From assembly GCA_029248885.1 (NCBI GenBank), contig JAQWIL010000030.1:1431-65430 (forward strand): a DNA stretch of 64,000 bases, written 5' to 3'. Numbering within the stretch: the first letter of the stretch is position 1; every line of letters begins with the position of its first letter. This DNA is from Flavobacteriaceae bacterium (lineage in GTDB: Bacteria; Bacteroidota; Bacteroidia; Flavobacteriales; Flavobacteriaceae). Of this stretch, positions 1-64,000 are shown piece by piece. The position numbers and the translations under genes were made by a program. Below the pieces are notes generated by a model, which made no database searches, had not been told where the DNA came from, and saw nothing but the letters and a program-made list of their open reading frames with translations.

Positions 1-308
1 AAACTGAGCTCGTCACGACCCACTAACCCATCTGCTTTGAAGTCGGGATAAATCAATAAAAAGAATAGACCAAACTTCAATATACTCCCACCCATAAACA
101 CAACCCCCACGAGCATTGCGTTTTTTTTGTGTGTGGCAAGGACCGCCCAAAAGATAAGTACAGCTAATCCGAAATTAAACCCATAGCAGAGCCACATGAT
201 TCGGATTTGTCCCCAAAGTGCATCAGGCATCAAAGTGGTGTGTGTTACAAACGCCAAAGAAAGCGCGACAAGTAACCCGCCGCCAAGCTTGAGCAATGGT
301 TTAGTCAT
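1..308 (-). CDS. Small hydrophobic membrane protein; 5' part only, since the gene runs off the left edge of the window
   Basis: ATG at 308 overlaps the stop of the atpZ-like ORF by 8 nt. My own translation, MTKPLLKLGGGLLVALSLAF..., stays open to position 1 and is strongly hydrophobic. It is absent from the ORF track because it has no stop in the window. Confidence 0.4.
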   Translation of the reverse strand, partial: MTKPLLKLGGGLLVALSLAFVTHTTLMPDALWGQIRIMWLCYGFNFGLAVLIFWAVLATHKKNAMLVGVVFMGGSILKFGLFFLLIYPDFKADGLVGRDELS

Positions 309-531
309 GATTGAGCGTTTTGAGTTGTTGCAACAAAATGGTTATGGAAAAGAAAAGACCCGCCAAAACACAAATCAATGTCCAAGTCCGATCAGTTTGA
401 TAGGTGAGGTCGAGCCATTGACCTAGACGAGCAGAAGCATACATTGTAACCCCGAGTTGGGCAGCATAGCCAGTAAGGGCTAACCAACGGAAAGCGTTGG
501 GTTTATGCGGTTTTTTCGGATTTTTCTTCAT
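301..531 (-). CDS. AtpZ/AtpI-like small membrane protein
   Basis: 76 aa with a Lys-rich N-terminus (MKKNPKKPHK) followed by two hydrophobic helices. ATG at 531. Its position after bactofilin and before another membrane ORF is typical of the leader of Bacteroidota atp operons (from memory). Confidence 0.5.
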   Translation of the reverse strand: MKKNPKKPHKPNAFRWLALTGYAAQLGVTMYASARLGQWLDLTYQTDRTWTLICVLAGLFFSITILLQQLKTLNHD

Positions 532-913
532 CGACGGGCTGTAGGGATTTGATGGCTTTTTTCATCAAGCACTGTGCGTTGAGCATTGCGCCTGCTTCTA
601 CCGCCAATTTTCCGACGATTACTTTACCATCGATCACCCCTTCGTCCTTGATAGATAGGAGATTAGATGCCTCGATTGTTCCCTCAAATGTCCCCATGAT
701 ATCTGCGTTTGTACAGATGATTTTACCTTTAATTTTACCTTCTTGACCAACAACGACACGGCCAGTGGTTTGTACCGTTCCCTCAAGGGTTCCGTCTATA
801 CGAAAGTCGGATTCGGAATGGATTTCTCCAATCACCTTGGTATTGGGCTCAATAAAATTGATTTTGATGTTGTTTCTAGAGTTGTCCATTTTTTGTTTTG
901 CTTTAAATACCAT
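503..913 (-). CDS. Bactofilin (polymer-forming cytoskeletal protein, DUF583)
   Basis: 136 aa. Repetitive beta-helix pattern G.I.G.v...g...v...G.i.G.i (VIGEIHSESDFRIDGTLEGTVQTTGRVVVGQEGKIKGKIICTNADIMGTFEGTI) with an acidic C-terminal tail. Confidence 0.75.
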   Translation of the reverse strand: MVFKAKQKMDNSRNNIKINFIEPNTKVIGEIHSESDFRIDGTLEGTVQTTGRVVVGQEGKIKGKIICTNADIMGTFEGTIEASNLLSIKDEGVIDGKVIVGKLAVEAGAMLNAQCLMKKAIKSLQPVDEEKSEKTA

Positions 914-918
914 TGCGT

Positions 919-3363
919 TTATTCTTTGGTTACATTTTTGAAAATGAGAATGTCTCGCAAAGCGGATGTCAAAACTACAAAATTTTTGATTTTACGCAAT
1001 TCTGGGTGAATTCTCAGCAAGTTGTCACGATAGTCATTCGCTTGGTCTTGGGATGTAAATCGCTGAACCACCAACAGCTCGGTTTGTCTGTCGAGTACAT
1101 CAATCGTTGCGCTTACCGTTCGTTGGAGACCCTGAGAAGAAATCGTTCCACTTACTTTGGTTTGTATACGTTTTGTCGTGTCGTGATCTTTTCGATCAAA
1201 TACAAAATAAACCAAATAACGATCGCCTTCTTCAGCATGAGTTGGGGTCAGGTTTTTAAGTTTAAGAAGTCGTTTGCTCGCCTCCTCTCCTGCTTGTTGG
1301 TTGGGAAACGAAAGTGCGACTTCAGACAAGGCCGTTTGATAGGCCGCCATGCCGTCCAATCGGCCGATTGCATGAGCCCGTAACAAGGCAAAGCGCGAGC
1401 GTAAGGCCTCATCTTGTAAAGAGAGCATGGCCGTAAAGCACTCATCGATGACCTCTTCGAAAGCTTGGATTTTAAAACGGTCTTCAAGCATCGTGTATCG
1501 TTCCTCAAAACGGCTCAGGGCTTCTTCCATAGCTTCTGGGTTTTGAAGGATCATGGCATACTGGGAGTCTGGGTATTCTGTGATAATACGGTTTTTATAG
1601 GTTTCGACTTGGTCTCCCCCAGTTTCCAATTCGATTTGATAAAGATGGTATAAAGACGGCAAATTGTATTCTGTGTCCAGAGACAAGAGGGTTTGCAGTC
1701 GGTCTTTGGCTTGTGGGTACGCGCCAAACTGTTCTTTGTAGGCCAGGCCTGCATCAAAATAGGCCGCATTGCGCACTTGACTCAAGCTGTCATTGGCTTC
1801 GGGTGGGGGAATCTGACTTGTATAGGTTTCAACGATATAGCGGGGGTCAAGTGGTTCCTCCTCAACTTCGTCTTCAGGCACACTTTCATCTGGAGTGAAT
1901 GCAACAGATTGCAAGCTCGAATAGCGCCAGTTGTCTGTTTTTTTGATATTCCCCCAAATGCGATAAAACTCACTCTCTCCGCGAGTCCGAGCCGATCGGT
2001 TGTAGAAATAAAAATCACTGTCAAAAAAAGAAGTGTTGGCAACCAATTGCTGTTGTCGTTCTTGTTGGACAAGTTGAAGTGAATCTGCTGTTTTGAGGGC
2101 TTTGATATAGGCTTCAAATATTGCGGTTTGCTCCTCTGGTGTTTTGTCGATTAGAACCAATAAGCTGTCTGTCGTTTGTCGAGTGATCTCATAGTCAATA
2201 ATGTCGTTGAGTTTATCTCTTTTGCGTTTGATTTTTCGATATGTACGCGTTTTGGGTGGCAGAACCTGTAAGGTGCTGTCGAGATATGCCCCAGAGAGGA
2301 CAAATTGATTTTCTTCAAAAAACACATTCCCCATCGTTTCGTAAGCCAACCCTTTTAAAGTCTTGTCTTTGGTGTTGGTTCGCAAACTTGCATTGATCAG
2401 CTCTTTGGCAGAAAGGGTGTCATTGGTTGACAAACTGTATAGCGCATGGCTAAAATGAATTTTGTCCAAGTAGCGTTTGTTTTCCTCGTTTTTGGTCAAC
2501 TTGCCGTATTGTTTCTGCACGGTTTTCTCGTCCAATTGGCTGGTGTTTAACTGATTTAGTTTCGCATGTATCCAATAGGTTCGGGGAATCCGTCGATTGA
2601 GGTCAATTACGCTTTGATAGGCAACCGCAGCCGAGTCTCGGTGTTCGAGTTTGTCATGCAATTGTCCGAGAAGATAGTAGTATCGCGCACGGGTGTTGTT
2701 GTCTTTTGTAAAGGCGGCTGCGTTGTAAAGTGGTTTGATTGCTTGTTGGGGTTGGTTGAGGGCAAGGTGTGCCTTTGCCAAATAGGCAGAGACATCAGCT
2801 GATTCGGCTAGGGTGAGTTCGGGGTTGGTTAGCAATTCTTCAAAAATGGCAATGGCTCGTTGTTCTTGTAAAAGCTGAATAAAGACTTTGGCTTTCCAAA
2901 GTTGGGCTTTATTTATACTACTTGTGTTTGGCAGCTGGTCAATGATATAATTAAAAGCGTCAAGGGCTTGGAGGTATCTCCCGTTGTAATAGCGCGCCTT
3001 ACCGAGCAACATATAAGCCTCGTCAATTTCTTGGTTGCGCTGTTCGTTTCCAAACTGCATACTGTGTTTTTGCACAGCGATTACCGCTTTTTCTTCCCCT
3101 CTTGAAAAATTGGCATTTTCTTTGGGGCTAAGGGTGAACAAATCCACCAAAGGAAAGGGTTCTACGGGCAACTGCTCCCAAAAATTGGGTTGGTGAGATG
3201 CGATTTCGGCTTCGATTCCAGCAGCAATGGCTTCCTGTCCGTTGAAAAGAACATTAAATTTGGTCGTCGTTTGGTGATAGACCCTGTTTACCGCTCGATC
3301 CTTGCGCGTTGAACAACTGGCAAGTACAAGAAATACAATCGCTACAAAAAACGCATGTTTCAT
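919..3363 (-). CDS. sprE: TPR-containing lipoprotein resembling the T9SS/gliding protein SprE (PorW)
   Basis: Lipobox in MKHAFFVAIVFLVLASCS (start re-set to ATG 3363). After the Cys comes STRKDRAVNRVYHQTTTKFNVLFNGQEA...NFWEQLPVEPF, which matches my memory of SprE N-termini. TPR-like repeats and about 815 aa. Confidence 0.55.
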   Translation of the reverse strand: MKHAFFVAIVFLVLASCSTRKDRAVNRVYHQTTTKFNVLFNGQEAIAAGIEAEIASHQPNFWEQLPVEPFPLVDLFTLSPKENANFSRGEEKAVIAVQKHSMQFGNEQRNQEIDEAYMLLGKARYYNGRYLQALDAFNYIIDQLPNTSSINKAQLWKAKVFIQLLQEQRAIAIFEELLTNPELTLAESADVSAYLAKAHLALNQPQQAIKPLYNAAAFTKDNNTRARYYYLLGQLHDKLEHRDSAAVAYQSVIDLNRRIPRTYWIHAKLNQLNTSQLDEKTVQKQYGKLTKNEENKRYLDKIHFSHALYSLSTNDTLSAKELINASLRTNTKDKTLKGLAYETMGNVFFEENQFVLSGAYLDSTLQVLPPKTRTYRKIKRKRDKLNDIIDYEITRQTTDSLLVLIDKTPEEQTAIFEAYIKALKTADSLQLVQQERQQQLVANTSFFDSDFYFYNRSARTRGESEFYRIWGNIKKTDNWRYSSLQSVAFTPDESVPEDEVEEEPLDPRYIVETYTSQIPPPEANDSLSQVRNAAYFDAGLAYKEQFGAYPQAKDRLQTLLSLDTEYNLPSLYHLYQIELETGGDQVETYKNRIITEYPDSQYAMILQNPEAMEEALSRFEERYTMLEDRFKIQAFEEVIDECFTAMLSLQDEALRSRFALLRAHAIGRLDGMAAYQTALSEVALSFPNQQAGEEASKRLLKLKNLTPTHAEEGDRYLVYFVFDRKDHDTTKRIQTKVSGTISSQGLQRTVSATIDVLDRQTELLVVQRFTSQDQANDYRDNLLRIHPELRKIKNFVVLTSALRDILIFKNVTKE

Positions 3364-3410
3364 GTAGATAAAACTCTTTTTTTGACGGTTTGGTATGGGG
3401 TTCATCTTGT

Positions 3411-4106
3411 TTATTTGGTAAAAAACGCCTCGAGTTCTTTTAACGTTTTCGCAGTGGTTTGTAGGTCTTTAACAATTTCCCCTTTCTCCAGAACCGCTAT
3501 GCGTTCACAAACCTCTGTCACATGCTGGATGTCATGGCTCGAAATCAGAATGGTTGTGTTTGTGTCTTTTCCTTTTTCGGTTAGTAGCTCTTTAAGGCGA
3601 ATTTGTGTTGTGGGGTCTAGATTGGCAAAGGGTTCGTCGAGAATCAAGAGTTCGGGAGCGCCAATAAAGGTTGCAACCACTCCGACTTTCTTTTGATTTC
3701 CCTTCGACAGGTCACGGATATATTTTTTTTTGTTTAGAATCTCATCATTAAAAAAATCGGCATACCCCGCCAGTAATTCGTCAATCTCCTCCTTTGAAAC
3801 CTTGCGCAATTCGCCTATAAAATAAAAATACTCCTCAGGAGTTAAATATCCAATTAAAAAACTATCGTCTAAAAAGGCCGCGGTATTTGTCTTCCAGTCT
3901 TCTGAGGTGCTCACATCAACCTGATCAATCGTCACTGTGCCTTCCGTAGCTTGAATCAAGTCGAGTAGCAGACTGAACAGGGTTGTTTTTCCTGCCCCGT
4001 TGTTTCCCACAAGTCCAAAAACTTGACCCTTGGGAATATCCATTTCGGGAATATTGAGAACCGTAGTGTCTCCGTAGTGTTTTGTCAATTGTTCAATGCG
4101 AATCAT
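3411..4106 (-). CDS. ABC transporter ATP-binding protein
   Basis: Walker A GNNGAGKTT, signature LSKGNQKKV, Walker B LLILDEP, H-loop SSHD. ATGA overlap with the upstream membrane gene. Confidence 0.9.
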   Translation of the reverse strand: MIRIEQLTKHYGDTTVLNIPEMDIPKGQVFGLVGNNGAGKTTLFSLLLDLIQATEGTVTIDQVDVSTSEDWKTNTAAFLDDSFLIGYLTPEEYFYFIGELRKVSKEEIDELLAGYADFFNDEILNKKKYIRDLSKGNQKKVGVVATFIGAPELLILDEPFANLDPTTQIRLKELLTEKGKDTNTTILISSHDIQHVTEVCERIAVLEKGEIVKDLQTTAKTLKELEAFFTK

Positions 4107-5578
4107 GTGCTTTGTTTATATGCATTTAGGGTTTTGTACTTTTCTGTTTTATACAGCGTTTCTATCAAATCGAAGGCCTTGTTTTTTAAGAAATACCCGA
4201 AAATTCCTGTGCAAGCGACTGTAATATAACCAACCCACTCCCCTCCTAAGAGACTCCCCACAAAATAAAGAACCATTGGTAAAAACAGTTTTGGTAAGGT
4301 CAATAACAAGGTCTTTGCATTAAAGGCCTGTTTGTCGCCAAAGGGTTTTTTGGTCGATGTCAAATCGATTGGGGTTTTGATATAGGCTCCCGAAAGCAGT
4401 ACCAAGTATCCATTGATTCCAATATTATAAATCGCTCCTGTGAGAATCGCAGCATAAACATCCCAGCCAAACAACATATAAAAACTCGCCAATAAGGTGC
4501 TGACAGCAGTGGTAATTGCAATCATAGACCACTTGGCGTTCAGGTATTCTCGATAGGCAATGTTTTGGCTCATCATCAAAGGGTAGTAGGCGCTGTCCCA
4601 ACTCGGTACATATTGCCCAAAGGTGAACAAAAACCCACCCGAGACAAAAATTCCAGCAAAAATTTTCCAGACAGGGTTATCATATAAGCCCCCTGATGAA
4701 TCTGTAAAAAACAGAAGTCCGTAAAATAAAAACATCAGAGAAATCCAAAGCGTCATTTTGGAGCGTTTGTTTCTCAAAATGAGTTTGATGTCGTTTTTCA
4801 CAAAGATGGCCGTACGTCCAAAACGATTGAGCCACCCCAATTGAATCTGTTGTGCCTCTTTTTTGACAACCTGTAATCCTGCGTCGAGATACATTCTTCG
4901 CTTAAAATGAGTAAAAGTCGATCGGTAAAGCAATAGCAACATAAGCCAAGGAATCAAGGTGTAAATTGGATCGTTGTAAAATCTGTCAAATACTGGCCCC
5001 ATATAGGTCGTGACATCAAAAATATCATAACGCTGAAAAACGGCAAACAAAACCAAAATCACCGCAACCGTATAAAAGACATCATTGCGATCGTTGATCA
5101 GGATATTGATATAGTTGGTGCAAAAGACAATCGCTACTATTGCCAAATGCCAGCTCAATACCTGAGAAAATGGATATCCGTTATTGACCAAAACAACGGA
5201 AAAGGGTATAAAGAAAAACGCATTTGAGACATTAAAAAACGAAAATATCGTTCGCCCGAGTGCGTAATGGACAATGGTATTCACATTGATCGGTAAGGTC
5301 AACAGGGCCTGAATATTTAGTACTGGCATTTTTTGAATAAAATAACGCCAAACAACCCAAAAAGAAGTTCCATAAATCAAATATTGATTGATAAAGCGCA
5401 AGGGGTCAACCCCCATTTCTTCATCTAATAAATAAAAACTACCATAGCCCAAAAGCGTGAACATGCCGATAAAATACAGCATCCCAAACAAGTAAAAAAC
5501 AGAAGTAATCACCCCCGATGTAAATGCAGCAGAGCGGCGATATGATTTCCATTGTAGTTGCAGTAATCGAAGAAACAT
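4103..5578 (-). CDS. Polytopic membrane protein, presumed permease partner of the ABC ATPase (DUF5687-like)
   Basis: Many predicted TM helices and translational coupling to the ATPase. Start re-set to ATG 5578 (MFLRLLQLQWKSYRRS), which lies 18 nt downstream of a -7 box. Confidence 0.6.
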   Translation of the reverse strand: MFLRLLQLQWKSYRRSAAFTSGVITSVFYLFGMLYFIGMFTLLGYGSFYLLDEEMGVDPLRFINQYLIYGTSFWVVWRYFIQKMPVLNIQALLTLPINVNTIVHYALGRTIFSFFNVSNAFFFIPFSVVLVNNGYPFSQVLSWHLAIVAIVFCTNYINILINDRNDVFYTVAVILVLFAVFQRYDIFDVTTYMGPVFDRFYNDPIYTLIPWLMLLLLYRSTFTHFKRRMYLDAGLQVVKKEAQQIQLGWLNRFGRTAIFVKNDIKLILRNKRSKMTLWISLMFLFYGLLFFTDSSGGLYDNPVWKIFAGIFVSGGFLFTFGQYVPSWDSAYYPLMMSQNIAYREYLNAKWSMIAITTAVSTLLASFYMLFGWDVYAAILTGAIYNIGINGYLVLLSGAYIKTPIDLTSTKKPFGDKQAFNAKTLLLTLPKLFLPMVLYFVGSLLGGEWVGYITVACTGIFGYFLKNKAFDLIETLYKTEKYKTLNAYKQST

Positions 5579-5596
5579 CAGGTTTTTTTGGACTCC

Positions 5597-5604
5597 CAAA
5601 GATA
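5597..5604 (-). promoter_or_regulatory. Bacteroidota -7 box (TATCTTTG) for the DUF5687-like/ABC operon
   Basis: Exact TAnnTTTG match, 18 nt upstream of ATG 5578. Confidence 0.4.
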
Positions 5605-5613
5605 TCATTTTTA

Positions 5614-5621
5614 TATGTTTG
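5614..5621 (+). promoter_or_regulatory. -7 box (TATGTTTG) for the PaaE-like reductase gene
   Basis: Exact TAnnTTTG match, 14 nt upstream of ATG 5636. Confidence 0.4.
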
Positions 5622-5635
5622 TAAAAAAATTTGCT

Positions 5636-6670
5636 ATGTCTGGACTCCACCCTTTACAAGTTAAGGAGGTTCAGCGTCTGACTGATGATGCTGTTGCCAT
5701 TTCGTTTTCCGTGCCAAAAGAGCTTACACAACCCTTTTCATACACGGCAGGGCAATACCTTACCTTGTCTCACACCATTGAGGGCAAGGATGTTCGGCGA
5801 TCCTATTCGCTTTGTAGTGCACCGCACGAAGAGGTTTTGCGTGTGGGGATCAAAGCCATTCCCAACGGATTGTTTTCCAACTATGCCAATACGCAAATCA
5901 AGGTTGGTGACACCCTTGAAGTGGGTACTCCAGAGGGGCGTTTTATCTATAAGCCCGACGGTAATAATACTCTTTTGTTGTTGGCTGCAGGGAGTGGGAT
6001 AACCCCTATTTTGTCAATTGCCAAGACAGCCCTCAAAGAAACAGAAGGAAAAGTGGTCTTGGTGTATGGAAATCGATCGGAAGAAGACAAGATGTTTGCG
6101 GATGAATTACAAACCCTTCAAACCGCATACGGCCAACGCTTTGAAATTGTGCATGTTTACAGTCGAAAGAAAACGATTGATGCCCTTTTTGGCCGGATCG
6201 ACATGTCTCACATCAACTATGTGCGAAACACCTTGTTTAGTCAATTGGACTTTGATGATTTTTATGTGTGTGGCCCTACTGGAATGATTGAATCGTCGGT
6301 ACAAGCACTCTCCGACTCAGGAGTGCGTGATGAAAGTATTCATGTGGAGCACTTCACCGGAAGTGGTGAAATCGACCGTTCGGTGGAGGGTCTCGTAGAT
6401 TATGAAGTCGTATTAGACGATGAAACACATCCGTTTTCTGCCGCTGCAAGCAAGACCATATTGGAAGCTGCCATCGATGCCGGTATCGATCCCCCTTATT
6501 CCTGCCAAGGAGGGGTTTGTGGAAGCTGTATTGGGCGTGTGAAAGAAGGTAAGGTCAGTATGGCCAGTAATCAGATTCTTTCCGACAGTGAGGTGGCTGA
6601 AGGCCTTGTATTGACCTGTCAGGCCAGTTGTACAACTGAGCGGGTCATCGTTGACTTTGATGATGTATAG
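5636..6670 (+). CDS. Ferredoxin-NAD(P) reductase with a C-terminal plant-type 2Fe-2S domain (PaaE/PaaK-like)
   Basis: RSYSLCS (RxYS FAD motif), LLAAGSGITP (NAD motif), C-terminal CQGGVCGSC...LTCQA cluster. Start re-set to ATG 5636. Confidence 0.8.
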   Translation: MSGLHPLQVKEVQRLTDDAVAISFSVPKELTQPFSYTAGQYLTLSHTIEGKDVRRSYSLCSAPHEEVLRVGIKAIPNGLFSNYANTQIKVGDTLEVGTPEGRFIYKPDGNNTLLLLAAGSGITPILSIAKTALKETEGKVVLVYGNRSEEDKMFADELQTLQTAYGQRFEIVHVYSRKKTIDALFGRIDMSHINYVRNTLFSQLDFDDFYVCGPTGMIESSVQALSDSGVRDESIHVEHFTGSGEIDRSVEGLVDYEVVLDDETHPFSAAASKTILEAAIDAGIDPPYSCQGGVCGSCIGRVKEGKVSMASNQILSDSEVAEGLVLTCQASCTTERVIVDFDDV

Positions 6671-7693
6671 CTAGATTTTTTCCAAGACCATTTCAATGAC
6701 CTCTTCAGGCGCAATGGTACGCATGGCGTCTCGATATCCTTTGGGCACCGTTTTGCCATAGGCCGAGGTAGGTACTTTTGGAAACTTTTCTCGATCAACG
6801 AGGAGGTGGTTATTTTGATCAAATGCGGAAAATCCTAAAAAGGGATGTGTCATCCCCCACAGTGTTATGACTGGCACCCCAAAATTGGCTGCCAAATGGC
6901 CATTGGCTGAATCCATAGAAATCATGGCATCAAGGTTTGCAATGAGATCGAGCTGATCCGAAAAAGGCATCTCCAACGCATGCGGAATCACATGGGGATA
7001 GGCCTTGGCCCAAACGTGGATTTGCGCAGCTTCCTTGGGACCATGACCAAACAGAAAAACCGAATGTTCTTGTTGAAGGTAACCCACCACCTTTTGCATC
7101 AAGTCGAGGGGATATACTTTGCCAGGGTGGGCAGCAAAGGGGGCAATCCCAATCCATTTTTTGTCGGCTGGAAGGTCGATGTTCAAACTCGATTTTGGTA
7201 GCCCCGGCTTAATGGGAAACTCGTGCTTATCAACATCAAGTGCAAAGCCCAAACGGGAAAACACCTCCACGTAACGATAGTGCTGTGGGGTGAGGGGTTT
7301 CAGTGTTTTTTTGGTCGGATGGGTCAGTCGTTTGCGCTCGGTATAGCCTTTATCAATGGCTTTAATCCGGGTAAATGACAGTCTAAAAAACAACCGTAGT
7401 ATGCGGCTGCGCAGATTGTGATGGATGTCGGCTATGCGGTGGGGCTTGGTTTGTTTGAGCTCTTTATACAGCCGATAAAGGCCTTTAAGCCCCTTGTGTG
7501 TTCCTGCAAAATCAGGTGTCATCAGCTGGAGTTCGCTAAACTCCTTAAAGATCGGCGCAAAACGATCTCGTGTAACTAATGTGATCTGAATCTTCTGGTT
7601 TTGGGCGTATAAACATCGCAATACAGGTACCAACATCGCCACATCTCCCATCGCTGAGAAGCGAAAAATCATGAGATGTTTTGGCTTGGTCAC
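6671..7693 (-). CDS. Glycosyltransferase family 9 (heptosyltransferase-like)
   Basis: N-terminal IFRFSAMGDVAMLVPVL motif typical of GT9. C-terminal DSANGHLAANFGVPVITLWG. GTG start at 7693, directly after the stop of the upstream gene. Confidence 0.8.
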   Translation of the reverse strand: MTKPKHLMIFRFSAMGDVAMLVPVLRCLYAQNQKIQITLVTRDRFAPIFKEFSELQLMTPDFAGTHKGLKGLYRLYKELKQTKPHRIADIHHNLRSRILRLFFRLSFTRIKAIDKGYTERKRLTHPTKKTLKPLTPQHYRYVEVFSRLGFALDVDKHEFPIKPGLPKSSLNIDLPADKKWIGIAPFAAHPGKVYPLDLMQKVVGYLQQEHSVFLFGHGPKEAAQIHVWAKAYPHVIPHALEMPFSDQLDLIANLDAMISMDSANGHLAANFGVPVITLWGMTHPFLGFSAFDQNNHLLVDREKFPKVPTSAYGKTVPKGYRDAMRTIAPEEVIEMVLEKI

Positions 7694-8302
7694 CTAATCG
7701 GATTTTGAACTGTAGAGCACTGGGTTGAGCGCCTCGTCATTGTACATTTTCATTTGCTTATAGACCTTCATGGTCTTGCGTCCTGTAGAAAGGTCGTCGA
7801 GCAATTGGTCAATAGCGAGGGAAAGGTCTTCACGTTGTGTTTGTAATACGGATAGCTTATCGGCACACTGCTGGCGATGAGATGCCGAGGCAGTACTACG
7901 TTCACTTTCCTCAAGCATATGATAAATTTTGAGTGATAATATCGACAAGCGATCATATGCCCATGCTGGACTTTCGGTGTTGCTGGTTGCATCGGCTTGT
8001 GGGGTCACGCTGCTGTATTGATCGAGGAAATAGCTGTCGATATATTCAACAGTATCCGTGCGATCTTGATTGGATGCATCGATTTTTCGTTTGAGTGCAA
8101 GCGCTTCAACAGGGTTGATGTTGGGGTCACGAATCAGATCCTCGTAATGCCATTGTATGGTGTCGATCCAGTTTTTTCGATACATCAGGTGTTCGACCGA
8201 GTCGGCTGGATAAGGGTTGTTGTAGGGCTGATCTATAAGATCCAACACGTGATAGTCCTTAACACTTTGTTCAAAAATTGAATAGGCCGCCGCGCTCTTC
8301 AT
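7694..8302 (-). CDS. DUF4254-like protein
   Basis: About 200-aa soluble protein that abuts the GT9 gene with 0 nt spacing, a pairing I remember for DUF4254. Start re-set to ATG 8302, 12 nt downstream of a -7 box. Confidence 0.55.
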   Translation of the reverse strand: MKSAAAYSIFEQSVKDYHVLDLIDQPYNNPYPADSVEHLMYRKNWIDTIQWHYEDLIRDPNINPVEALALKRKIDASNQDRTDTVEYIDSYFLDQYSSVTPQADATSNTESPAWAYDRLSILSLKIYHMLEESERSTASASHRQQCADKLSVLQTQREDLSLAIDQLLDDLSTGRKTMKVYKQMKMYNDEALNPVLYSSKSD

Positions 8303-8314
8303 TTGATTTTTTGA

Positions 8315-8322
8315 CAAATATA
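8315..8322 (-). promoter_or_regulatory. -7 box (TATATTTG) for the DUF4254-GT9 pair
   Basis: Exact match, 12 nt upstream of ATG 8302. Confidence 0.4.
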
Positions 8323-8355
8323 AGAGACTGGGTTGTATCTCATGCCCCTATGCCT

Positions 8356-8363
8356 TATTTTTG
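8356..8363 (+). promoter_or_regulatory. -7 box (TATTTTTG) for the small membrane protein gene
   Basis: Exact match, 20 nt upstream of ATG 8384. Confidence 0.4.
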
Positions 8364-8383
8364 TACCACCAAACACTGAGAAG

Positions 8384-8611
8384 ATGAAGTCTTTTTTCGA
8401 AGCGATTGCTTATTTGTTTCAAGAAATTTTATTTATACCCCTCAACCTCCTGCGTGAGCTCGAACTCACAAGTTGGTTTTTGGCCAATGGTATCAACTGG
8501 GTGTTTTTGGCGATTGGGTTTGCTGCTTTATCTTATTGGATTGGCCAACTCAAAAAATTCAGTGATAGCGGCGAAGAGGATACAGACTCCACTTCCCATT
8601 CCTTTCTATAA
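8384..8611 (+). CDS. Small two-helix membrane protein with an acidic C-terminus
   Basis: MKSFFEAIAYLFQEILFIPLNLLRELELTSWFLANGINWVFLAIGFAAL... Start re-set to ATG 8384, 20 nt downstream of a -7 box. Confidence 0.5.
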   Translation: MKSFFEAIAYLFQEILFIPLNLLRELELTSWFLANGINWVFLAIGFAALSYWIGQLKKFSDSGEEDTDSTSHSFL

Positions 8612-9871
8612 GTCGAAGCCGATATCTTTTCGGTAGTATATGCCTTCAAAATCAATCTTGGACAAGGCCTGATAGCTCTGTGCGATGGCTTGGTTGTGAT
8701 CCGCACCAACGCCCGTTGCGGATAAGACTCGTCCTCCACTTGTAACCAATTCCTTATCAACCATTGCTGTTCCCGCATGGACAACAAAATCACTTGGGTC
8801 AATCCCATGAATCGCCTTCCCTTTTTCATAGCTTTCAGGGTAACCCCCTGAAACCGCTACTATAGTAGAAACAGAGCGCTTGTCTATCGACAGCTTTATG
8901 CTATCGAGCGTTCCAGAAGCTGTGGCTTGTAGCAATTCAAATAAGTCATTTTGGATCCGTGGCAGTACCACTTGGGTTTCGGGGTCGCCCATCCGCACAT
9001 TATACTCGATCACTTTGGGATTTTCTCCAACTTTGATCAGCCCAATAAAGACAAAACCGACATAGGGAATTCCGTCTTGCTGGAGTCCGCGCATGGTTGG
9101 CGCTACAACTTGGTCTTTGATCTTTTGCACAAAGGTCTCCTCGGCAAAAGGTACGGGTGAAACAGCACCCATACCTCCTGTGTTGAGTCCTGTGTCTCCC
9201 TCGCCTATGCGTTTGTAATCCTTAGCCATGGGCAGGATTTTATAGGACTTGCCATCGGTCAGGACAAAACACGACAACTCAATCCCATCCAAAAACTCTT
9301 CAATCACCACCTTATGACTGGCTTCTCCAAACTTCGCATCTGCAAGCATGGCGGTGAGTTCAGCTTTGGCATCCACAAGCTCATTGAGAATGACCACGCC
9401 CTTACCCGCTGCCAAGCCATCGGCTTTAAGTACATAGGGAGGTGTGACGCTTTCTAGATAGGCAAGCCCTTCCGCAAGTGTGTCTTTGGTAAAACTTTTA
9501 TAAGCGGCAGTGGGAATGTTGTGACGTTGCATAAAGGCCTTGGCAAACTCTTTACTCCCTTCAAGCTCTGCACCCTTTTTGGAAGGTCCAATTACAGGAA
9601 TATGAGATAGGTCTTGATCGGTCGCAAAAAAATCAACCACTCCTTCCACCAATGGAACTTCAGGACCAACAATAACCAGTTCGATTTGATGTGTTAAAGC
9701 CGCTTGCTTAAGCCCTTTAAAATTTGTTGGTGACACATCGATGTTTGTGCCAAACTGTGCGGTTCCCGCATTGCCAGGCGCAATAAATAACTGTGGTTGG
9801 TGTGGGCTTTTTGCCAATTGGTGACAGAATGTGTATTCACGACCACCGCTTCCCAATAGAAGTACCTTCAT
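8606..9871 (-). CDS. purD: Phosphoribosylamine--glycine ligase
   Basis: MKVLLLGSGGREYTF..., ATP-grasp core, GGMGAVSP and NVRMGDPETQ motifs. Start re-set to ATG 9871. Confidence 0.95.
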   Translation of the reverse strand: MKVLLLGSGGREYTFCHQLAKSPHQPQLFIAPGNAGTAQFGTNIDVSPTNFKGLKQAALTHQIELVIVGPEVPLVEGVVDFFATDQDLSHIPVIGPSKKGAELEGSKEFAKAFMQRHNIPTAAYKSFTKDTLAEGLAYLESVTPPYVLKADGLAAGKGVVILNELVDAKAELTAMLADAKFGEASHKVVIEEFLDGIELSCFVLTDGKSYKILPMAKDYKRIGEGDTGLNTGGMGAVSPVPFAEETFVQKIKDQVVAPTMRGLQQDGIPYVGFVFIGLIKVGENPKVIEYNVRMGDPETQVVLPRIQNDLFELLQATASGTLDSIKLSIDKRSVSTIVAVSGGYPESYEKGKAIHGIDPSDFVVHAGTAMVDKELVTSGGRVLSATGVGADHNQAIAQSYQALSKIDFEGIYYRKDIGFDL

Positions 9872-9883
9872 GCTTGTTTTTGG

Positions 9884-9891
9884 CAAAAATA
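9884..9891 (-). promoter_or_regulatory. -7 box (TATTTTTG) for purD
   Basis: Exact match, 12 nt upstream of ATG 9871. Confidence 0.4.
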
Positions 9892-9921
9892 GGAATTTGT
9901 CGCTTGCAGATTGGCGGTTGA

Positions 9922-10524
9922 TTAATTAAAAATTCGCCGAAATGCAGCACGGATCAACATCCATAATGAAATGATAATGATTTCAAGGTCTAAAAAGAAA
10001 GATTGCCTGTTGATATATTCAATGTCACTATTGATTCGGTTATGAATGGACGCATTATTGGGTGTGTCCCCGCGGTATCCTCGGATTTGGGCCAGTCCTG
10101 TCAGCCCTGGTAGCGCGTTGTGACGTTTATCCATCTCCTCTTGTCCGACTACACGCTGATAATAAGCGTTATATTCTGGCAGATGTGGTCGAGGGCCGAC
10201 AACAGACATTTCCCCTTTTATGATATTCAGGACTTGTGGAAGTTCATCGACACCCGAATTGCGAAGCAAAGTGCCCAACCAAGTAATTGGCGTGATTGTC
10301 GGTTCTCCTGGGTTTGGGTGGGCGGCATTTTTGGGAAATGTTCTAAACTTGTAACACCAAAACAACTTACGGCCTTTCCCTTCGCGCTGATGGCTAAAAA
10401 ACAATGAGCCTCCGCCGATAAAAAGATTCAATACCCACAATACGGGTACAAGCCATGACATGACCAAAAACAGAAGTGCCAAGGCAAACAATACGTCAAA
10501 ACTCCGCTTGAGTAGAGATTCCAA
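9922..10524 (-). CDS. Small monotopic phosphoglycosyl transferase ('bacterial sugar transferase', PglC/WbaP C-terminal type)
   Basis: KRSFDVLFALALLFLV re-entrant helix, FRTF, DELPQVLNIIKGEMSVVGPRP and PGLTGLAQI motifs. A -7 box inside the long ORF-track version argues for the TTG at 10524 as the start (about 200 aa). Confidence 0.8.
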   Translation of the reverse strand: MESLLKRSFDVLFALALLFLVMSWLVPVLWVLNLFIGGGSLFFSHQREGKGRKLFWCYKFRTFPKNAAHPNPGEPTITPITWLGTLLRNSGVDELPQVLNIIKGEMSVVGPRPHLPEYNAYYQRVVGQEEMDKRHNALPGLTGLAQIRGYRGDTPNNASIHNRINSDIEYINRQSFFLDLEIIIISLWMLIRAAFRRIFN

Positions 10525-10563
10525 ATAGGGTATGGTTGGTGTTATACAATGATTAAACGCTGG

Positions 10564-10571
10564 CAAAAGTA
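10564..10571 (-). promoter_or_regulatory. -7 box (TACTTTTG) for the small phosphoglycosyl transferase gene
   Basis: Exact match, 39 nt upstream of TTG 10524. It lies inside the over-extended track ORF. Confidence 0.35.
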
Positions 10572-10606
10572 AAAAATTGCATACTACCTGCTCAAAAAAT
10601 GATTTG

Positions 10607-10614
10607 TACTTTTG
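10607..10614 (+). promoter_or_regulatory. -7 box (TACTTTTG) for rfbBACD
   Basis: Exact match, 29 nt upstream of ATG 10644. Confidence 0.4.
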
Positions 10615-10643
10615 AAGCAACTCTTTCGTTATCTATTGAACGT

Positions 10644-11624
10644 ATGACCATATTAGTTACAGGTGGAGCGGGATTTATTGGGTCTCATATGATTCGGCAT
10701 CTTGTCAAAAGCTATCCCGATTATACTCTTATAAATCTGGATGCGCTGACTTATGCCGCCGATTTGTCGCGTTTGGATGACGTAAAAGATGCCTCAAATT
10801 ATCAGTTTGTGGAGGGGAACATCAATGATGCAACTGTACTTGACAGTCTGTTTTCAGCGCATCAAATCGAAGCCATTATTCATCTTGCAGCCGAGTCACA
10901 TGTTGATCGCTCTATTGAAGGTCCTGTGCCCTTTGCCGAAACCAATGTCATCGGTACGATGAACCTGCTCAATGCCTGTCGTGCGCATTGGAAAAAAGGA
11001 ACAAATCATCGATTCTATCACATCAGCACCGATGAGGTCTATGGGTCTTTGGGAAAAGAAGGTGTCTTTACAGAACAAAACCCTTATCAACCCCGATCAC
11101 CATATGCGGCTTCTAAAGCAAGTGCGGACCATATGGTACGAGCTTATGGCGAAACCTATGGCTTGCCCTATGTGATCTCCAATTGCAGCAACAACTATGG
11201 CCCTGATCAACATACTGAAAAATTGATTCCCACCTTGATATCACACCTCCAACAAAATAAGCCTCTTCCTCTTTATGGTGATGGGTCGAATGTGAGAGAC
11301 TGGCTCTATGTAGAGGATCATGTGTTGGCTATGGATGTCATTTTTCATCATGGCAAATTGGGTGAAACTTACCTTGTTGGAGGGCGTTGTGAACAATCAA
11401 ACCTCGAGGTGGCCAAGGCGCTTTGTCAGGCTTATGATCGTCGGGTTGGTCAAGGTCTCGGCACTGCCGAAAAGTTGATTACTTTTGTGACTGACCGCCC
11501 AGGGCATGACTTTCGCTATGCGATTGATCCAAGCAAACTAGAATCAACATTGGGCTGGTCTCCAAAAACAAATTGGAAGGCGGGAATTGAAAAAACCATC
11601 GCCGCTTATCTAGATAAAATATGA
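10644..11624 (+). CDS. rfbB: dTDP-glucose 4,6-dehydratase
   Basis: ILVTGGAGFIGS, STDEVYG and YAASKA motifs. Start re-set to ATG 10644. Confidence 0.95.
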   Translation: MTILVTGGAGFIGSHMIRHLVKSYPDYTLINLDALTYAADLSRLDDVKDASNYQFVEGNINDATVLDSLFSAHQIEAIIHLAAESHVDRSIEGPVPFAETNVIGTMNLLNACRAHWKKGTNHRFYHISTDEVYGSLGKEGVFTEQNPYQPRSPYAASKASADHMVRAYGETYGLPYVISNCSNNYGPDQHTEKLIPTLISHLQQNKPLPLYGDGSNVRDWLYVEDHVLAMDVIFHHGKLGETYLVGGRCEQSNLEVAKALCQAYDRRVGQGLGTAEKLITFVTDRPGHDFRYAIDPSKLESTLGWSPKTNWKAGIEKTIAAYLDKI

Positions 11625-12484
11625 AAGGAATACTCCTTGCTGGTGGAACGGGCTCACGCTTATACCCGATGACAAAAACAGTGAGTAAGCAGCTATTGCC
11701 TGTTTACGACAAGCCGATGGTGTACTACCCCTTGTCCACGCTGCTTTCTCTAGGGATTTCAAAGGTTTTGATCGTCACGACCCCAAAAGATAAAGACAGC
11801 TTTCAAGCCCTTTTGGGTGACGGGAGTTCGTTGGGGTGTTCATTTTCCTATGCTGTTCAGCCAAAACCAAACGGCCTAGCAGAAGCCTTTTTGATTGGAG
11901 CTGATTTTATTGGAACAGACTCGGTTGCTTTAATCTTAGGAGACAATCTATTTTACGGTAGTGCCATCCAAAAACAAAGTCCTTCTGCTGGTTTTACAGG
12001 GGGTCTGATTTTTGGTACGCATGTACAAAACCCTGAGCGTTATGGGATCGTGGAGCTCGATGCTGAGGGAAACGTTAAGTCCATTGAAGAAAAACCTAAA
12101 ACCCCAAAATCCAACCTCGCGATTCCTGGTCTTTATTTCTTTGATCATACTGTAGTAGAAAAGGCAAAGCAAGTCAAACCGAGTGCCAGAGACGAACTTG
12201 AAATCACAGACATTCACAATGCCTATTGGAAAGAAGATTCCCTGCGTGTTGCAATCCTAGAACAAGGCACCGCTTGGCTGGATACCGGAACCGTACAAAG
12301 TTTATCCAAAGCCCATGTCTTTGTCGAAGCCATTCAAAGTCGACAAGGGGTATTGGTAGGCTCTCCTGAACTAGCAGCTTACAAAGAAGGATTTATCGAT
12401 CTTCCCCAACTCAAAGCACTCGCCTTAAACTATAAGGATGCGGAATATGGTAAATATCTAAAACGGTGGATCGATGAACAGTAA
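11621..12484 (+). CDS. rfbA: Glucose-1-phosphate thymidylyltransferase
   Basis: MKGILLAGGTGSRLYPMT...KQLLPVYDKPMVYYPL. ATGA overlap with rfbB. Confidence 0.95.
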   Translation: MKGILLAGGTGSRLYPMTKTVSKQLLPVYDKPMVYYPLSTLLSLGISKVLIVTTPKDKDSFQALLGDGSSLGCSFSYAVQPKPNGLAEAFLIGADFIGTDSVALILGDNLFYGSAIQKQSPSAGFTGGLIFGTHVQNPERYGIVELDAEGNVKSIEEKPKTPKSNLAIPGLYFFDHTVVEKAKQVKPSARDELEITDIHNAYWKEDSLRVAILEQGTAWLDTGTVQSLSKAHVFVEAIQSRQGVLVGSPELAAYKEGFIDLPQLKALALNYKDAEYGKYLKRWIDEQ

Positions 12485-13013
12485 GCCAGGACCCATCACA
12501 GGCAGTTGGTTGCTTACGCCCAAGGTGCACACCGATTCGCGAGGGCAATTTGTCGAAAGTTTTCAAAAAGTTGTTTTTGCAGAACAAACCGGCCTTTCAA
12601 TCGATTTTATACAAGACAATGAGGTCGTTTCTCATCAGGGTGTTGTTCGGGGCTTACATCTGCAAATAGAGCCTCATGGACAGGCCAAACTGATTCGGGT
12701 CGTGCAAGGACGTATCTATGATGTAGCCGTTGACCTCCGCGCAGACTCTCCAAGTTATGGAGAATGGTTTGGTGTGGAGCTTTCTGCAGACAACCAAACC
12801 CAATTGTTTTTACCAAAGGGGTTTGCTCATGGGTATAGCGTGCTGAGTGAACGAGCGATTGTGCAATACAAGGTTGATGCGCCCTACAAATCACAAACCG
12901 AAAGTGGGATTCGCTACAACGACCCTGACTTGGGTGTTGACTGGCAAGTGGACAATCCCAAACTGTCTGAAAAAGATCAAAAACTTCCCTTTCTTAAAGA
13001 TCTTAACCCATGA
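12474..13013 (+). CDS. rfbC: dTDP-4-dehydrorhamnose 3,5-epimerase
   Basis: HTDSRGQFVESF...VVRGLHLQ...KLIRVVQGRIYDVAVDLR...LPKGFAHGY. Confidence 0.95.
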   Translation: MNSKPGPITGSWLLTPKVHTDSRGQFVESFQKVVFAEQTGLSIDFIQDNEVVSHQGVVRGLHLQIEPHGQAKLIRVVQGRIYDVAVDLRADSPSYGEWFGVELSADNQTQLFLPKGFAHGYSVLSERAIVQYKVDAPYKSQTESGIRYNDPDLGVDWQVDNPKLSEKDQKLPFLKDLNP

Positions 13014-13774
13014 AGCGGGTATTGGTAACTGGCGCCTATGGGCAGTTGGGGCTTGCCTTACAAGGTGCCGTAAAAGATTCTAATCTTGACCTCATCTTTA
13101 AGGACAAAAATGCACTAGACATTACCAATGCCGAGGAGGTAAACAAAGTGTTTGCCACACAATCCTTTGATGTGTGTATCAACGCTGCTGCCTATACTAA
13201 TGTAGATGGTGCGGAATCCAATAAAGAGCTCGCCTATAAGATTAATTCCACAGCGGTTGAAACCCTTGCCAAAGCCTGCAAACAACATAGGTGCTGGCTT
13301 GTACACATTTCAACCGATTATGTGTTTGATGGCACTTTGGACGGGCCTTACACCCCATCCGATACGCCCAACCCCTTGAATGTGTATGGTGCAAGTAAGT
13401 TGGCTGGTGAACAGGCCATACGGGCGGTTGGCGGTACGTATTCGGTTGTGCGCACATCTTGGTTGTATTCTCAATATGGGAATAACTTTTACACCAAACT
13501 CCAAGCCCAGCTCGATGCTGGAAAAACACTACAAGTCACAGCAGACCAAAAGGGGTGTCCAACCCCTGCAGAAGACTTGGCTGCCCATTTGCTCACTGGA
13601 ATTGCCAACCAACAGCTCGTAAAAGGCATTTCACATTATTGTGGCAGTGAGGTGATGACGTGGCTGGATTTGGCAAGGCGGTTGTTTCCAAACCAAGAGG
13701 TTTTGGAGTGGGGTGGTACAAGCTCCCCTCCTGTTAGACCCAATAAGGTTGTCCTAAAACACAACAATAGTTGA
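13010..13774 (+). CDS. rfbD: dTDP-4-dehydrorhamnose reductase
   Basis: VLVTGAYGQLG, NAAAYTNVD, STDYVFDG and YGASKLAGE motifs. Somewhat short at 254 aa. Confidence 0.85.
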   Translation: MKRVLVTGAYGQLGLALQGAVKDSNLDLIFKDKNALDITNAEEVNKVFATQSFDVCINAAAYTNVDGAESNKELAYKINSTAVETLAKACKQHRCWLVHISTDYVFDGTLDGPYTPSDTPNPLNVYGASKLAGEQAIRAVGGTYSVVRTSWLYSQYGNNFYTKLQAQLDAGKTLQVTADQKGCPTPAEDLAAHLLTGIANQQLVKGISHYCGSEVMTWLDLARRLFPNQEVLEWGGTSSPPVRPNKVVLKHNNS

Positions 13775-13797
13775 ACTAGTTAAACGTTTTACAATAG

Positions 13798-14976
13798 ATG
13801 CTACAACGATTTATCCATAGTGCAAGAATGAATGTGTTTGAAAGTGCGCGGTTTTATTATTGGTTATTAGTGGCACTAACAAGCTATTTTTTGCTAAATC
13901 GTTTTTTACAAAAATTATCCTATGTGTATTTGGATGACCGATGGACAGAGCTTAAAATTGGTGAAGGGGTTTTATTTGGGTTAGCTTATGGATTTATCCT
14001 TATTAGTGCTTGGTTGTTACGAAGAAAAATACCCCGTTATGTGTTTTGGTGTTGGGGTGGTATCGTGCTTATATTCTTGATTAACGAATTTCGATTTGCT
14101 TGGGGTAACCCTGATTATAGTCTTATGGAAAGCCTTACCAAAAGTCAAGGCTACTATACGGCAAAATTCACAATGCCCTTGTTGTTTTGGGGGGTTTGGT
14201 CGGTGTTAAAAAATGCAAATCACTATGGGGGTGTTTTTGTTAATCAACTACGTGTTTTTTTAACAATCAATGCTGTTTTCATCGTCTCTGGAGCAGTGTT
14301 TGGTGTTTCTCTTTTTGAAAGTTATCCATTGTCTGGTCGATGGGGGTATAGCGGGTTGTTGTGGCACTTAACCTTTCATTGTGCTTCTTATGGGATTCTT
14401 TTAATTTACCTACTGCAGAAAGAGCATAAAGATTGGGTGAGTGTTTTTCTATTTGTATCGGCATTGTTGTTACTGGGACAAAAAGCTGGGATATTGTATC
14501 TATTACTAATTTTTATGCTTATGATCGTTAAAACTACTTTGCTTCGGACAATTATTCTAATAAGTAGTGTGGTGGGGATTTTTTCTGCTCCTGTATGGAT
14601 GCCTATTGTAGTGGGTTTTATTCCCTTTTGGGAGAAAGTATACACCAATCACGGAGTGTGGGGGGTGATTTCTTCTTTAAGAAACGAAATGGTTGAAAGT
14701 ATTTGGTCTGAAATTAATCAAAACCTTAATTTTTTTGATCTTTTCTTTGGTAGTGAAATCAGGTTTAGAAGGCGTATTGAAATGATGCCATTGGATTTAC
14801 TAATTTATTTCGGAACAATCGGGTTGTTTCTAAAGAGCTCTTTTTTATATAAAACAATCTCACATTGGGCTTTGAGCATTCCTATCATAGTTGCTTGTTT
14901 TGCAGGCGGTATATATGAAGCTCCTTTGTGTATGCTTTTTTATTTTATAATTATAAAAGATATAAAACAAAGCTAA
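13798..14976 (+). CDS. Polytopic membrane protein, O-antigen ligase/polymerase-like (Wzy_C-like)
   Basis: About 10 hydrophobic segments and a loop, SGRWGYSGLLWHLTFHCASYG, that resembles the R..G...H motif of Wzy_C proteins. Family assignment is tentative. Confidence 0.4.
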   Translation: MLQRFIHSARMNVFESARFYYWLLVALTSYFLLNRFLQKLSYVYLDDRWTELKIGEGVLFGLAYGFILISAWLLRRKIPRYVFWCWGGIVLIFLINEFRFAWGNPDYSLMESLTKSQGYYTAKFTMPLLFWGVWSVLKNANHYGGVFVNQLRVFLTINAVFIVSGAVFGVSLFESYPLSGRWGYSGLLWHLTFHCASYGILLIYLLQKEHKDWVSVFLFVSALLLLGQKAGILYLLLIFMLMIVKTTLLRTIILISSVVGIFSAPVWMPIVVGFIPFWEKVYTNHGVWGVISSLRNEMVESIWSEINQNLNFFDLFFGSEIRFRRRIEMMPLDLLIYFGTIGLFLKSSFLYKTISHWALSIPIIVACFAGGIYEAPLCMLFYFIIIKDIKQS

Positions 14977-15032
14977 AAAATTTACATCCCAAAAGCTTAC
15001 TTCAAAAATAAAATGAAGCCTCTAAAAAAAGA

Positions 15033-16340
15033 CTAAGAAAGTACAGTTTGCTCTATTATTCCACGAACTTTCTTTAGCTCAATTTTTGACTTTTTTACTT
15101 TATTTATATTATTGGGATTATATACGAAATACCCTATTCCATTGTGTTCTCCATTTTTGATAGCTACAAAACTTATATGCTTTTTGAAATTAGTAATCGA
15201 CAATTCTTTGTCTACAGTTGATCTTATACTATCTCCATCCCTGATGTCTGAGCTATATATTAACTCAACAAACAAACTCGATCCTCGGTTATCAATGTTA
15301 AAAACCTTTGCTTTGTCTTTCTCCATTATGACTGAATTTAAAATTTCTTCCGCTTTCTTAGCGGTTTGATCAGAACTAAACTCAATCAAAAAGTCTCTTG
15401 ACATTCTTGGAAGTACTTCTTTTACTCCTTTTATTTTTAAACTACTTACAAATTCATTATGCTTATTTATTCTCCAATAAAACGTTAGGTTTTTATGGGG
15501 TTGTTGATGAAGTCCTGTTGCTAAAAAAAGATTAATGTCTGATCTTAATAATTGTCCAATTAAATCGTCATACTGTTTGAGTAAAACAATCAAAGGGTCA
15601 AAACCTTTTTTACAATACCATTCTGGATTTGTTAAACTTCCTTTGTAGGCTGCTGAGTTAAATAAGTAATGGTGTTGTATGTGGGCTCCTGAATTTAAAA
15701 ATAAATTTGAAAAATCCGGTTTATGCTTTTTATATAAGAATATAAAAGTATCCGACAATAATAAATCTAATATTACAGCTTTTATACCAGAATTTTTTCT
15801 TTGGGAAAATAGTTTAATGTATTTGGGATATTTCTTTATTGGAACGACACGAAGCAGTCCGGTAGCTAGCGTTAATAGAGTGCCTATACTTAACTTGCCG
15901 CTTGCATTGTCATTTACACTTTGGTGAATAGAGTTATACAGAGATTTTATAAACCAATTACCACTTACTTTTGTGATAGTCCATGGGTCGGGAATAAAAA
16001 ATTTAGGATTATTAAGATTGTTTTTGGCGTTGAAAGGCGATACAGCTCCGACTGTTTTACCTTTTGATTCTAAATACTCAAATATTTGATTTTCATTTGT
16101 TTTCGTTATGTCCCCAAGCCTAAATATTTTATGTTCCTTAAATGATTTTCCAGTATGAACAGTGGCCCATTGAATCCAAGGTTCAAGTAATTCATGTTTA
16201 TTTTCAGAAGTGGTTTCAACAACTTTAAAATTCTCGAACAGTTTTTTAAAATTTGGTAAATCTCCGTTTTTAATATAATACTTGATAAAGTCAAAGTTGA
16301 GTTCATTTAAGCCTAGGAGTATTGTGGTTTTTTTATTCAT
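15033..16340 (-). CDS. Alkaline-phosphatase-superfamily (NPP/phosphodiesterase-like) protein of unknown role
   Basis: The N-terminus TILLGLNELNFDFIKYYIKNGDLPNFKKL...LEPWIQWATVHTGKSFKEHKIFRLGD resembles the layout of type I phosphodiesterase/AlkP-family proteins. It has NE where the canonical metal-binding DG is expected. HIQHHY lies further on. Start re-set to ATG 16340. Confidence 0.35.
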   Translation of the reverse strand: MNKKTTILLGLNELNFDFIKYYIKNGDLPNFKKLFENFKVVETTSENKHELLEPWIQWATVHTGKSFKEHKIFRLGDITKTNENQIFEYLESKGKTVGAVSPFNAKNNLNNPKFFIPDPWTITKVSGNWFIKSLYNSIHQSVNDNASGKLSIGTLLTLATGLLRVVPIKKYPKYIKLFSQRKNSGIKAVILDLLLSDTFIFLYKKHKPDFSNLFLNSGAHIQHHYLFNSAAYKGSLTNPEWYCKKGFDPLIVLLKQYDDLIGQLLRSDINLFLATGLHQQPHKNLTFYWRINKHNEFVSSLKIKGVKEVLPRMSRDFLIEFSSDQTAKKAEEILNSVIMEKDKAKVFNIDNRGSSLFVELIYSSDIRDGDSIRSTVDKELSITNFKKHISFVAIKNGEHNGIGYFVYNPNNINKVKKSKIELKKVRGIIEQTVLS

Positions 16341-17133
16341 GGTCAATTAGTTTTTCAATTAGAGAAATATAATAATGAGTAAACGTAAAAATTAGAGCTT
16401 TTAGCATTTTAATAATCCATTTTTGATTTTCAAAATGGGTTGAGAACATATGAACAAACTGCGGTATTCTTTTGATTTTATTTCTTGAAATTTGTTCAGA
16501 TGAAATACGGTAAAATATTAGTTTTTGATTTATTCGAACACATGGTTTTAGCGAGTTTTTCATGATGTTCAGCCAAAAAAGATAGTCTTCTACTGAAATC
16601 ATTTTTTTTGACTCATCAAATTTTAAATCCCCAATTATTTTTTTTTCTATTATAACACTAGAAGTCGGAATGAAGTCTTTTAATAATAATCGGTTATAAG
16701 ATATTTTAAAAATTGATGACTTTATAAATAAGCTAAAATTAATTTTAAGCTCATTAATAAAGTTTTGCTTTTTAGTGCAAGAAAATTCGCATTTATTTAA
16801 ATACATACTTTCTAATTGTATTTGTGTTTTTTTGGGATGCCAAATATCATCTGAATCACAAAATGCTAACCATTTACCTTTTGCTTTGCTTATTCCAAAG
16901 TTTCTAGGTGCTGCAGGGCCCCCAGTATTTTCTTCTAATTTATAAAATGATATCTTATTGGTTTTTATATAATCTTTCAGCTGCCCTTCTGTTTGATCTG
17001 TTGATTTGTCATCTACAACAATAATTTCTATATGTTTATACGTTTGTCCAATTATAGAGTCTATTGTGCTATTAATATAATTTTCAGCGTTGTATGTGGG
17101 AATTATAACCGAAACAAGCTCTTCATTTTTCAT
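16333..17133 (-). CDS. Glycosyltransferase family 2
   Basis: VSVIIPTYNAENYINSTIDSIIGQTYKHIEIIVVDDKSTD and a DSDD (DxD) motif. Confidence 0.85.
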   Translation of the reverse strand: MKNEELVSVIIPTYNAENYINSTIDSIIGQTYKHIEIIVVDDKSTDQTEGQLKDYIKTNKISFYKLEENTGGPAAPRNFGISKAKGKWLAFCDSDDIWHPKKTQIQLESMYLNKCEFSCTKKQNFINELKINFSLFIKSSIFKISYNRLLLKDFIPTSSVIIEKKIIGDLKFDESKKMISVEDYLFWLNIMKNSLKPCVRINQKLIFYRISSEQISRNKIKRIPQFVHMFSTHFENQKWIIKMLKALIFTFTHYYISLIEKLIDHE

Positions 17134-18680
17134 AAGATTCCAGAAATTATTTCTTTAATCTTGTTGTTACGTTTTATACTAAAGAATTGATTTAAATCCA
17201 ATTCCTCGCCACTAACTTCAGTCCATTTTATGTTCCCAGCCTTTATACTTTCAATAATCTTGTTCTCATCATTTAATGAAGATGCATACAAACTGTCGTA
17301 AGCTTCAATTGTTCCGTTATTAATAATTGACTGTATTGTTTTCACTCCTTTTTCTGTGATCCTAAAGATGGCTTTTTTAGCAGATTTATGAAAAACTTCT
17401 TCAATAAGTTGATGATATCTAAATTGAAAGCAATATAGAAATCGTATTGCGACTCGAATTGGTTCTTCTTTACTTAAATTCAGCAACTTATCTATTTTTA
17501 ATTTGTTAGCCTCAAATTTTGAAAAAATGTTTTTTTGATAACCCGATGAGTCATAAAAAGATCGTGACAGGCTTATTATAGGCTTACCTAAAACTGATGC
17601 TTCAAAAAAAGCAGATCCTCCATTGAGAACTACAACATCTGATTCCTCAATCAATGAAGCGGTTAAAATGTTTGAGTCTTCCGAAACATAGCTAATTCCA
17701 TGCTTTCTGCAGTAGGCCTTGTAATAGTCAATACAGTTTTTTGCATCCTTTCCAAAAATGTTTTTAGCCCATATAGGATGAAACCGAATAATTATATCAT
17801 TTTTATTAATAGTACCATTCGAAAATAAATAAGTTAAACCTTCTAAAGGGTGATCCCACTCATTATTTTTTCTTTGGAACTCACTTAAATGTTCCATTCT
17901 ACTTGAGGGAAGAAATAATACTTTAGCCTTTGAATTTGGATTTATTTTTTTCCACTCAGTTTCGATATGCTTGTCATTGAAGGACATAAATTCAGATTGA
18001 ACTGATTTTAACTTCCTCTTAGCTACAGGCAATAAAGCCCTATCAATTTGGTTGCTTGTTAGTGGTTTGTTTTTGAATTGGTTCCAAATTTTTGTTAAGC
18101 TCTCCGTCCCTAATGGACCCTCGTTTGGTGTAAGTAACATCCCTTTCCCAAACCAGGGTCTTTCAACACCAATAAAAGGGATTTTTAAATCCCGACAAGC
18201 AAACCTTATTGCTCGCATTAAATCCATTCTTCCATTAAAACCAAAAACAAAATCTATATTTTGTTTTTGAATAAATTCTTGAAAATTATACCTCATAGCA
18301 TTTGTAGACTCCAAAAGGGTGCTATAATGTGGGCTTGATTTAATGTTTTTCACTTCATTCGGCGTTTCGGCTCTTGAAGACGTGAATAATGTTGATAGTG
18401 GAATTTCTGAATCTAATTTATTTAAATCCTTGATTGGTTTTGGAGAAACTTTGTGGTCTAGATTGTGAAAAGCTTTTAATCCAAATTCTTTGCAAATCAA
18501 ACATGTAAGTTTTGAAGAATTTTTGATTTTTTTTGTAATCAAGGTATTGCAAGACGTAGCCCCTCCATTGCAACCAACCAAAAACACGTTGTTGTTTGTT
18601 TTGTCTAACAAGCTCTTTAAGAAAATTAAATGCTCATTGTGAGGTCTGTATGAGTACGTATTAACTATTGCGACGTTCAT
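17130..18680 (-). CDS. Uncharacterised 516-aa protein; candidate non-canonical glycosyl- or phospho-transferase
   Basis: No family recognised with certainty. The C-terminal half (VLFLPSSR...IIRFHPIW...ESDVVVLNGGSAFFEASVLGKPIISL) has the flavour of GT-B / Capsule_synth (KpsS-like) / TagF-like enzymes. The N-terminus has a C-x7-C...C-x2-C cysteine pattern. Confidence 0.3.
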   Translation of the reverse strand: MNVAIVNTYSYRPHNEHLIFLKSLLDKTNNNVFLVGCNGGATSCNTLITKKIKNSSKLTCLICKEFGLKAFHNLDHKVSPKPIKDLNKLDSEIPLSTLFTSSRAETPNEVKNIKSSPHYSTLLESTNAMRYNFQEFIQKQNIDFVFGFNGRMDLMRAIRFACRDLKIPFIGVERPWFGKGMLLTPNEGPLGTESLTKIWNQFKNKPLTSNQIDRALLPVAKRKLKSVQSEFMSFNDKHIETEWKKINPNSKAKVLFLPSSRMEHLSEFQRKNNEWDHPLEGLTYLFSNGTINKNDIIIRFHPIWAKNIFGKDAKNCIDYYKAYCRKHGISYVSEDSNILTASLIEESDVVVLNGGSAFFEASVLGKPIISLSRSFYDSSGYQKNIFSKFEANKLKIDKLLNLSKEEPIRVAIRFLYCFQFRYHQLIEEVFHKSAKKAIFRITEKGVKTIQSIINNGTIEAYDSLYASSLNDENKIIESIKAGNIKWTEVSGEELDLNQFFSIKRNNKIKEIISGIL

Positions 18681-19788
18681 AGTAAAACCTATTAATTGTT
18701 AAATAAATTAAAATCGGAATTGGCCAATAATCTAGTATTCTGTTTGTAACCAAAATTAAGCTTAACGCAATAAAAAAATTAAAATATTTTGTTTTATATG
18801 AATCCCTAACTAATTTGACAATAAAACATAGAAAAATTAAAAAAAGAAGAACCCCAAAGCTGGTTGCGTATGTGACATACTGACTATCTCCTGAATTGTA
18901 AAATGAGTTATTGATGTTGCCAATAAAAAAGCTTTTAGGATTCTCGAATAATATAAATAAGTCCTCAAGAAAATCAATCCTAGTTAATATGCTAGCAGAA
19001 CTGCCCAAGGTGTCTGATGAATTTAAAAAAAATAATAACGATTCTAATTTTAGTTTCCAATGGTATCCAGGCATATAAAAAAGTACCGTTTCGAGATTAT
19101 ATATTATAATTATTGATGAGATGAAAACAAAAAAAAGTTGTTTGCCTTTTCTTAAAAATCTTAGGTAAAGAAATATTAAAATTGGCATTAATGCTTGAGT
19201 CATTATCAAGTTTATGAAAATTAATGCTTTTAAAACTCTCTTAGTAATTTTATTATGGCTCAGGTTTTTAATTGAAACCTCATATAAATAAATTAATATA
19301 AGTCCATATGAACTGGGGTTGCCAACACCTCCAATAAAGGCTTTATTGCCCCATATGGTATTACTGTTTTGTAGATTGTAGAAGTCTAAAGAAACCCACA
19401 AGAAAAAAGAAACTAATAGCGTTTGATCAATTGCCTTAAAATTAAATTTAGCTGTAGACCCCATAAGTATAGGTACCGCTAAAAAATTATTAATGAACAG
19501 CCAGTCTCTTGACTCAAAAAAGGGTATTCTTATTAGAATTAATATCAGTGCTATAGAAAAAAACCCTAAGGCAAGTATGTTTTTTTTGAAGATATATTTG
19601 TTGGGTTTAACAATAAAAATATATATCATTGAAATTGATATAAATTTTAAAACTTGCCTAAGACTTTCGCCACCCCGAACCACCCCTTCGTTAAATTCAA
19701 AAAAATAGTTAATTATTTGTAAGTTAAAAACTAATGCAAGCCCAAAATAGATTAAAATGCTGTGCTGGAGAGGTAATTTAGTTTTCAC
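18661..19788 (-). CDS. wzy: O-antigen polymerase-like membrane protein (Wzy)
   Basis: Polytopic. Loop NKAFIGGVGNPSSYGLIL resembles the Wzy_C G..GNPN motif. GTG start. Adjacent to wzx. Confidence 0.55.
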   Translation of the reverse strand: MKTKLPLQHSILIYFGLALVFNLQIINYFFEFNEGVVRGGESLRQVLKFISISMIYIFIVKPNKYIFKKNILALGFFSIALILILIRIPFFESRDWLFINNFLAVPILMGSTAKFNFKAIDQTLLVSFFLWVSLDFYNLQNSNTIWGNKAFIGGVGNPSSYGLILIYLYEVSIKNLSHNKITKRVLKALIFINLIMTQALMPILIFLYLRFLRKGKQLFFVFISSIIIIYNLETVLFYMPGYHWKLKLESLLFFLNSSDTLGSSASILTRIDFLEDLFILFENPKSFFIGNINNSFYNSGDSQYVTYATSFGVLLFLIFLCFIVKLVRDSYKTKYFNFFIALSLILVTNRILDYWPIPILIYLTINRFYYERRNS

Positions 19789-19808
19789 TTTTGTTGAGTG
19801 TCAAATAT

Positions 19809-21110
19809 CTAAAATACAAGGTATGAAATTAAAACAGCAAAAAAACCTGCTAAATGGTATTTTATAAGGTGGGTTGAAAATTGTTTATCTTCCATGTAGT
19901 ACATAATAATCGAAGCAATTGAAGCTATTAAAAAAGAAATTGTTGTAGTTATAGCTGCAAAAAAAACTCCTTGGCTTTTCAAAAAAAATGCGTTTAAGAT
20001 GATGTTTATTAGGGCTGTTAATATTACCATTAAACTAATTTTTAAACTTTTACCTTGGCAATATAAATTCCTGCTATATAAAAGAAAAAATGTGTAAGTA
20101 TAATATGCTACCAATACCAGCTGATTAATCTTCACACTTCTAAGTAGTTTTTCTCCACTCCACCCCGTAAATATTTTTAAAATTTCTTCACTTAATATAA
20201 TTGCTAAAGTTGTGGAAGCAGATATTATAAAGATTAAATTTCTGCTTTCTCTAAGCACTGAAAGTCTGTTTTTGTAGTTGTCGTAAAATGAAACTGAATA
20301 ATAATTATTTAATGCTATGTATAAAATTAATATTATAGTAGCTATTTTATATGATGCGCTATACTCTGCAAGATCACTAATTGAAAAGTACGATGAAATG
20401 AAAAGTTGGTCGGAATAATTCAATAAATTATTAAACAAAGAATACATAATTAATGGTGCAGAAAAAATTGCTGCCTTTTTTATTTCTTTTTTAAAAAATT
20501 TGTTTGGCCGTTTAACTTTTATCCTTTTTAGAGTAAGTAGGAGAATTAGGAAAAGAAAAAGCAACTCTAAAGAAATCTTCGTTTCTGCATCAATCTCATC
20601 GAAAATAAAAAGCAGTAGAACAACTGATATAACCTTTGAAACTCCAGAAAATATTTGATGGTTTCTAAACTTCCTATCTTCTGAAATACTGGTCAAATAG
20701 TATTGAATCCAATAATTAAAATAATAAAATAAAAAAGAGATTGGAAGAAGCCAAAAAAGTTTAGGGTTTAAGGTAAAGTTTTTGATAAAGTTGGGAGAGT
20801 TTAAAACAATAATCGTTGTAATTAATACAGCTATTGATGAAATAATTCCAAAAAAGAAAATATTTGATGAAAACTTAAGGAAGAGCTCTTTGCTTGAATA
20901 AGTTGATTTGAATTTTAAAATCGCTCCCGGCAAATTAAGACTGAAAACGGCAAAAATTAATTGAGTGTAAATAGTATAAATCTCAATGTCTGTAAATGTT
21001 TTCTCGTCTAAGAATCTTATGACAATGAATGCAACTATTAAATAACTTCCCTGAGCAAATACACTTGAAATCAAGTAATTCGAAACTTTTTTTATTTCTT
21101 GAATTGTCAA
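19809..21110 (-). CDS. wzx: Polysaccharide flippase (MOP/Wzx family)
   Basis: 433 aa with about 12 hydrophobic segments and the N-terminal pattern typical of Wzx. TTG start with no nearby ATG. Confidence 0.7.
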   Translation of the reverse strand: MTIQEIKKVSNYLISSVFAQGSYLIVAFIVIRFLDEKTFTDIEIYTIYTQLIFAVFSLNLPGAILKFKSTYSSKELFLKFSSNIFFFGIISSIAVLITTIIVLNSPNFIKNFTLNPKLFWLLPISFLFYYFNYWIQYYLTSISEDRKFRNHQIFSGVSKVISVVLLLFIFDEIDAETKISLELLFLFLILLLTLKRIKVKRPNKFFKKEIKKAAIFSAPLIMYSLFNNLLNYSDQLFISSYFSISDLAEYSASYKIATIILILYIALNNYYSVSFYDNYKNRLSVLRESRNLIFIISASTTLAIILSEEILKIFTGWSGEKLLRSVKINQLVLVAYYTYTFFLLYSRNLYCQGKSLKISLMVILTALINIILNAFFLKSQGVFFAAITTTISFLIASIASIIMYYMEDKQFSTHLIKYHLAGFFAVLISYLVF

Positions 21111-21111
21111 A

Positions 21112-22047
21112 CTAAATTAAATTTTCAAAGTGTTTTATTGTTTTTGTAAGACCCTCGACAAGTTGGGTTTTAGGCTTCCAGCCACTTAGCTTTTCATGTG
21201 CTAAGTCTATGTTTGGCTTCCTTTGTTTTGGGTCATCCTGTGGTAGGGGGTGAAATGATATTTTCGACTTTGACGCTGTAATTTCAATAATTGTTTTTGC
21301 TAATTCAATCATTGAAAATTCATGAGGGTTTCCCAAATTAATGGGTCCAGTAAAATCATCTTCTGTAGTCATCATTCTTAGCATACCTTCAATTAAATCA
21401 TCTACGTACTGAAAAGATCTTGTTTGAGTTCCGTCTCCATATATAGTAATCTCCTCTCCTTTTAGTGCTTGAGTAATAAAGTTTGAAACTACACGACCAT
21501 CGTCGGTGTCCATCTTGGGACCATAAGTATTAAAAATTCTGATTATTTTAACCTTAACTTTATTTTGTCTGTAGTAATCCATGAAAAGTGTCTCTGCACA
21601 CCTTTTCCCTTCATCATAGCAGGATCTTATGCCTACAGGATTCACGTTTCCCCAATAATCTTCTGTTTGAGGATGAACTGAAGGATCCCCATAAACTTCA
21701 CTAGTGCTAGCTTGAAGTATTTTTGCGCCTACCCTTTTTGCTAACCCCAAGGTGTTTGTTGCCCCTAATACTGAGGTTTTTAAAGTCTTTATAGGATTAT
21801 ACTGATAATGCACAGGTGAAGCTGGGCAGGCCAAGTTATAAATTTCGTCCACTTCCGCATAATATGGTTCACATATATCGTGTCTAATCAATTCAAAATT
21901 GATGTTGTCAAGAAAGTTTTTAATGTTTTTTTTGTTTCCAGTAAAGTAGTTGTCTAGACATAGCACCTCATTGTTCTCATTGAGTAGTCTTTCACATAGA
22001 TGTGAGCCTACAAAACCTGCTCCTCCTGTAATTAGAATTCTTTTCAT
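21112..22047 (-). CDS. uxs: UDP-glucuronate decarboxylase (UDP-xylose synthase)
   Basis: [40 protein letters not shown] and RIFNTYGP motifs, very close to my memory of UXS1. Start re-set to ATG 22047. Confidence 0.9.
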
Positions 22048-22054
22048 TTTTATT

Positions 22055-23098
22055 TCATTTAATGATATCAAAATTTACTCGATCTCCTTTTTCAACATTT
22101 TCAATTACTTTTTTACCAAGTATTTCATCAAAATATTTGGGATGTAAGCCATAGCCAGGTCTGACACTACGAATATCTTTGGTGGAAATCGTTTCACCTT
22201 TTTTTAAATCATTAGAAAAATATAATGATCTAGCAAATTGTTTGCCTTCTTCCATCTTTTCCGTAACAGGATAGTCATCTTTTCCGATAGCTTTTTCTGT
22301 TAATCGAACTTGATCTACCATTTCTTTAAATTCTTGGGGGGTTAAAGAAAATTCTGCGTCAGGGCCACCCAATTTTCTGTCTAAAATAAAATGCTTTTCA
22401 ATAATTTTTCCACCCATGGCTACAGAGCTAATGGGAACAACATTTCCTAAAGTATGATCTGATAAGCCAATTTGAGTATTAAAATCCCTTTTGAATGAAA
22501 CCATAGTATTCAAATTGGCATCCTCAATTGGTGCTGGGTAGCTTGATGTGCATTTAAGAAGTGCTATTTCGTTATTTCCCTCTTGTCTGCAGGTTTGTAA
22601 TGCCAGAATTATATCTTCCTTGCTAGCAACCCCTGTTGAAATAATAATTGGCTTTCCTTTCTTGGCAACATAACGGATAAGAGGAATGTCTGTTATTTCA
22701 AAGGATGCTATTTTATAGGCAGGAACATTAAAATTTTCTAAAAAGTCTACAGCCGAGAAATCAAAAGGCGAGGAAAAGCACTCAAGTCCAACAAGACTTG
22801 CTTCATGAATTAATTCTTCGTGCCACTCCCAAGGAGTGTAAGCTTCTTTATAAAGCTCATAAAGTCTTTTTCCTTCCCAGATAGTTCCTTTTATAAGAAA
22901 ATCTTCTTTTTCGCAGTTTAAAGTGATTGTATCCGCTGTGTAGGTTTGTAATTTAATACAGTCTGCACCCGCTTCTTTAGCTGCATGTATCGTTTTCTTA
23001 GCAATTTCAATGTTACCATTATGGTTGGCTGAAAGCTCGGCTATTATAAATGTTTTTTCACCGCCTATTGTGAAATTACCGATCTTAAATTTCTTCAT
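22055..23098 (-). CDS. pseI: Pseudaminic acid synthase (NeuB family)
   Basis: [38 protein letters not shown] and GLSDHTLG motifs plus a C-terminal SAF-like domain. The operon context supports the call. Confidence 0.85.
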
Positions 23099-23948
23099 TT
23101 TGTAAAATGCTATTTATTTCAAAGTCTAATGATTTATTGTCTCTTATTTTTTCAATTATTATAGCCCCATCACCACTTTTGACCATTAATGGGTTGGTGC
23201 TAAGTATTGTTCCAGGAGCTTCATTACCCTCGTACTCCCTTGTTTTTACCCAGTCGATTATCAACTTTTCTTTATTATAAAAGCTGAAAGCCCCAGGATA
23301 AGGCATTGATTGTGCGCGCACCCAATTATAAATATCATCAGATTTCTTATGCCAATTAATTATTCCATCCTTTGGAGTTCGTTTGCCAAAATAACTTGCC
23401 TTAGAGTTGTCCTGAGTAATTCTTTTAAAATTCCCTTTTTGAAGTTTTTCAATAACTAATTTAATAATTGTAGGATAAAGAGACTTATATTTTTCTAATA
23501 GGTCTTGTCCTGAATCAGTGAGTGAAATGTCTATTTTTTTTTGCTCAATTATGTCTCCTGTATCACAACCCTCGTCAATAAAATGCGCCGTTACACCTGT
23601 AATCTGCTCTCCATTTATAATTGCCCAAACATGTGGCGTTCTACCTCTATATTTAGGTAGTAACGACCCGTGTAAATTGATTGACCCTAGTGTTGGGAAT
23701 TTAAAAATATTCTCCTTCAGAATAAATATATAATTTACAGAAATAATTAAATCTAATTTAACTTTATTAAGAAGTTGTTCTGCTTGCTCTGTATTAGGTT
23801 TCCCAACATAAATAAGTGTGTTGTTTGATTTAGCGTATTGTTGTAAATCCAAGGATTTGTTATCTGTGAAAATTATCTTGGGTTTTATTTTTAGTTGTAT
23901 TAAAGTTTCAAACCCTAAATTTCCTGATGAAAAGTAACCAATTCTCAT
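23085..23948 (-). CDS. Formyltransferase (Fmt/ArnA N-domain type with Formyl_trans_C domain), in the operon position of PseH
   Basis: SINLHGSLLPKYRGRTPHVWAIING (the N-x-H and SLLPxxRG signature) and the DEGCDTGDII catalytic Asp region. C-terminal domain ASYFGKRTPKDGIINW...YNWVRAQSMPYPGAF. ATGA overlap with pseG. Confidence 0.8.
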   Translation of the reverse strand: MRIGYFSSGNLGFETLIQLKIKPKIIFTDNKSLDLQQYAKSNNTLIYVGKPNTEQAEQLLNKVKLDLIISVNYIFILKENIFKFPTLGSINLHGSLLPKYRGRTPHVWAIINGEQITGVTAHFIDEGCDTGDIIEQKKIDISLTDSGQDLLEKYKSLYPTIIKLVIEKLQKGNFKRITQDNSKASYFGKRTPKDGIINWHKKSDDIYNWVRAQSMPYPGAFSFYNKEKLIIDWVKTREYEGNEAPGTILSTNPLMVKSGDGAIIIEKIRDNKSLDFEINSILQNEEI

Positions 23949-24934
23949 AACAATGACTGAATTATGTTAATTATTCTATTACCACTCATCCCATCAAACC
24001 ATTTCTTTTGGTTCATTAATAATTCATCACGAGATGTTTTGTTAAGCAATAGATGACTTATATTGTTGATGAAAAAAGTTTTTTCTAATTTCCTAAAATC
24101 CCCTACACCATTGATTAGTCTTTCATTTAAAAACCCTTTGTAAATTTTTTCTTGATTTTCAACATAATAGCCTGAAATAACTGGCTTGTTGATTGCACAG
24201 ACTTCGTATAAAACTGTGCTAGCAGGAACAATAGCTAGCGATGAAGTGGCTATTAAATTAGCCATTTGTTGAGCATCTATATTTTGGTAAAATAAAACCT
24301 TCTCGTTTTTTGAATCCTCTAGTTGCTTTTGATAAGCTTTGCCTGTTACAACAATAATTTTATTAAAGAGATCAAACTCAACAATCCATGGGAGTACTTT
24401 GGCAGAGATATTCATTGGATCAGCTCCCCCGAAATTTATAAAAACTTGGTTGTTTGCCTTATTTTTGTTTTTTATGTGATTAAAGTCAAGAAACGGTTTT
24501 CTTAGAATTGCATAGGGCGGTCCAAGAAATAGTCTTGTATATTGAGCTTTCTGAAAATTGTTTTGTTTTAGACCCGCACAATGATTAATTACCGCATCTG
24601 CATACATAAATTCCTCACAAAGATCATCGATGTAGAGAATTTTGAAGCCGAGATCTTTAGCTTTTTTTTGATATTCGCTATTGAACTGATAACCATCTAG
24701 AATCAATAGCTTAAACCCAGCCTTTTTATATTTTAAAAATAAAGAAAATTCATCCGTGTCATCGTCTATACTATCGATATTTATATGTTTTGGTATTATC
24801 TCAACACACGATTTCTTATGAACAATTAAGCTGTAATTCCATGTGGTTTCTTGAATCATGTCGATTAAGGATAACGCCCTGTAGATATGACCCAAACCAG
24901 TTGTTGCATTTCCCTCTGCTCTAAATAAGATCAT
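23945..24934 (-). CDS. pseG: UDP-2,4-diacetamido-2,4,6-trideoxy-beta-L-altropyranose hydrolase
   Basis: N-terminus MILFRAEGNATTGLGHIYRALSL matches the PseG R.(D/E)....G.GH..R motif. GT-B-like size and operon context. Confidence 0.7.
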   Translation of the reverse strand: MILFRAEGNATTGLGHIYRALSLIDMIQETTWNYSLIVHKKSCVEIIPKHINIDSIDDDTDEFSLFLKYKKAGFKLLILDGYQFNSEYQKKAKDLGFKILYIDDLCEEFMYADAVINHCAGLKQNNFQKAQYTRLFLGPPYAILRKPFLDFNHIKNKNKANNQVFINFGGADPMNISAKVLPWIVEFDLFNKIIVVTGKAYQKQLEDSKNEKVLFYQNIDAQQMANLIATSSLAIVPASTVLYEVCAINKPVISGYYVENQEKIYKGFLNERLINGVGDFRKLEKTFFINNISHLLLNKTSRDELLMNQKKWFDGMSGNRIINIIQSLL

Positions 24935-25616
24935 GAATTAATTTGAATTTTAATTCCGCAAGTTTCCAATCAATTAATGTATCAATGTCTTGAACCTGGG
25001 TTCTTTCTAGCTCAATTCCAAAGGTGGGTTTAGATAGTAATTTCTTGCTTTTTTTGAAGCTACTTACTCGAATAAAATAAAACATCCCCGCATCGTGATA
25101 AAACGTTTTTAAATCCTGCGTTCTAGTTTTTTCAAATTGATTGTCAGCAAACACCATGGTTTGATCTGTTAGCTTATTTAGTCGCCGTTGAATAGGGTGG
25201 TCATACTCTGTAACTGGAAAGACGCTATTAAAGTTTTCATTATAAATGAGATTAAATGCTCTTTTTAAAAGGTTTTTGTCAATTAGAGGAGCAACTGGAT
25301 ATAAGCAGCAAATAAATTCTGCACTTTTATACCTCTCATAAGTTAAAATTTCAGATATAACTTCAGCAGTTGTTGCATTATCGTTAGATGAGCTTTCGCT
25401 TCTAAGAATATCAGCTTTTGCGCCATATTTCTTACAAATTTCTGCAATTTCATTGTCATCTGTGGATACGAAGACATCGTCAAAAATATTCGATGATATA
25501 GCTGATTCAATAGAATAGCTTATAACAGGCTTGCCCAGAAATTCTTTAATGTTTTTACGAGGTATGCGTTTACTGCCTCCCCTTGCTGGTATTACGCAAA
25601 CCACTTTATTTTTCAT
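24921..25616 (-). CDS. pseF: Pseudaminic acid cytidylyltransferase (CMP-NeuAc synthetase family)
   Basis: VCVIPARGGSKRIPRKNIKEFLGKP motif, 231 aa, operon context. Confidence 0.8.
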   Translation of the reverse strand: MKNKVVCVIPARGGSKRIPRKNIKEFLGKPVISYSIESAISSNIFDDVFVSTDDNEIAEICKKYGAKADILRSESSSNDNATTAEVISEILTYERYKSAEFICCLYPVAPLIDKNLLKRAFNLIYNENFNSVFPVTEYDHPIQRRLNKLTDQTMVFADNQFEKTRTQDLKTFYHDAGMFYFIRVSSFKKSKKLLSKPTFGIELERTQVQDIDTLIDWKLAELKFKLIHDLI

Positions 25617-26781
25617 AAAAATGATTAATTCTATTTATTAAATAGTTTTGATCATATTCCGCAAGTGTCGGAAACATAGCTATCGAAATACAATTCTTGA
25701 TGTATTCTTGACTTGAAATAAGATTGAATGATTTTTTGTTAAAGTAGTATGGCATTAAATGAACTGGAAAATAATGAATCTGACAGTGAATGTTGTTTTC
25801 TCTAAGGTAGAGGTATAGTTCATCTCGTTTTTCGACTTCAATAACATAAAGGTGATATGCGTGACCTTCAATATATCCCGATTGACCTTTTATCCATTTC
25901 TTGTTTTGAAATGCCTCGTAATAAGTCTTTGCAATTCTAGTTCTTTTTTCAATTCCTTTATCTGCTTTACTCAATTGACTAATTCCCAAGGCAGCTTGGA
26001 AGTCTGTGAGTCTATAGTTATAACCTAAATTTTGCATTTCATAATACCACAGTGGGGCTTGCTGATTTTCTTGGAAGAAACCACTAGAATAAGAAAATAA
26101 TTTTTTGTCTTTAGTTATTCCGTGTGTCCGAAGCAGGTTTATTTTGTCTGCCAAAGCTTTATTCCTTGTGGTAATCATTCCGCCTTCACCACAAGCAATA
26201 TGTTTTACAGGATGAAAGGAAAAAATGGCTAAATCAGCATAATAGCCATTTCCACATTTCTGCTTTAACCCAGAGCTGTCTATGAAAAATCCACCCGGTG
26301 AATGACAAGAGTCTTGAATTATCCAAGCGCCGTACTCGTCAGCTATTTTTCTCAAGCTTTCAAGATTAACTGGTCTGCCTGCAAAGTCTACAGAAACAAT
26401 CCCTTTTATGTTTTCATGTTCTTTAAACAATTGCTCAACATGATTTAAATCAATTAGATATGTATTTGGATCAATATCACAGAAGATTACCTCACCCCCA
26501 CAGTATTCGATACAGTTTGCACTTGCAGCAAAAGTAATTGTAGGGCAAACTACTTTGTCTCCAGGCTTTACGCCCAACGCTAGAGCACATAGGTGAAGAG
26601 CCGATGTGCCATTATTAACAGCAATTCCATAATCTGCATCTACATAATCTGAGAAGACTTGTTCGAATTCAGCAATTTTTGGGCCTTGAGTTAAAAAGTC
26701 ACTTTTTAAGGTTGATATGACCGCTTCAACATCGTCTTGATCAATTGACTGTTTTCCATAAGGAATTATGTTTTGTGGCAT
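25606..26781 (-). CDS. pseC: UDP-4-amino-4,6-dideoxy-N-acetyl-beta-L-altrosamine transaminase (DegT/DnrJ/EryC1 family)
   Basis: IPYGKQSIDQDDVEAVISTLKSDFLTQGPKIAEFE N-terminus and FHPVKHI (PLP lysine region). Confidence 0.85.
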   Translation of the reverse strand: MPQNIIPYGKQSIDQDDVEAVISTLKSDFLTQGPKIAEFEQVFSDYVDADYGIAVNNGTSALHLCALALGVKPGDKVVCPTITFAASANCIEYCGGEVIFCDIDPNTYLIDLNHVEQLFKEHENIKGIVSVDFAGRPVNLESLRKIADEYGAWIIQDSCHSPGGFFIDSSGLKQKCGNGYYADLAIFSFHPVKHIACGEGGMITTRNKALADKINLLRTHGITKDKKLFSYSSGFFQENQQAPLWYYEMQNLGYNYRLTDFQAALGISQLSKADKGIEKRTRIAKTYYEAFQNKKWIKGQSGYIEGHAYHLYVIEVEKRDELYLYLRENNIHCQIHYFPVHLMPYYFNKKSFNLISSQEYIKNCISIAMFPTLAEYDQNYLINRINHFYEK

Positions 26782-26796
26782 AAAATACTTTTTTTT

Positions 26797-34701: not shown

Positions 34702-35765
34702 CTCCGTAGCTCCTTTATAATTTTTTGCACTGGAGATTTTACAAGAACCCATCCGACAGAAAACACCCCGCCTAAAAACGTCCAAATGATTACCATCATA
34801 GTTCGTTTAGGTTTCGACCGATCTAGTGGCACGCTTACGGGTTCAATAATCGTAAAAATGGGGGTGTCTTTGTTGACTTGGATTTTGGCTTGCTCAACTT
34901 GTCCTGCCAGTTCCTGAAAAACAGAGGAAGTCACTGAAAACTGTGACTCCAAACGAGTAAGTTGGTTTTGGTACAATGAGGATGTGATGTTGAGGTTTTG
35001 GTCTTTAAAGACCGCTATCGAATCCTGAATCTGTTCAAACTCTTGGCGTTTTGATTCATACTGCCTCTTGATGAAGTCTAAGTTATTTCTTGCGCTTTGA
35101 CTTTTAAACGCGATGATATTGTTCTGCAATAGATCTGTAGCGGCTTGCGCCAGTTGTGCAGCTACCATCCGGTCTGCTAACTCAACACTGATGGAAACCA
35201 ACCCTTCTTGATCATCCACTTCAATTGAGGCGACCTGTGCTAAAAACTCGAAAAGGTCCTTATCTTCCTCTGTAATTTGAAATAGCGTATTGTCTAAGGG
35301 TTCGTTGTTGTCGGTTTGCTTGTTGAGTAACAAGCCAGGGAGGCCTATGGTATATTTTTTCAGTAAAGGTAATATTGCCGAACCGCTACTTTGATCAAGG
35401 ATATAGTTTCGAAAGCTCGTGTCATTTGGCCCCACTTTAGCCTCTAACAATGCCAATCGGTAGGGAATGCTTTCCGCAATTTGCGGGTATAGCGATGGGG
35501 ATATATCTTGGGGCTGGCTGCCCATAATCGCTGAAAGATTAATGCCCGCTAGAGACGCTAGACCGCCTAAAGATGAGTTTGTTTGTCCTTCAGACAATTG
35601 AGGTACAAATGTAGCGGATGCTGTGTACTTGGTGGGGGAAACTAGTGCCAAAATCACTCCATAAATCGCAAAAAGTATGGTCGTTTTAATGACAAAACGC
35701 CTTGCGAGAAATACGGTTTTTAACAGGGCAATCAGGTCGATCTCGTCGTCTTTGTGCGTATCCAT
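34698..35765 (-). CDS. wzz: Polysaccharide chain-length determinant (Wzz/PCP) without a kinase domain
   Basis: N-terminal DEIDLIALLKTVFLARRFVIKTTILFAIYGVILALVSPTKYTASA, a coiled-coil middle and a C-terminal TM helix. No Walker motifs. Confidence 0.75.
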   Translation of the reverse strand: MDTHKDDEIDLIALLKTVFLARRFVIKTTILFAIYGVILALVSPTKYTASATFVPQLSEGQTNSSLGGLASLAGINLSAIMGSQPQDISPSLYPQIAESIPYRLALLEAKVGPNDTSFRNYILDQSSGSAILPLLKKYTIGLPGLLLNKQTDNNEPLDNTLFQITEEDKDLFEFLAQVASIEVDDQEGLVSISVELADRMVAAQLAQAATDLLQNNIIAFKSQSARNNLDFIKRQYESKRQEFEQIQDSIAVFKDQNLNITSSLYQNQLTRLESQFSVTSSVFQELAGQVEQAKIQVNKDTPIFTIIEPVSVPLDRSKPKRTMMVIIWTFLGGVFSVGWVLVKSPVQKIIKELRS

Positions 35766-35772
35766 ACTATAT

Positions 35773-38166
35773 TTAATTTTGGGTTAGAGATCTTACTAAT
35801 AGCGTCAATGAAGCAAGAGCCGATGTCATGCTGATGGTCTCTTGCAAAGTAATTGTGCGTTTTTTGTCTTTAACAGGCACAACCACTATGGCTCCTGGTT
35901 CTAGTTTGGGTCTGATGCGGAAAAATAAAAAGTTCTTGGTTCCTCTTACGTCTCCGTTTTGGTAAACCACATAGGCGTTTTTATGGTCAGAGGATCTTTT
36001 AACTCCTCCTGCTCGGTTTACGGCCTCACGGAAACTGATGTGTTTGGCGTATGGTGTTGCTGTCTCGCGTTGCACCTCACCCAACACAGAAATGGTAGAG
36101 TCTTCTTTTGGAAACATAACCACATCGCTTTCCTTGAGCAACACGTTGTCTGGATGATTCCCTTTGCTGGAAAGCACTTTTGAAAAGTCAACACCAATTT
36201 TAATGTTCGTGTCGTTGTCAACAAAAAAGAGGTTTAAGGAGTCTGCTGTGTCTTCTATGTTTTCTTGGGTTTGTTTGGATATCCTCCGCTCTACAGAAAC
36301 CCCCTTTAAGTTTGCTCCGTCTAGTACTCCCCCAGCATCATAGAAAAGATCATAGATTGTATAATCCTCCTTGATGATGGGATATGTTCCAGGTCGAGTG
36401 ACTTGTCCCTCCAAACGAACAAAGGTTGTTGACTGATAGCCTGGCTTCAGACGAACAACCATCAAGTCGGAAGGGGCTAATTCTACTTCTTTGGCTTCAT
36501 CAAACGAGAACCAACGTGCGTTAACTCGTTTGTTGGTTTGTTCCTCAGTGACATTGGTGTATAATTCGATTTGATCGGTGTTTGCACGGTCTTGAAAGCC
36601 ATTGGCAATCAAGATTAAGTCCCTTGCAGTCATGCCCTTGAAAAAGGGCACTTCGCCTGGCTTGTTAACTATTCCTCGAATCGTGACCTTTTTCTCCGGG
36701 TTTATGTTTTCCATTGAAATGACAACTAAGCTGTCGTTGGGTTGCAATTGTACATCTTGGGTGTTATTGACAATCTCTGCCAAATCAATGGTTTTGACTT
36801 CATTTACAAAACCTTGTTTTGACCGATACAAAATTGCCGCCTCTGCATAGGCGTCTGGGGTTAGCCCGCTTGCGCTTTTCAAAAGAGATGAAAGGGTTGG
36901 TGTTTCATTAAATGGATAGTTTCCAGGTAAATAGACTTCTCCTGAAACACTGATTCGATTTGTATACTTGTCTGTGACGTTTTTTGCCTCTACCGTGTCT
37001 CCGTCGGTGAGTTGAGCAGTGGCATAACCCTTGTGTTCGATTTTAATGATTTCACGCTGGAGTTCCACCACACGATCGACATAAACTGCTTTTTTATAAG
37101 CAGAAGAAGAAAAGCCTCCAGTGTATGACAACAGGTCTTCGATGGTTTCGTTTTCTAAGGTTTCGAAGCGACCGGTGTTCTTAAAAGCTCCCTCAACCGT
37201 AATGCGTTTGTGATGTGGAGCAACCACAATTACGTCCTGATCATTTAGAAAAAAAGGAGGGTAGGTTCCTTTGACAAAAAAGTCATATAGATCTATGGAC
37301 ATGACCTCTTTTCCGTTCCGTAAAATCGAAATGTCCCGATAACTTCCGTTTTCCGTTGGTCCTCCTGCCGCATAAAGCGCGTTTAAGACCGAAGAAAACC
37401 CAGAAATCGTATAGGTTCCCGGAGCTTCTACACTTCCTGTAATGTTCACCACAACACTTCTTGCTTTTTGGAGGTTTACGTCTAGATATACCTTTGACTC
37501 ATTGGTAGAGTCCGGAGAAAGGCCTGTGTAGATGGAAGAAAATTCATTTCTAATTTTGCGTTCTGCTGCTGCTAAAGTGAGTCCCGATAAATACATCGGC
37601 TTTAGACGATCGATTCGCACAACACCTTGTCGCGATAGAGTGGCCTCATAGCGATTTTCCGATGCCCCCCAAACGTCTATGGTAATTTCATCGGAAGGGC
37701 CTAAACGATATCCCGCAGGCGTGGCCACATAAAACTGTGGGGTTTCTGTGATGTTTTTATTTGCAAAAAAGCCGCTTCCAAAAATGTCTGACCCCTCCTC
37801 TTCCTCAAAGAAAGAAAACATATCTGATTGATTGCCAAACATAAGGGGTTCCTCAATTTGTCCATTCTGTGCCTGATTTTCAACAGCTCCACCTGATTGC
37901 GAACCAGACCATGCGTTTCTAAGTAAAGACAGGTCTTCAAGGTTTGCCCCTTGCGCTTTAGCGAGCCCCTCTAATTGGAGTAAAGAATACCCGCGCTTTC
38001 GAGCCTCTAGCACATAGCTGAATTGTTGTTTGGGAGTTAGGTTTCGAATCTGCGTCAAAAAGGGTGTTGTTTCTTGTGCAACAGAGGGTGCTGTACATAA
38101 AAACAGTGCTGTTGAACACATTGCGAGCACCACGCGAAGTGGGGTTGTAAAGAATCGTTTTTGCAT
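35773..38166 (-). CDS. wza: Polysaccharide export outer-membrane protein (Wza-like, Poly_export plus multiple SLBB domains)
   Basis: Signal peptide, YRLGPSDEITIDVWG (Poly_export motif), repeated SLBB-like GEV..PG.Y segments; 797 aa. Confidence 0.8.
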   Translation of the reverse strand: MQKRFFTTPLRVVLAMCSTALFLCTAPSVAQETTPFLTQIRNLTPKQQFSYVLEARKRGYSLLQLEGLAKAQGANLEDLSLLRNAWSGSQSGGAVENQAQNGQIEEPLMFGNQSDMFSFFEEEEGSDIFGSGFFANKNITETPQFYVATPAGYRLGPSDEITIDVWGASENRYEATLSRQGVVRIDRLKPMYLSGLTLAAAERKIRNEFSSIYTGLSPDSTNESKVYLDVNLQKARSVVVNITGSVEAPGTYTISGFSSVLNALYAAGGPTENGSYRDISILRNGKEVMSIDLYDFFVKGTYPPFFLNDQDVIVVAPHHKRITVEGAFKNTGRFETLENETIEDLLSYTGGFSSSAYKKAVYVDRVVELQREIIKIEHKGYATAQLTDGDTVEAKNVTDKYTNRISVSGEVYLPGNYPFNETPTLSSLLKSASGLTPDAYAEAAILYRSKQGFVNEVKTIDLAEIVNNTQDVQLQPNDSLVVISMENINPEKKVTIRGIVNKPGEVPFFKGMTARDLILIANGFQDRANTDQIELYTNVTEEQTNKRVNARWFSFDEAKEVELAPSDLMVVRLKPGYQSTTFVRLEGQVTRPGTYPIIKEDYTIYDLFYDAGGVLDGANLKGVSVERRISKQTQENIEDTADSLNLFFVDNDTNIKIGVDFSKVLSSKGNHPDNVLLKESDVVMFPKEDSTISVLGEVQRETATPYAKHISFREAVNRAGGVKRSSDHKNAYVVYQNGDVRGTKNFLFFRIRPKLEPGAIVVVPVKDKKRTITLQETISMTSALASLTLLVRSLTQN

Positions 38167-39816
38167 TTATTCTGTGCTTATTTTTTCTAAAATCTTTTGG
38201 GTAATCGTATAGGTTGGCACTACCCCCACTTGTCCCAATGAACCAGAGGCCAATGTGCTTCCTGTCTCCAAAGGGTTATCAGAGGCATAATACGCATAGC
38301 GTAGCTTAATGGTGGGGCGAACCGTTTTTCGGATGTGCATCGCTGATTGAATCGCTTTTTGATAGTGAACTCCTTCCATTTCAATTCCGATTACTTTCCA
38401 TGAGGAGCGGCAAAAGTACGTTAAAATGTCTTTGTTTTGAAGCGAGGTGCCCAAGACCGTAATCATTGTGCCTTCTAGAGTTGGAATCTTTGTATTGCTA
38501 AAATCTTCGGATGACAAGTCGTTGTGAAAAGGATAATTGTCAGAAGTGCCTTCAAATATATGAGCTGTTGGCACCATAATATCCCCTTTCTTGCCTTTCA
38601 TAATTCCTGCCTTCCCCATAACTGAAATGGATTCGAGTTGTTTTCCTGTTTTTGTTTTTAGCAGTTCGTCCATCAGCTCATAAGCTTGCTCGCCAAACGC
38701 ATAATCAAAAACCAACAATACTGTTCCTTTGGTAAACGCAAGCTTTTTGAGTTTTATTTTGTCGGTATCTATAATTTGTGCGTGTACATTGCAGCCAGAT
38801 TTGTCGTGAACATCAATAAATCCCTGTTTTGATGCAAAACGCTGTACTTTTTTTTGCTTGTTTTCATCAGCGATAAACTGCCCAAAAAAAGCCATGTCCT
38901 CTGCGGTTGTTCCCAGGGCGTCCTCGGCATAGAGATGATTTAAAAAGCTATGTCGGTTTGCAGATATCAAGTGGATTGGTCGGTTGGTCAAATTGTGCTG
39001 TTCCAAGACTTGATATAGCTGATTTGCCCATCGTTCTCCATGAACATGGTGCCCAATCTGGTCTCCCAACATTGCGCTAAAGGTCACTGATCGCTTCTCT
39101 CCATTGCTGCGTTCTTGGACGGCAAGACGAACCATGTGATATATCAGCTGAATAAATCGATGTGGCGATTTAGCGGTTTGGAATCGATTGTAAAACTCAA
39201 CCGCTTCGTTATATGTGCACTCTAGCAATTGGGCAAGATAAGCCATGGTTGATTCTAAATCTTTTTTTTCCACCGTTTTTGTGGCTGTTGCTGTGGTTTC
39301 AATTTTTTGCCATTCCCGGGTCGTTTGTTTAGAAGACGGTACATAAACACGGTTGCAGATTTTGTCTGCTTCGATAAATAAAAATGTCAGGTGGGTCAAA
39401 ATGTCATAAACTTCCGACCTCCCTCTGGTCACCTCAATGACCATTTGATCTTTGTCAATACGATAACAGTTTCGCCTTCTTTTGGCTGGAATAATGGGCT
39501 GAAAACTAGAGGAAGAAAGGCCTTCTTCTGCGGTGAGGTTGACAGAAACGCACTCTGCAATCCCCTCGGGCAATCGGTCAATCACATAGAGTAGGCCATT
39601 CAACTCTGTTTTGGATTCTGCTATTGAGCCATAAATTTCTGGTTTTAGCGTTAGCAAAGCGTTCCGCAAAGAAGCCCCCGAAACTCCCATCGGTTTGTAA
39701 AAGCCCCTGTTAAGCAAATGGCGCATGCTGATATACATTCGAGCAATCGCATTTGAAGATTCTTGCGCACGCTTCCGTATGGAAGGTGAAACTGTTGATT
39801 GTTGTGTCATCGGCAT
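38167..39816 (-). CDS. Conserved-looking hypothetical protein; the C-terminal third resembles the nucleoside phosphorylase/nucleosidase (PNP_UDP_1) fold
   Basis: C-terminal order of elements: VLLVFDYAFGEQA...SVMGKAGIMKGKKGDIMVP...GTMITVLGT...VIGIEMEGV. No family recognised for the N-terminal 350 aa. The start may be ATG 39816 or ATG 39810 (ATGA overlap with the GH3 stop). Confidence 0.3.
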   Translation of the reverse strand: MPMTQQSTVSPSIRKRAQESSNAIARMYISMRHLLNRGFYKPMGVSGASLRNALLTLKPEIYGSIAESKTELNGLLYVIDRLPEGIAECVSVNLTAEEGLSSSSFQPIIPAKRRRNCYRIDKDQMVIEVTRGRSEVYDILTHLTFLFIEADKICNRVYVPSSKQTTREWQKIETTATATKTVEKKDLESTMAYLAQLLECTYNEAVEFYNRFQTAKSPHRFIQLIYHMVRLAVQERSNGEKRSVTFSAMLGDQIGHHVHGERWANQLYQVLEQHNLTNRPIHLISANRHSFLNHLYAEDALGTTAEDMAFFGQFIADENKQKKVQRFASKQGFIDVHDKSGCNVHAQIIDTDKIKLKKLAFTKGTVLLVFDYAFGEQAYELMDELLKTKTGKQLESISVMGKAGIMKGKKGDIMVPTAHIFEGTSDNYPFHNDLSSEDFSNTKIPTLEGTMITVLGTSLQNKDILTYFCRSSWKVIGIEMEGVHYQKAIQSAMHIRKTVRPTIKLRYAYYASDNPLETGSTLASGSLGQVGVVPTYTITQKILEKISTE

Positions 39817-41300
39817 TCTGCTATTAACTCGTCTGCAATTTTACGGTCATTGGTCAAACGAGGAACCTTGTTTTGTCCTCCCAATTTACCAATTCTTTTC
39901 ATATAGCGAGAAAACCCCTCTTTATCAACGGTTCGAACTTCCAGCGATCGCAATACTTTTCCTTCGATAAGATCTTGATAATAACTGTTTTGAGCACATA
40001 GATGCTGGTCGAGAGCCAAACAAAACTGAGCCATGTCTTTTGGGGGTGAGGTAAACTCAATAAACCACTCGTGGTACGGGAGTCCCTGTTCTGGATTCAC
40101 CTGGGGGGCAACCGTAAACTCACTGATTTCAACCCCTGTATTCTCTGTCGCGAGCAAAAGGGCTTTCTCGACTTCTTTTCCAATAACATGCTCGCCAAAA
40201 GCAGAGATAAAATGCTTGATTCGTCCCGAGACCACAACTCGATATGGAGATGTGGAGGTGAACATCACCGTGTCTCCAATGTTATAGCCCCACAATCCGG
40301 CGCTTGTAGAGATGATCATCACATAGTTAACCCCTACTTCAACTCCGGATAGTCCGAAGCGAGGTGGTGAGTGATCAAAAAACTGGTCCGCAGGGATAAA
40401 CTCATAAAAAATTCCCGAGTCAAGCTGCAACAACATGCCGTTGCTGTCTGGTTGATCTTGGAATGCAAAAAAGCCCTCTGACGCAGGGTAGAGCTCAACA
40501 CTCGGAACGCGACGTCCGACCAAGCTTTCGAGCTTTGTTCGATATGGCTCGAAATTTACTCCGCCGTACACAAATAAATTAAAGTTCGGAAAAAGATCCC
40601 CTGCTTTCTTTCCTGTTTTTGCCGCTAATTTTTCATAATACATGCTTACCCATGGTGGTATGCCGCTTATCAAACGCATATCCTCGTAATGGGTTTCTTC
40701 AACAATCGCGTCCACTTTGGTTTCCCAGTCTTCAATGCAGTTGGTTTTCCATGATGGTAAGCGGTTTTTTTGGAGGTATTTCGGGACATAATGCGCAACA
40801 ATCCCTGAAAGTCGTCCAAGTGCAATCCCGTTTTTTTGTTCAAGGATTGGGCTCCCTTGTAAAAAAATCATTTTCCCATCTACAAATGAGGCGTCTCCTG
40901 TTGCTTGAATATGACAAAACAAGGCGTTTTTTGCCGCCTCAATGTGTGTGGGCATTGACGCTTTTGTCAAGGGGATAAACTTGGTGCCTGAAGTGGTGCC
41001 TGAGGTTTTTGCAAAATACAATGGTTTGCCTGGCCACAATACATTTGCTTCGCCTGCAACCACCCGATCTACGTAGGCGCGTAAGCCCTCATAATCCACA
41101 ATCGGAACTCGATTGACAAAGTCTTCATGGGTTTGAATTTGGTCAAAACCATGGTCTTTGCCAAAAGCGGTTTGTTTTGCTTTTTGAATAAGCTGCTGAA
41201 AAACTCTTTGTTGCGTTTCAATCGGGTTTGCTGCCCAATTGTTTATTTTTTTACGTGCTCGTGTTGCGAGCTGTTTGGCTACAATTTTTCGCAATGACAT
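39807..41300 (-). CDS. GH3 family protein (adenylate-forming acyl-acid amido synthetase-like; 'GH3 auxin-responsive promoter' family)
   Basis: NPIETQQRVFQQLI...FGKDHGF...FVNRVPIVDYEGL...YFAKTSGTTSGTKFIP is typical of bacterial GH3 proteins. Start re-set to ATG 41300 (the track start 41309 is TTG). Confidence 0.8.
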   Translation of the reverse strand: MSLRKIVAKQLATRARKKINNWAANPIETQQRVFQQLIQKAKQTAFGKDHGFDQIQTHEDFVNRVPIVDYEGLRAYVDRVVAGEANVLWPGKPLYFAKTSGTTSGTKFIPLTKASMPTHIEAAKNALFCHIQATGDASFVDGKMIFLQGSPILEQKNGIALGRLSGIVAHYVPKYLQKNRLPSWKTNCIEDWETKVDAIVEETHYEDMRLISGIPPWVSMYYEKLAAKTGKKAGDLFPNFNLFVYGGVNFEPYRTKLESLVGRRVPSVELYPASEGFFAFQDQPDSNGMLLQLDSGIFYEFIPADQFFDHSPPRFGLSGVEVGVNYVMIISTSAGLWGYNIGDTVMFTSTSPYRVVVSGRIKHFISAFGEHVIGKEVEKALLLATENTGVEISEFTVAPQVNPEQGLPYHEWFIEFTSPPKDMAQFCLALDQHLCAQNSYYQDLIEGKVLRSLEVRTVDKEGFSRYMKRIGKLGGQNKVPRLTNDRKIADELIAECR

Positions 41301-41301
41301 C

Positions 41302-42171
41302 TTACTCAAATTCGATTAATTCCGTAGGGTTGATCGGATAGCCGTCGCTCCATAATTCCAAGTGTAGATGAGGTCCTGTTGACAAAATGCCAGTGCTTCC
41401 TGCAAAGCCAATGACTTCACCTGAAACCACGAGGTCTCCTTGATTTACCGCTAATGATTCGTTGTGTTTATACACAGAAATAAGGTTTTGTTCATGTTTA
41501 ATAATAACAACATAGCCCGTCTCTGTTGTCCACTCAGCTAAAATCACCGTTCCGTCCGAAACTGCTTTTACTGGTGTCTTTTCTGGTACCCCGATATCGA
41601 CTGCAAAATGGTTTTCTGAAGGGTTGTAACCTTGGGTGATTACACCTGTTAGTGGGGGAAACAAAGTAAAATTACTTTCAGTACCTGCTGTTTCAAACAA
41701 ATTGAACCGGTCTTCTTGTGCAACCTCTGCACGTAGGATAGAGTCTTGTTGGTTTGTACTAAAATCAAGCTCTTCTATCAAGTCAATCTCTGATTGAACA
41801 TTTCTTGAGGGGATGTCCTCTAAATCCACATTCCCGGTCAAAGCATCCGTTATTGAGGAAATATAACGTTGGTTTAGTAGCAGTTGCTGCTGCAAGGAAT
41901 CCATGAGATAGGTGTTGTTGATTGCTTGTCGCCGCATGACGGTAGAGTCGTATCCAGGAATATATTCTTTGAGGGGGGTTAAGGCAATAATCATATAGGT
42001 TGCTCCGATTAAAAAGATCGCAGAGATGCTCACAATCATAAAAACATTAAATCGACTGAGTTTGTAAGAAAGCATTTCTTCGAATGTGTTCTCATTGAGA
42101 ACAACAAAACGATATTTTGCCAAAAATTTGGCGCGTAGCGATTTCTTGTCTTTGTGATTTGATTTGGCCAT
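41302..42171 (-). CDS. M23 family metallopeptidase with an N-terminal membrane anchor
   Basis: HFAVDI, GYVVIIKH and GPHLHLELW motifs (HxxxD...HxH) plus an N-terminal TM helix. Start re-set to ATG 42171. Confidence 0.85.
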   Translation of the reverse strand: MAKSNHKDKKSLRAKFLAKYRFVVLNENTFEEMLSYKLSRFNVFMIVSISAIFLIGATYMIIALTPLKEYIPGYDSTVMRRQAINNTYLMDSLQQQLLLNQRYISSITDALTGNVDLEDIPSRNVQSEIDLIEELDFSTNQQDSILRAEVAQEDRFNLFETAGTESNFTLFPPLTGVITQGYNPSENHFAVDIGVPEKTPVKAVSDGTVILAEWTTETGYVVIIKHEQNLISVYKHNESLAVNQGDLVVSGEVIGFAGSTGILSTGPHLHLELWSDGYPINPTELIEFE

Positions 42172-42177
42172 CGTTTG

Positions 42178-42185
42178 CAAATATA
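42178..42185 (-). promoter_or_regulatory. -7 box (TATATTTG) before the M23 peptidase gene (short-spacing class)
   Basis: Exact match, 6 nt upstream of ATG 42171. Confidence 0.3.
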
Positions 42186-42229
42186 GCCAACTCTGTTTTG
42201 GGGTGTCTGAGAGTTCGAAAAAACTTTAC

Positions 42230-42237
42230 TACATTTG
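42230..42237 (+). promoter_or_regulatory. -7 box (TACATTTG) for tatA
   Basis: Exact match, 16 nt upstream of ATG 42254. Confidence 0.4.
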
Positions 42238-42253
42238 TTTAAAATAATCTCTT

Positions 42254-42427
42254 ATGTCCGCAATTTTTGTTCTTTTAGCAATCGGTCCATGGCAAATTGT
42301 TCTCCTCGTTGTTTTGGTTGTTCTTCTGTTTGGGGGACGCAAAATTCCAGAACTTATGCGCGGTCTAGGTACTGGTATCAAAGAGTTTAAAGACGCTTCC
42401 AAAGAAGACGACGCTGAAAAAGAATAA
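42254..42427 (+). CDS. tatA: Twin-arginine translocase subunit TatA/E
   Basis: My own translation (57 aa, below the track cutoff): MSAIFVLLAIGPWQIVLLVVLVVLLFGGRKIPELMRGLGTGIKEFKDASKEDDAEKE. It has the canonical FG(G)RKIPEL..G.G..I..FK motif. A -7 box lies 16 nt upstream. Confidence 0.85.
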   Translation: MSAIFVLLAIGPWQIVLLVVLVVLLFGGRKIPELMRGLGTGIKEFKDASKEDDAEKE

Positions 42428-42431
42428 TCAT

Positions 42432-43406
42432 TTAGCGGCTTTCTTGTAAAGACCCAAGTATCGTTTCGACTTCAAATATGTAGTCTCGCTTTGCAGAAGA
42501 GGGTGCAAACACAAATCCTTCCAGCACGACATTTCTGTTGTTGGGCTTATCATTGATAATATACTGTAAAAAGGGGCCAGCCATAAAGTCGCCCTGCACC
42601 TCCCATGTTCCACGAATTTCTAATGCGGGTTTCTTTCCAAATGTTGTTTGATATACATATGGTTCATATGCTTTTTCAGTGATGAAATAGCTGTTTGGTA
42701 GGCGTCCCGGAATAAATGACTTTCCGATGGAGTCGTGTTGAGCAATGATTTTCTCTAGGTTTTGATCTACAACAATCCCTTCGTCGAAAGTCGTTGTTGT
42801 AACCAATAGATTGATGTGTCCTTTTTGAATTTCTCGTTGAAACCAAGATGTGGTCTCGTTTTCCTTAAAAATCTTATAGGCGGACGGCATCGTTAATGTA
42901 AAGCCAAATTTTTCGTCGAGCCCATGCTTGTTAAAAGTCGATTTGCGAATTCTACGCAACCGTTCGGCACGTTCCTGTACACGAAGGGTTTTAATTAACT
43001 CCTCCGATTGAGAAACAATGATTTCTGTTAGTGCAGTGGGTGTTGGTGCCGTAACGACCGCCACGGTCTGCGGTTGTGCATAGGTGTTCTTGTCAATACG
43101 TACATTGGTTTGATCATGAATCCCAACCCATAGCACGCTGCGGCTTGATTGCGCAAAACCCGAAAACACCTCCGGTGGAATTTGCTTGAGATCAAACAAT
43201 GGTTCTTGTTGAGGCAGTCCCTCGGCGGGATAGGCATACATGTCTCTAACGGTTTGTCCGATCGCACCCCCCCACAATTGGTCGGTCATCACTACCGTGA
43301 TTGTGTTGATGTTTCCGTTAGAAGATAAAACAAGGGGTGCACTTTTTTTGTTATGGCATGAGGTGGTGGTGAGTAGAAGAATAAGGGGTATAAAGTAGCG
43401 TTTCAT
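42432..43406 (-). CDS. Lipoprotein of unknown function (possibly DUF4837-like)
   Basis: Lipobox LLLTTTSC; soluble 300-aa body. The family name is from memory only. Confidence 0.4.
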   Translation of the reverse strand: MKRYFIPLILLLTTTSCHNKKSAPLVLSSNGNINTITVVMTDQLWGGAIGQTVRDMYAYPAEGLPQQEPLFDLKQIPPEVFSGFAQSSRSVLWVGIHDQTNVRIDKNTYAQPQTVAVVTAPTPTALTEIIVSQSEELIKTLRVQERAERLRRIRKSTFNKHGLDEKFGFTLTMPSAYKIFKENETTSWFQREIQKGHINLLVTTTTFDEGIVVDQNLEKIIAQHDSIGKSFIPGRLPNSYFITEKAYEPYVYQTTFGKKPALEIRGTWEVQGDFMAGPFLQYIINDKPNNRNVVLEGFVFAPSSAKRDYIFEVETILGSLQESR

Positions 43407-43425
43407 GTTTTTTGTTTATCAAAAA

Positions 43426-44613
43426 CTACGCCAAAATCGCTGCTATCCCAGGGAGTGTTTTTCCTTCCAGACTTTCGAGCATCGCCCCACCTCCTGTGGA
43501 CACATAACTGACTTCGTTTTCCATATTAAACTGCTTCACCGCCGCTACCGAGTCTCCGCCGCCGACGAGCGAAAACGCACCGTTTTTTGTGCTTGCTGAT
43601 ATGGCTTCTCCCAGAGCAATCGTTCCTTGTGAAAAGTGCGAGAATTCAAAAACCCCAAGTGGGCCGTTCCATAAAATGGTTTTGCTCTGCATTACCACCT
43701 CGCGAAAAGCTGCCACGCTTTCTGGCCCAGCATCCATACCTTCCCAGCCATCAGGGATTTGGTCAATTGGAAAGATTTTTTGATTTGCCTCATTTGAAAA
43801 TTGGTCTGCTGCGACCACATCTTTTGGCAAATAAATTTGAACGCCTTTTTCTTTTGCACTTGCCAAAATTGAGAGGGCTAGTTCTTGTTTATCGTCCTCG
43901 CAAATGGAGTTTCCAATTTGTCCACCCATTGCTTTGGAAAAAGTAAACGACATCCCGCCGCCAATAATTAGGTGATCTACCTTGTCCAGTATGTTTTCAA
44001 TTATCGTAATCTTGGAAGATACTTTTGCGCCTCCAAGTATCGCCAGCACTGGCTTTTCGCCTGTTGACATCACGCGACCTATCGCGCTCATTTCTTGTGC
44101 TAATAGGTAGCCGAAATACTTTGCTTTTGGGAAAAATTGAGCAACTATGGTTGTTGAGGCGTGTGCACGGTGTGCCGTTCCAAAAGCATCGTTAATATAG
44201 CAGTCTGCTAAATTTGAGAGGGCACTTGCAAACTCTTCATCACCCTTGGTTTCTTCTTCATAAAACCTGAGATTTTCTAACAACATTACTTGGCCGGGTT
44301 GTAGTGCATTGGCATGCGCTTGTGCTTCGGAGCCAATCGTGTGTTTTGAAAATTGAATGTCAACACCCAAAACGTTTTGTATTTCAGAAACAATATGGCG
44401 AAGCGACAGGTCGTCATCTACTCCTTTTGGTCGCCCCAAGTGAGTCATCAATACACAACTTCCGCCGTCTGCCAAGACCTTATCAATAGTTGGTTTAGCG
44501 GCTTTTATCCTGGTGTTATCTGTCACGCTTTTGTTCTCGTCGAGGGGGACATTGAAATCAACTCGAATCAAAGCTTTTTTGTTTGAAAAATTAACGGTGT
44601 CTAAGGTTCGCAT
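43426..44613 (-). CDS. pgk: Phosphoglycerate kinase
   Basis: RVDFNVPL, AILGGAKVSSKI and STGGGA motifs. Confidence 0.97.
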   Translation of the reverse strand: MRTLDTVNFSNKKALIRVDFNVPLDENKSVTDNTRIKAAKPTIDKVLADGGSCVLMTHLGRPKGVDDDLSLRHIVSEIQNVLGVDIQFSKHTIGSEAQAHANALQPGQVMLLENLRFYEEETKGDEEFASALSNLADCYINDAFGTAHRAHASTTIVAQFFPKAKYFGYLLAQEMSAIGRVMSTGEKPVLAILGGAKVSSKITIIENILDKVDHLIIGGGMSFTFSKAMGGQIGNSICEDDKQELALSILASAKEKGVQIYLPKDVVAADQFSNEANQKIFPIDQIPDGWEGMDAGPESVAAFREVVMQSKTILWNGPLGVFEFSHFSQGTIALGEAISASTKNGAFSLVGGGDSVAAVKQFNMENEVSYVSTGGGAMLESLEGKTLPGIAAILA

Positions 44614-44630
44614 TATGTGAATTCTGCGTG

Positions 44631-44638
44631 CAAATGTA
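44631..44638 (-). promoter_or_regulatory. -7 box (TACATTTG) for pgk
   Basis: Exact match, 17 nt upstream of ATG 44613. Confidence 0.4.
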
Positions 44639-44696
44639 CGTTTTTCTTCTTCCTTTTCTTTTGTGTGGGGCGCTGTTTTTTTCGTTGTTGGATGTG

Positions 44697-44704
44697 TATA
44701 TTTG
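44697..44704 (+). promoter_or_regulatory. -7 box (TATATTTG) before holB (short-spacing class)
   Basis: Exact match, 3 nt upstream of ATG 44708. Confidence 0.3.
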
Positions 44705-44707
44705 TTT

Positions 44708-45844
44708 ATGCGATTTGATCAAGTCTACGGCCATGATTCTCAAATCAAGGCTCTTTGTGAAAGTATTTCTTTGGGTCGGGTTCCCCATGCCCAACTGTTC
44801 ACTGGCCCTGAAGGGGTTGGTATGCTTGCGGTTGCCATTGCGTTTATGCGGGCTGTGTTTTGTCAAGAACCAAACGCCGACAAGTCATCTTGTGATCTGA
44901 AGTTTGATCGGCTAATACACCCTGATCTTCACTTTGTTTTTCCAGTGGCATCCAACGCAAAAGTGAAAGTAAAACCTACATCGGATCAATTTTTAGAAGA
45001 ATGGCGTTTGTTTGTCGAAAACAACCATTTCGGAACGCTGTTTGATTGGTACCAACAACTCGAGATCGAAAACAAGCAAGGTCAAATCGGTGTTTTGGAG
45101 TCTGAGGTAATCACAAAGAAACTTTCCTTAACGTCTTATGAAGGTGGTTGGAAAGGTGTGATCGTCTGGCAGGCCGACAAGCTCAATCTTGCGGCAGCAA
45201 ACAAACTGCTCAAGCTTGTTGAAGAGCCCCCAGAAAAAACGCTTCTTATATTCATCTCAAATCATGAAGACCAGATTCTTGAAACGCTGCGTTCTCGGTG
45301 TCAGGTTGTCAATTTTTCATTGTTGACTGAAAAAGCCCTTTCAAGTGCCTTGATCGCCTATGGTGCAACAAATGAGGTGGCTGCCAATTTAAGTGGACAA
45401 GCCAATGGCAAATTGAGTCACGCTTTACATTTGCTAAAAGTTGACGGGGCCCCATTTGAAGATTGGTTTGTGAGTTGGGTGCGCACCGCATTTAAAGCAA
45501 AGCAAAACAAAGGGTCTGTTGTTGAGCTACTAAACTGGAGTCAACAAATTGCAGGTGTTGGCAGGGAAACGCAAAAACAGTTTTTGTTGTTTAGCATCGA
45601 GCTATTTCGTCAGGCCTTGCTGATTCAATATGATCTTACTGCGCTCACAAGCTATAAGGCAAGGGGAGATTTTGACATTTCTCGATTTTCGAATTATGTC
45701 CACAACGGAAATATTCATTTGATTATCAGTGAGTTAGAGTCTGCTTACTTTCATATTGAGCGCAACGGTAGTGCAAAAATGATTTTCTCAGATCTGTCGT
45801 TAAAGCTCACAAGGCATATTCACAACCCCCCTGTTTTATCTTAA
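44708..45844 (+). CDS. holB: DNA polymerase III delta-prime subunit-like (clamp-loader AAA+)
   Basis: GRVPHAQLFTGPEGVG, NKLLKLVEEPPEKTLLIFIS and LRSRCQ motifs. Start re-set to ATG 44708. Confidence 0.75.
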   Translation: MRFDQVYGHDSQIKALCESISLGRVPHAQLFTGPEGVGMLAVAIAFMRAVFCQEPNADKSSCDLKFDRLIHPDLHFVFPVASNAKVKVKPTSDQFLEEWRLFVENNHFGTLFDWYQQLEIENKQGQIGVLESEVITKKLSLTSYEGGWKGVIVWQADKLNLAAANKLLKLVEEPPEKTLLIFISNHEDQILETLRSRCQVVNFSLLTEKALSSALIAYGATNEVAANLSGQANGKLSHALHLLKVDGAPFEDWFVSWVRTAFKAKQNKGSVVELLNWSQQIAGVGRETQKQFLLFSIELFRQALLIQYDLTALTSYKARGDFDISRFSNYVHNGNIHLIISELESAYFHIERNGSAKMIFSDLSLKLTRHIHNPPVLS

Positions 45845-45936
45845 GTTTCGCTTGTTTTTTTGGTCTTTTCTGCTGGACTTATTTTGTTTTTTGGATTTCA
45901 TTGTACAACGATAACACAAAACGCCCTTAAACGCCT

Positions 45937-46746
45937 TTATTTTCGTTTTTGTAAGACATAAATCAACGAAGAGTAGTTTTTTGATTGTTTTGCGGCGCGA
46001 TTTGATCGCCATCCTGACCAAAACGCTTTAATCCATGGAAATTGTGCTTGACGGTTTTGTTCTGAAAGCAATGACACATAATAAGCGTCTAGGCGCAGCG
46101 GATAGGTTTTTTCTGTTTCAAACCCACAATCTTTTGCCATGCTTATAAAACCCTTTGGTGAGAAATGCCACAAATGTCTTGGGACATCAAAGCCGGCCCA
46201 CATTGCGCCATATTTGTTTGCGTCCCAGGATGTATAATTCGGCAGAGCAACAAAGAGTTTTCCGTTCTCCGCTAAAGATCTGAGCGCTTGGTCAAAAAAA
46301 TCCCTTGGGTCAGGAAGGTGTTCTACAACATGCCATGCTGTAATCACATCATAGGATTTTGGGTTGCTCCATTTGGATCGGTACTTTGCTTTGGGCCCAT
46401 GGGCGTTGGTGTTGGGCTCATAACCTTCCGACTGCCAACCATGCTTATTTGCAAATTCTACAAAAGATCCTGTGCCTGCACCAAAGTCTAATAGTTTTCC
46501 TTTGACTTCATAATGTTTACTTATAATGTTGATTTTATAACTGTGATTCCATTGTCTGAATCGCGAATAAACAGCGAAGAACAAGGATTTTCCTTGTGTT
46601 TTATGAGAGATGTAATTTGGGTGGTCATAGTACTTCTCTATCAGACTCGGTTGGGGTGTTGTTTGTAAAATTTCGTAACGATCGTGGGGTTCTAAAACAA
46701 AGGAATCTCCTGTGACTAAGTGGTCAATACAAACTGTTTTATTCAT
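45937..46746 (-). CDS. Class I SAM-dependent methyltransferase
   Basis: LLDFGAGTGSFV (motif I) and DVITAWHVVEHL (motif II/III region). Confidence 0.75.
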   Translation of the reverse strand: MNKTVCIDHLVTGDSFVLEPHDRYEILQTTPQPSLIEKYYDHPNYISHKTQGKSLFFAVYSRFRQWNHSYKINIISKHYEVKGKLLDFGAGTGSFVEFANKHGWQSEGYEPNTNAHGPKAKYRSKWSNPKSYDVITAWHVVEHLPDPRDFFDQALRSLAENGKLFVALPNYTSWDANKYGAMWAGFDVPRHLWHFSPKGFISMAKDCGFETEKTYPLRLDAYYVSLLSEQNRQAQFPWIKAFWSGWRSNRAAKQSKNYSSLIYVLQKRK

Positions 46747-46761
46747 TGTGAAAATGGTATT

Positions 46762-46775
46762 GTTCCACGTGGAAC
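46762..46775. repeat. Perfect 14-bp palindrome GTTCCACGTGGAAC (copy 1)
   Basis: Read directly from the sequence. It abuts the mnmG stop codon and lies 15 nt upstream of the methyltransferase ATG (46746). Confidence 0.95.
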
Positions 46776-48647
46776 CTAGCGCCCCATGTGGACTAATAGA
46801 ACACTAATGTCACTTGGAGAAACACCGCTTATTCTAGATGCTTGTGATAGGGTACGTGGCTGGATTTTTGTCAACTTTTGGCGTGCTTCTGTCGAAATCG
46901 ATTGGATAGCGTTGTAGTCGAATCCTTGTGGAATCGTAATAGATTCTAGTCTGTCCAATTTTTGAGCTTGTGCCTCTTCTTTTTCTATATAACCTGCGTA
47001 TTTGATCTGAATTTCTGCTTGTTCTAATGTGGTTTGGGTGGTTTTGTTTTTTTGCAAGTAATGGCTAATTAGATCTAGTTGAAGTAAGTCGTCCATTTTG
47101 AGTTGCGGGCGTGCTAAAATCTTAGCGAGTTTCAAGGATTGTTTGATTTCCGCAGTTTGTTTGTCTTGTAAAATCGGGTTAATGTCTTGTGGTTGTATGC
47201 TTGTTTTCTTCATAAATCGGATAAGACTTTCGGCTTGGTGTTGGGATTTTTCCATCTCTTCGAGCCGTTCGTCTGATGCTAGCCCAATTTTGTGTGACAA
47301 TGGGGTTAAACGGGTGTCCGCATTGTCTTGACGCAACAGTGTTCGATATTCTGCTCGAGAGGTAAACATCCGATAGGGCTCCTCGGTTCCTTTTGTAATG
47401 AGATCGTCAATCAAAACACCGATATATGCTTGATCTCTACGTAGAGAAAATGGCTCTTTTTCTGTCTGATATAAGTGTGCGTTAATCCCTGCGATTAGCC
47501 CTTGTGCTGCTGCTTCCTCATATCCTGTGGTGCCATTGATTTGTCCCGCAAAAAACAAACCTGCTATGGGTTTGGTTTCTAAGTTGTGTTTAAGTTGTGT
47601 TGGTGGAAAATAATCATACTCTATCGCATAGCCAGGGCGAAAGAACTTTACATTTTCAAAACCTGAAACAGCTGTCAAGGCTCGGTACTGTACATCTTCT
47701 GGTAAAGAAGTTGAAAATCCATTTACGTAAACTTCTACTGTGTTCCATCCTTCTGGTTCAACAAAAATTTGGTGGCGGTCTTTATCTGCAAAACGATTGA
47801 TTTTATCCTCAACGGAAGGGCAGTAGCGGGGTCCAATGCTTTGAATTCGTCCATTAAACATCGGAGAACGATCAAACCCTTCCCGCAATAAGTCGTGCAC
47901 CTTTGAGTTTGTGTAGGTTATGTGACAAGAGCGTTGCGCTTGTAAGGGCTGGGTTGATGGTAAATAAGAAAACGTACTGGGTTGGTCATCGCCAGGTTGT
48001 TCAACCATTTTAGAATAGTCTAAAGAACGCCCGTCAACACGCGGTGGTGTCCCAGTTTTCATTCTTCCAGACGTAAACCCCCTTTCTACAAGTCTTTCGG
48101 TTAATCCAAAAGATGGGCTTTCGCCTGCGCGTCCTCCGCCAAATTGTTTTTCACCAATATGAATCAAGCCATTAAGAAATGTCCCACTTGTAAGAATAAC
48201 AGATTTTGCATAGACTTCTAGCCCTAGAGAGGTTTTTACGCCACAAACTCTGTCTTTGTCAAAGAGTAAGTCCGTTACCATTTCCTGGTAAAAATCTACA
48301 TTTTGAGTTTCTTCCAAATGTAGCCGCCACGCCTCTGCAAAACGCATACGATCAGATTGTGCTCTAGGGCTCCACATCGCGGGCCCTTTTGATTTGTTCA
48401 GCATCTTAAACTGAATGGCTGTTTTGTCGGTAACAATACCACTATATCCGCCAAGCGCATCTATTTCTCGAAGAATTTGACCTTTTGCAATTCCTCCCAT
48501 CGCAGGGTTGCAAGACATTTGCGCAATGTTTTGCAAGTTCATGGTTATCAAAAGTGTTTTGCTTCCCATGTTGGCTGCAGCCGCTGCAGCCTCGGACCCA
48601 GCGTGTCCAGCGCCAACTACAATAACATCATATTCATTTGTAAACAT
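46776..48647 (-). CDS. mnmG: tRNA uridine-5-carboxymethylaminomethyl(34) synthesis enzyme
   Basis: YDVIVVGAGHAGSEAA, NPAMGGIAKG and GQINGTTGYEEAAAQG motifs; 623 aa. Confidence 0.97.
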   Translation of the reverse strand: MFTNEYDVIVVGAGHAGSEAAAAAANMGSKTLLITMNLQNIAQMSCNPAMGGIAKGQILREIDALGGYSGIVTDKTAIQFKMLNKSKGPAMWSPRAQSDRMRFAEAWRLHLEETQNVDFYQEMVTDLLFDKDRVCGVKTSLGLEVYAKSVILTSGTFLNGLIHIGEKQFGGGRAGESPSFGLTERLVERGFTSGRMKTGTPPRVDGRSLDYSKMVEQPGDDQPSTFSYLPSTQPLQAQRSCHITYTNSKVHDLLREGFDRSPMFNGRIQSIGPRYCPSVEDKINRFADKDRHQIFVEPEGWNTVEVYVNGFSTSLPEDVQYRALTAVSGFENVKFFRPGYAIEYDYFPPTQLKHNLETKPIAGLFFAGQINGTTGYEEAAAQGLIAGINAHLYQTEKEPFSLRRDQAYIGVLIDDLITKGTEEPYRMFTSRAEYRTLLRQDNADTRLTPLSHKIGLASDERLEEMEKSQHQAESLIRFMKKTSIQPQDINPILQDKQTAEIKQSLKLAKILARPQLKMDDLLQLDLISHYLQKNKTTQTTLEQAEIQIKYAGYIEKEEAQAQKLDRLESITIPQGFDYNAIQSISTEARQKLTKIQPRTLSQASRISGVSPSDISVLLVHMGR

Positions 48648-48650
48648 GTA

Positions 48651-49085
48651 TTACAAAAGTTTTTGTTCCACGTGGAACGATTTTAGCATTTCGTCTTCTT
48701 TTTGCCGCATAGCCTGTTTATCCGTTGCTGTTTTGTCCGAGTAACCAACACAATGAAGAACGCCATGAATGAGCACCCTTGCGAGTTCATTTTCTACACT
48801 CACACCTTCATGAGTTGCGTTTTCAGAAACACGATCTGTCGAAATGGCTATGTCACAATTCACTGTTTTTGCCGATGAATAATCAAAAGTAATCACGTCG
48901 GTATACTCATCATGGTTTAGATGTTTTTGGTTTAAAATCAACAAATCATCATCGCCCATCAATGCAATGTGAATATCCCCGATTTCCTTGTTTAACTGTA
49001 AAACACAGTCTGAAAGCCAGGCGAGTAAATGCTCTTGGTTTTGAACCAAAAAATGATTTTTTGCTTGTATTGTTATCTTATTCAC
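48651..49085 (-). CDS. ybeY: rRNA maturation endoribonuclease YbeY
   Basis: HGVLHCVGYSD zinc motif and DVITFDY. Start probably GTG 49085 (VNKITIQAKNHF...), since a -7 box lies inside the longer track ORF. Confidence 0.8.
   Translation of the reverse strand: MNKITIQAKNHFLVQNQEHLLAWLSDCVLQLNKEIGDIHIALMGDDDLLILNQKHLNHDEYTDVITFDYSSAKTVNCDIAISTDRVSENATHEGVSVENELARVLIHGVLHCVGYSDKTATDKQAMRQKEDEMLKSFHVEQKLL
48665..48678. repeat. Perfect 14-bp palindrome GTTCCACGTGGAAC (copy 2)
   Basis: Read directly from the sequence. It lies within the last codons of ybeY (FHVE) and 17 nt upstream of the mnmG ATG (48647). Confidence 0.95.
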
Positions 49086-49089
49086 AGTA

Positions 49090-49097
49090 CAAAGGTA
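49090..49097 (-). promoter_or_regulatory. -7 box (TACCTTTG) before ybeY (short-spacing class)
   Basis: Exact match, 4 nt upstream of GTG 49085. Confidence 0.3.
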
Positions 49098-49230
49098 GGT
49101 GTTTCCAGTGTTGTAAGCCAATGTAGAAAACACAAAAATCTCGCAACATGCTGTTTGTCAGATGTTTAAGGGGTGTATAGTTTGGTTTCGTGTTATCATG
49201 AATAGGAGATATCTTTACAAAAACTTTTAC

Positions 49231-50745
49231 ATGGCCAATTCTGTACGCGTTCGTTTCGCGCCAAGCCCAACAGGTCCTCTTCATATTGGAGGTGTGAGAA
49301 CTGCGCTTTATAACTATTTATACGCAAGGAAACACCGTGGACAATTTGTGCTACGTATTGAGGACACTGACCAGAAACGATCTGTTGATGGTGCAGAAGA
49401 GTATATCCAATCTTGTTTGGCTTGGCTCGGTATTCAACCAGATGAAAGCCCAACCCAACCAGGTTCATTTGGACCATACCGCCAGAGTGAAAGGCGTAAT
49501 TTATATCAAAAACATATCCTTGAACTCGTTGATAGGGGACTTGCCTATTATGCGTTTGATACTGCCGAGAGTTTAGAACACCATCGCAAAGATCACGAAA
49601 AGAGAGGGAAGACCTTTACCTACAATTGGCACAACCGAATGAAGTTAAGCAACAGCTTGATTTTAGGGAAGGAGAAGACAAAAGAAAAGCTTGACAGCGG
49701 ACACCCTTATGTCGTACGTTTTTTAATGTGGGAAGAAGGAGAGCCTTCGCTGTTTACTTGCTCGGATATCATTCGTGGTAGCGTATCCGTTGATTGTAAG
49801 TTGTTGGATGATAAAATACTATATAAAAGCGATGGTATGCCTACCTACCATTTTGCAAATGTTGTAGACGATCACCTTATGGAAATCTCGCAAGTGATTC
49901 GCGGAGAAGAATGGTTACCGTCGTTAGCTTTGCATTTAAAGTTATATGATGCCTTTGGTTGGACACCTCCTGAGTTTGCGCATTTGCCATTGATTCTTAA
50001 GCCTGGTGGAAAGGGAAAGCTTTCAAAAAGAGATGGGGATAAAATGGGTTTTCCTGTTTTTCCAATCAAGTGGAAAGGGGAAATTATGGGCTTTAAAGAA
50101 GAGGGTTATTTACCAGAGGCGGTGTTGAATTTTCTTGCCTTACTCGGTTGGAATGATGGCGGTGAAAACGAAATTTTTTTATTGAAGGAATTGATTTCAT
50201 TATTCGATTTGGAAAGAGTTCATCATGCAGGTGCTCGTTTTGATCCGGAGAAAAACAAGTGGTTTAACCAACAACATATCCAACGCTTATCTCTTTCTGA
50301 TTTTAGCAGTCTGTGTAAAGCCGTTATCGAAAATCATGGGTTTGTGGTCAATGATGAAAAGAAGCTAAAGTCTATAGGGATAATGATTCAACCAAGAGTC
50401 GTCTTAACAACTGAGCTCTGGCGAGAACTTAAGGTCTTTTTTGAAGGGCCTAAAGACTATGATGAAAACGCACTCCAAAAGGTGTGGAAAGAAAAAACAC
50501 TTGGTCTTCTACACGCTGTAGCTGAAATGCTTTCCCGCAGTGAAGAGATGACACTAGAAGAGCTTAAAGACGGATTAAAAGGGGTCGCTGAGGATGCTGG
50601 GCTAGGACTGGGTGTATTGATGGGGCCATTGCGGATTGTGATCGTGGGTTCTCTTTCTGGGCCAGACTTAATCTCTCTGCTCAACGCCTTGGGTGCAAAA
50701 GAAGTGATTAGACGTATTGATTTCGCTTTAAAAGCGATAAAATAA
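49231..50745 (+). CDS. gltX: Glutamate--tRNA ligase
   Basis: VRVRFAPSPTGPLHIGGVRTALYNY (HIGH) and KLSKRDG (KMSKS). Start re-set to ATG 49231. Confidence 0.95.
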   Translation: MANSVRVRFAPSPTGPLHIGGVRTALYNYLYARKHRGQFVLRIEDTDQKRSVDGAEEYIQSCLAWLGIQPDESPTQPGSFGPYRQSERRNLYQKHILELVDRGLAYYAFDTAESLEHHRKDHEKRGKTFTYNWHNRMKLSNSLILGKEKTKEKLDSGHPYVVRFLMWEEGEPSLFTCSDIIRGSVSVDCKLLDDKILYKSDGMPTYHFANVVDDHLMEISQVIRGEEWLPSLALHLKLYDAFGWTPPEFAHLPLILKPGGKGKLSKRDGDKMGFPVFPIKWKGEIMGFKEEGYLPEAVLNFLALLGWNDGGENEIFLLKELISLFDLERVHHAGARFDPEKNKWFNQQHIQRLSLSDFSSLCKAVIENHGFVVNDEKKLKSIGIMIQPRVVLTTELWRELKVFFEGPKDYDENALQKVWKEKTLGLLHAVAEMLSRSEEMTLEELKDGLKGVAEDAGLGLGVLMGPLRIVIVGSLSGPDLISLLNALGAKEVIRRIDFALKAIK

Positions 50746-50762
50746 TCGTTTTTTTTTTATAT

Positions 50763-50787
50763 TTAGTGGAAATCTAAAATCCACTAA
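50763..50787 (+). promoter_or_regulatory. Stem-loop (8-bp stem TTAGTGGA/TCCACTAA, 9-nt loop) ending 2 nt before the GTG start of the SPFH gene
   Basis: Read directly from the sequence. It is preceded by a T10 run (50749-50758) just after the gltX stop. Confidence 0.5.
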
Positions 50788-50789
50788 TC

Positions 50790-51731
50790 GTGTCTATTAT
50801 TACTTTTTCTTTGTTGGGCATTCTTGCCTTTGTTTTACTCTTTGGTTTATTCTTTATCGTCAAACAACAGTCCGCTGCCATTGTTGAGCGTTTCGGAAAA
50901 TTTGTTGGGGTTCGTCATTCAGGACTTCAGCTCAAAATTCCAATTATTGATCGCGTTTCAGGGCGCGTTAGTTTACGTATTCAACAGCTCGACGTTGTGA
51001 TCGAAACAAAAACAAAAGACGATGTGTTTGTTAAAATGAAGGTTTCTGTACAATACAAGGTGATAAAAGACAAGGTGTACGAAGCGTTTTACAAGCTCGA
51101 CTTTCCCCATGATCAAATCACCTCTTATGTGTTTGATGTTGTTCGTGCAGAAGTCCCCAAAATGATTTTGGATGATGTCTTTGAGAAAAAGGACGATGTT
51201 GCGATTGCGGTCAAAACAGAACTCAATGATGCGATGATAAACTATGGGTTTGATATTATTAAAACCCTCGTAACTGATATCGATCCCGATGCACAGGTCA
51301 AGGACTCCATGAATCGGATTAATGCCTCCGAAAGAGAAAAGGTTGCCGCACAGTTTGAGGGTGACGCCCAGCGCATCTTGATTGTAGAACGAGCAAAAGC
51401 TGAGGCCGAATCCAAACGACTACAAGGTCAGGGGATTGCTGATCAAAGACGTGAAATTGCACGTGGTTTGGAGGACTCGGTCAAAGTATTGAATAGTGTT
51501 GACATCAACTCCCAAGAGGCCTCTGCACTCATCGTTGTTACCCAGCACTATGACACCCTTCAGTCTGTTGGATCCGAGAGTAATAGCAACTTGATTTTAA
51601 TGCCAAATTCGCCACAAGCTGGCTCGGAGATGCTAAACAATATGGTTGCCTCTTTTACAGCGAGCAATCAAATTGGTGAGGCGATGAAAAAACAAAGAGA
51701 AGAAAACGCGCGTTCGAAAAAGAAAGAATAA
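50790..51731 (+). CDS. SPFH/band-7 (stomatin/prohibitin-like) membrane protein
   Basis: N-terminal TM helix, AAIVERFGKF...LQLKIPIIDRV, and a C-terminal coiled coil AQRILIVERAKAEAESKRLQ. GTG start. Confidence 0.85.
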   Translation: MSIITFSLLGILAFVLLFGLFFIVKQQSAAIVERFGKFVGVRHSGLQLKIPIIDRVSGRVSLRIQQLDVVIETKTKDDVFVKMKVSVQYKVIKDKVYEAFYKLDFPHDQITSYVFDVVRAEVPKMILDDVFEKKDDVAIAVKTELNDAMINYGFDIIKTLVTDIDPDAQVKDSMNRINASEREKVAAQFEGDAQRILIVERAKAEAESKRLQGQGIADQRREIARGLEDSVKVLNSVDINSQEASALIVVTQHYDTLQSVGSESNSNLILMPNSPQAGSEMLNNMVASFTASNQIGEAMKKQREENARSKKKE

Positions 51732-51741
51732 ATCGGTTTTT

Positions 51742-53403
51742 TTATTTTTTGGACCAATTGTCTCGTAATCCAACAGTTCGATTAAAAATGGTGTTGGTTT
51801 CCGTGCTGTCTGGATCGACCACATAGTATCCTTGGCGTTGGAATTGATAATTCTTGCCTGGAAGTGGCTCACCAATGTTTGGTTCGATAAAAGCCTGCTG
51901 TTCAGTCAATGAGTTTTCATTTAAAAAGCTTGTAAAGTCGGCATCTTTGTGACCGTCAGGGTTGGGTTCGGAGAACAATCGGTCGTAATTTCTAACTTGT
52001 ATTTGGTGGGCGTGTTTTTCTGAAACCCAATGTAGAGTTCCTTTCACTTTCCGTTGACTTTCTTCTGTTCCACTTCCGCTTTTACTTAAAGGGTCATAGG
52101 TACAAAAAACGGTTGTGATTTTTCCGTTATTGTCTTTTTCAACTGTCTCAGCTTTGATAATAAATGCGTTTTTTAGGCGTACTTCCTTACCTAGTTTTAA
52201 ACGGAAAAACTTGCGGTTTGCTTCTTCGCGAAAATCTTCTTGCTCAATCAAAATGGTTTTAGAAAATGGCAGTTCGCGACTTCCTGCTGCTGGATCTTCG
52301 GGATTGTTTTCAGCGGCTAACCACTCCTCCTGACCATCCGGATAATTTGTAATGACAACGCGTAAAGGGTTGAGAACGGCCATAATTCGCGGTGCAATTT
52401 TATTCAAGTCTTCTCGTATGCAAAACTCTAATAAAGAAACATCAATAAGGTTCTCTCGCTTTGCCACCCCCACGGCCTGAATAAAGTTTTTTAGTGATGC
52501 TGCTGTGTATCCTCTTCTGCGCAAACCACTGATGGTTGGCATTCGCGGGTCGTCCCATCCTGAAACGGTTTTGTTTTGAACGAGCTGCATTAATTTACGC
52601 TTACTCGTGACGGTATAATTGAGATTCATACGCGCAAACTCTCTTTGTTTTGGGGCAAAACCTGTCGTATATATTTCGGTTAGGAAGGCCTCATAGAGAT
52701 CACGGTGGGGCTTAAATTCTAAAGAGCACAAGGAGTGTGAAATCTTTTCGATGTAATCCGACTGTCCGTGTGTCCAATCATACATCGGGTAGATACACCA
52801 TTGATCACCTGTTCGGTGGTGAGATTGAAATAAAATTCGATACATAACAGGGTCACGGAGCAACATGTTTGGGGAGCTCATGTCGCCCTTAAATCGCAAA
52901 ACATGACTTCCTTCTTTGTGTTTCCCTGCTTTCATTTCGGTAAAAAGAAGTATGTTTTCTTCTGTAGATCTTGTGCGGTACGGGCTGTCTTCCCCTGCTT
53001 GGGTTGGTGTTCCTTTTTGCTTTGCGATTTCTTCCGATGTTTGCGAATCGACATAAGCTTTTCCTGACTTGATTAGGTCAACAGCCCAATCATACAGGGT
53101 TTGAAAATAGTCGGACGCATAGCATTCTTTGTCCCAGCGATAGCCCAACCATTGAATGTCTTTTTTTATGGCATCGACATAGAGTTGTTCTTCAGCCGCA
53201 GGGTTGGTGTCATCAAACCGAAGATTTACAGGGGCGTTATATGACAGGCCTAAACCAAAATTGATACAGATTGCCTTTACGTGACCAATGTGTAAAAATC
53301 CATTCGGTTCGGGTGGAAAACGAAAACGTAAGGACTCTAGAGAAAGGCCTTGCGCTAAATCTTCATCGACTATGTGTTCAATAAAGTTTTTCGATGGGTT
53401 CAC
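51742..53403 (-). CDS. glnS: Glutamine--tRNA ligase
   Basis: RFPPEPNGFLHIGH (HIGH) and VTSKRKL (KMSKS-like); 553 aa. GTG start 17 nt downstream of a -7 box. Confidence 0.95.
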   Translation of the reverse strand: MNPSKNFIEHIVDEDLAQGLSLESLRFRFPPEPNGFLHIGHVKAICINFGLGLSYNAPVNLRFDDTNPAAEEQLYVDAIKKDIQWLGYRWDKECYASDYFQTLYDWAVDLIKSGKAYVDSQTSEEIAKQKGTPTQAGEDSPYRTRSTEENILLFTEMKAGKHKEGSHVLRFKGDMSSPNMLLRDPVMYRILFQSHHRTGDQWCIYPMYDWTHGQSDYIEKISHSLCSLEFKPHRDLYEAFLTEIYTTGFAPKQREFARMNLNYTVTSKRKLMQLVQNKTVSGWDDPRMPTISGLRRRGYTAASLKNFIQAVGVAKRENLIDVSLLEFCIREDLNKIAPRIMAVLNPLRVVITNYPDGQEEWLAAENNPEDPAAGSRELPFSKTILIEQEDFREEANRKFFRLKLGKEVRLKNAFIIKAETVEKDNNGKITTVFCTYDPLSKSGSGTEESQRKVKGTLHWVSEKHAHQIQVRNYDRLFSEPNPDGHKDADFTSFLNENSLTEQQAFIEPNIGEPLPGKNYQFQRQGYYVVDPDSTETNTIFNRTVGLRDNWSKK

Positions 53404-53420
53404 GCTGTGTTTATTTGTGG

Positions 53421-53428
53421 CAAAGGTA
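53421..53428 (-). promoter_or_regulatory. -7 box (TACCTTTG) for glnS
   Basis: Exact match, 17 nt upstream of GTG 53403. Confidence 0.4.
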
Positions 53429-53461
53429 ATTAATTCACAATGGAAGAGCTGCTGTGTTTGT

Positions 53462-53469
53462 TATCTTTG
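53462..53469 (+). promoter_or_regulatory. -7 box (TATCTTTG) for folB
   Basis: Exact match, 12 nt upstream of ATG 53482. Confidence 0.4.
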
Positions 53470-53481
53470 CTAAAAATAAAT

Positions 53482-53832
53482 ATGGGCCAAATTTATTTAG
53501 AGAATATCCGTACATATAGCCACCACGGGTGTATGAAAGAGGAGACCGTTATTGGAAGTGAATATCGAGTTGACTTATGGGTGGATGCGGACTTGACAGC
53601 CGCTTCATCATCCGATGATTTAAGGGACACCCCGGATTATGTTGTCCTACATCAAATTGTTGTAGACGAAATGAAAATTCCTTCTCGTTTGTTGGAACAT
53701 GTTGCACAACGAATTATCAACCGAATCAGTTCTACCATTACTGGTTTGAGCCATATTCGGGTACGTGTCTCAAAAATCAACCCGCCTATCGGGGGTGATG
53801 TTCAGTCAGTATCTGTTTTGTTAGAGGGGTAA
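53482..53832 (+). CDS. folB: Dihydroneopterin aldolase
   Basis: IYLENIRTYSHHGCMKEETVIGSEYRVDLWV...SDDLRDTPDYVVL...LLEHVAQRI. Start re-set to ATG 53482. Confidence 0.8.
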   Translation: MGQIYLENIRTYSHHGCMKEETVIGSEYRVDLWVDADLTAASSSDDLRDTPDYVVLHQIVVDEMKIPSRLLEHVAQRIINRISSTITGLSHIRVRVSKINPPIGGDVQSVSVLLEG

Positions 53833-53859
53833 GGTGTTCCCTGGTTGATTAAAATAGCT

Positions 53860-53867
53860 TACTTTTG
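53860..53867 (+). promoter_or_regulatory. -7 box (TACTTTTG) for tRNA-Cys
   Basis: Exact match, 11 nt upstream of the mature tRNA 5' end. Confidence 0.4.
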
Positions 53868-53878
53868 CCATTGAATTT

Positions 53879-53949
53879 GGCACCGTGGCCGAGTGGCTAG
53901 GCAGAGCTCTGCAAAAGCTTGTACAGCGGTTCGAATCCGCTCGGTGCCT
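53879..53949 (+). tRNA. tRNA-Cys (anticodon GCA)
   Basis: Hand-folded cloverleaf. Acceptor GGCACCG/CGGTGCC, D arm GCC-GAGTGGCTA-GGC, anticodon stem GAGCT/AGCTT with loop CTGCAAA, T arm AGCGG-TTCGAAT-CCGCT, discriminator T. CCA is not encoded. Confidence 0.9.
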
Positions 53950-53955
53950 CTTTAT

Positions 53956-54627
53956 TTACTTCCATTGATTTATTGAGGGTAATAAAACGTCTGGCTCTGG
54001 CGCATAGAGGCCTTGGTAAATGAAATAGATTCCAAAGATGGCCAACAAAACACACACCGAAAGTCTGATTTTATAGATCACGGGGGGGGTAAGCGTTTTG
54101 CTTAACTGTTTGGCAAGGACGATTTTAACAAACCCAAGGATAAGATAACCAAGCATAACTGTTGAAAAGAAAACGATAATGCGACCGGATTCTAGTTCCA
54201 ATGTGGGTGCGATTGAAACAAGCAGCCCTAGCCAAAACAAAAAAGTTCCAACGTTGATGATGTTTAAGAAAAACCCTTTGATGAAATATGAAAATAAAAG
54301 AAATCCTTTCGGTTCTATGGGGTCGTTTTCGATGATTTCCTCTTTTTTTCGGATCGTTGTAATTGCGCTAATAATGGCATAAACCATCAACAATACTCCG
54401 CCAAGTATATATAAGTTTGGGTTGTCTTTGATGTCTGCTAAGAGGGATTTTGTGCCTAAGAAGGCAACAAGCACAAAGACTGCGTCTGCAAAAACCGCAC
54501 CCAAATCAATTAAAAATGCTGGTTTGATTCCTTTACTAATACTTGTTTCTAATATCAAAAAAAACAAGGGGCCTGTAGCAAAAATCAACAGAACCGAAAA
54601 TGGAAGTGCTGAAAGAACATCATTCAT
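53956..54627 (-). CDS. LysE/RhtB family amino-acid exporter
   Basis: 223 aa, about 6 TM helices, N-terminal ATGPLFFLILETSISKG pattern. Confidence 0.65.
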   Translation of the reverse strand: MNDVLSALPFSVLLIFATGPLFFLILETSISKGIKPAFLIDLGAVFADAVFVLVAFLGTKSLLADIKDNPNLYILGGVLLMVYAIISAITTIRKKEEIIENDPIEPKGFLLFSYFIKGFFLNIINVGTFLFWLGLLVSIAPTLELESGRIIVFFSTVMLGYLILGFVKIVLAKQLSKTLTPPVIYKIRLSVCVLLAIFGIYFIYQGLYAPEPDVLLPSINQWK

Positions 54628-55304
54628 TACTCTTCAATAGCTTTTGAAAAGAGGATAGACCCCCCAATCGTTTTGTTGTGAACTGTTTTTAGTGGTGCTC
54701 CATGAACTATGGCTACACCTCCAAACCGTGTTGTGAGATCAAATAAAGATGTTGCTTGTACCTTGCAGGATCCACCAAATGTGATCTGTGCAATGCTTTC
54801 TTTTGACAGGGTGTGCCGTGCATCCACTTTTCCACCTGATGATATGCGGATTTGTTGTTGTTCTACCTCTCCCCTCACAATAATTTTACCGCCTGTCTTT
54901 GCGGTGTAGTTTGCTTTTTTTGCAAATAGATTTAATTCGATTTCTGCTCCTTTCCTGCTACGAATATGTAATTCTTCTGTTTGGAGTGAGTCAAGAACGG
55001 AAAGATAAGCGCCACGGCTTACATCTATTTTTTTGATCTCACTGGAAAAAAACAACTCAATGTTTACATCAATTCCTTTTAAGCTTTGAAGGGGTTTCAT
55101 GGTGATATTAAGCTGACCGTCTTTATTTGTAAATGTTACGCCTTTTTCGTTTTCTCCTGTTATTGAAATTGCGTTTATTTCACCCGGTATCATTGTAACG
55201 TGTAGCCCATCTTTAATGATAAGTTCTGTAAACTCTCCTATCGTTTTTTGTTGGCAAAAAACGCTTACAGAAAACAAAAAGAAAATAAGCCAAAGGTTCT
55301 TCAT
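54627..55304 (-). CDS. Secreted beta-helix protein (DUF2807 / 'head GIN' domain-like)
   Basis: Signal peptide and repeated G..i.v.G pattern (ISITGENEKGVTF, KIIVRGEVEQQQIRISSGGKVDA). Confidence 0.5.
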   Translation of the reverse strand: MKNLWLIFFLFSVSVFCQQKTIGEFTELIIKDGLHVTMIPGEINAISITGENEKGVTFTNKDGQLNITMKPLQSLKGIDVNIELFFSSEIKKIDVSRGAYLSVLDSLQTEELHIRSRKGAEIELNLFAKKANYTAKTGGKIIVRGEVEQQQIRISSGGKVDARHTLSKESIAQITFGGSCKVQATSLFDLTTRFGGVAIVHGAPLKTVHNKTIGGSILFSKAIEE

Positions 55305-55318
55305 CGGTAAGCTTTATC

Positions 55319-55326
55319 CAAAATTA
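55319..55326 (-). promoter_or_regulatory. -7 box (TAATTTTG) for the DUF2807-like/LysE pair
   Basis: Exact match, 14 nt upstream of ATG 55304, within the 29-nt gap after the rnr stop. Confidence 0.4.
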
Positions 55327-55333
55327 CACAAAA

Positions 55334-57481
55334 CTAATCGTCTACAATCGATAAATCGACTTGTCGCTTGATTAAATCAGTTGCTACGATCGAGACATGA
55401 ACATTTTCTCCGAGTTGATACTCTTTTTTGGTTTTTTGACCTATTATCTTTAATTGGGCCGCATCATAATAATAGTAATCATCTGGTAAGTCTTGTATGC
55501 GAACAAAGCCTTCGCATTTGCTGTCCACTAATTCAATAAAAACGCCTCTCTCTGTCACTCCCGAAATTGATCCTTTTTGTGTTGAACCAATATGCTTTGA
55601 AATATACTTGACTTGCATGTATTTAATGGAATCGCGCTCGGCTTTGGTGGCGAGAATTTCCTGGTCTGTACAGTGCTTTAATTGTTGCTCTAGGTCGTCT
55701 GTTTTTGGAGGGGTTTTTTGGGTAAGATAATGCTGTAATAAACGATGTACAATTACGTCAGGATATCGCCGTATCGGAGACGTGAAATGAGTATAATGTG
55801 AAAAATGTAGACCGTAATGTCCAATATTTTGTGTCGTATAAATCGCTTTACTCATGCTTCTGATTGCAAGTGTATCGAGTAGATTTTTTTCGGGCTTTTT
55901 ATCGATTTGTTGGAGCAGTGAATTGATTGATTTTGCAATTGTGTTTGGCGTGTTTAAGTTGAGTTTGTAGCCGAGACCAAAAGCGATTCTTGTAAATTGA
56001 GCTAGCTTTTCTTCGTCGGGTTCATCGTGGACACGATATACAAAAGGAGGAGCTTGTTTACGATTGCCGATATAAGTTGCTACCGATTCATTTGCGAGAA
56101 GCATAAACTCTTCTATCAAGTGATTTGCTGCTTTACTTTCTTTTAATAAAACTGCTTTTGGGTTGTTTTGGTCATCTAAGTCAAAACGAACTTCTTGCTT
56201 GTTAAAATTGATAGCACCGTTTTTAAGTCGGTTTTTTCTTCTAGTAGATGCGATGATTTGTAGGTGCTGAATAGCTTGAAAAACATCCTCGTTGACTGTA
56301 TATTCTGTTGATGTTAGGGAAATCTCTGATGGGATTGTTTTGGATTCTGAAGAAATCATATGTTGCGCTTCTTCATAAGCAAAGCGGGCGTTTGATAAAA
56401 TCACTGTTTTACCATACCATTCTGACTTTACTTCTCCTGCGGAGGTGATTTCAAAAACAGCAGAAAACGTTAACTTTTCTTCATTTGGCCGAAGTGAACA
56501 TATTTGATTCGATAATTTCTCTGGCAACATCGGAATTACCCGATCAACTAAATATATCGATGTTGCTCTTTGGTATGCTTCTTTATCTAGTACATTTCCT
56601 GGTTGAACATAATGAGAAACATCCGCAATATGAATACCAACCTCAAACAAATCTTTTGAAACAGTATTGAAAGAGATCGCATCATCAAAATCTTTCGCGT
56701 CCTTTGGGTCAATGGTAAACGTCAAGACATCTCGGATGTCACGGCGCGCTGCGATTTCCTCTTTTGTAATCTCTGTTTTAAGATCCAGAGCATAGTCCTC
56801 GATCTCTTTGTTAAAATTCCATGGTAAACCGTGGGTCGCCATTATGGAATGAATTTCTGTTTCGTGGTTTCCTGGAATTCCTAGAATTTCTTTGACGACA
56901 GCCTGTGGATAGTTGGATTTCCGTTTCCATTCTTGTATTGAAACCAAAACACAATCTCCAAGCTTTGCTTTTCCTATGTTTTCTTTTGACAATAAAAAAG
57001 GGAGATTGATATTTTTCGGTTGTACCGAAAAACCATCTTCAAATTTTTCGATAACCCCAACATATTGTGTTTTTTTTCTTTGAATAACACCGACAACAGA
57101 ACCTTGTTTTCTTCGCTTTCCTTTTGATGATACAATTTTAAAAGAAACCGTATCACCATGAAATGCCTTATTAAAATGTCGCCGATCAATAAACACATCA
57201 TCCACAAACTCATCTGAAATGAGATATCCATTACCTTGACTATTTACATCTAAAATTCCTTGATGATGATGAGAGGGGGGTTTAATAAAATACTTTCCTT
57301 TTCCTTGTTCTTCAATAACCCCGTTGGTTTTTAATTTTTTTAAAGATTTAGCGACATGGTTTCTTCCGCTTGGATCATGAATTGACAAACGACTACAAAT
57401 CTGTTTGTAGTTAAGTGGGCTTCCATTTTGTTGAGTCAAAATGTTGAGAATCGAGTCTTTTGTTATGTGTTTTTTTCCCAT
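55334..57481 (-). CDS. rnr: Ribonuclease R
   Basis: N-terminal wHTH/cold-shock-like region, RNB core (FTIDPKDAKDFDDAIS, HYGL...YTHFTSPIRRYPD) and a C-terminal S1 domain. Confidence 0.93.
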   Translation of the reverse strand: MGKKHITKDSILNILTQQNGSPLNYKQICSRLSIHDPSGRNHVAKSLKKLKTNGVIEEQGKGKYFIKPPSHHHQGILDVNSQGNGYLISDEFVDDVFIDRRHFNKAFHGDTVSFKIVSSKGKRRKQGSVVGVIQRKKTQYVGVIEKFEDGFSVQPKNINLPFLLSKENIGKAKLGDCVLVSIQEWKRKSNYPQAVVKEILGIPGNHETEIHSIMATHGLPWNFNKEIEDYALDLKTEITKEEIAARRDIRDVLTFTIDPKDAKDFDDAISFNTVSKDLFEVGIHIADVSHYVQPGNVLDKEAYQRATSIYLVDRVIPMLPEKLSNQICSLRPNEEKLTFSAVFEITSAGEVKSEWYGKTVILSNARFAYEEAQHMISSESKTIPSEISLTSTEYTVNEDVFQAIQHLQIIASTRRKNRLKNGAINFNKQEVRFDLDDQNNPKAVLLKESKAANHLIEEFMLLANESVATYIGNRKQAPPFVYRVHDEPDEEKLAQFTRIAFGLGYKLNLNTPNTIAKSINSLLQQIDKKPEKNLLDTLAIRSMSKAIYTTQNIGHYGLHFSHYTHFTSPIRRYPDVIVHRLLQHYLTQKTPPKTDDLEQQLKHCTDQEILATKAERDSIKYMQVKYISKHIGSTQKGSISGVTERGVFIELVDSKCEGFVRIQDLPDDYYYYDAAQLKIIGQKTKKEYQLGENVHVSIVATDLIKRQVDLSIVDD

Positions 57482-57731
57482 GCTTTAGAAGATGCAATTT
57501 AGAACTTTAAATCTTGAACTAATTAAAAGCTTTTGTGAATTATCAACTTTATTATATTTATCATTATTATCTTACTTTTAAAAAAAATATTTAAGTGATT
57601 ATAATAGCTTGTTAATATCTACGATAACTCTAATTTTCCTTCTTATATTAGTTGTTTATAACTCAGAAAATTATGTTTAAAACATGTCAGTTAAAAACAA
57701 CAAAACAACAAAAAACACAGAAAAAGGAAAC

Positions 57732-57771
57732 CTTGTTGATAACCCTGAGTTTATAAACATTTTTATCAACA
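57732..57771. repeat. 10-bp perfect inverted repeat TTGTTGATAA-N20-TTATCAACAA in the rnr/rpiB divergent intergenic region
   Basis: Read directly from the sequence. The right arm ends 11 nt upstream of the rpiB -7 box. Confidence 0.9.
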
Positions 57772-57782
57772 AAAAAGTTAGC

Positions 57783-57790
57783 TAATTTTG
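57783..57790 (+). promoter_or_regulatory. -7 box (TAATTTTG) for rpiB
   Basis: Exact match, 6 nt upstream of ATG 57797 and 15 nt upstream of ATG 57806. Confidence 0.35.
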
Positions 57791-57796
57791 TGACAA

Positions 57797-58234
57797 ATGA
57801 AACCCATGAATATTTCTATCGGCAACGATCACGCAGGAACAAAATATAAGTTAGAATTACTCTCTTATTTAAAAAAACAAGGTCACACCATCATCAATCA
57901 CGGAACGGATAAAGAAGATAGTATGGATTATCCTGATACGATTCACCCTGTTGCCGAGGATGTTTCTAGTCACAAAGTTGATATCGGTATTATCATCTGT
58001 GGTAGTGGAAACGGTGCAAATATGACGGCAAACAAACACAAAAGTATACGTTCTGCTCTTTGTTGGAACACTAATATTGCCGCTTTAGCTCGTCAGCACA
58101 ACAACGCCAACATTTTAAGTTTACCCGCCCGCTTTATTTCATTAGAAGAAGCAAAAGAAATTGTTGATCTTTTTTTATCAACTGAGTTTGAAGGAGGAAG
58201 ACACCAACGAAGAATCGAAAAAATTGACACATGA
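57797..58234 (+). CDS. rpiB: Ribose-5-phosphate isomerase B
   Basis: ISIGNDHAG and ICGSGNGANMTANK motifs. The start may be ATG 57797 or ATG 57806. Confidence 0.9.
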   Translation: MKPMNISIGNDHAGTKYKLELLSYLKKQGHTIINHGTDKEDSMDYPDTIHPVAEDVSSHKVDIGIIICGSGNGANMTANKHKSIRSALCWNTNIAALARQHNNANILSLPARFISLEEAKEIVDLFLSTEFEGGRHQRRIEKIDT

Positions 58235-58692
58235 AACTCGATTGGAGAATATACGACTGGAGTGAAATCACAACAGATATTTTGTATTCTATCCTTGCAT
58301 TGCGGTCTGAGGTATTCGTTGTAGAACAAGATTGTGTTTATCAAGACATAGATGGTAATGATCAGAAAGCAAAGCACGTGTTGGGTTATGACAAAGGCCT
58401 GTTAGTTGCCCACAGCCGTCTTCTGAAGCCAGGGGATTATTTTAACCAACATTCTTTTGGTCGAGCAGTGGTTAAAAAATCACATCGTGGCTTGGGGTTA
58501 GGCGATGAACTTGTAAAGCGTTCCATCAAAGAGCTAGGAGCACAAACGGAAATAAAAATTTCTGCCCAATACCATCTCGTAAAACTATATCAAAACCATG
58601 GCTTTGTTTCTGTCGGTGATACTTATCTTGAAGATGGCATTCCCCATATTGCTATGTTTCGCAATCCCTCCACTTCGCAAGTAGCGCTGTAA
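58231..58692 (+). CDS. GNAT family N-acetyltransferase (ElaA-like)
   Basis: LYSILALRSEVFVVEQDCVYQDIDGND...RGLGLGDELV. ATGA overlap with rpiB. Confidence 0.75.
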   Translation: MKLDWRIYDWSEITTDILYSILALRSEVFVVEQDCVYQDIDGNDQKAKHVLGYDKGLLVAHSRLLKPGDYFNQHSFGRAVVKKSHRGLGLGDELVKRSIKELGAQTEIKISAQYHLVKLYQNHGFVSVGDTYLEDGIPHIAMFRNPSTSQVAL

Positions 58693-59002
58693 AAGCACGA
58701 TAAATTTCGTTACTGCTTTTTACTTCTTTTTTGGTATAAAGAAAATAACCGACTCCACAGAAAGAATTACCGAGTATATGTTTTTGTAGCCGAAAAGACT
58801 CTCTCATTCTTCGTTTGAGTAAGTTTCTTGTAACAGCGGTTGCGTGTAGTCGTTTCGGAGCAGAAAAACCAACTTTAAATTCGACTTGGCTTTGGATGTA
58901 TTTTAACGTAATTCCACCAGAAGAAATGTTTTTTCCTGACTCAAATAACGTTTGTAGTTGCGTTTCGTTTGTGATCCGCATTTGTTTAGGAAAAGAAGCC
59001 AT
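58652..59002 (-). CDS. rnpA: Ribonuclease P protein component
   Basis: FPKQMRITNETQLQTLFESGK...AVTRNLLKRRMRESFRL (RNR motif region); 116 aa. Confidence 0.8.
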   Translation of the reverse strand: MASFPKQMRITNETQLQTLFESGKNISSGGITLKYIQSQVEFKVGFSAPKRLHATAVTRNLLKRRMRESFRLQKHILGNSFCGVGYFLYTKKEVKSSNEIYRAFTALLAKWRDCET

Positions 59003-60807
59003 TATTCTAAGGTGTAAATATCATTATTTGGATTTACATCTGCTTTAAGCCCTGTTGGATTCAATCGAACAACCTTTATTTCAGCCGAAGGTTTTTCGAT
59101 TTCAAATTGATAGGTTGGGTTTGCCCAAGACCAATCACTTAACGTAGTGACTTTTTGATCCAAAAACGTCTTTTCCCCCCGCATCATTTGTAAAGGAATA
59201 TAGTAATAATAAACAGATCCATCATTGGCTTCTACATATACCTCAACAGGCATCGGTAGATTACCAATACGCTCTAAAGTGATTTTCGTTTTTTGGTCTT
59301 CCTCCTCAACTTGCTGAATACCATAATCAATGGTGTTTGTAGTGCGAACCCAGTCGTTGAGATACCATTCAAGCTGGACTCCAGAAACCTTTTCCGCAAT
59401 ACGCTTAAAATCGTTTGGTGTGGGATGACTAAATTTAAACACCTCATAATATCTTTTTATCGTTTTCCGGAGGTTGTTTGCACCAATAATATACCCAAGC
59501 TGAGCGAGGAAAACAGCACCCTTTGAATAGCTAGCAACCCCATAAGCAAAGTTATATTGGAACCGATCAGCGTGTGTTGTTAAGGGCTCCTCAACACCAG
59601 AATTCACAAGTTGATAATAGTCATTATAAAAATTGGAATACGGTTCTTTTGTCCCTAGGATCGCGGACTCACAAAGCATATCGTAAAAAGACGTAAAGCC
59701 CTCATCCATCCAAGCGTATTTTGCCTCATTGGTGCCTAACAAGTGATGAAACCAACTGTGTGCCAACTCATGTGCTGTCACCCCAAACAAACTTTTATAC
59801 TCCCGTTCTCCAGTGATGAGCGTGCACATGGGATATTCCATTCCGCCGTCTCCTCCTTGAATAACAGAGTATTGTTTGTAAAGGTATTCACCGATGTTAT
59901 CATTAAAAAAAGCCAGCATTTTAGCAGTATCTCCTTGGAGCTGTTTCCAATTGTCCTGAATATCGGGATTGTTGAGGTAGAAGAAATGAAGCTCGACATC
60001 ACCTGGACCCGAAATCATGTCGTGTATAAAATCCGGATCAGCAGCCCAAGCAAAATCATGAACCATTGGCGCAACAAAATGCCACGTCAAGGTTTCGTCC
60101 TCTGATTTTTTTACTTTTTCCGCATATCCATGACCGATTTCTTCAGGGTTTTGGAGGTAACCTGTCCCACCAATTACGTAGTTGCGATCAATCGTGATGG
60201 ACACATCAAAATCACCCCAAACCCCATGAAACTCACGCCCGACATACGGATTTGGATGCCAACCGTCTTTATCATATTCAACCAATTTTGGATACCATTG
60301 TGTCATAGAAAGATCAACCCCCTCTTTATTGTTCCGCCCACTCCGGCGAATTTGTACAGGAACCTGCCCCTCAAAAACCATATCCAAAACAGTAGAACCC
60401 CCAGGAAGTAAGGGTGTAGCCAACTCAACAACCAAAATGGTTTCTTCTGCCGTATGGCTCACAACTAACCCGTCTTGCGCAATTTTTTTCACGTGTAAAA
60501 ACCCGATTTCGTCATCCTTGAGTTTGCTGATTCTGGCGCCAACCCGCGGATCGGGGTCTTTGATGGTTCTCGATCGCACATCCATATCACTGCCTGGCTG
60601 AAAAGCATTGAAATACAAGTGGTAAAAAACTTTGGACAGGGTGTCGGGTGAATGGTTGGTATAAGTGAGTTGTTGTGTTCCGTTGTATCGAAATGTTTCC
60701 ACATCCATATGGACGTCCATCACATAATCAACTTCCTGTTGCCAGTACCCCGCATAGGGAGATTGCGCAAAAGAAAACGTGCATAAAAGTAAAATAAGGT
60801 GTTTCAT
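59002..60807 (-). CDS. M1 family zinc metallopeptidase (aminopeptidase N-like), secreted
   Basis: HELAHSWFHHLLGTNEAKYAWMDEGFTSF (HExxH-18-E) and the signal peptide MKHLILLLCTFSFAQS. Start re-set to ATG 60807. Confidence 0.85.
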   Translation of the reverse strand: MKHLILLLCTFSFAQSPYAGYWQQEVDYVMDVHMDVETFRYNGTQQLTYTNHSPDTLSKVFYHLYFNAFQPGSDMDVRSRTIKDPDPRVGARISKLKDDEIGFLHVKKIAQDGLVVSHTAEETILVVELATPLLPGGSTVLDMVFEGQVPVQIRRSGRNNKEGVDLSMTQWYPKLVEYDKDGWHPNPYVGREFHGVWGDFDVSITIDRNYVIGGTGYLQNPEEIGHGYAEKVKKSEDETLTWHFVAPMVHDFAWAADPDFIHDMISGPGDVELHFFYLNNPDIQDNWKQLQGDTAKMLAFFNDNIGEYLYKQYSVIQGGDGGMEYPMCTLITGEREYKSLFGVTAHELAHSWFHHLLGTNEAKYAWMDEGFTSFYDMLCESAILGTKEPYSNFYNDYYQLVNSGVEEPLTTHADRFQYNFAYGVASYSKGAVFLAQLGYIIGANNLRKTIKRYYEVFKFSHPTPNDFKRIAEKVSGVQLEWYLNDWVRTTNTIDYGIQQVEEEDQKTKITLERIGNLPMPVEVYVEANDGSVYYYYIPLQMMRGEKTFLDQKVTTLSDWSWANPTYQFEIEKPSAEIKVVRLNPTGLKADVNPNNDIYTLE

Positions 60808-60820
60808 AACAAGATTCAAG

Positions 60821-61663
60821 TTAAATAAATTCATTCCATAGGTGTTTCGACTGTAAGCGCACCCCTTTCTCTGTTTGATGAACCCGCACCAAAGGGGTGT
60901 TTGGGTCATGTTCTAAAAAAAGTAAATAGTTGTTTTCAGCTGCAAGATCTAAAAAAGCAGACTTTTCGACAAGCGTTTGTAGCGGACGCACATCATACCC
61001 CATGACATAGGGTAGGGGAATATGACCAGCAGTAGGGATAAGATCTCCCATAAAGACAAGCTTTTCCCCTTTCCAATCTACCACTGGCAGCATTTGCTTT
61101 TCCGTATGCCCATCCACAAAAAGAAGGTCTAAACCCAAAGGGTTGTCTTTACCTTTTTCGATAAAACGCAAACGGCCCGACTCTTGAATCGGGTTTAGGT
61201 TATCCTTCAAAAAGGAAGCTTTCTCACGAGGATTTGGTTGGGTGGCCCATTGCCAATGAGACTCATTTGACCAGTAATCCGCATTTGGAAACACAGGAAC
61301 AAAAGAAGTACGATCAGCATTCCACCTAAAACACCCCCCACAATGATCGAAATGTAAATGGGTTAGCAAGACATCCGTAACATCATTAGGATGAAAACCA
61401 GCGCTTATGACAGAATCGGCAAGGTTATCATTTCCCCAAGGTTTGTAGTAACTAAAAAAGCGTTTGCTTTGTTTGTCGCCCATTCCCGTGTCGACCAGAA
61501 TCAATCGATCGCCAGACTCAATCAACAAACACCTCGCACATAAATCGATCAGATTGTTTTCGTCAGCAGGATTGGTGCGTTGCCAGATTGACTTCGGTAC
61601 AACACCAAACATCGCTCCACCGTCAAGTTTGAAATGACCCGCAACGATTGGGAATAGGTTCAT
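60821..61663 (-). CDS. MBL-fold metallo-hydrolase
   Basis: LTHLHFDHCGG (HxHxDH) plus downstream His/Asp ligands (FVDGHTE, MGDL). Confidence 0.8.
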   Translation of the reverse strand: MNLFPIVAGHFKLDGGAMFGVVPKSIWQRTNPADENNLIDLCARCLLIESGDRLILVDTGMGDKQSKRFFSYYKPWGNDNLADSVISAGFHPNDVTDVLLTHLHFDHCGGCFRWNADRTSFVPVFPNADYWSNESHWQWATQPNPREKASFLKDNLNPIQESGRLRFIEKGKDNPLGLDLLFVDGHTEKQMLPVVDWKGEKLVFMGDLIPTAGHIPLPYVMGYDVRPLQTLVEKSAFLDLAAENNYLLFLEHDPNTPLVRVHQTEKGVRLQSKHLWNEFI

Positions 61664-61664
61664 G

Positions 61665-63854
61665 CTAATCTCTTATGGTTAATCGCAAAACTGAACAAAC
61701 AGAGTTTTTGACAAATCGATCCGATTTTAGACCGAGTAATACATTGTACCAAGCACTTTTTTCCTGCGATCCAATAATGAGCAAATCATAACTGGCAGAC
61801 ACCTCGGAAATCACGCCAATCACATCGTTACTTTTTACAACCAAGCTATTTTCTTCACGAGACAGACCTTTTAACAAGCTGTTATTGTTGTTATGAAGTT
61901 TTGTTTCCACGCTTTTCTTCGCGTCTTTTCCAATTACATTTAAGAGCGTCAAGTTCGCACCGTAATATTTGCAAATGTTATCAGCTACTTTGATAAATCT
62001 ATTTCCTTCTCGCCCTGGCCGAACAGCCAACACAACTTTTGAGATATTTCTTACCCCATTGTCTTTAAACAACGCGAGGTTGGCATTGATGTTTTTGATG
62101 ACCCACCCAACCGGGTTTCGAACTAAAATGCCGGTGTTTTCACGACCACCCCAACCCATCACCAACCATTCACACTTCTGCACTGAAGTAATGTTTTTGA
62201 TGGTATTGACCACATCATGTGTGGGCAGACTCTCAAAAGTAACTTTGGTGTTTTTGGACTCGCGAAGAGATAAAATACGCCTTTTCACGGATTCATCTTT
62301 GGGGCTAACCAGATTCACATCTTCCAAAAAGGTTTGGTCGGGCGCTTCTATTATGTTGATTGCATTCACACTGTCTTTAGGGTTGATTGAAGAAGCCACT
62401 TCAACGATCATTTCTGGTGATGTTTCGTCACCAAGTAGGGGAACAACGATTTGAGAATCGGAGCTATAAATCCCTTCAATAACCTCATCCTGATCGAGCT
62501 CTGTTTCGGAAGCCCCAGCGCGTCTTCCGCGGAAAAGAAAGGAGAAAACACCATAGTTTGACAATAAACCACTTCGGTTGGTTTTTCGTCCATAGGCCAA
62601 GAACACCAAAAAACCAATGATAAAAACGGCCAACACAGATAACAACGCTTGAAGACCGAGAAAAGTCAACAAAAACAAACCGCTTAAAATCCCAAAGATT
62701 TGCACAAATGGATAAAGTGGCGATTTGTATTTAGGCCGATACCATTGGGCGTTGGTTTCTCTAAACACAATCACCGAAAGGTTGACTAAAATAAACATCA
62801 GCACCTTAAAAGCGCTGGCGAGCTTTGCGATTTTCACGACATCCAAAAAGATGACAGCCAAAGCAATTGCAAAAGCAGTGACGATGATCGAAAAAACAGG
62901 GGTCAAATATTGTTTGCTGATTGAAGCAAACACCTTAGGCAAAGCGCCGTCGCGCGCCATGGCAAAAGGAAAGCGTGAAGAGGCAAGTAAGCCAGAGTTT
63001 GCCATGGAGAGCAGTGTCATTACCCCCACAACACCAGCGATATATCCCGCAATAGGGCCACCCATTTCGGAGGCGGCAGTATAGATCGGTCGTATGTCGG
63101 TAGACAGGGCACCACCATCGATAAAACGCACAAGCACCATCGATACACAAACATAGACGGCCATAATAAGCAGTAATGAAATAATCATGGTTCGGGGAAG
63201 GTTTTTTTCGGGCTCAGAAATCTCACCTGCAATGGCAGCGATTTTGGTTACTCCCGCATAGGAGATATATAAAAAGGCAACCCCACCAAAAAAACCAAGG
63301 GTGCCATCAGATAAAAATTCTGTTGGTGAAACAGCACTTACACTGTTAACCCCAAGCGCAATCAACACAACCAAAGAGGTTACGCTAACTCCAACAATAG
63401 CGAGTTGGGCGCTTCCTACCTTTTTAACCCCAAAGAGATTGAGCACCAAAACCAGAAGAAGGGAGACAATCGCCACGATGGTGGTATAGAATGAATCCAA
63501 TTCGACTAAGACGTGCAAATACGCACTTAACCCAACTAAAGAAAAAGCACTTTTGAGTAATAACGACAACCACAACCCAATTCCCGAAACGACCCCAAAA
63601 AGAGGGCCAAACGCCCTATCGATATAGACATAGGTCCCTCCTGATTTAGGCATAGCGGTTGCCAATTCGGCTTTGGACAACACGGCAGGGATAATACAAA
63701 TTCCAGCGACCAAAAACGCCAAAGAAACAGAGGGCCCGGTGATGCCAAAGGCCACACCTGGCAACACAAAAATCCCACTGAGCATACCGCCGATGCTGAT
63801 CGCAATGGCGGAAGGCAAACTCAATGTCCGAACAAGAGTTGTCTTACTTTTCAT
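61665..63854 (-). CDS. APC-superfamily amino-acid permease with a long cytoplasmic C-terminal extension (USP-like tandem domains)
   Basis: The N-terminal 440 aa or so has about 12 TM helices. The C-terminal 290 aa or so is soluble with two alpha/beta halves ending in patterns such as WLVMGWGG and DLLIIGSQ. Confidence 0.7.
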   Translation of the reverse strand: MKSKTTLVRTLSLPSAIAISIGGMLSGIFVLPGVAFGITGPSVSLAFLVAGICIIPAVLSKAELATAMPKSGGTYVYIDRAFGPLFGVVSGIGLWLSLLLKSAFSLVGLSAYLHVLVELDSFYTTIVAIVSLLLVLVLNLFGVKKVGSAQLAIVGVSVTSLVVLIALGVNSVSAVSPTEFLSDGTLGFFGGVAFLYISYAGVTKIAAIAGEISEPEKNLPRTMIISLLLIMAVYVCVSMVLVRFIDGGALSTDIRPIYTAASEMGGPIAGYIAGVVGVMTLLSMANSGLLASSRFPFAMARDGALPKVFASISKQYLTPVFSIIVTAFAIALAVIFLDVVKIAKLASAFKVLMFILVNLSVIVFRETNAQWYRPKYKSPLYPFVQIFGILSGLFLLTFLGLQALLSVLAVFIIGFLVFLAYGRKTNRSGLLSNYGVFSFLFRGRRAGASETELDQDEVIEGIYSSDSQIVVPLLGDETSPEMIVEVASSINPKDSVNAINIIEAPDQTFLEDVNLVSPKDESVKRRILSLRESKNTKVTFESLPTHDVVNTIKNITSVQKCEWLVMGWGGRENTGILVRNPVGWVIKNINANLALFKDNGVRNISKVVLAVRPGREGNRFIKVADNICKYYGANLTLLNVIGKDAKKSVETKLHNNNNSLLKGLSREENSLVVKSNDVIGVISEVSASYDLLIIGSQEKSAWYNVLLGLKSDRFVKNSVCSVLRLTIRD

Positions 63855-63915
63855 TTCATTTGAAAAGTACTAAATAAATTTACGAAACAAAAGGGGTTGG
63901 GAAAATAAAGACTAA

Positions 63916-64000
63916 TCGTTCAACTGCAAGACCGCCATAAAGGCCTGTTGTGGGATTTCGACATTACCAACTTGGCGCATTTTCTTTTTTCCTTTTTTCT
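63916..64000 (-). CDS. 3' end of an unidentified CDS that enters from the right edge
   Basis: My translation of the minus strand gives ...KKMRQVGNVEIPQQAFMAVLQLND followed by TAG at 63916-63918. Too short to assign. Confidence 0.25.

Follow-up and report, generated by a model that had tools for sequence, protein, structure and literature searches.

Which protein attaches pseudaminic acid (Pse) to the surface polysaccharide specified by this Flavobacteriaceae cassette? Pseudaminic and legionaminic acids decorate bacterial capsules, O-antigens, pili and flagella and shape phage and immune recognition; to our knowledge, little has been learned about the enzymes that join them to polysaccharides. 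The window, that is, the whole 64,000-nucleotide stretch of DNA analyzed, contains a pse donor module and, close to it, a gene for a 516-aa protein (P0001). The initial annotation had proposed this protein as a KpsS/Capsule_synth-like Pse transferase or a TagF-like phosphotransferase. Fold, family profiles, an HP motif, genomic context and elimination of the other cassette genes support the former proposal, and we judge, from sequence and modeling, that P0001 is probably the CMP-pseudaminic acid transferase for a surface-polysaccharide repeat unit (probability of about 0.7). It represents an undescribed branch of KpsC/KpsS-type sugar-acid transferases with a putative zinc finger and an altered catalytic motif.

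Table 1 Features of the cassette and of the P0001 gene (positions within the window).
Feature	Coordinates	Strand	Basis
P0001: 516-aa KpsC/KpsS-like ulosonic-acid transferase gene, predicted CMP-pseudaminic acid transferase	17130..18680	-	ORF, fold, homologues, context
Cys4 insertion C37-x6-C44-x15-C60-x2-C63, putative structural zinc site	18492..18572	-	invariant Cys
N-domain block N149-G-R151 ... E173 ('GVER')	18162..18236	-	conservation, profile alignments
S259-S260-R-M-E263, replacing the QxxxD nucleophile motif	17892..17906	-	conservation, position
HP motif H301-P302, predicted CMP-phosphate-binding motif	17775..17780	-	invariant in 67 sequences
S356-A-F-F-E360, predicted nucleotide-binding helix of the C-terminal Rossmann domain	17601..17615	-	conservation
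GT2 glycosyltransferase, ATGA-coupled, downstream of P0001	16333..17133	-	PF00535 at 3.9e-33
Polytopic membrane protein, 375 aa, candidate Wzy polymerase, upstream	18661..19788	-	at least 5 hydrophobic segments
Alkaline-phosphatase/NPP-like 437-aa protein, last gene of the block	15033..16346	-	Atlas neighbours
UDP-glucuronate decarboxylase (UDP-xylose synthase), possible acceptor-sugar supplier	21112..22071	-	UXS1 match
Donor module pseB, pseC, pseF, pseG, formyltransferase, pseI	22055..27813	-	NCBIfam
Small cytidylyltransferase	27911-28339		in same block

We began with the gene itself. Translation of the minus strand confirmed an unbroken ORF from ATG to stop, as originally called, and the plus strand of the same interval translated with many stops. 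The DNA is 32% G+C and the product has homologues at 93% down to ~23% identity, which rules out a chance ORF. The couplings that had been described are present: the upstream membrane-protein ORF, the candidate wzy, ends at 18661 and thus overlaps the gene by 20 nt, and the start codon of the GT2 gene at 17133 overlaps the P0001 stop in an ATGA. The sequence strings quoted in the initial annotation were likewise found in the protein (VLFLPSSR, aa 254–261; IIRFHPIW, aa 297–304; SDVVVLNGGSAFFEASVLGKPIISL, aa 347–371).

Next, we examined what the cassette provides. PseB, PseC, PseF, PseG and PseI each scored above the NCBIfam equivalog cut-off, and a formyltransferase resembling the ArnA N-domain occupies the expected place of pseH. 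The predicted UDP-xylose synthase matched human UXS1 (2b69) over its full length (E = 2e-121). P0001 and the GT2 are the only two soluble elongating transferases; the other unassigned ORFs encode two polytopic membrane proteins and the alkaline-phosphatase-like protein. The 375-aa membrane protein matched no Pfam family. The initial annotation had seen no recognizable nonulosonic-acid transferase in the cassette, and there is no candidate besides P0001 among the cassette ORFs. The source genome, at 78% completeness, contains a single NeuB-family gene, the cassette pseI. A search of the same 78% complete genome for Maf, GT52 and CST-I proteins returned none, although positive controls for PF07922 and PF06002 were also silent, so that this negative carries little weight. 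A Pse transferase may be encoded elsewhere, as the genome is only 78% complete.

Searches for homologues then placed P0001 in a large family. It matched 256 representative clusters (50% identity) at E ≤ 1e-3, 103 of them at E ≤ 1e-30; the family comprises at least 256 such clusters from at least three phyla. The description of P0001 as an orphan was thus overstated, even though it is true that no curated library claims the protein. The HMM comparison with PF05159 (Capsule_synth) that had been suggested gave the sole Pfam signal, at 16.2 bits (E = 0.0076, aa 292–381 only) against a gathering cut-off of 20 bits. A PF05159 search of the source genome at E ≤ 0.001 did not recover the gene, an NCBIfam search with P0001 gave nothing meaningful, and only 3 of 12 close homologues had any PF05159 hit. 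PF07922 (GT52), PF06002 (CST-I) and PF01973 (MptE-like/Maf) had no match to P0001 at E ≤ 0.1. Distant phmmer hits of P0001 nevertheless exceeded the PF05159 threshold (P0147, 34.1 bits; P0155, 31.2; P0159, 26.0) and have N149, R151, S259, E263, H301, P302 and E360 in common with P0001; the further distant relatives P0162 and P0150 also exceeded it. These hits bridge the family to Capsule_synth proteins.

Profile comparisons extended this bridge to proteins of known structure. PDB sequence searches with P0001 alone or with a 12-sequence profile gave no matches, and a 67-sequence profile ranked KpsC and WbbB first at marginal E-values (1.4e-3 to 3.4e-3). Using hhalign, the P0001 profile aligned with that of KpsC-N over 313 columns (probability 95%, E = 9e-9). 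Local alignments with KpsS (E = 3.5e-3, probability only 9%) and KpsC-C (probability only 2%) gave consistent motif pairings; both of these alignments were small and global hhalign collapsed, so the weight lies with KpsC-N. Pairwise blastp of P0001 against KpsS-like and KpsC-like proteins was insignificant (E = 4e-3 or worse).

AlphaFold modeling and structural comparison, also suggested at the outset, pointed to the same proteins. The AF2 model (pLDDT 80.6, pTM 0.85) has two Rossmann-like domains in the arrangement seen in KpsC and WbbB. An exhaustive structural search of 48,161 chains ranked KpsC 6mgb first (Z = 14.6, 279 aa, rmsd 3.9), followed by KpsC 6mgd (Z = 14.2) and WbbB 5fa0 (Z = 11.6). 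Generic GT-B enzymes reached Z = 10.4 or less, a range that also holds the polysialyltransferase 5wc6 (Z = 9.9). Among named ESM Atlas clusters, the nearest have PF05159. As modeled, P0001 shares the KpsC/WbbB-type modified GT-B fold of the GT99, GT107, GT118 and GT140 group. The GT-B/Capsule_synth appearance noted earlier for the C-terminal half is indeed KpsC-like, but it extends across the whole protein rather than that half alone.

We then assessed conservation across 67 diverse homologues and mapped it onto the motifs of characterized relatives. In the N-terminal domain, N149 and R151 do not vary, and conservation of E173 is 90% or higher. Profile alignments pair E173 with the Glu of 'RLEDGF' in KpsC and of 'FEEGY' in KpsS. 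The former is Glu66, the general base of KpsC (PMC10148158), and at the level of these alignments E173 would be its counterpart. In the C-terminal domain, H301-P302 pairs with the HP present in KpsC and KpsS, a CMP-phosphate-binding motif common to Kdo transferases and some sialyltransferases (PMC10148158, PMC12887879). The S356–E360 stretch is the best-conserved part in common with KpsC and WbbB ('GFEAL'; profile against PDB), and E360 is invariant (alignment A3).

Two features set the family apart. The first is the N-terminal cysteine pattern, which the initial annotation had correctly recognized but with the wrong spacing (C-x7-C in place of C37-x6-C44, then C60-x2-C63). All four Cys are invariant in the 67 homologues and kept in the distant PF05159-passing relatives, and the region (residues 38–68) is poorly modeled (pLDDT < 50). 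The second, which the first reading had not noticed, is the loss of the canonical nucleophile motif. QxxxD, in which the Asp is the nucleophile and the Gln binds the carboxylate, is conserved in all three structurally characterized Kdo-transferase families (PMC12887879), and the KpsS-like proteins compared keep P-L-Q-x-x-x-D, whereas the P0001 family has no conserved Q or D at this position. Instead, the C-terminal domain's first strand is followed by S-S-x-x-E, with S260 and E263 invariant in the 67 sequences. E263 lies 38 aa ahead of HP, and the Asp of QxxxD lies 34–41 aa ahead of HP in canonical PF05159 proteins; the register of the pairing is uncertain by ~1 residue between alignments. With this motif altered, the chemistry of the family may differ from that of its characterized relatives.

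Genomic context provided a further line of evidence. NeuB is present in 263 of 401 sampled Bacteroidota genomes, a base rate at which co-presence in a genome is uninformative, and we therefore scored adjacency within 10 kb. Nonulosonic-acid genes were found within this distance of family members in 11 of 11 loci with enough flanking sequence (the source window, L001, L002, L003, L009, L010, L011, L012, L026/27, L028 and L031); these loci form a small and partly non-independent set, and adjacency is expected for any transferase of a polysaccharide cluster. P0098, P0059, P0118 and P0143 were excluded from the count because their contigs were too short. A locus scan with the 12-sequence alignment recovered only three loci. 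A complete pse operon ends with the family member in L028 and L031, where 27–55 nt separate pseI from the start of the homologue. The adjacent synthase in L002, L011 and L012 is of the NeuB/LegI type, not the PseI type, which implies that the family is not Pse-specific and that the choice of donor for each member rests on context. Other cassette genes recur as well: family members have GT2 homologues (30–50% identity) as neighbors in L001, L002, L003, L026/27 and L031 and a GT2 at the P0098 locus, with UDP-xylose synthase homologues (59–76% identity) near them in L001, L002, L003, L028 and L031, and homologues of the 375-aa membrane protein upstream of them in L001, L002, L026 and L028.

Taken together with the fold, these data suggest the following model. 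P0001 would be a glycosyltransferase of the cytoplasm, peripheral to the membrane, that has the modified GT-B fold seen in KpsC, KpsS and WbbB and uses CMP-pseudaminic acid made by the adjacent pseB, pseC, pseF, pseG and pseI products. The donor is probably the 7-N-formyl form, given the formyltransferase where pseH would be. P0001 would add the sugar acid to an undecaprenyl-diphosphate-linked repeat unit, which Wzx would then flip and Wzy polymerize. A xylose added by the coupled GT2 is a possible acceptor, since the UDP-xylose synthase and the GT2 travel with the family. In the predicted active site, H301-P302, S356 and E360 of the C-terminal domain would hold CMP, E173 of the N-terminal domain would serve the acceptor hydroxyl as general base, and E263 would stand in for the nucleophilic Asp of QxxxD. 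The Cys4 insertion is a probable zinc site that may shape the acceptor or membrane face. If the Ser-Ser/Glu exchange is real, the enzyme may use a Glu nucleophile or another, possibly inverting, mechanism, and such a switch could change the anomeric configuration of Pse and Leg linkages.

The fact that the best structural matches are Kdo, not Pse, transferases counts against a Pse transferase. P0001 could instead be a β-Kdo transferase like KpsC, KpsS, WbbB or KrkA, placing Kdo from housekeeping CMP-Kdo onto the repeat unit or onto a terminator or linker, with Pse moved by something else. All three top structures and both leading PDB profile matches, KpsC and WbbB, would fit such an enzyme. 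CMP-Kdo is made by Gram-negative bacteria and would be at hand in any such cell, so that no dedicated donor genes would be needed. However, the QxxxD of the characterized Kdo-transferase families is replaced in the P0001 family, the family tracks nonulosonic-acid modules in every informative locus and directly follows pseI in two, and Kdo transfer by P0001 would leave the cassette without any Pse transferase. The Kdo enzymes may also rank first merely as the only solved members of the fold group: a solved Pse-transferase structure was not among the matches in PDB sequence and structure searches with P0001. We consider Kdo transfer unlikely.

Two further functions appear less probable still. 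One is that P0001 acts on the donor as a GT-B-fold enzyme, either 2-epimerase-like or a PseG-like hydrolase, or serves as a non-catalytic assembly scaffold. The top Foldseek E-values belong to UDP-GlcNAc 2-epimerases (4nes, 1f6d), and a few family members show faint Epimerase_2 matches; yet these epimerases align with a query-normalized TM of only 0.26–0.29 and an rmsd of 11–12 Å, and within that Foldseek list KpsC is best by both TM and rmsd, besides leading the exhaustive search. A second hydrolase would be at odds with a cassette PseG that already scores above its equivalog cut-off, and the invariant N149, R151, E263, H301, P302 and E360, together with E173, argue for catalysis, making this whole group of functions highly improbable. 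The TagF-like alternative, in which a CDP- or NDP-dependent phosphotransferase adds a phosphodiester-linked substituent, drew no support and is the least credible. The C-terminal Rossmann domain does resemble TagF (3l7i, Z = 8.5), Atlas Glyphos_transf clusters are similar (TM 0.31–0.33 by query), and the block includes the small cytidylyltransferase and the alkaline-phosphatase-like gene. Against this, PF04464 had no match to P0001 at E ≤ 0.1, and TagF aligns over 137 C-terminal residues only, far below KpsC, which covers both domains. The HP motif and the Glu aligned with the general base are, moreover, features of CMP-ulosonic-acid transferases.

With Pse transfer as the preferred function, we compared P0001 with known systems. 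KpsC (GT107; E. coli and Thermosulfurimonas dismutans; 6mgb, 6mgd, 8fuw) is the closest by structure and profile, and both proteins are soluble or peripheral, with the HP motif, the Glu of the nucleotide-binding helix and the N-domain Glu at the general-base position in common. Both would use a CMP-activated 2-keto-3-deoxy sugar acid, Kdo for KpsC and, as predicted, Pse for P0001. KpsC carries QxxxD with the nucleophile Asp160 where P0001 has S-S-x-x-E263, and unlike KpsC, P0001 has a ~60-residue Cys4 insertion after strand 2 and a ~90-residue helical C-terminal extension; the pairwise sequence similarity is not significant. KpsC occurs in ABC-transporter capsule clusters, whereas P0001 sits in a Wzx/Wzy cluster. 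[quoted passage not shown] Both are retaining Kdo transferases and keep QxxxD, whose Asp is the proven nucleophile, and neither they nor KpsC and KpsS have the Cys4 insertion.

KpsS1 of Acinetobacter baumannii is the closest functional precedent. The initial annotation had pointed to KpsS-like proteins proposed as Pse transferases in Acinetobacter, and KpsS1 (GT118) is now a demonstrated, retaining Pse5Ac7Ac transferase related to KpsC and WbbB (Walklett et al. 2024, as cited in PMC12887879). Its task matches that predicted for P0001, namely transfer of Pse from CMP-Pse onto a capsule or O-unit sugar. The two are in the same fold group, their genes adjoin a pse module, and in each an N-domain strand closes with a hydrophobic residue followed by a Glu ('YE' with Glu132 for KpsS1; 'VE' with E173 for P0001). 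By its published description, KpsS1 belongs to PF05159 and is ~30% identical to E. coli KpsS; P0001 falls below the PF05159 cut-off and has no significant match to KpsS-like proteins (blastp against four of them, E = 0.07 or worse). Gtr59 and KpsS2 (PF05159) were assigned to nonulosonic-acid linkages by adjacency; the Gtr59 family of Acinetobacter comprises predicted Aci/Leg transferases, and Gtr59-like genes are reported beside a Pse module in Bacteroides fragilis (PMC4487303). P0001 is a candidate ulosonic-acid transferase on the same kind of adjacency as Gtr59, and differs in that Gtr59, as described, passes PF05159.

Deeply divergent sequence families of this fold have been treated as separate GT families, as for KrkA (PMC12887879). 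We tentatively propose, at somewhat below even odds, that the P0001 family is separate from GT99, GT107, GT118 and GT140, with the same fold, no usable pairwise similarity, a zinc-binding Cys4 insertion and the Gln/Asp pair of QxxxD exchanged for Ser-Ser/Glu. Among the literature found, KpsS1 was the only characterized polysaccharide Pse transferase cited; the P0001 family would be a second, sequence-distinct set of candidate Pse/Leg transferases, recognized by no annotation profile. With a profile for it, serotype prediction from gene clusters could cover nonulosonic-acid linkages of Flavobacteriaceae, Marinobacter and other bacteria, and the replaced nucleophile motif offers a test of whether Asp-based double displacement, with its covalent sugar-enzyme adduct, is obligatory for this fold.

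Finally, the 437-aa protein at the end of the block is not a glycosyltransferase, its Atlas neighbors by both features and structure being PF01663-type phosphodiesterases. Its homologues also follow the GT2 in L026/27 (46–49% identity), with one in L001.

The 516-aa protein under study, P0001, was encoded by one ATG-to-stop ORF, and the plus strand of the same interval was closed to translation. The three peptide strings of the initial annotation were all found in the translation, but the cysteine spacing was C37-x6-C44 ... C60-x2-C63 and not the C-x7-C described there. Coupling to both neighbors was as described: the upstream 375-aa ORF covers the P0001 start by 20 nt, and the P0001 stop and the GT2 start share an ATGA. 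The gene had been called an orphan that could not be placed in a family, and the second statement holds for curated libraries. NCBIfam profiles gave no meaningful match to P0001, and PF05159 (Capsule_synth), proposed as a check, was indeed the sole Pfam signal (aa 292–381), yet at 16.2 bits fell below the 20-bit cut-off. The term orphan does not hold: a word-indexed search returned 15 relatives, and an exhaustive search of 1.84 billion representatives returned 256 at E ≤ 1e-3 (103 at E ≤ 1e-30), mostly of 510–530 aa and aligned end to end. The family is rare: of the 401 genomes sampled from the phylum, five carry it, the window's genome included. The nearest genome match was an uncultured Flavobacteriaceae MAG; others were Marinobacter halodurans and a Bdellovibrionota MAG.

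Pairwise comparison of P0001 with KpsS-like and KpsC-like proteins revealed no significant similarity. A PDB search with a 67-sequence family profile placed KpsC and WbbB on top (E 1.4e-3 to 3.4e-3), and hhalign of the family against two KpsC N-modules from gammaproteobacterial genomes gave a probability of 95% (E 9e-9, 313 columns). Among the weakest phmmer matches of P0001 were proteins exceeding the PF05159 cut-off, some fused to a methyltransferase or GT2, and N149, R151, S259, E263, H301, P302, and E360 were invariant in their alignment with P0001. On these sequence grounds, P0001 belongs to the KpsC/KpsS superfamily as a divergent branch beyond the reach of the Pfam model.

The AlphaFold2 model, built from 12 homologues, had a mean pLDDT of 80.6 and a pTM of 0.85 and was poor only at residues 38–82. 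Exhaustive structural comparison, another suggested check, ranked the KpsC β-Kdo transferase first (6mgb; Z 14.6, 279 aligned residues, rmsd 3.9) and second (6mgd; Z 14.2), followed by WbbB of GT99 (5fa0; Z 11.6); generic GT-B enzymes then level off at Z 10.4 or less. TagF, the alternative initially offered, did align with the model, but at Z 8.5 and over only 137 C-terminal residues, which argues against it. UDP-GlcNAc 2-epimerases were favored by Foldseek E-value, but with a TM by query of only 0.26–0.29 and an rmsd of 11–12 Å; on both measures KpsC was the best of the Foldseek matches. In the ESM Atlas, the closest named clusters bear PF05159.

KpsC-type enzymes are defined by a CMP-binding HP motif and a QxxxD motif in the C-terminal domain, the Asp of the latter being the covalent nucleophile and the Gln binding the sugar carboxylate, while the N-terminal domain carries a general-base Glu (PMC10148158, PMC12887879). 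H301-P302 was invariant across the P0001 family, E173 aligned with the Glu that serves KpsC and KpsS as general base, and the SxxxE helix (S356, E360) corresponded to GFEAL of KpsC. QxxxD, kept in all canonical members fetched for comparison, was absent from the family; its place was held by S259-S260-x-x-E263, in which S260 and E263 do not vary. The distance to the HP motif downstream is 38 residues from E263 and 34–41 residues from the canonical Asp. We infer that E263 may replace the nucleophile Asp; the register shifts by ~1 residue between alignments. A second hallmark is an invariant Cys4 set, plausibly zinc-binding, within an insertion that KpsC, KpsS, and WbbB lack. Two distant members of this Cys4/S-S-x-x-E clade, P0147 (732 aa) and P0162 (884 aa), carry a fused SAM methyltransferase or GT2 domain, suggesting bifunctional enzymes that add and modify a sugar or add two sugars.

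Each of the 11 loci whose flanks were usable had nonulosonic-acid genes within 10 kb of the family member (this window and the relatives' loci L001, L002, L003, L009, L010, L011, L012, L026/27, L028, and L031). Ten showed a NeuB-family synthase; L003 showed only pseB, pseC, and pseG. In L028 and L031, the homologue directly follows pseI of a complete pse operon. Since 263 of the 401 sampled genomes have a NeuB gene somewhere, the evidence is adjacency, not co-presence. The synthase was PseI-type in most loci and NeuB/LegI-type in L002 (M. halodurans), L011, and L012, so that family members look like general nonulosonic-acid transferases whose donor is set by the local pathway. It has been suggested that retaining Kdo-like transferases may adapt with difficulty to sugar acids whose C5 substituent is equatorial, for example Leg or Neu (PMC12887879); these three loci would test that idea.

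We consider it very probable (about 0.9) that P0001 is a glycosyltransferase of the KpsC fold group that uses a CMP-ulosonic acid; it shares the fold of GT99, GT107, and GT140, and its donor here is likely CMP-Pse. The KpsC fold, HP motif, and nonulosonic-acid context support and sharpen the initial Capsule_synth-like Pse-transferase reading. P0001 is proposed to perform the Pse transfer of KpsS1 (GT118), the sole characterized polysaccharide Pse transferase that we found cited (PMC12887879), and to work like the predicted enzymes Gtr59 and KpsS2 (PMC12887879, PMC4487303). Given its sub-threshold PF05159 score, its lack of significant pairwise similarity to KpsS/KpsC-like proteins, and its missing QxxxD, we provisionally assign it to no named family, although its kind is known.

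Features of the cassette and its flanks
Feature	Position	Strand	Remarks
P0001	17130-18680	minus	516 aa
Formyltransferase	23085-23948	minus	between pseG and pseI, usual place of acetyltransferase pseH
UDP-xylose synthase (UXS)	21112-22071	minus	human UXS1 match, E 2e-121, 408 bits
UDP-glucose dehydrogenase	30182-31597	minus	paired with UXS
Alkaline-phosphatase/NPP-like protein	15033-16346	minus	437 aa, no Pfam match
Polytopic membrane protein	18661-19788	minus	no Pfam/NCBIfam family
Polytopic membrane protein	13798-14976	plus	no Pfam/NCBIfam family; opposite strand, after rmlD
Initiating phosphoglycosyl transferase	9922-10620	minus	small Bac_transf type; island flank
Initiating phosphoglycosyl transferase	33514-34701	plus	WecA/MraY-type Glycos_transf_4; island flank

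PseB, PseC, PseF, PseG, and PseI of the cassette all exceeded NCBIfam equivalog cut-offs, and its pseI is the one NeuB-family gene in the window's genome (78% complete). The formyltransferase matched the ArnA N-domain at E 2e-41 (PseJ only at 2e-13), which together with its placement predicts a 7-N-formyl form of pseudaminic acid; the gene order recurs in L009, where the formyltransferase is 45% identical. The cassette also encodes UXS, Wzx, the two polytopic membrane proteins, GT2, and the alkaline-phosphatase-like protein, and its flanks Ugd, GlmS, rmlBACD, Wza, Wzz, and the two initiating transferases; from this gene content, GT2 and P0001 are the only soluble elongating transferases. One of the two membrane proteins is presumably Wzy; for the one after rmlD, candidate roles are those of an additional polymerase, a ligase, or an acyltransferase.

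A GT2 homologue adjoins the family member in L001, L002, L003, L026/27, and L031, a GT2 also adjoins it in the P0098 locus, and UXS homologues (59–76% identity) occur in L001, L002, L003, L028, and L031; hosts combining UXS with the family comprise Flavobacteriaceae, Marinobacter, a Bdellovibrionota MAG, and two metagenomic/MAG loci. These recurrent partners hint, speculatively, at xylose as the acceptor. The pilin of Pseudomonas aeruginosa 1244 naturally carries Pse(7-formyl)-(2→4)-Xyl-(1→3)-FucNAc (PMC6222762). The alkaline-phosphatase-like gene recurs as the last gene after GT2 in L001 and L026/27 (46–49% identity), its place being taken in the P0098 locus by an unassigned 416-aa ORF. In L026, the homologous wzy/P0001-family/GT2/AlkP-like block is directly followed by a fragment of a phage integrase and by small HTH genes (10224-10490), an arrangement consistent with a mobile module. 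In the window, the P0001 gene (32.2% G+C) resembles the whole cassette (13798-27910; 32%), against flanks of 43–46%.
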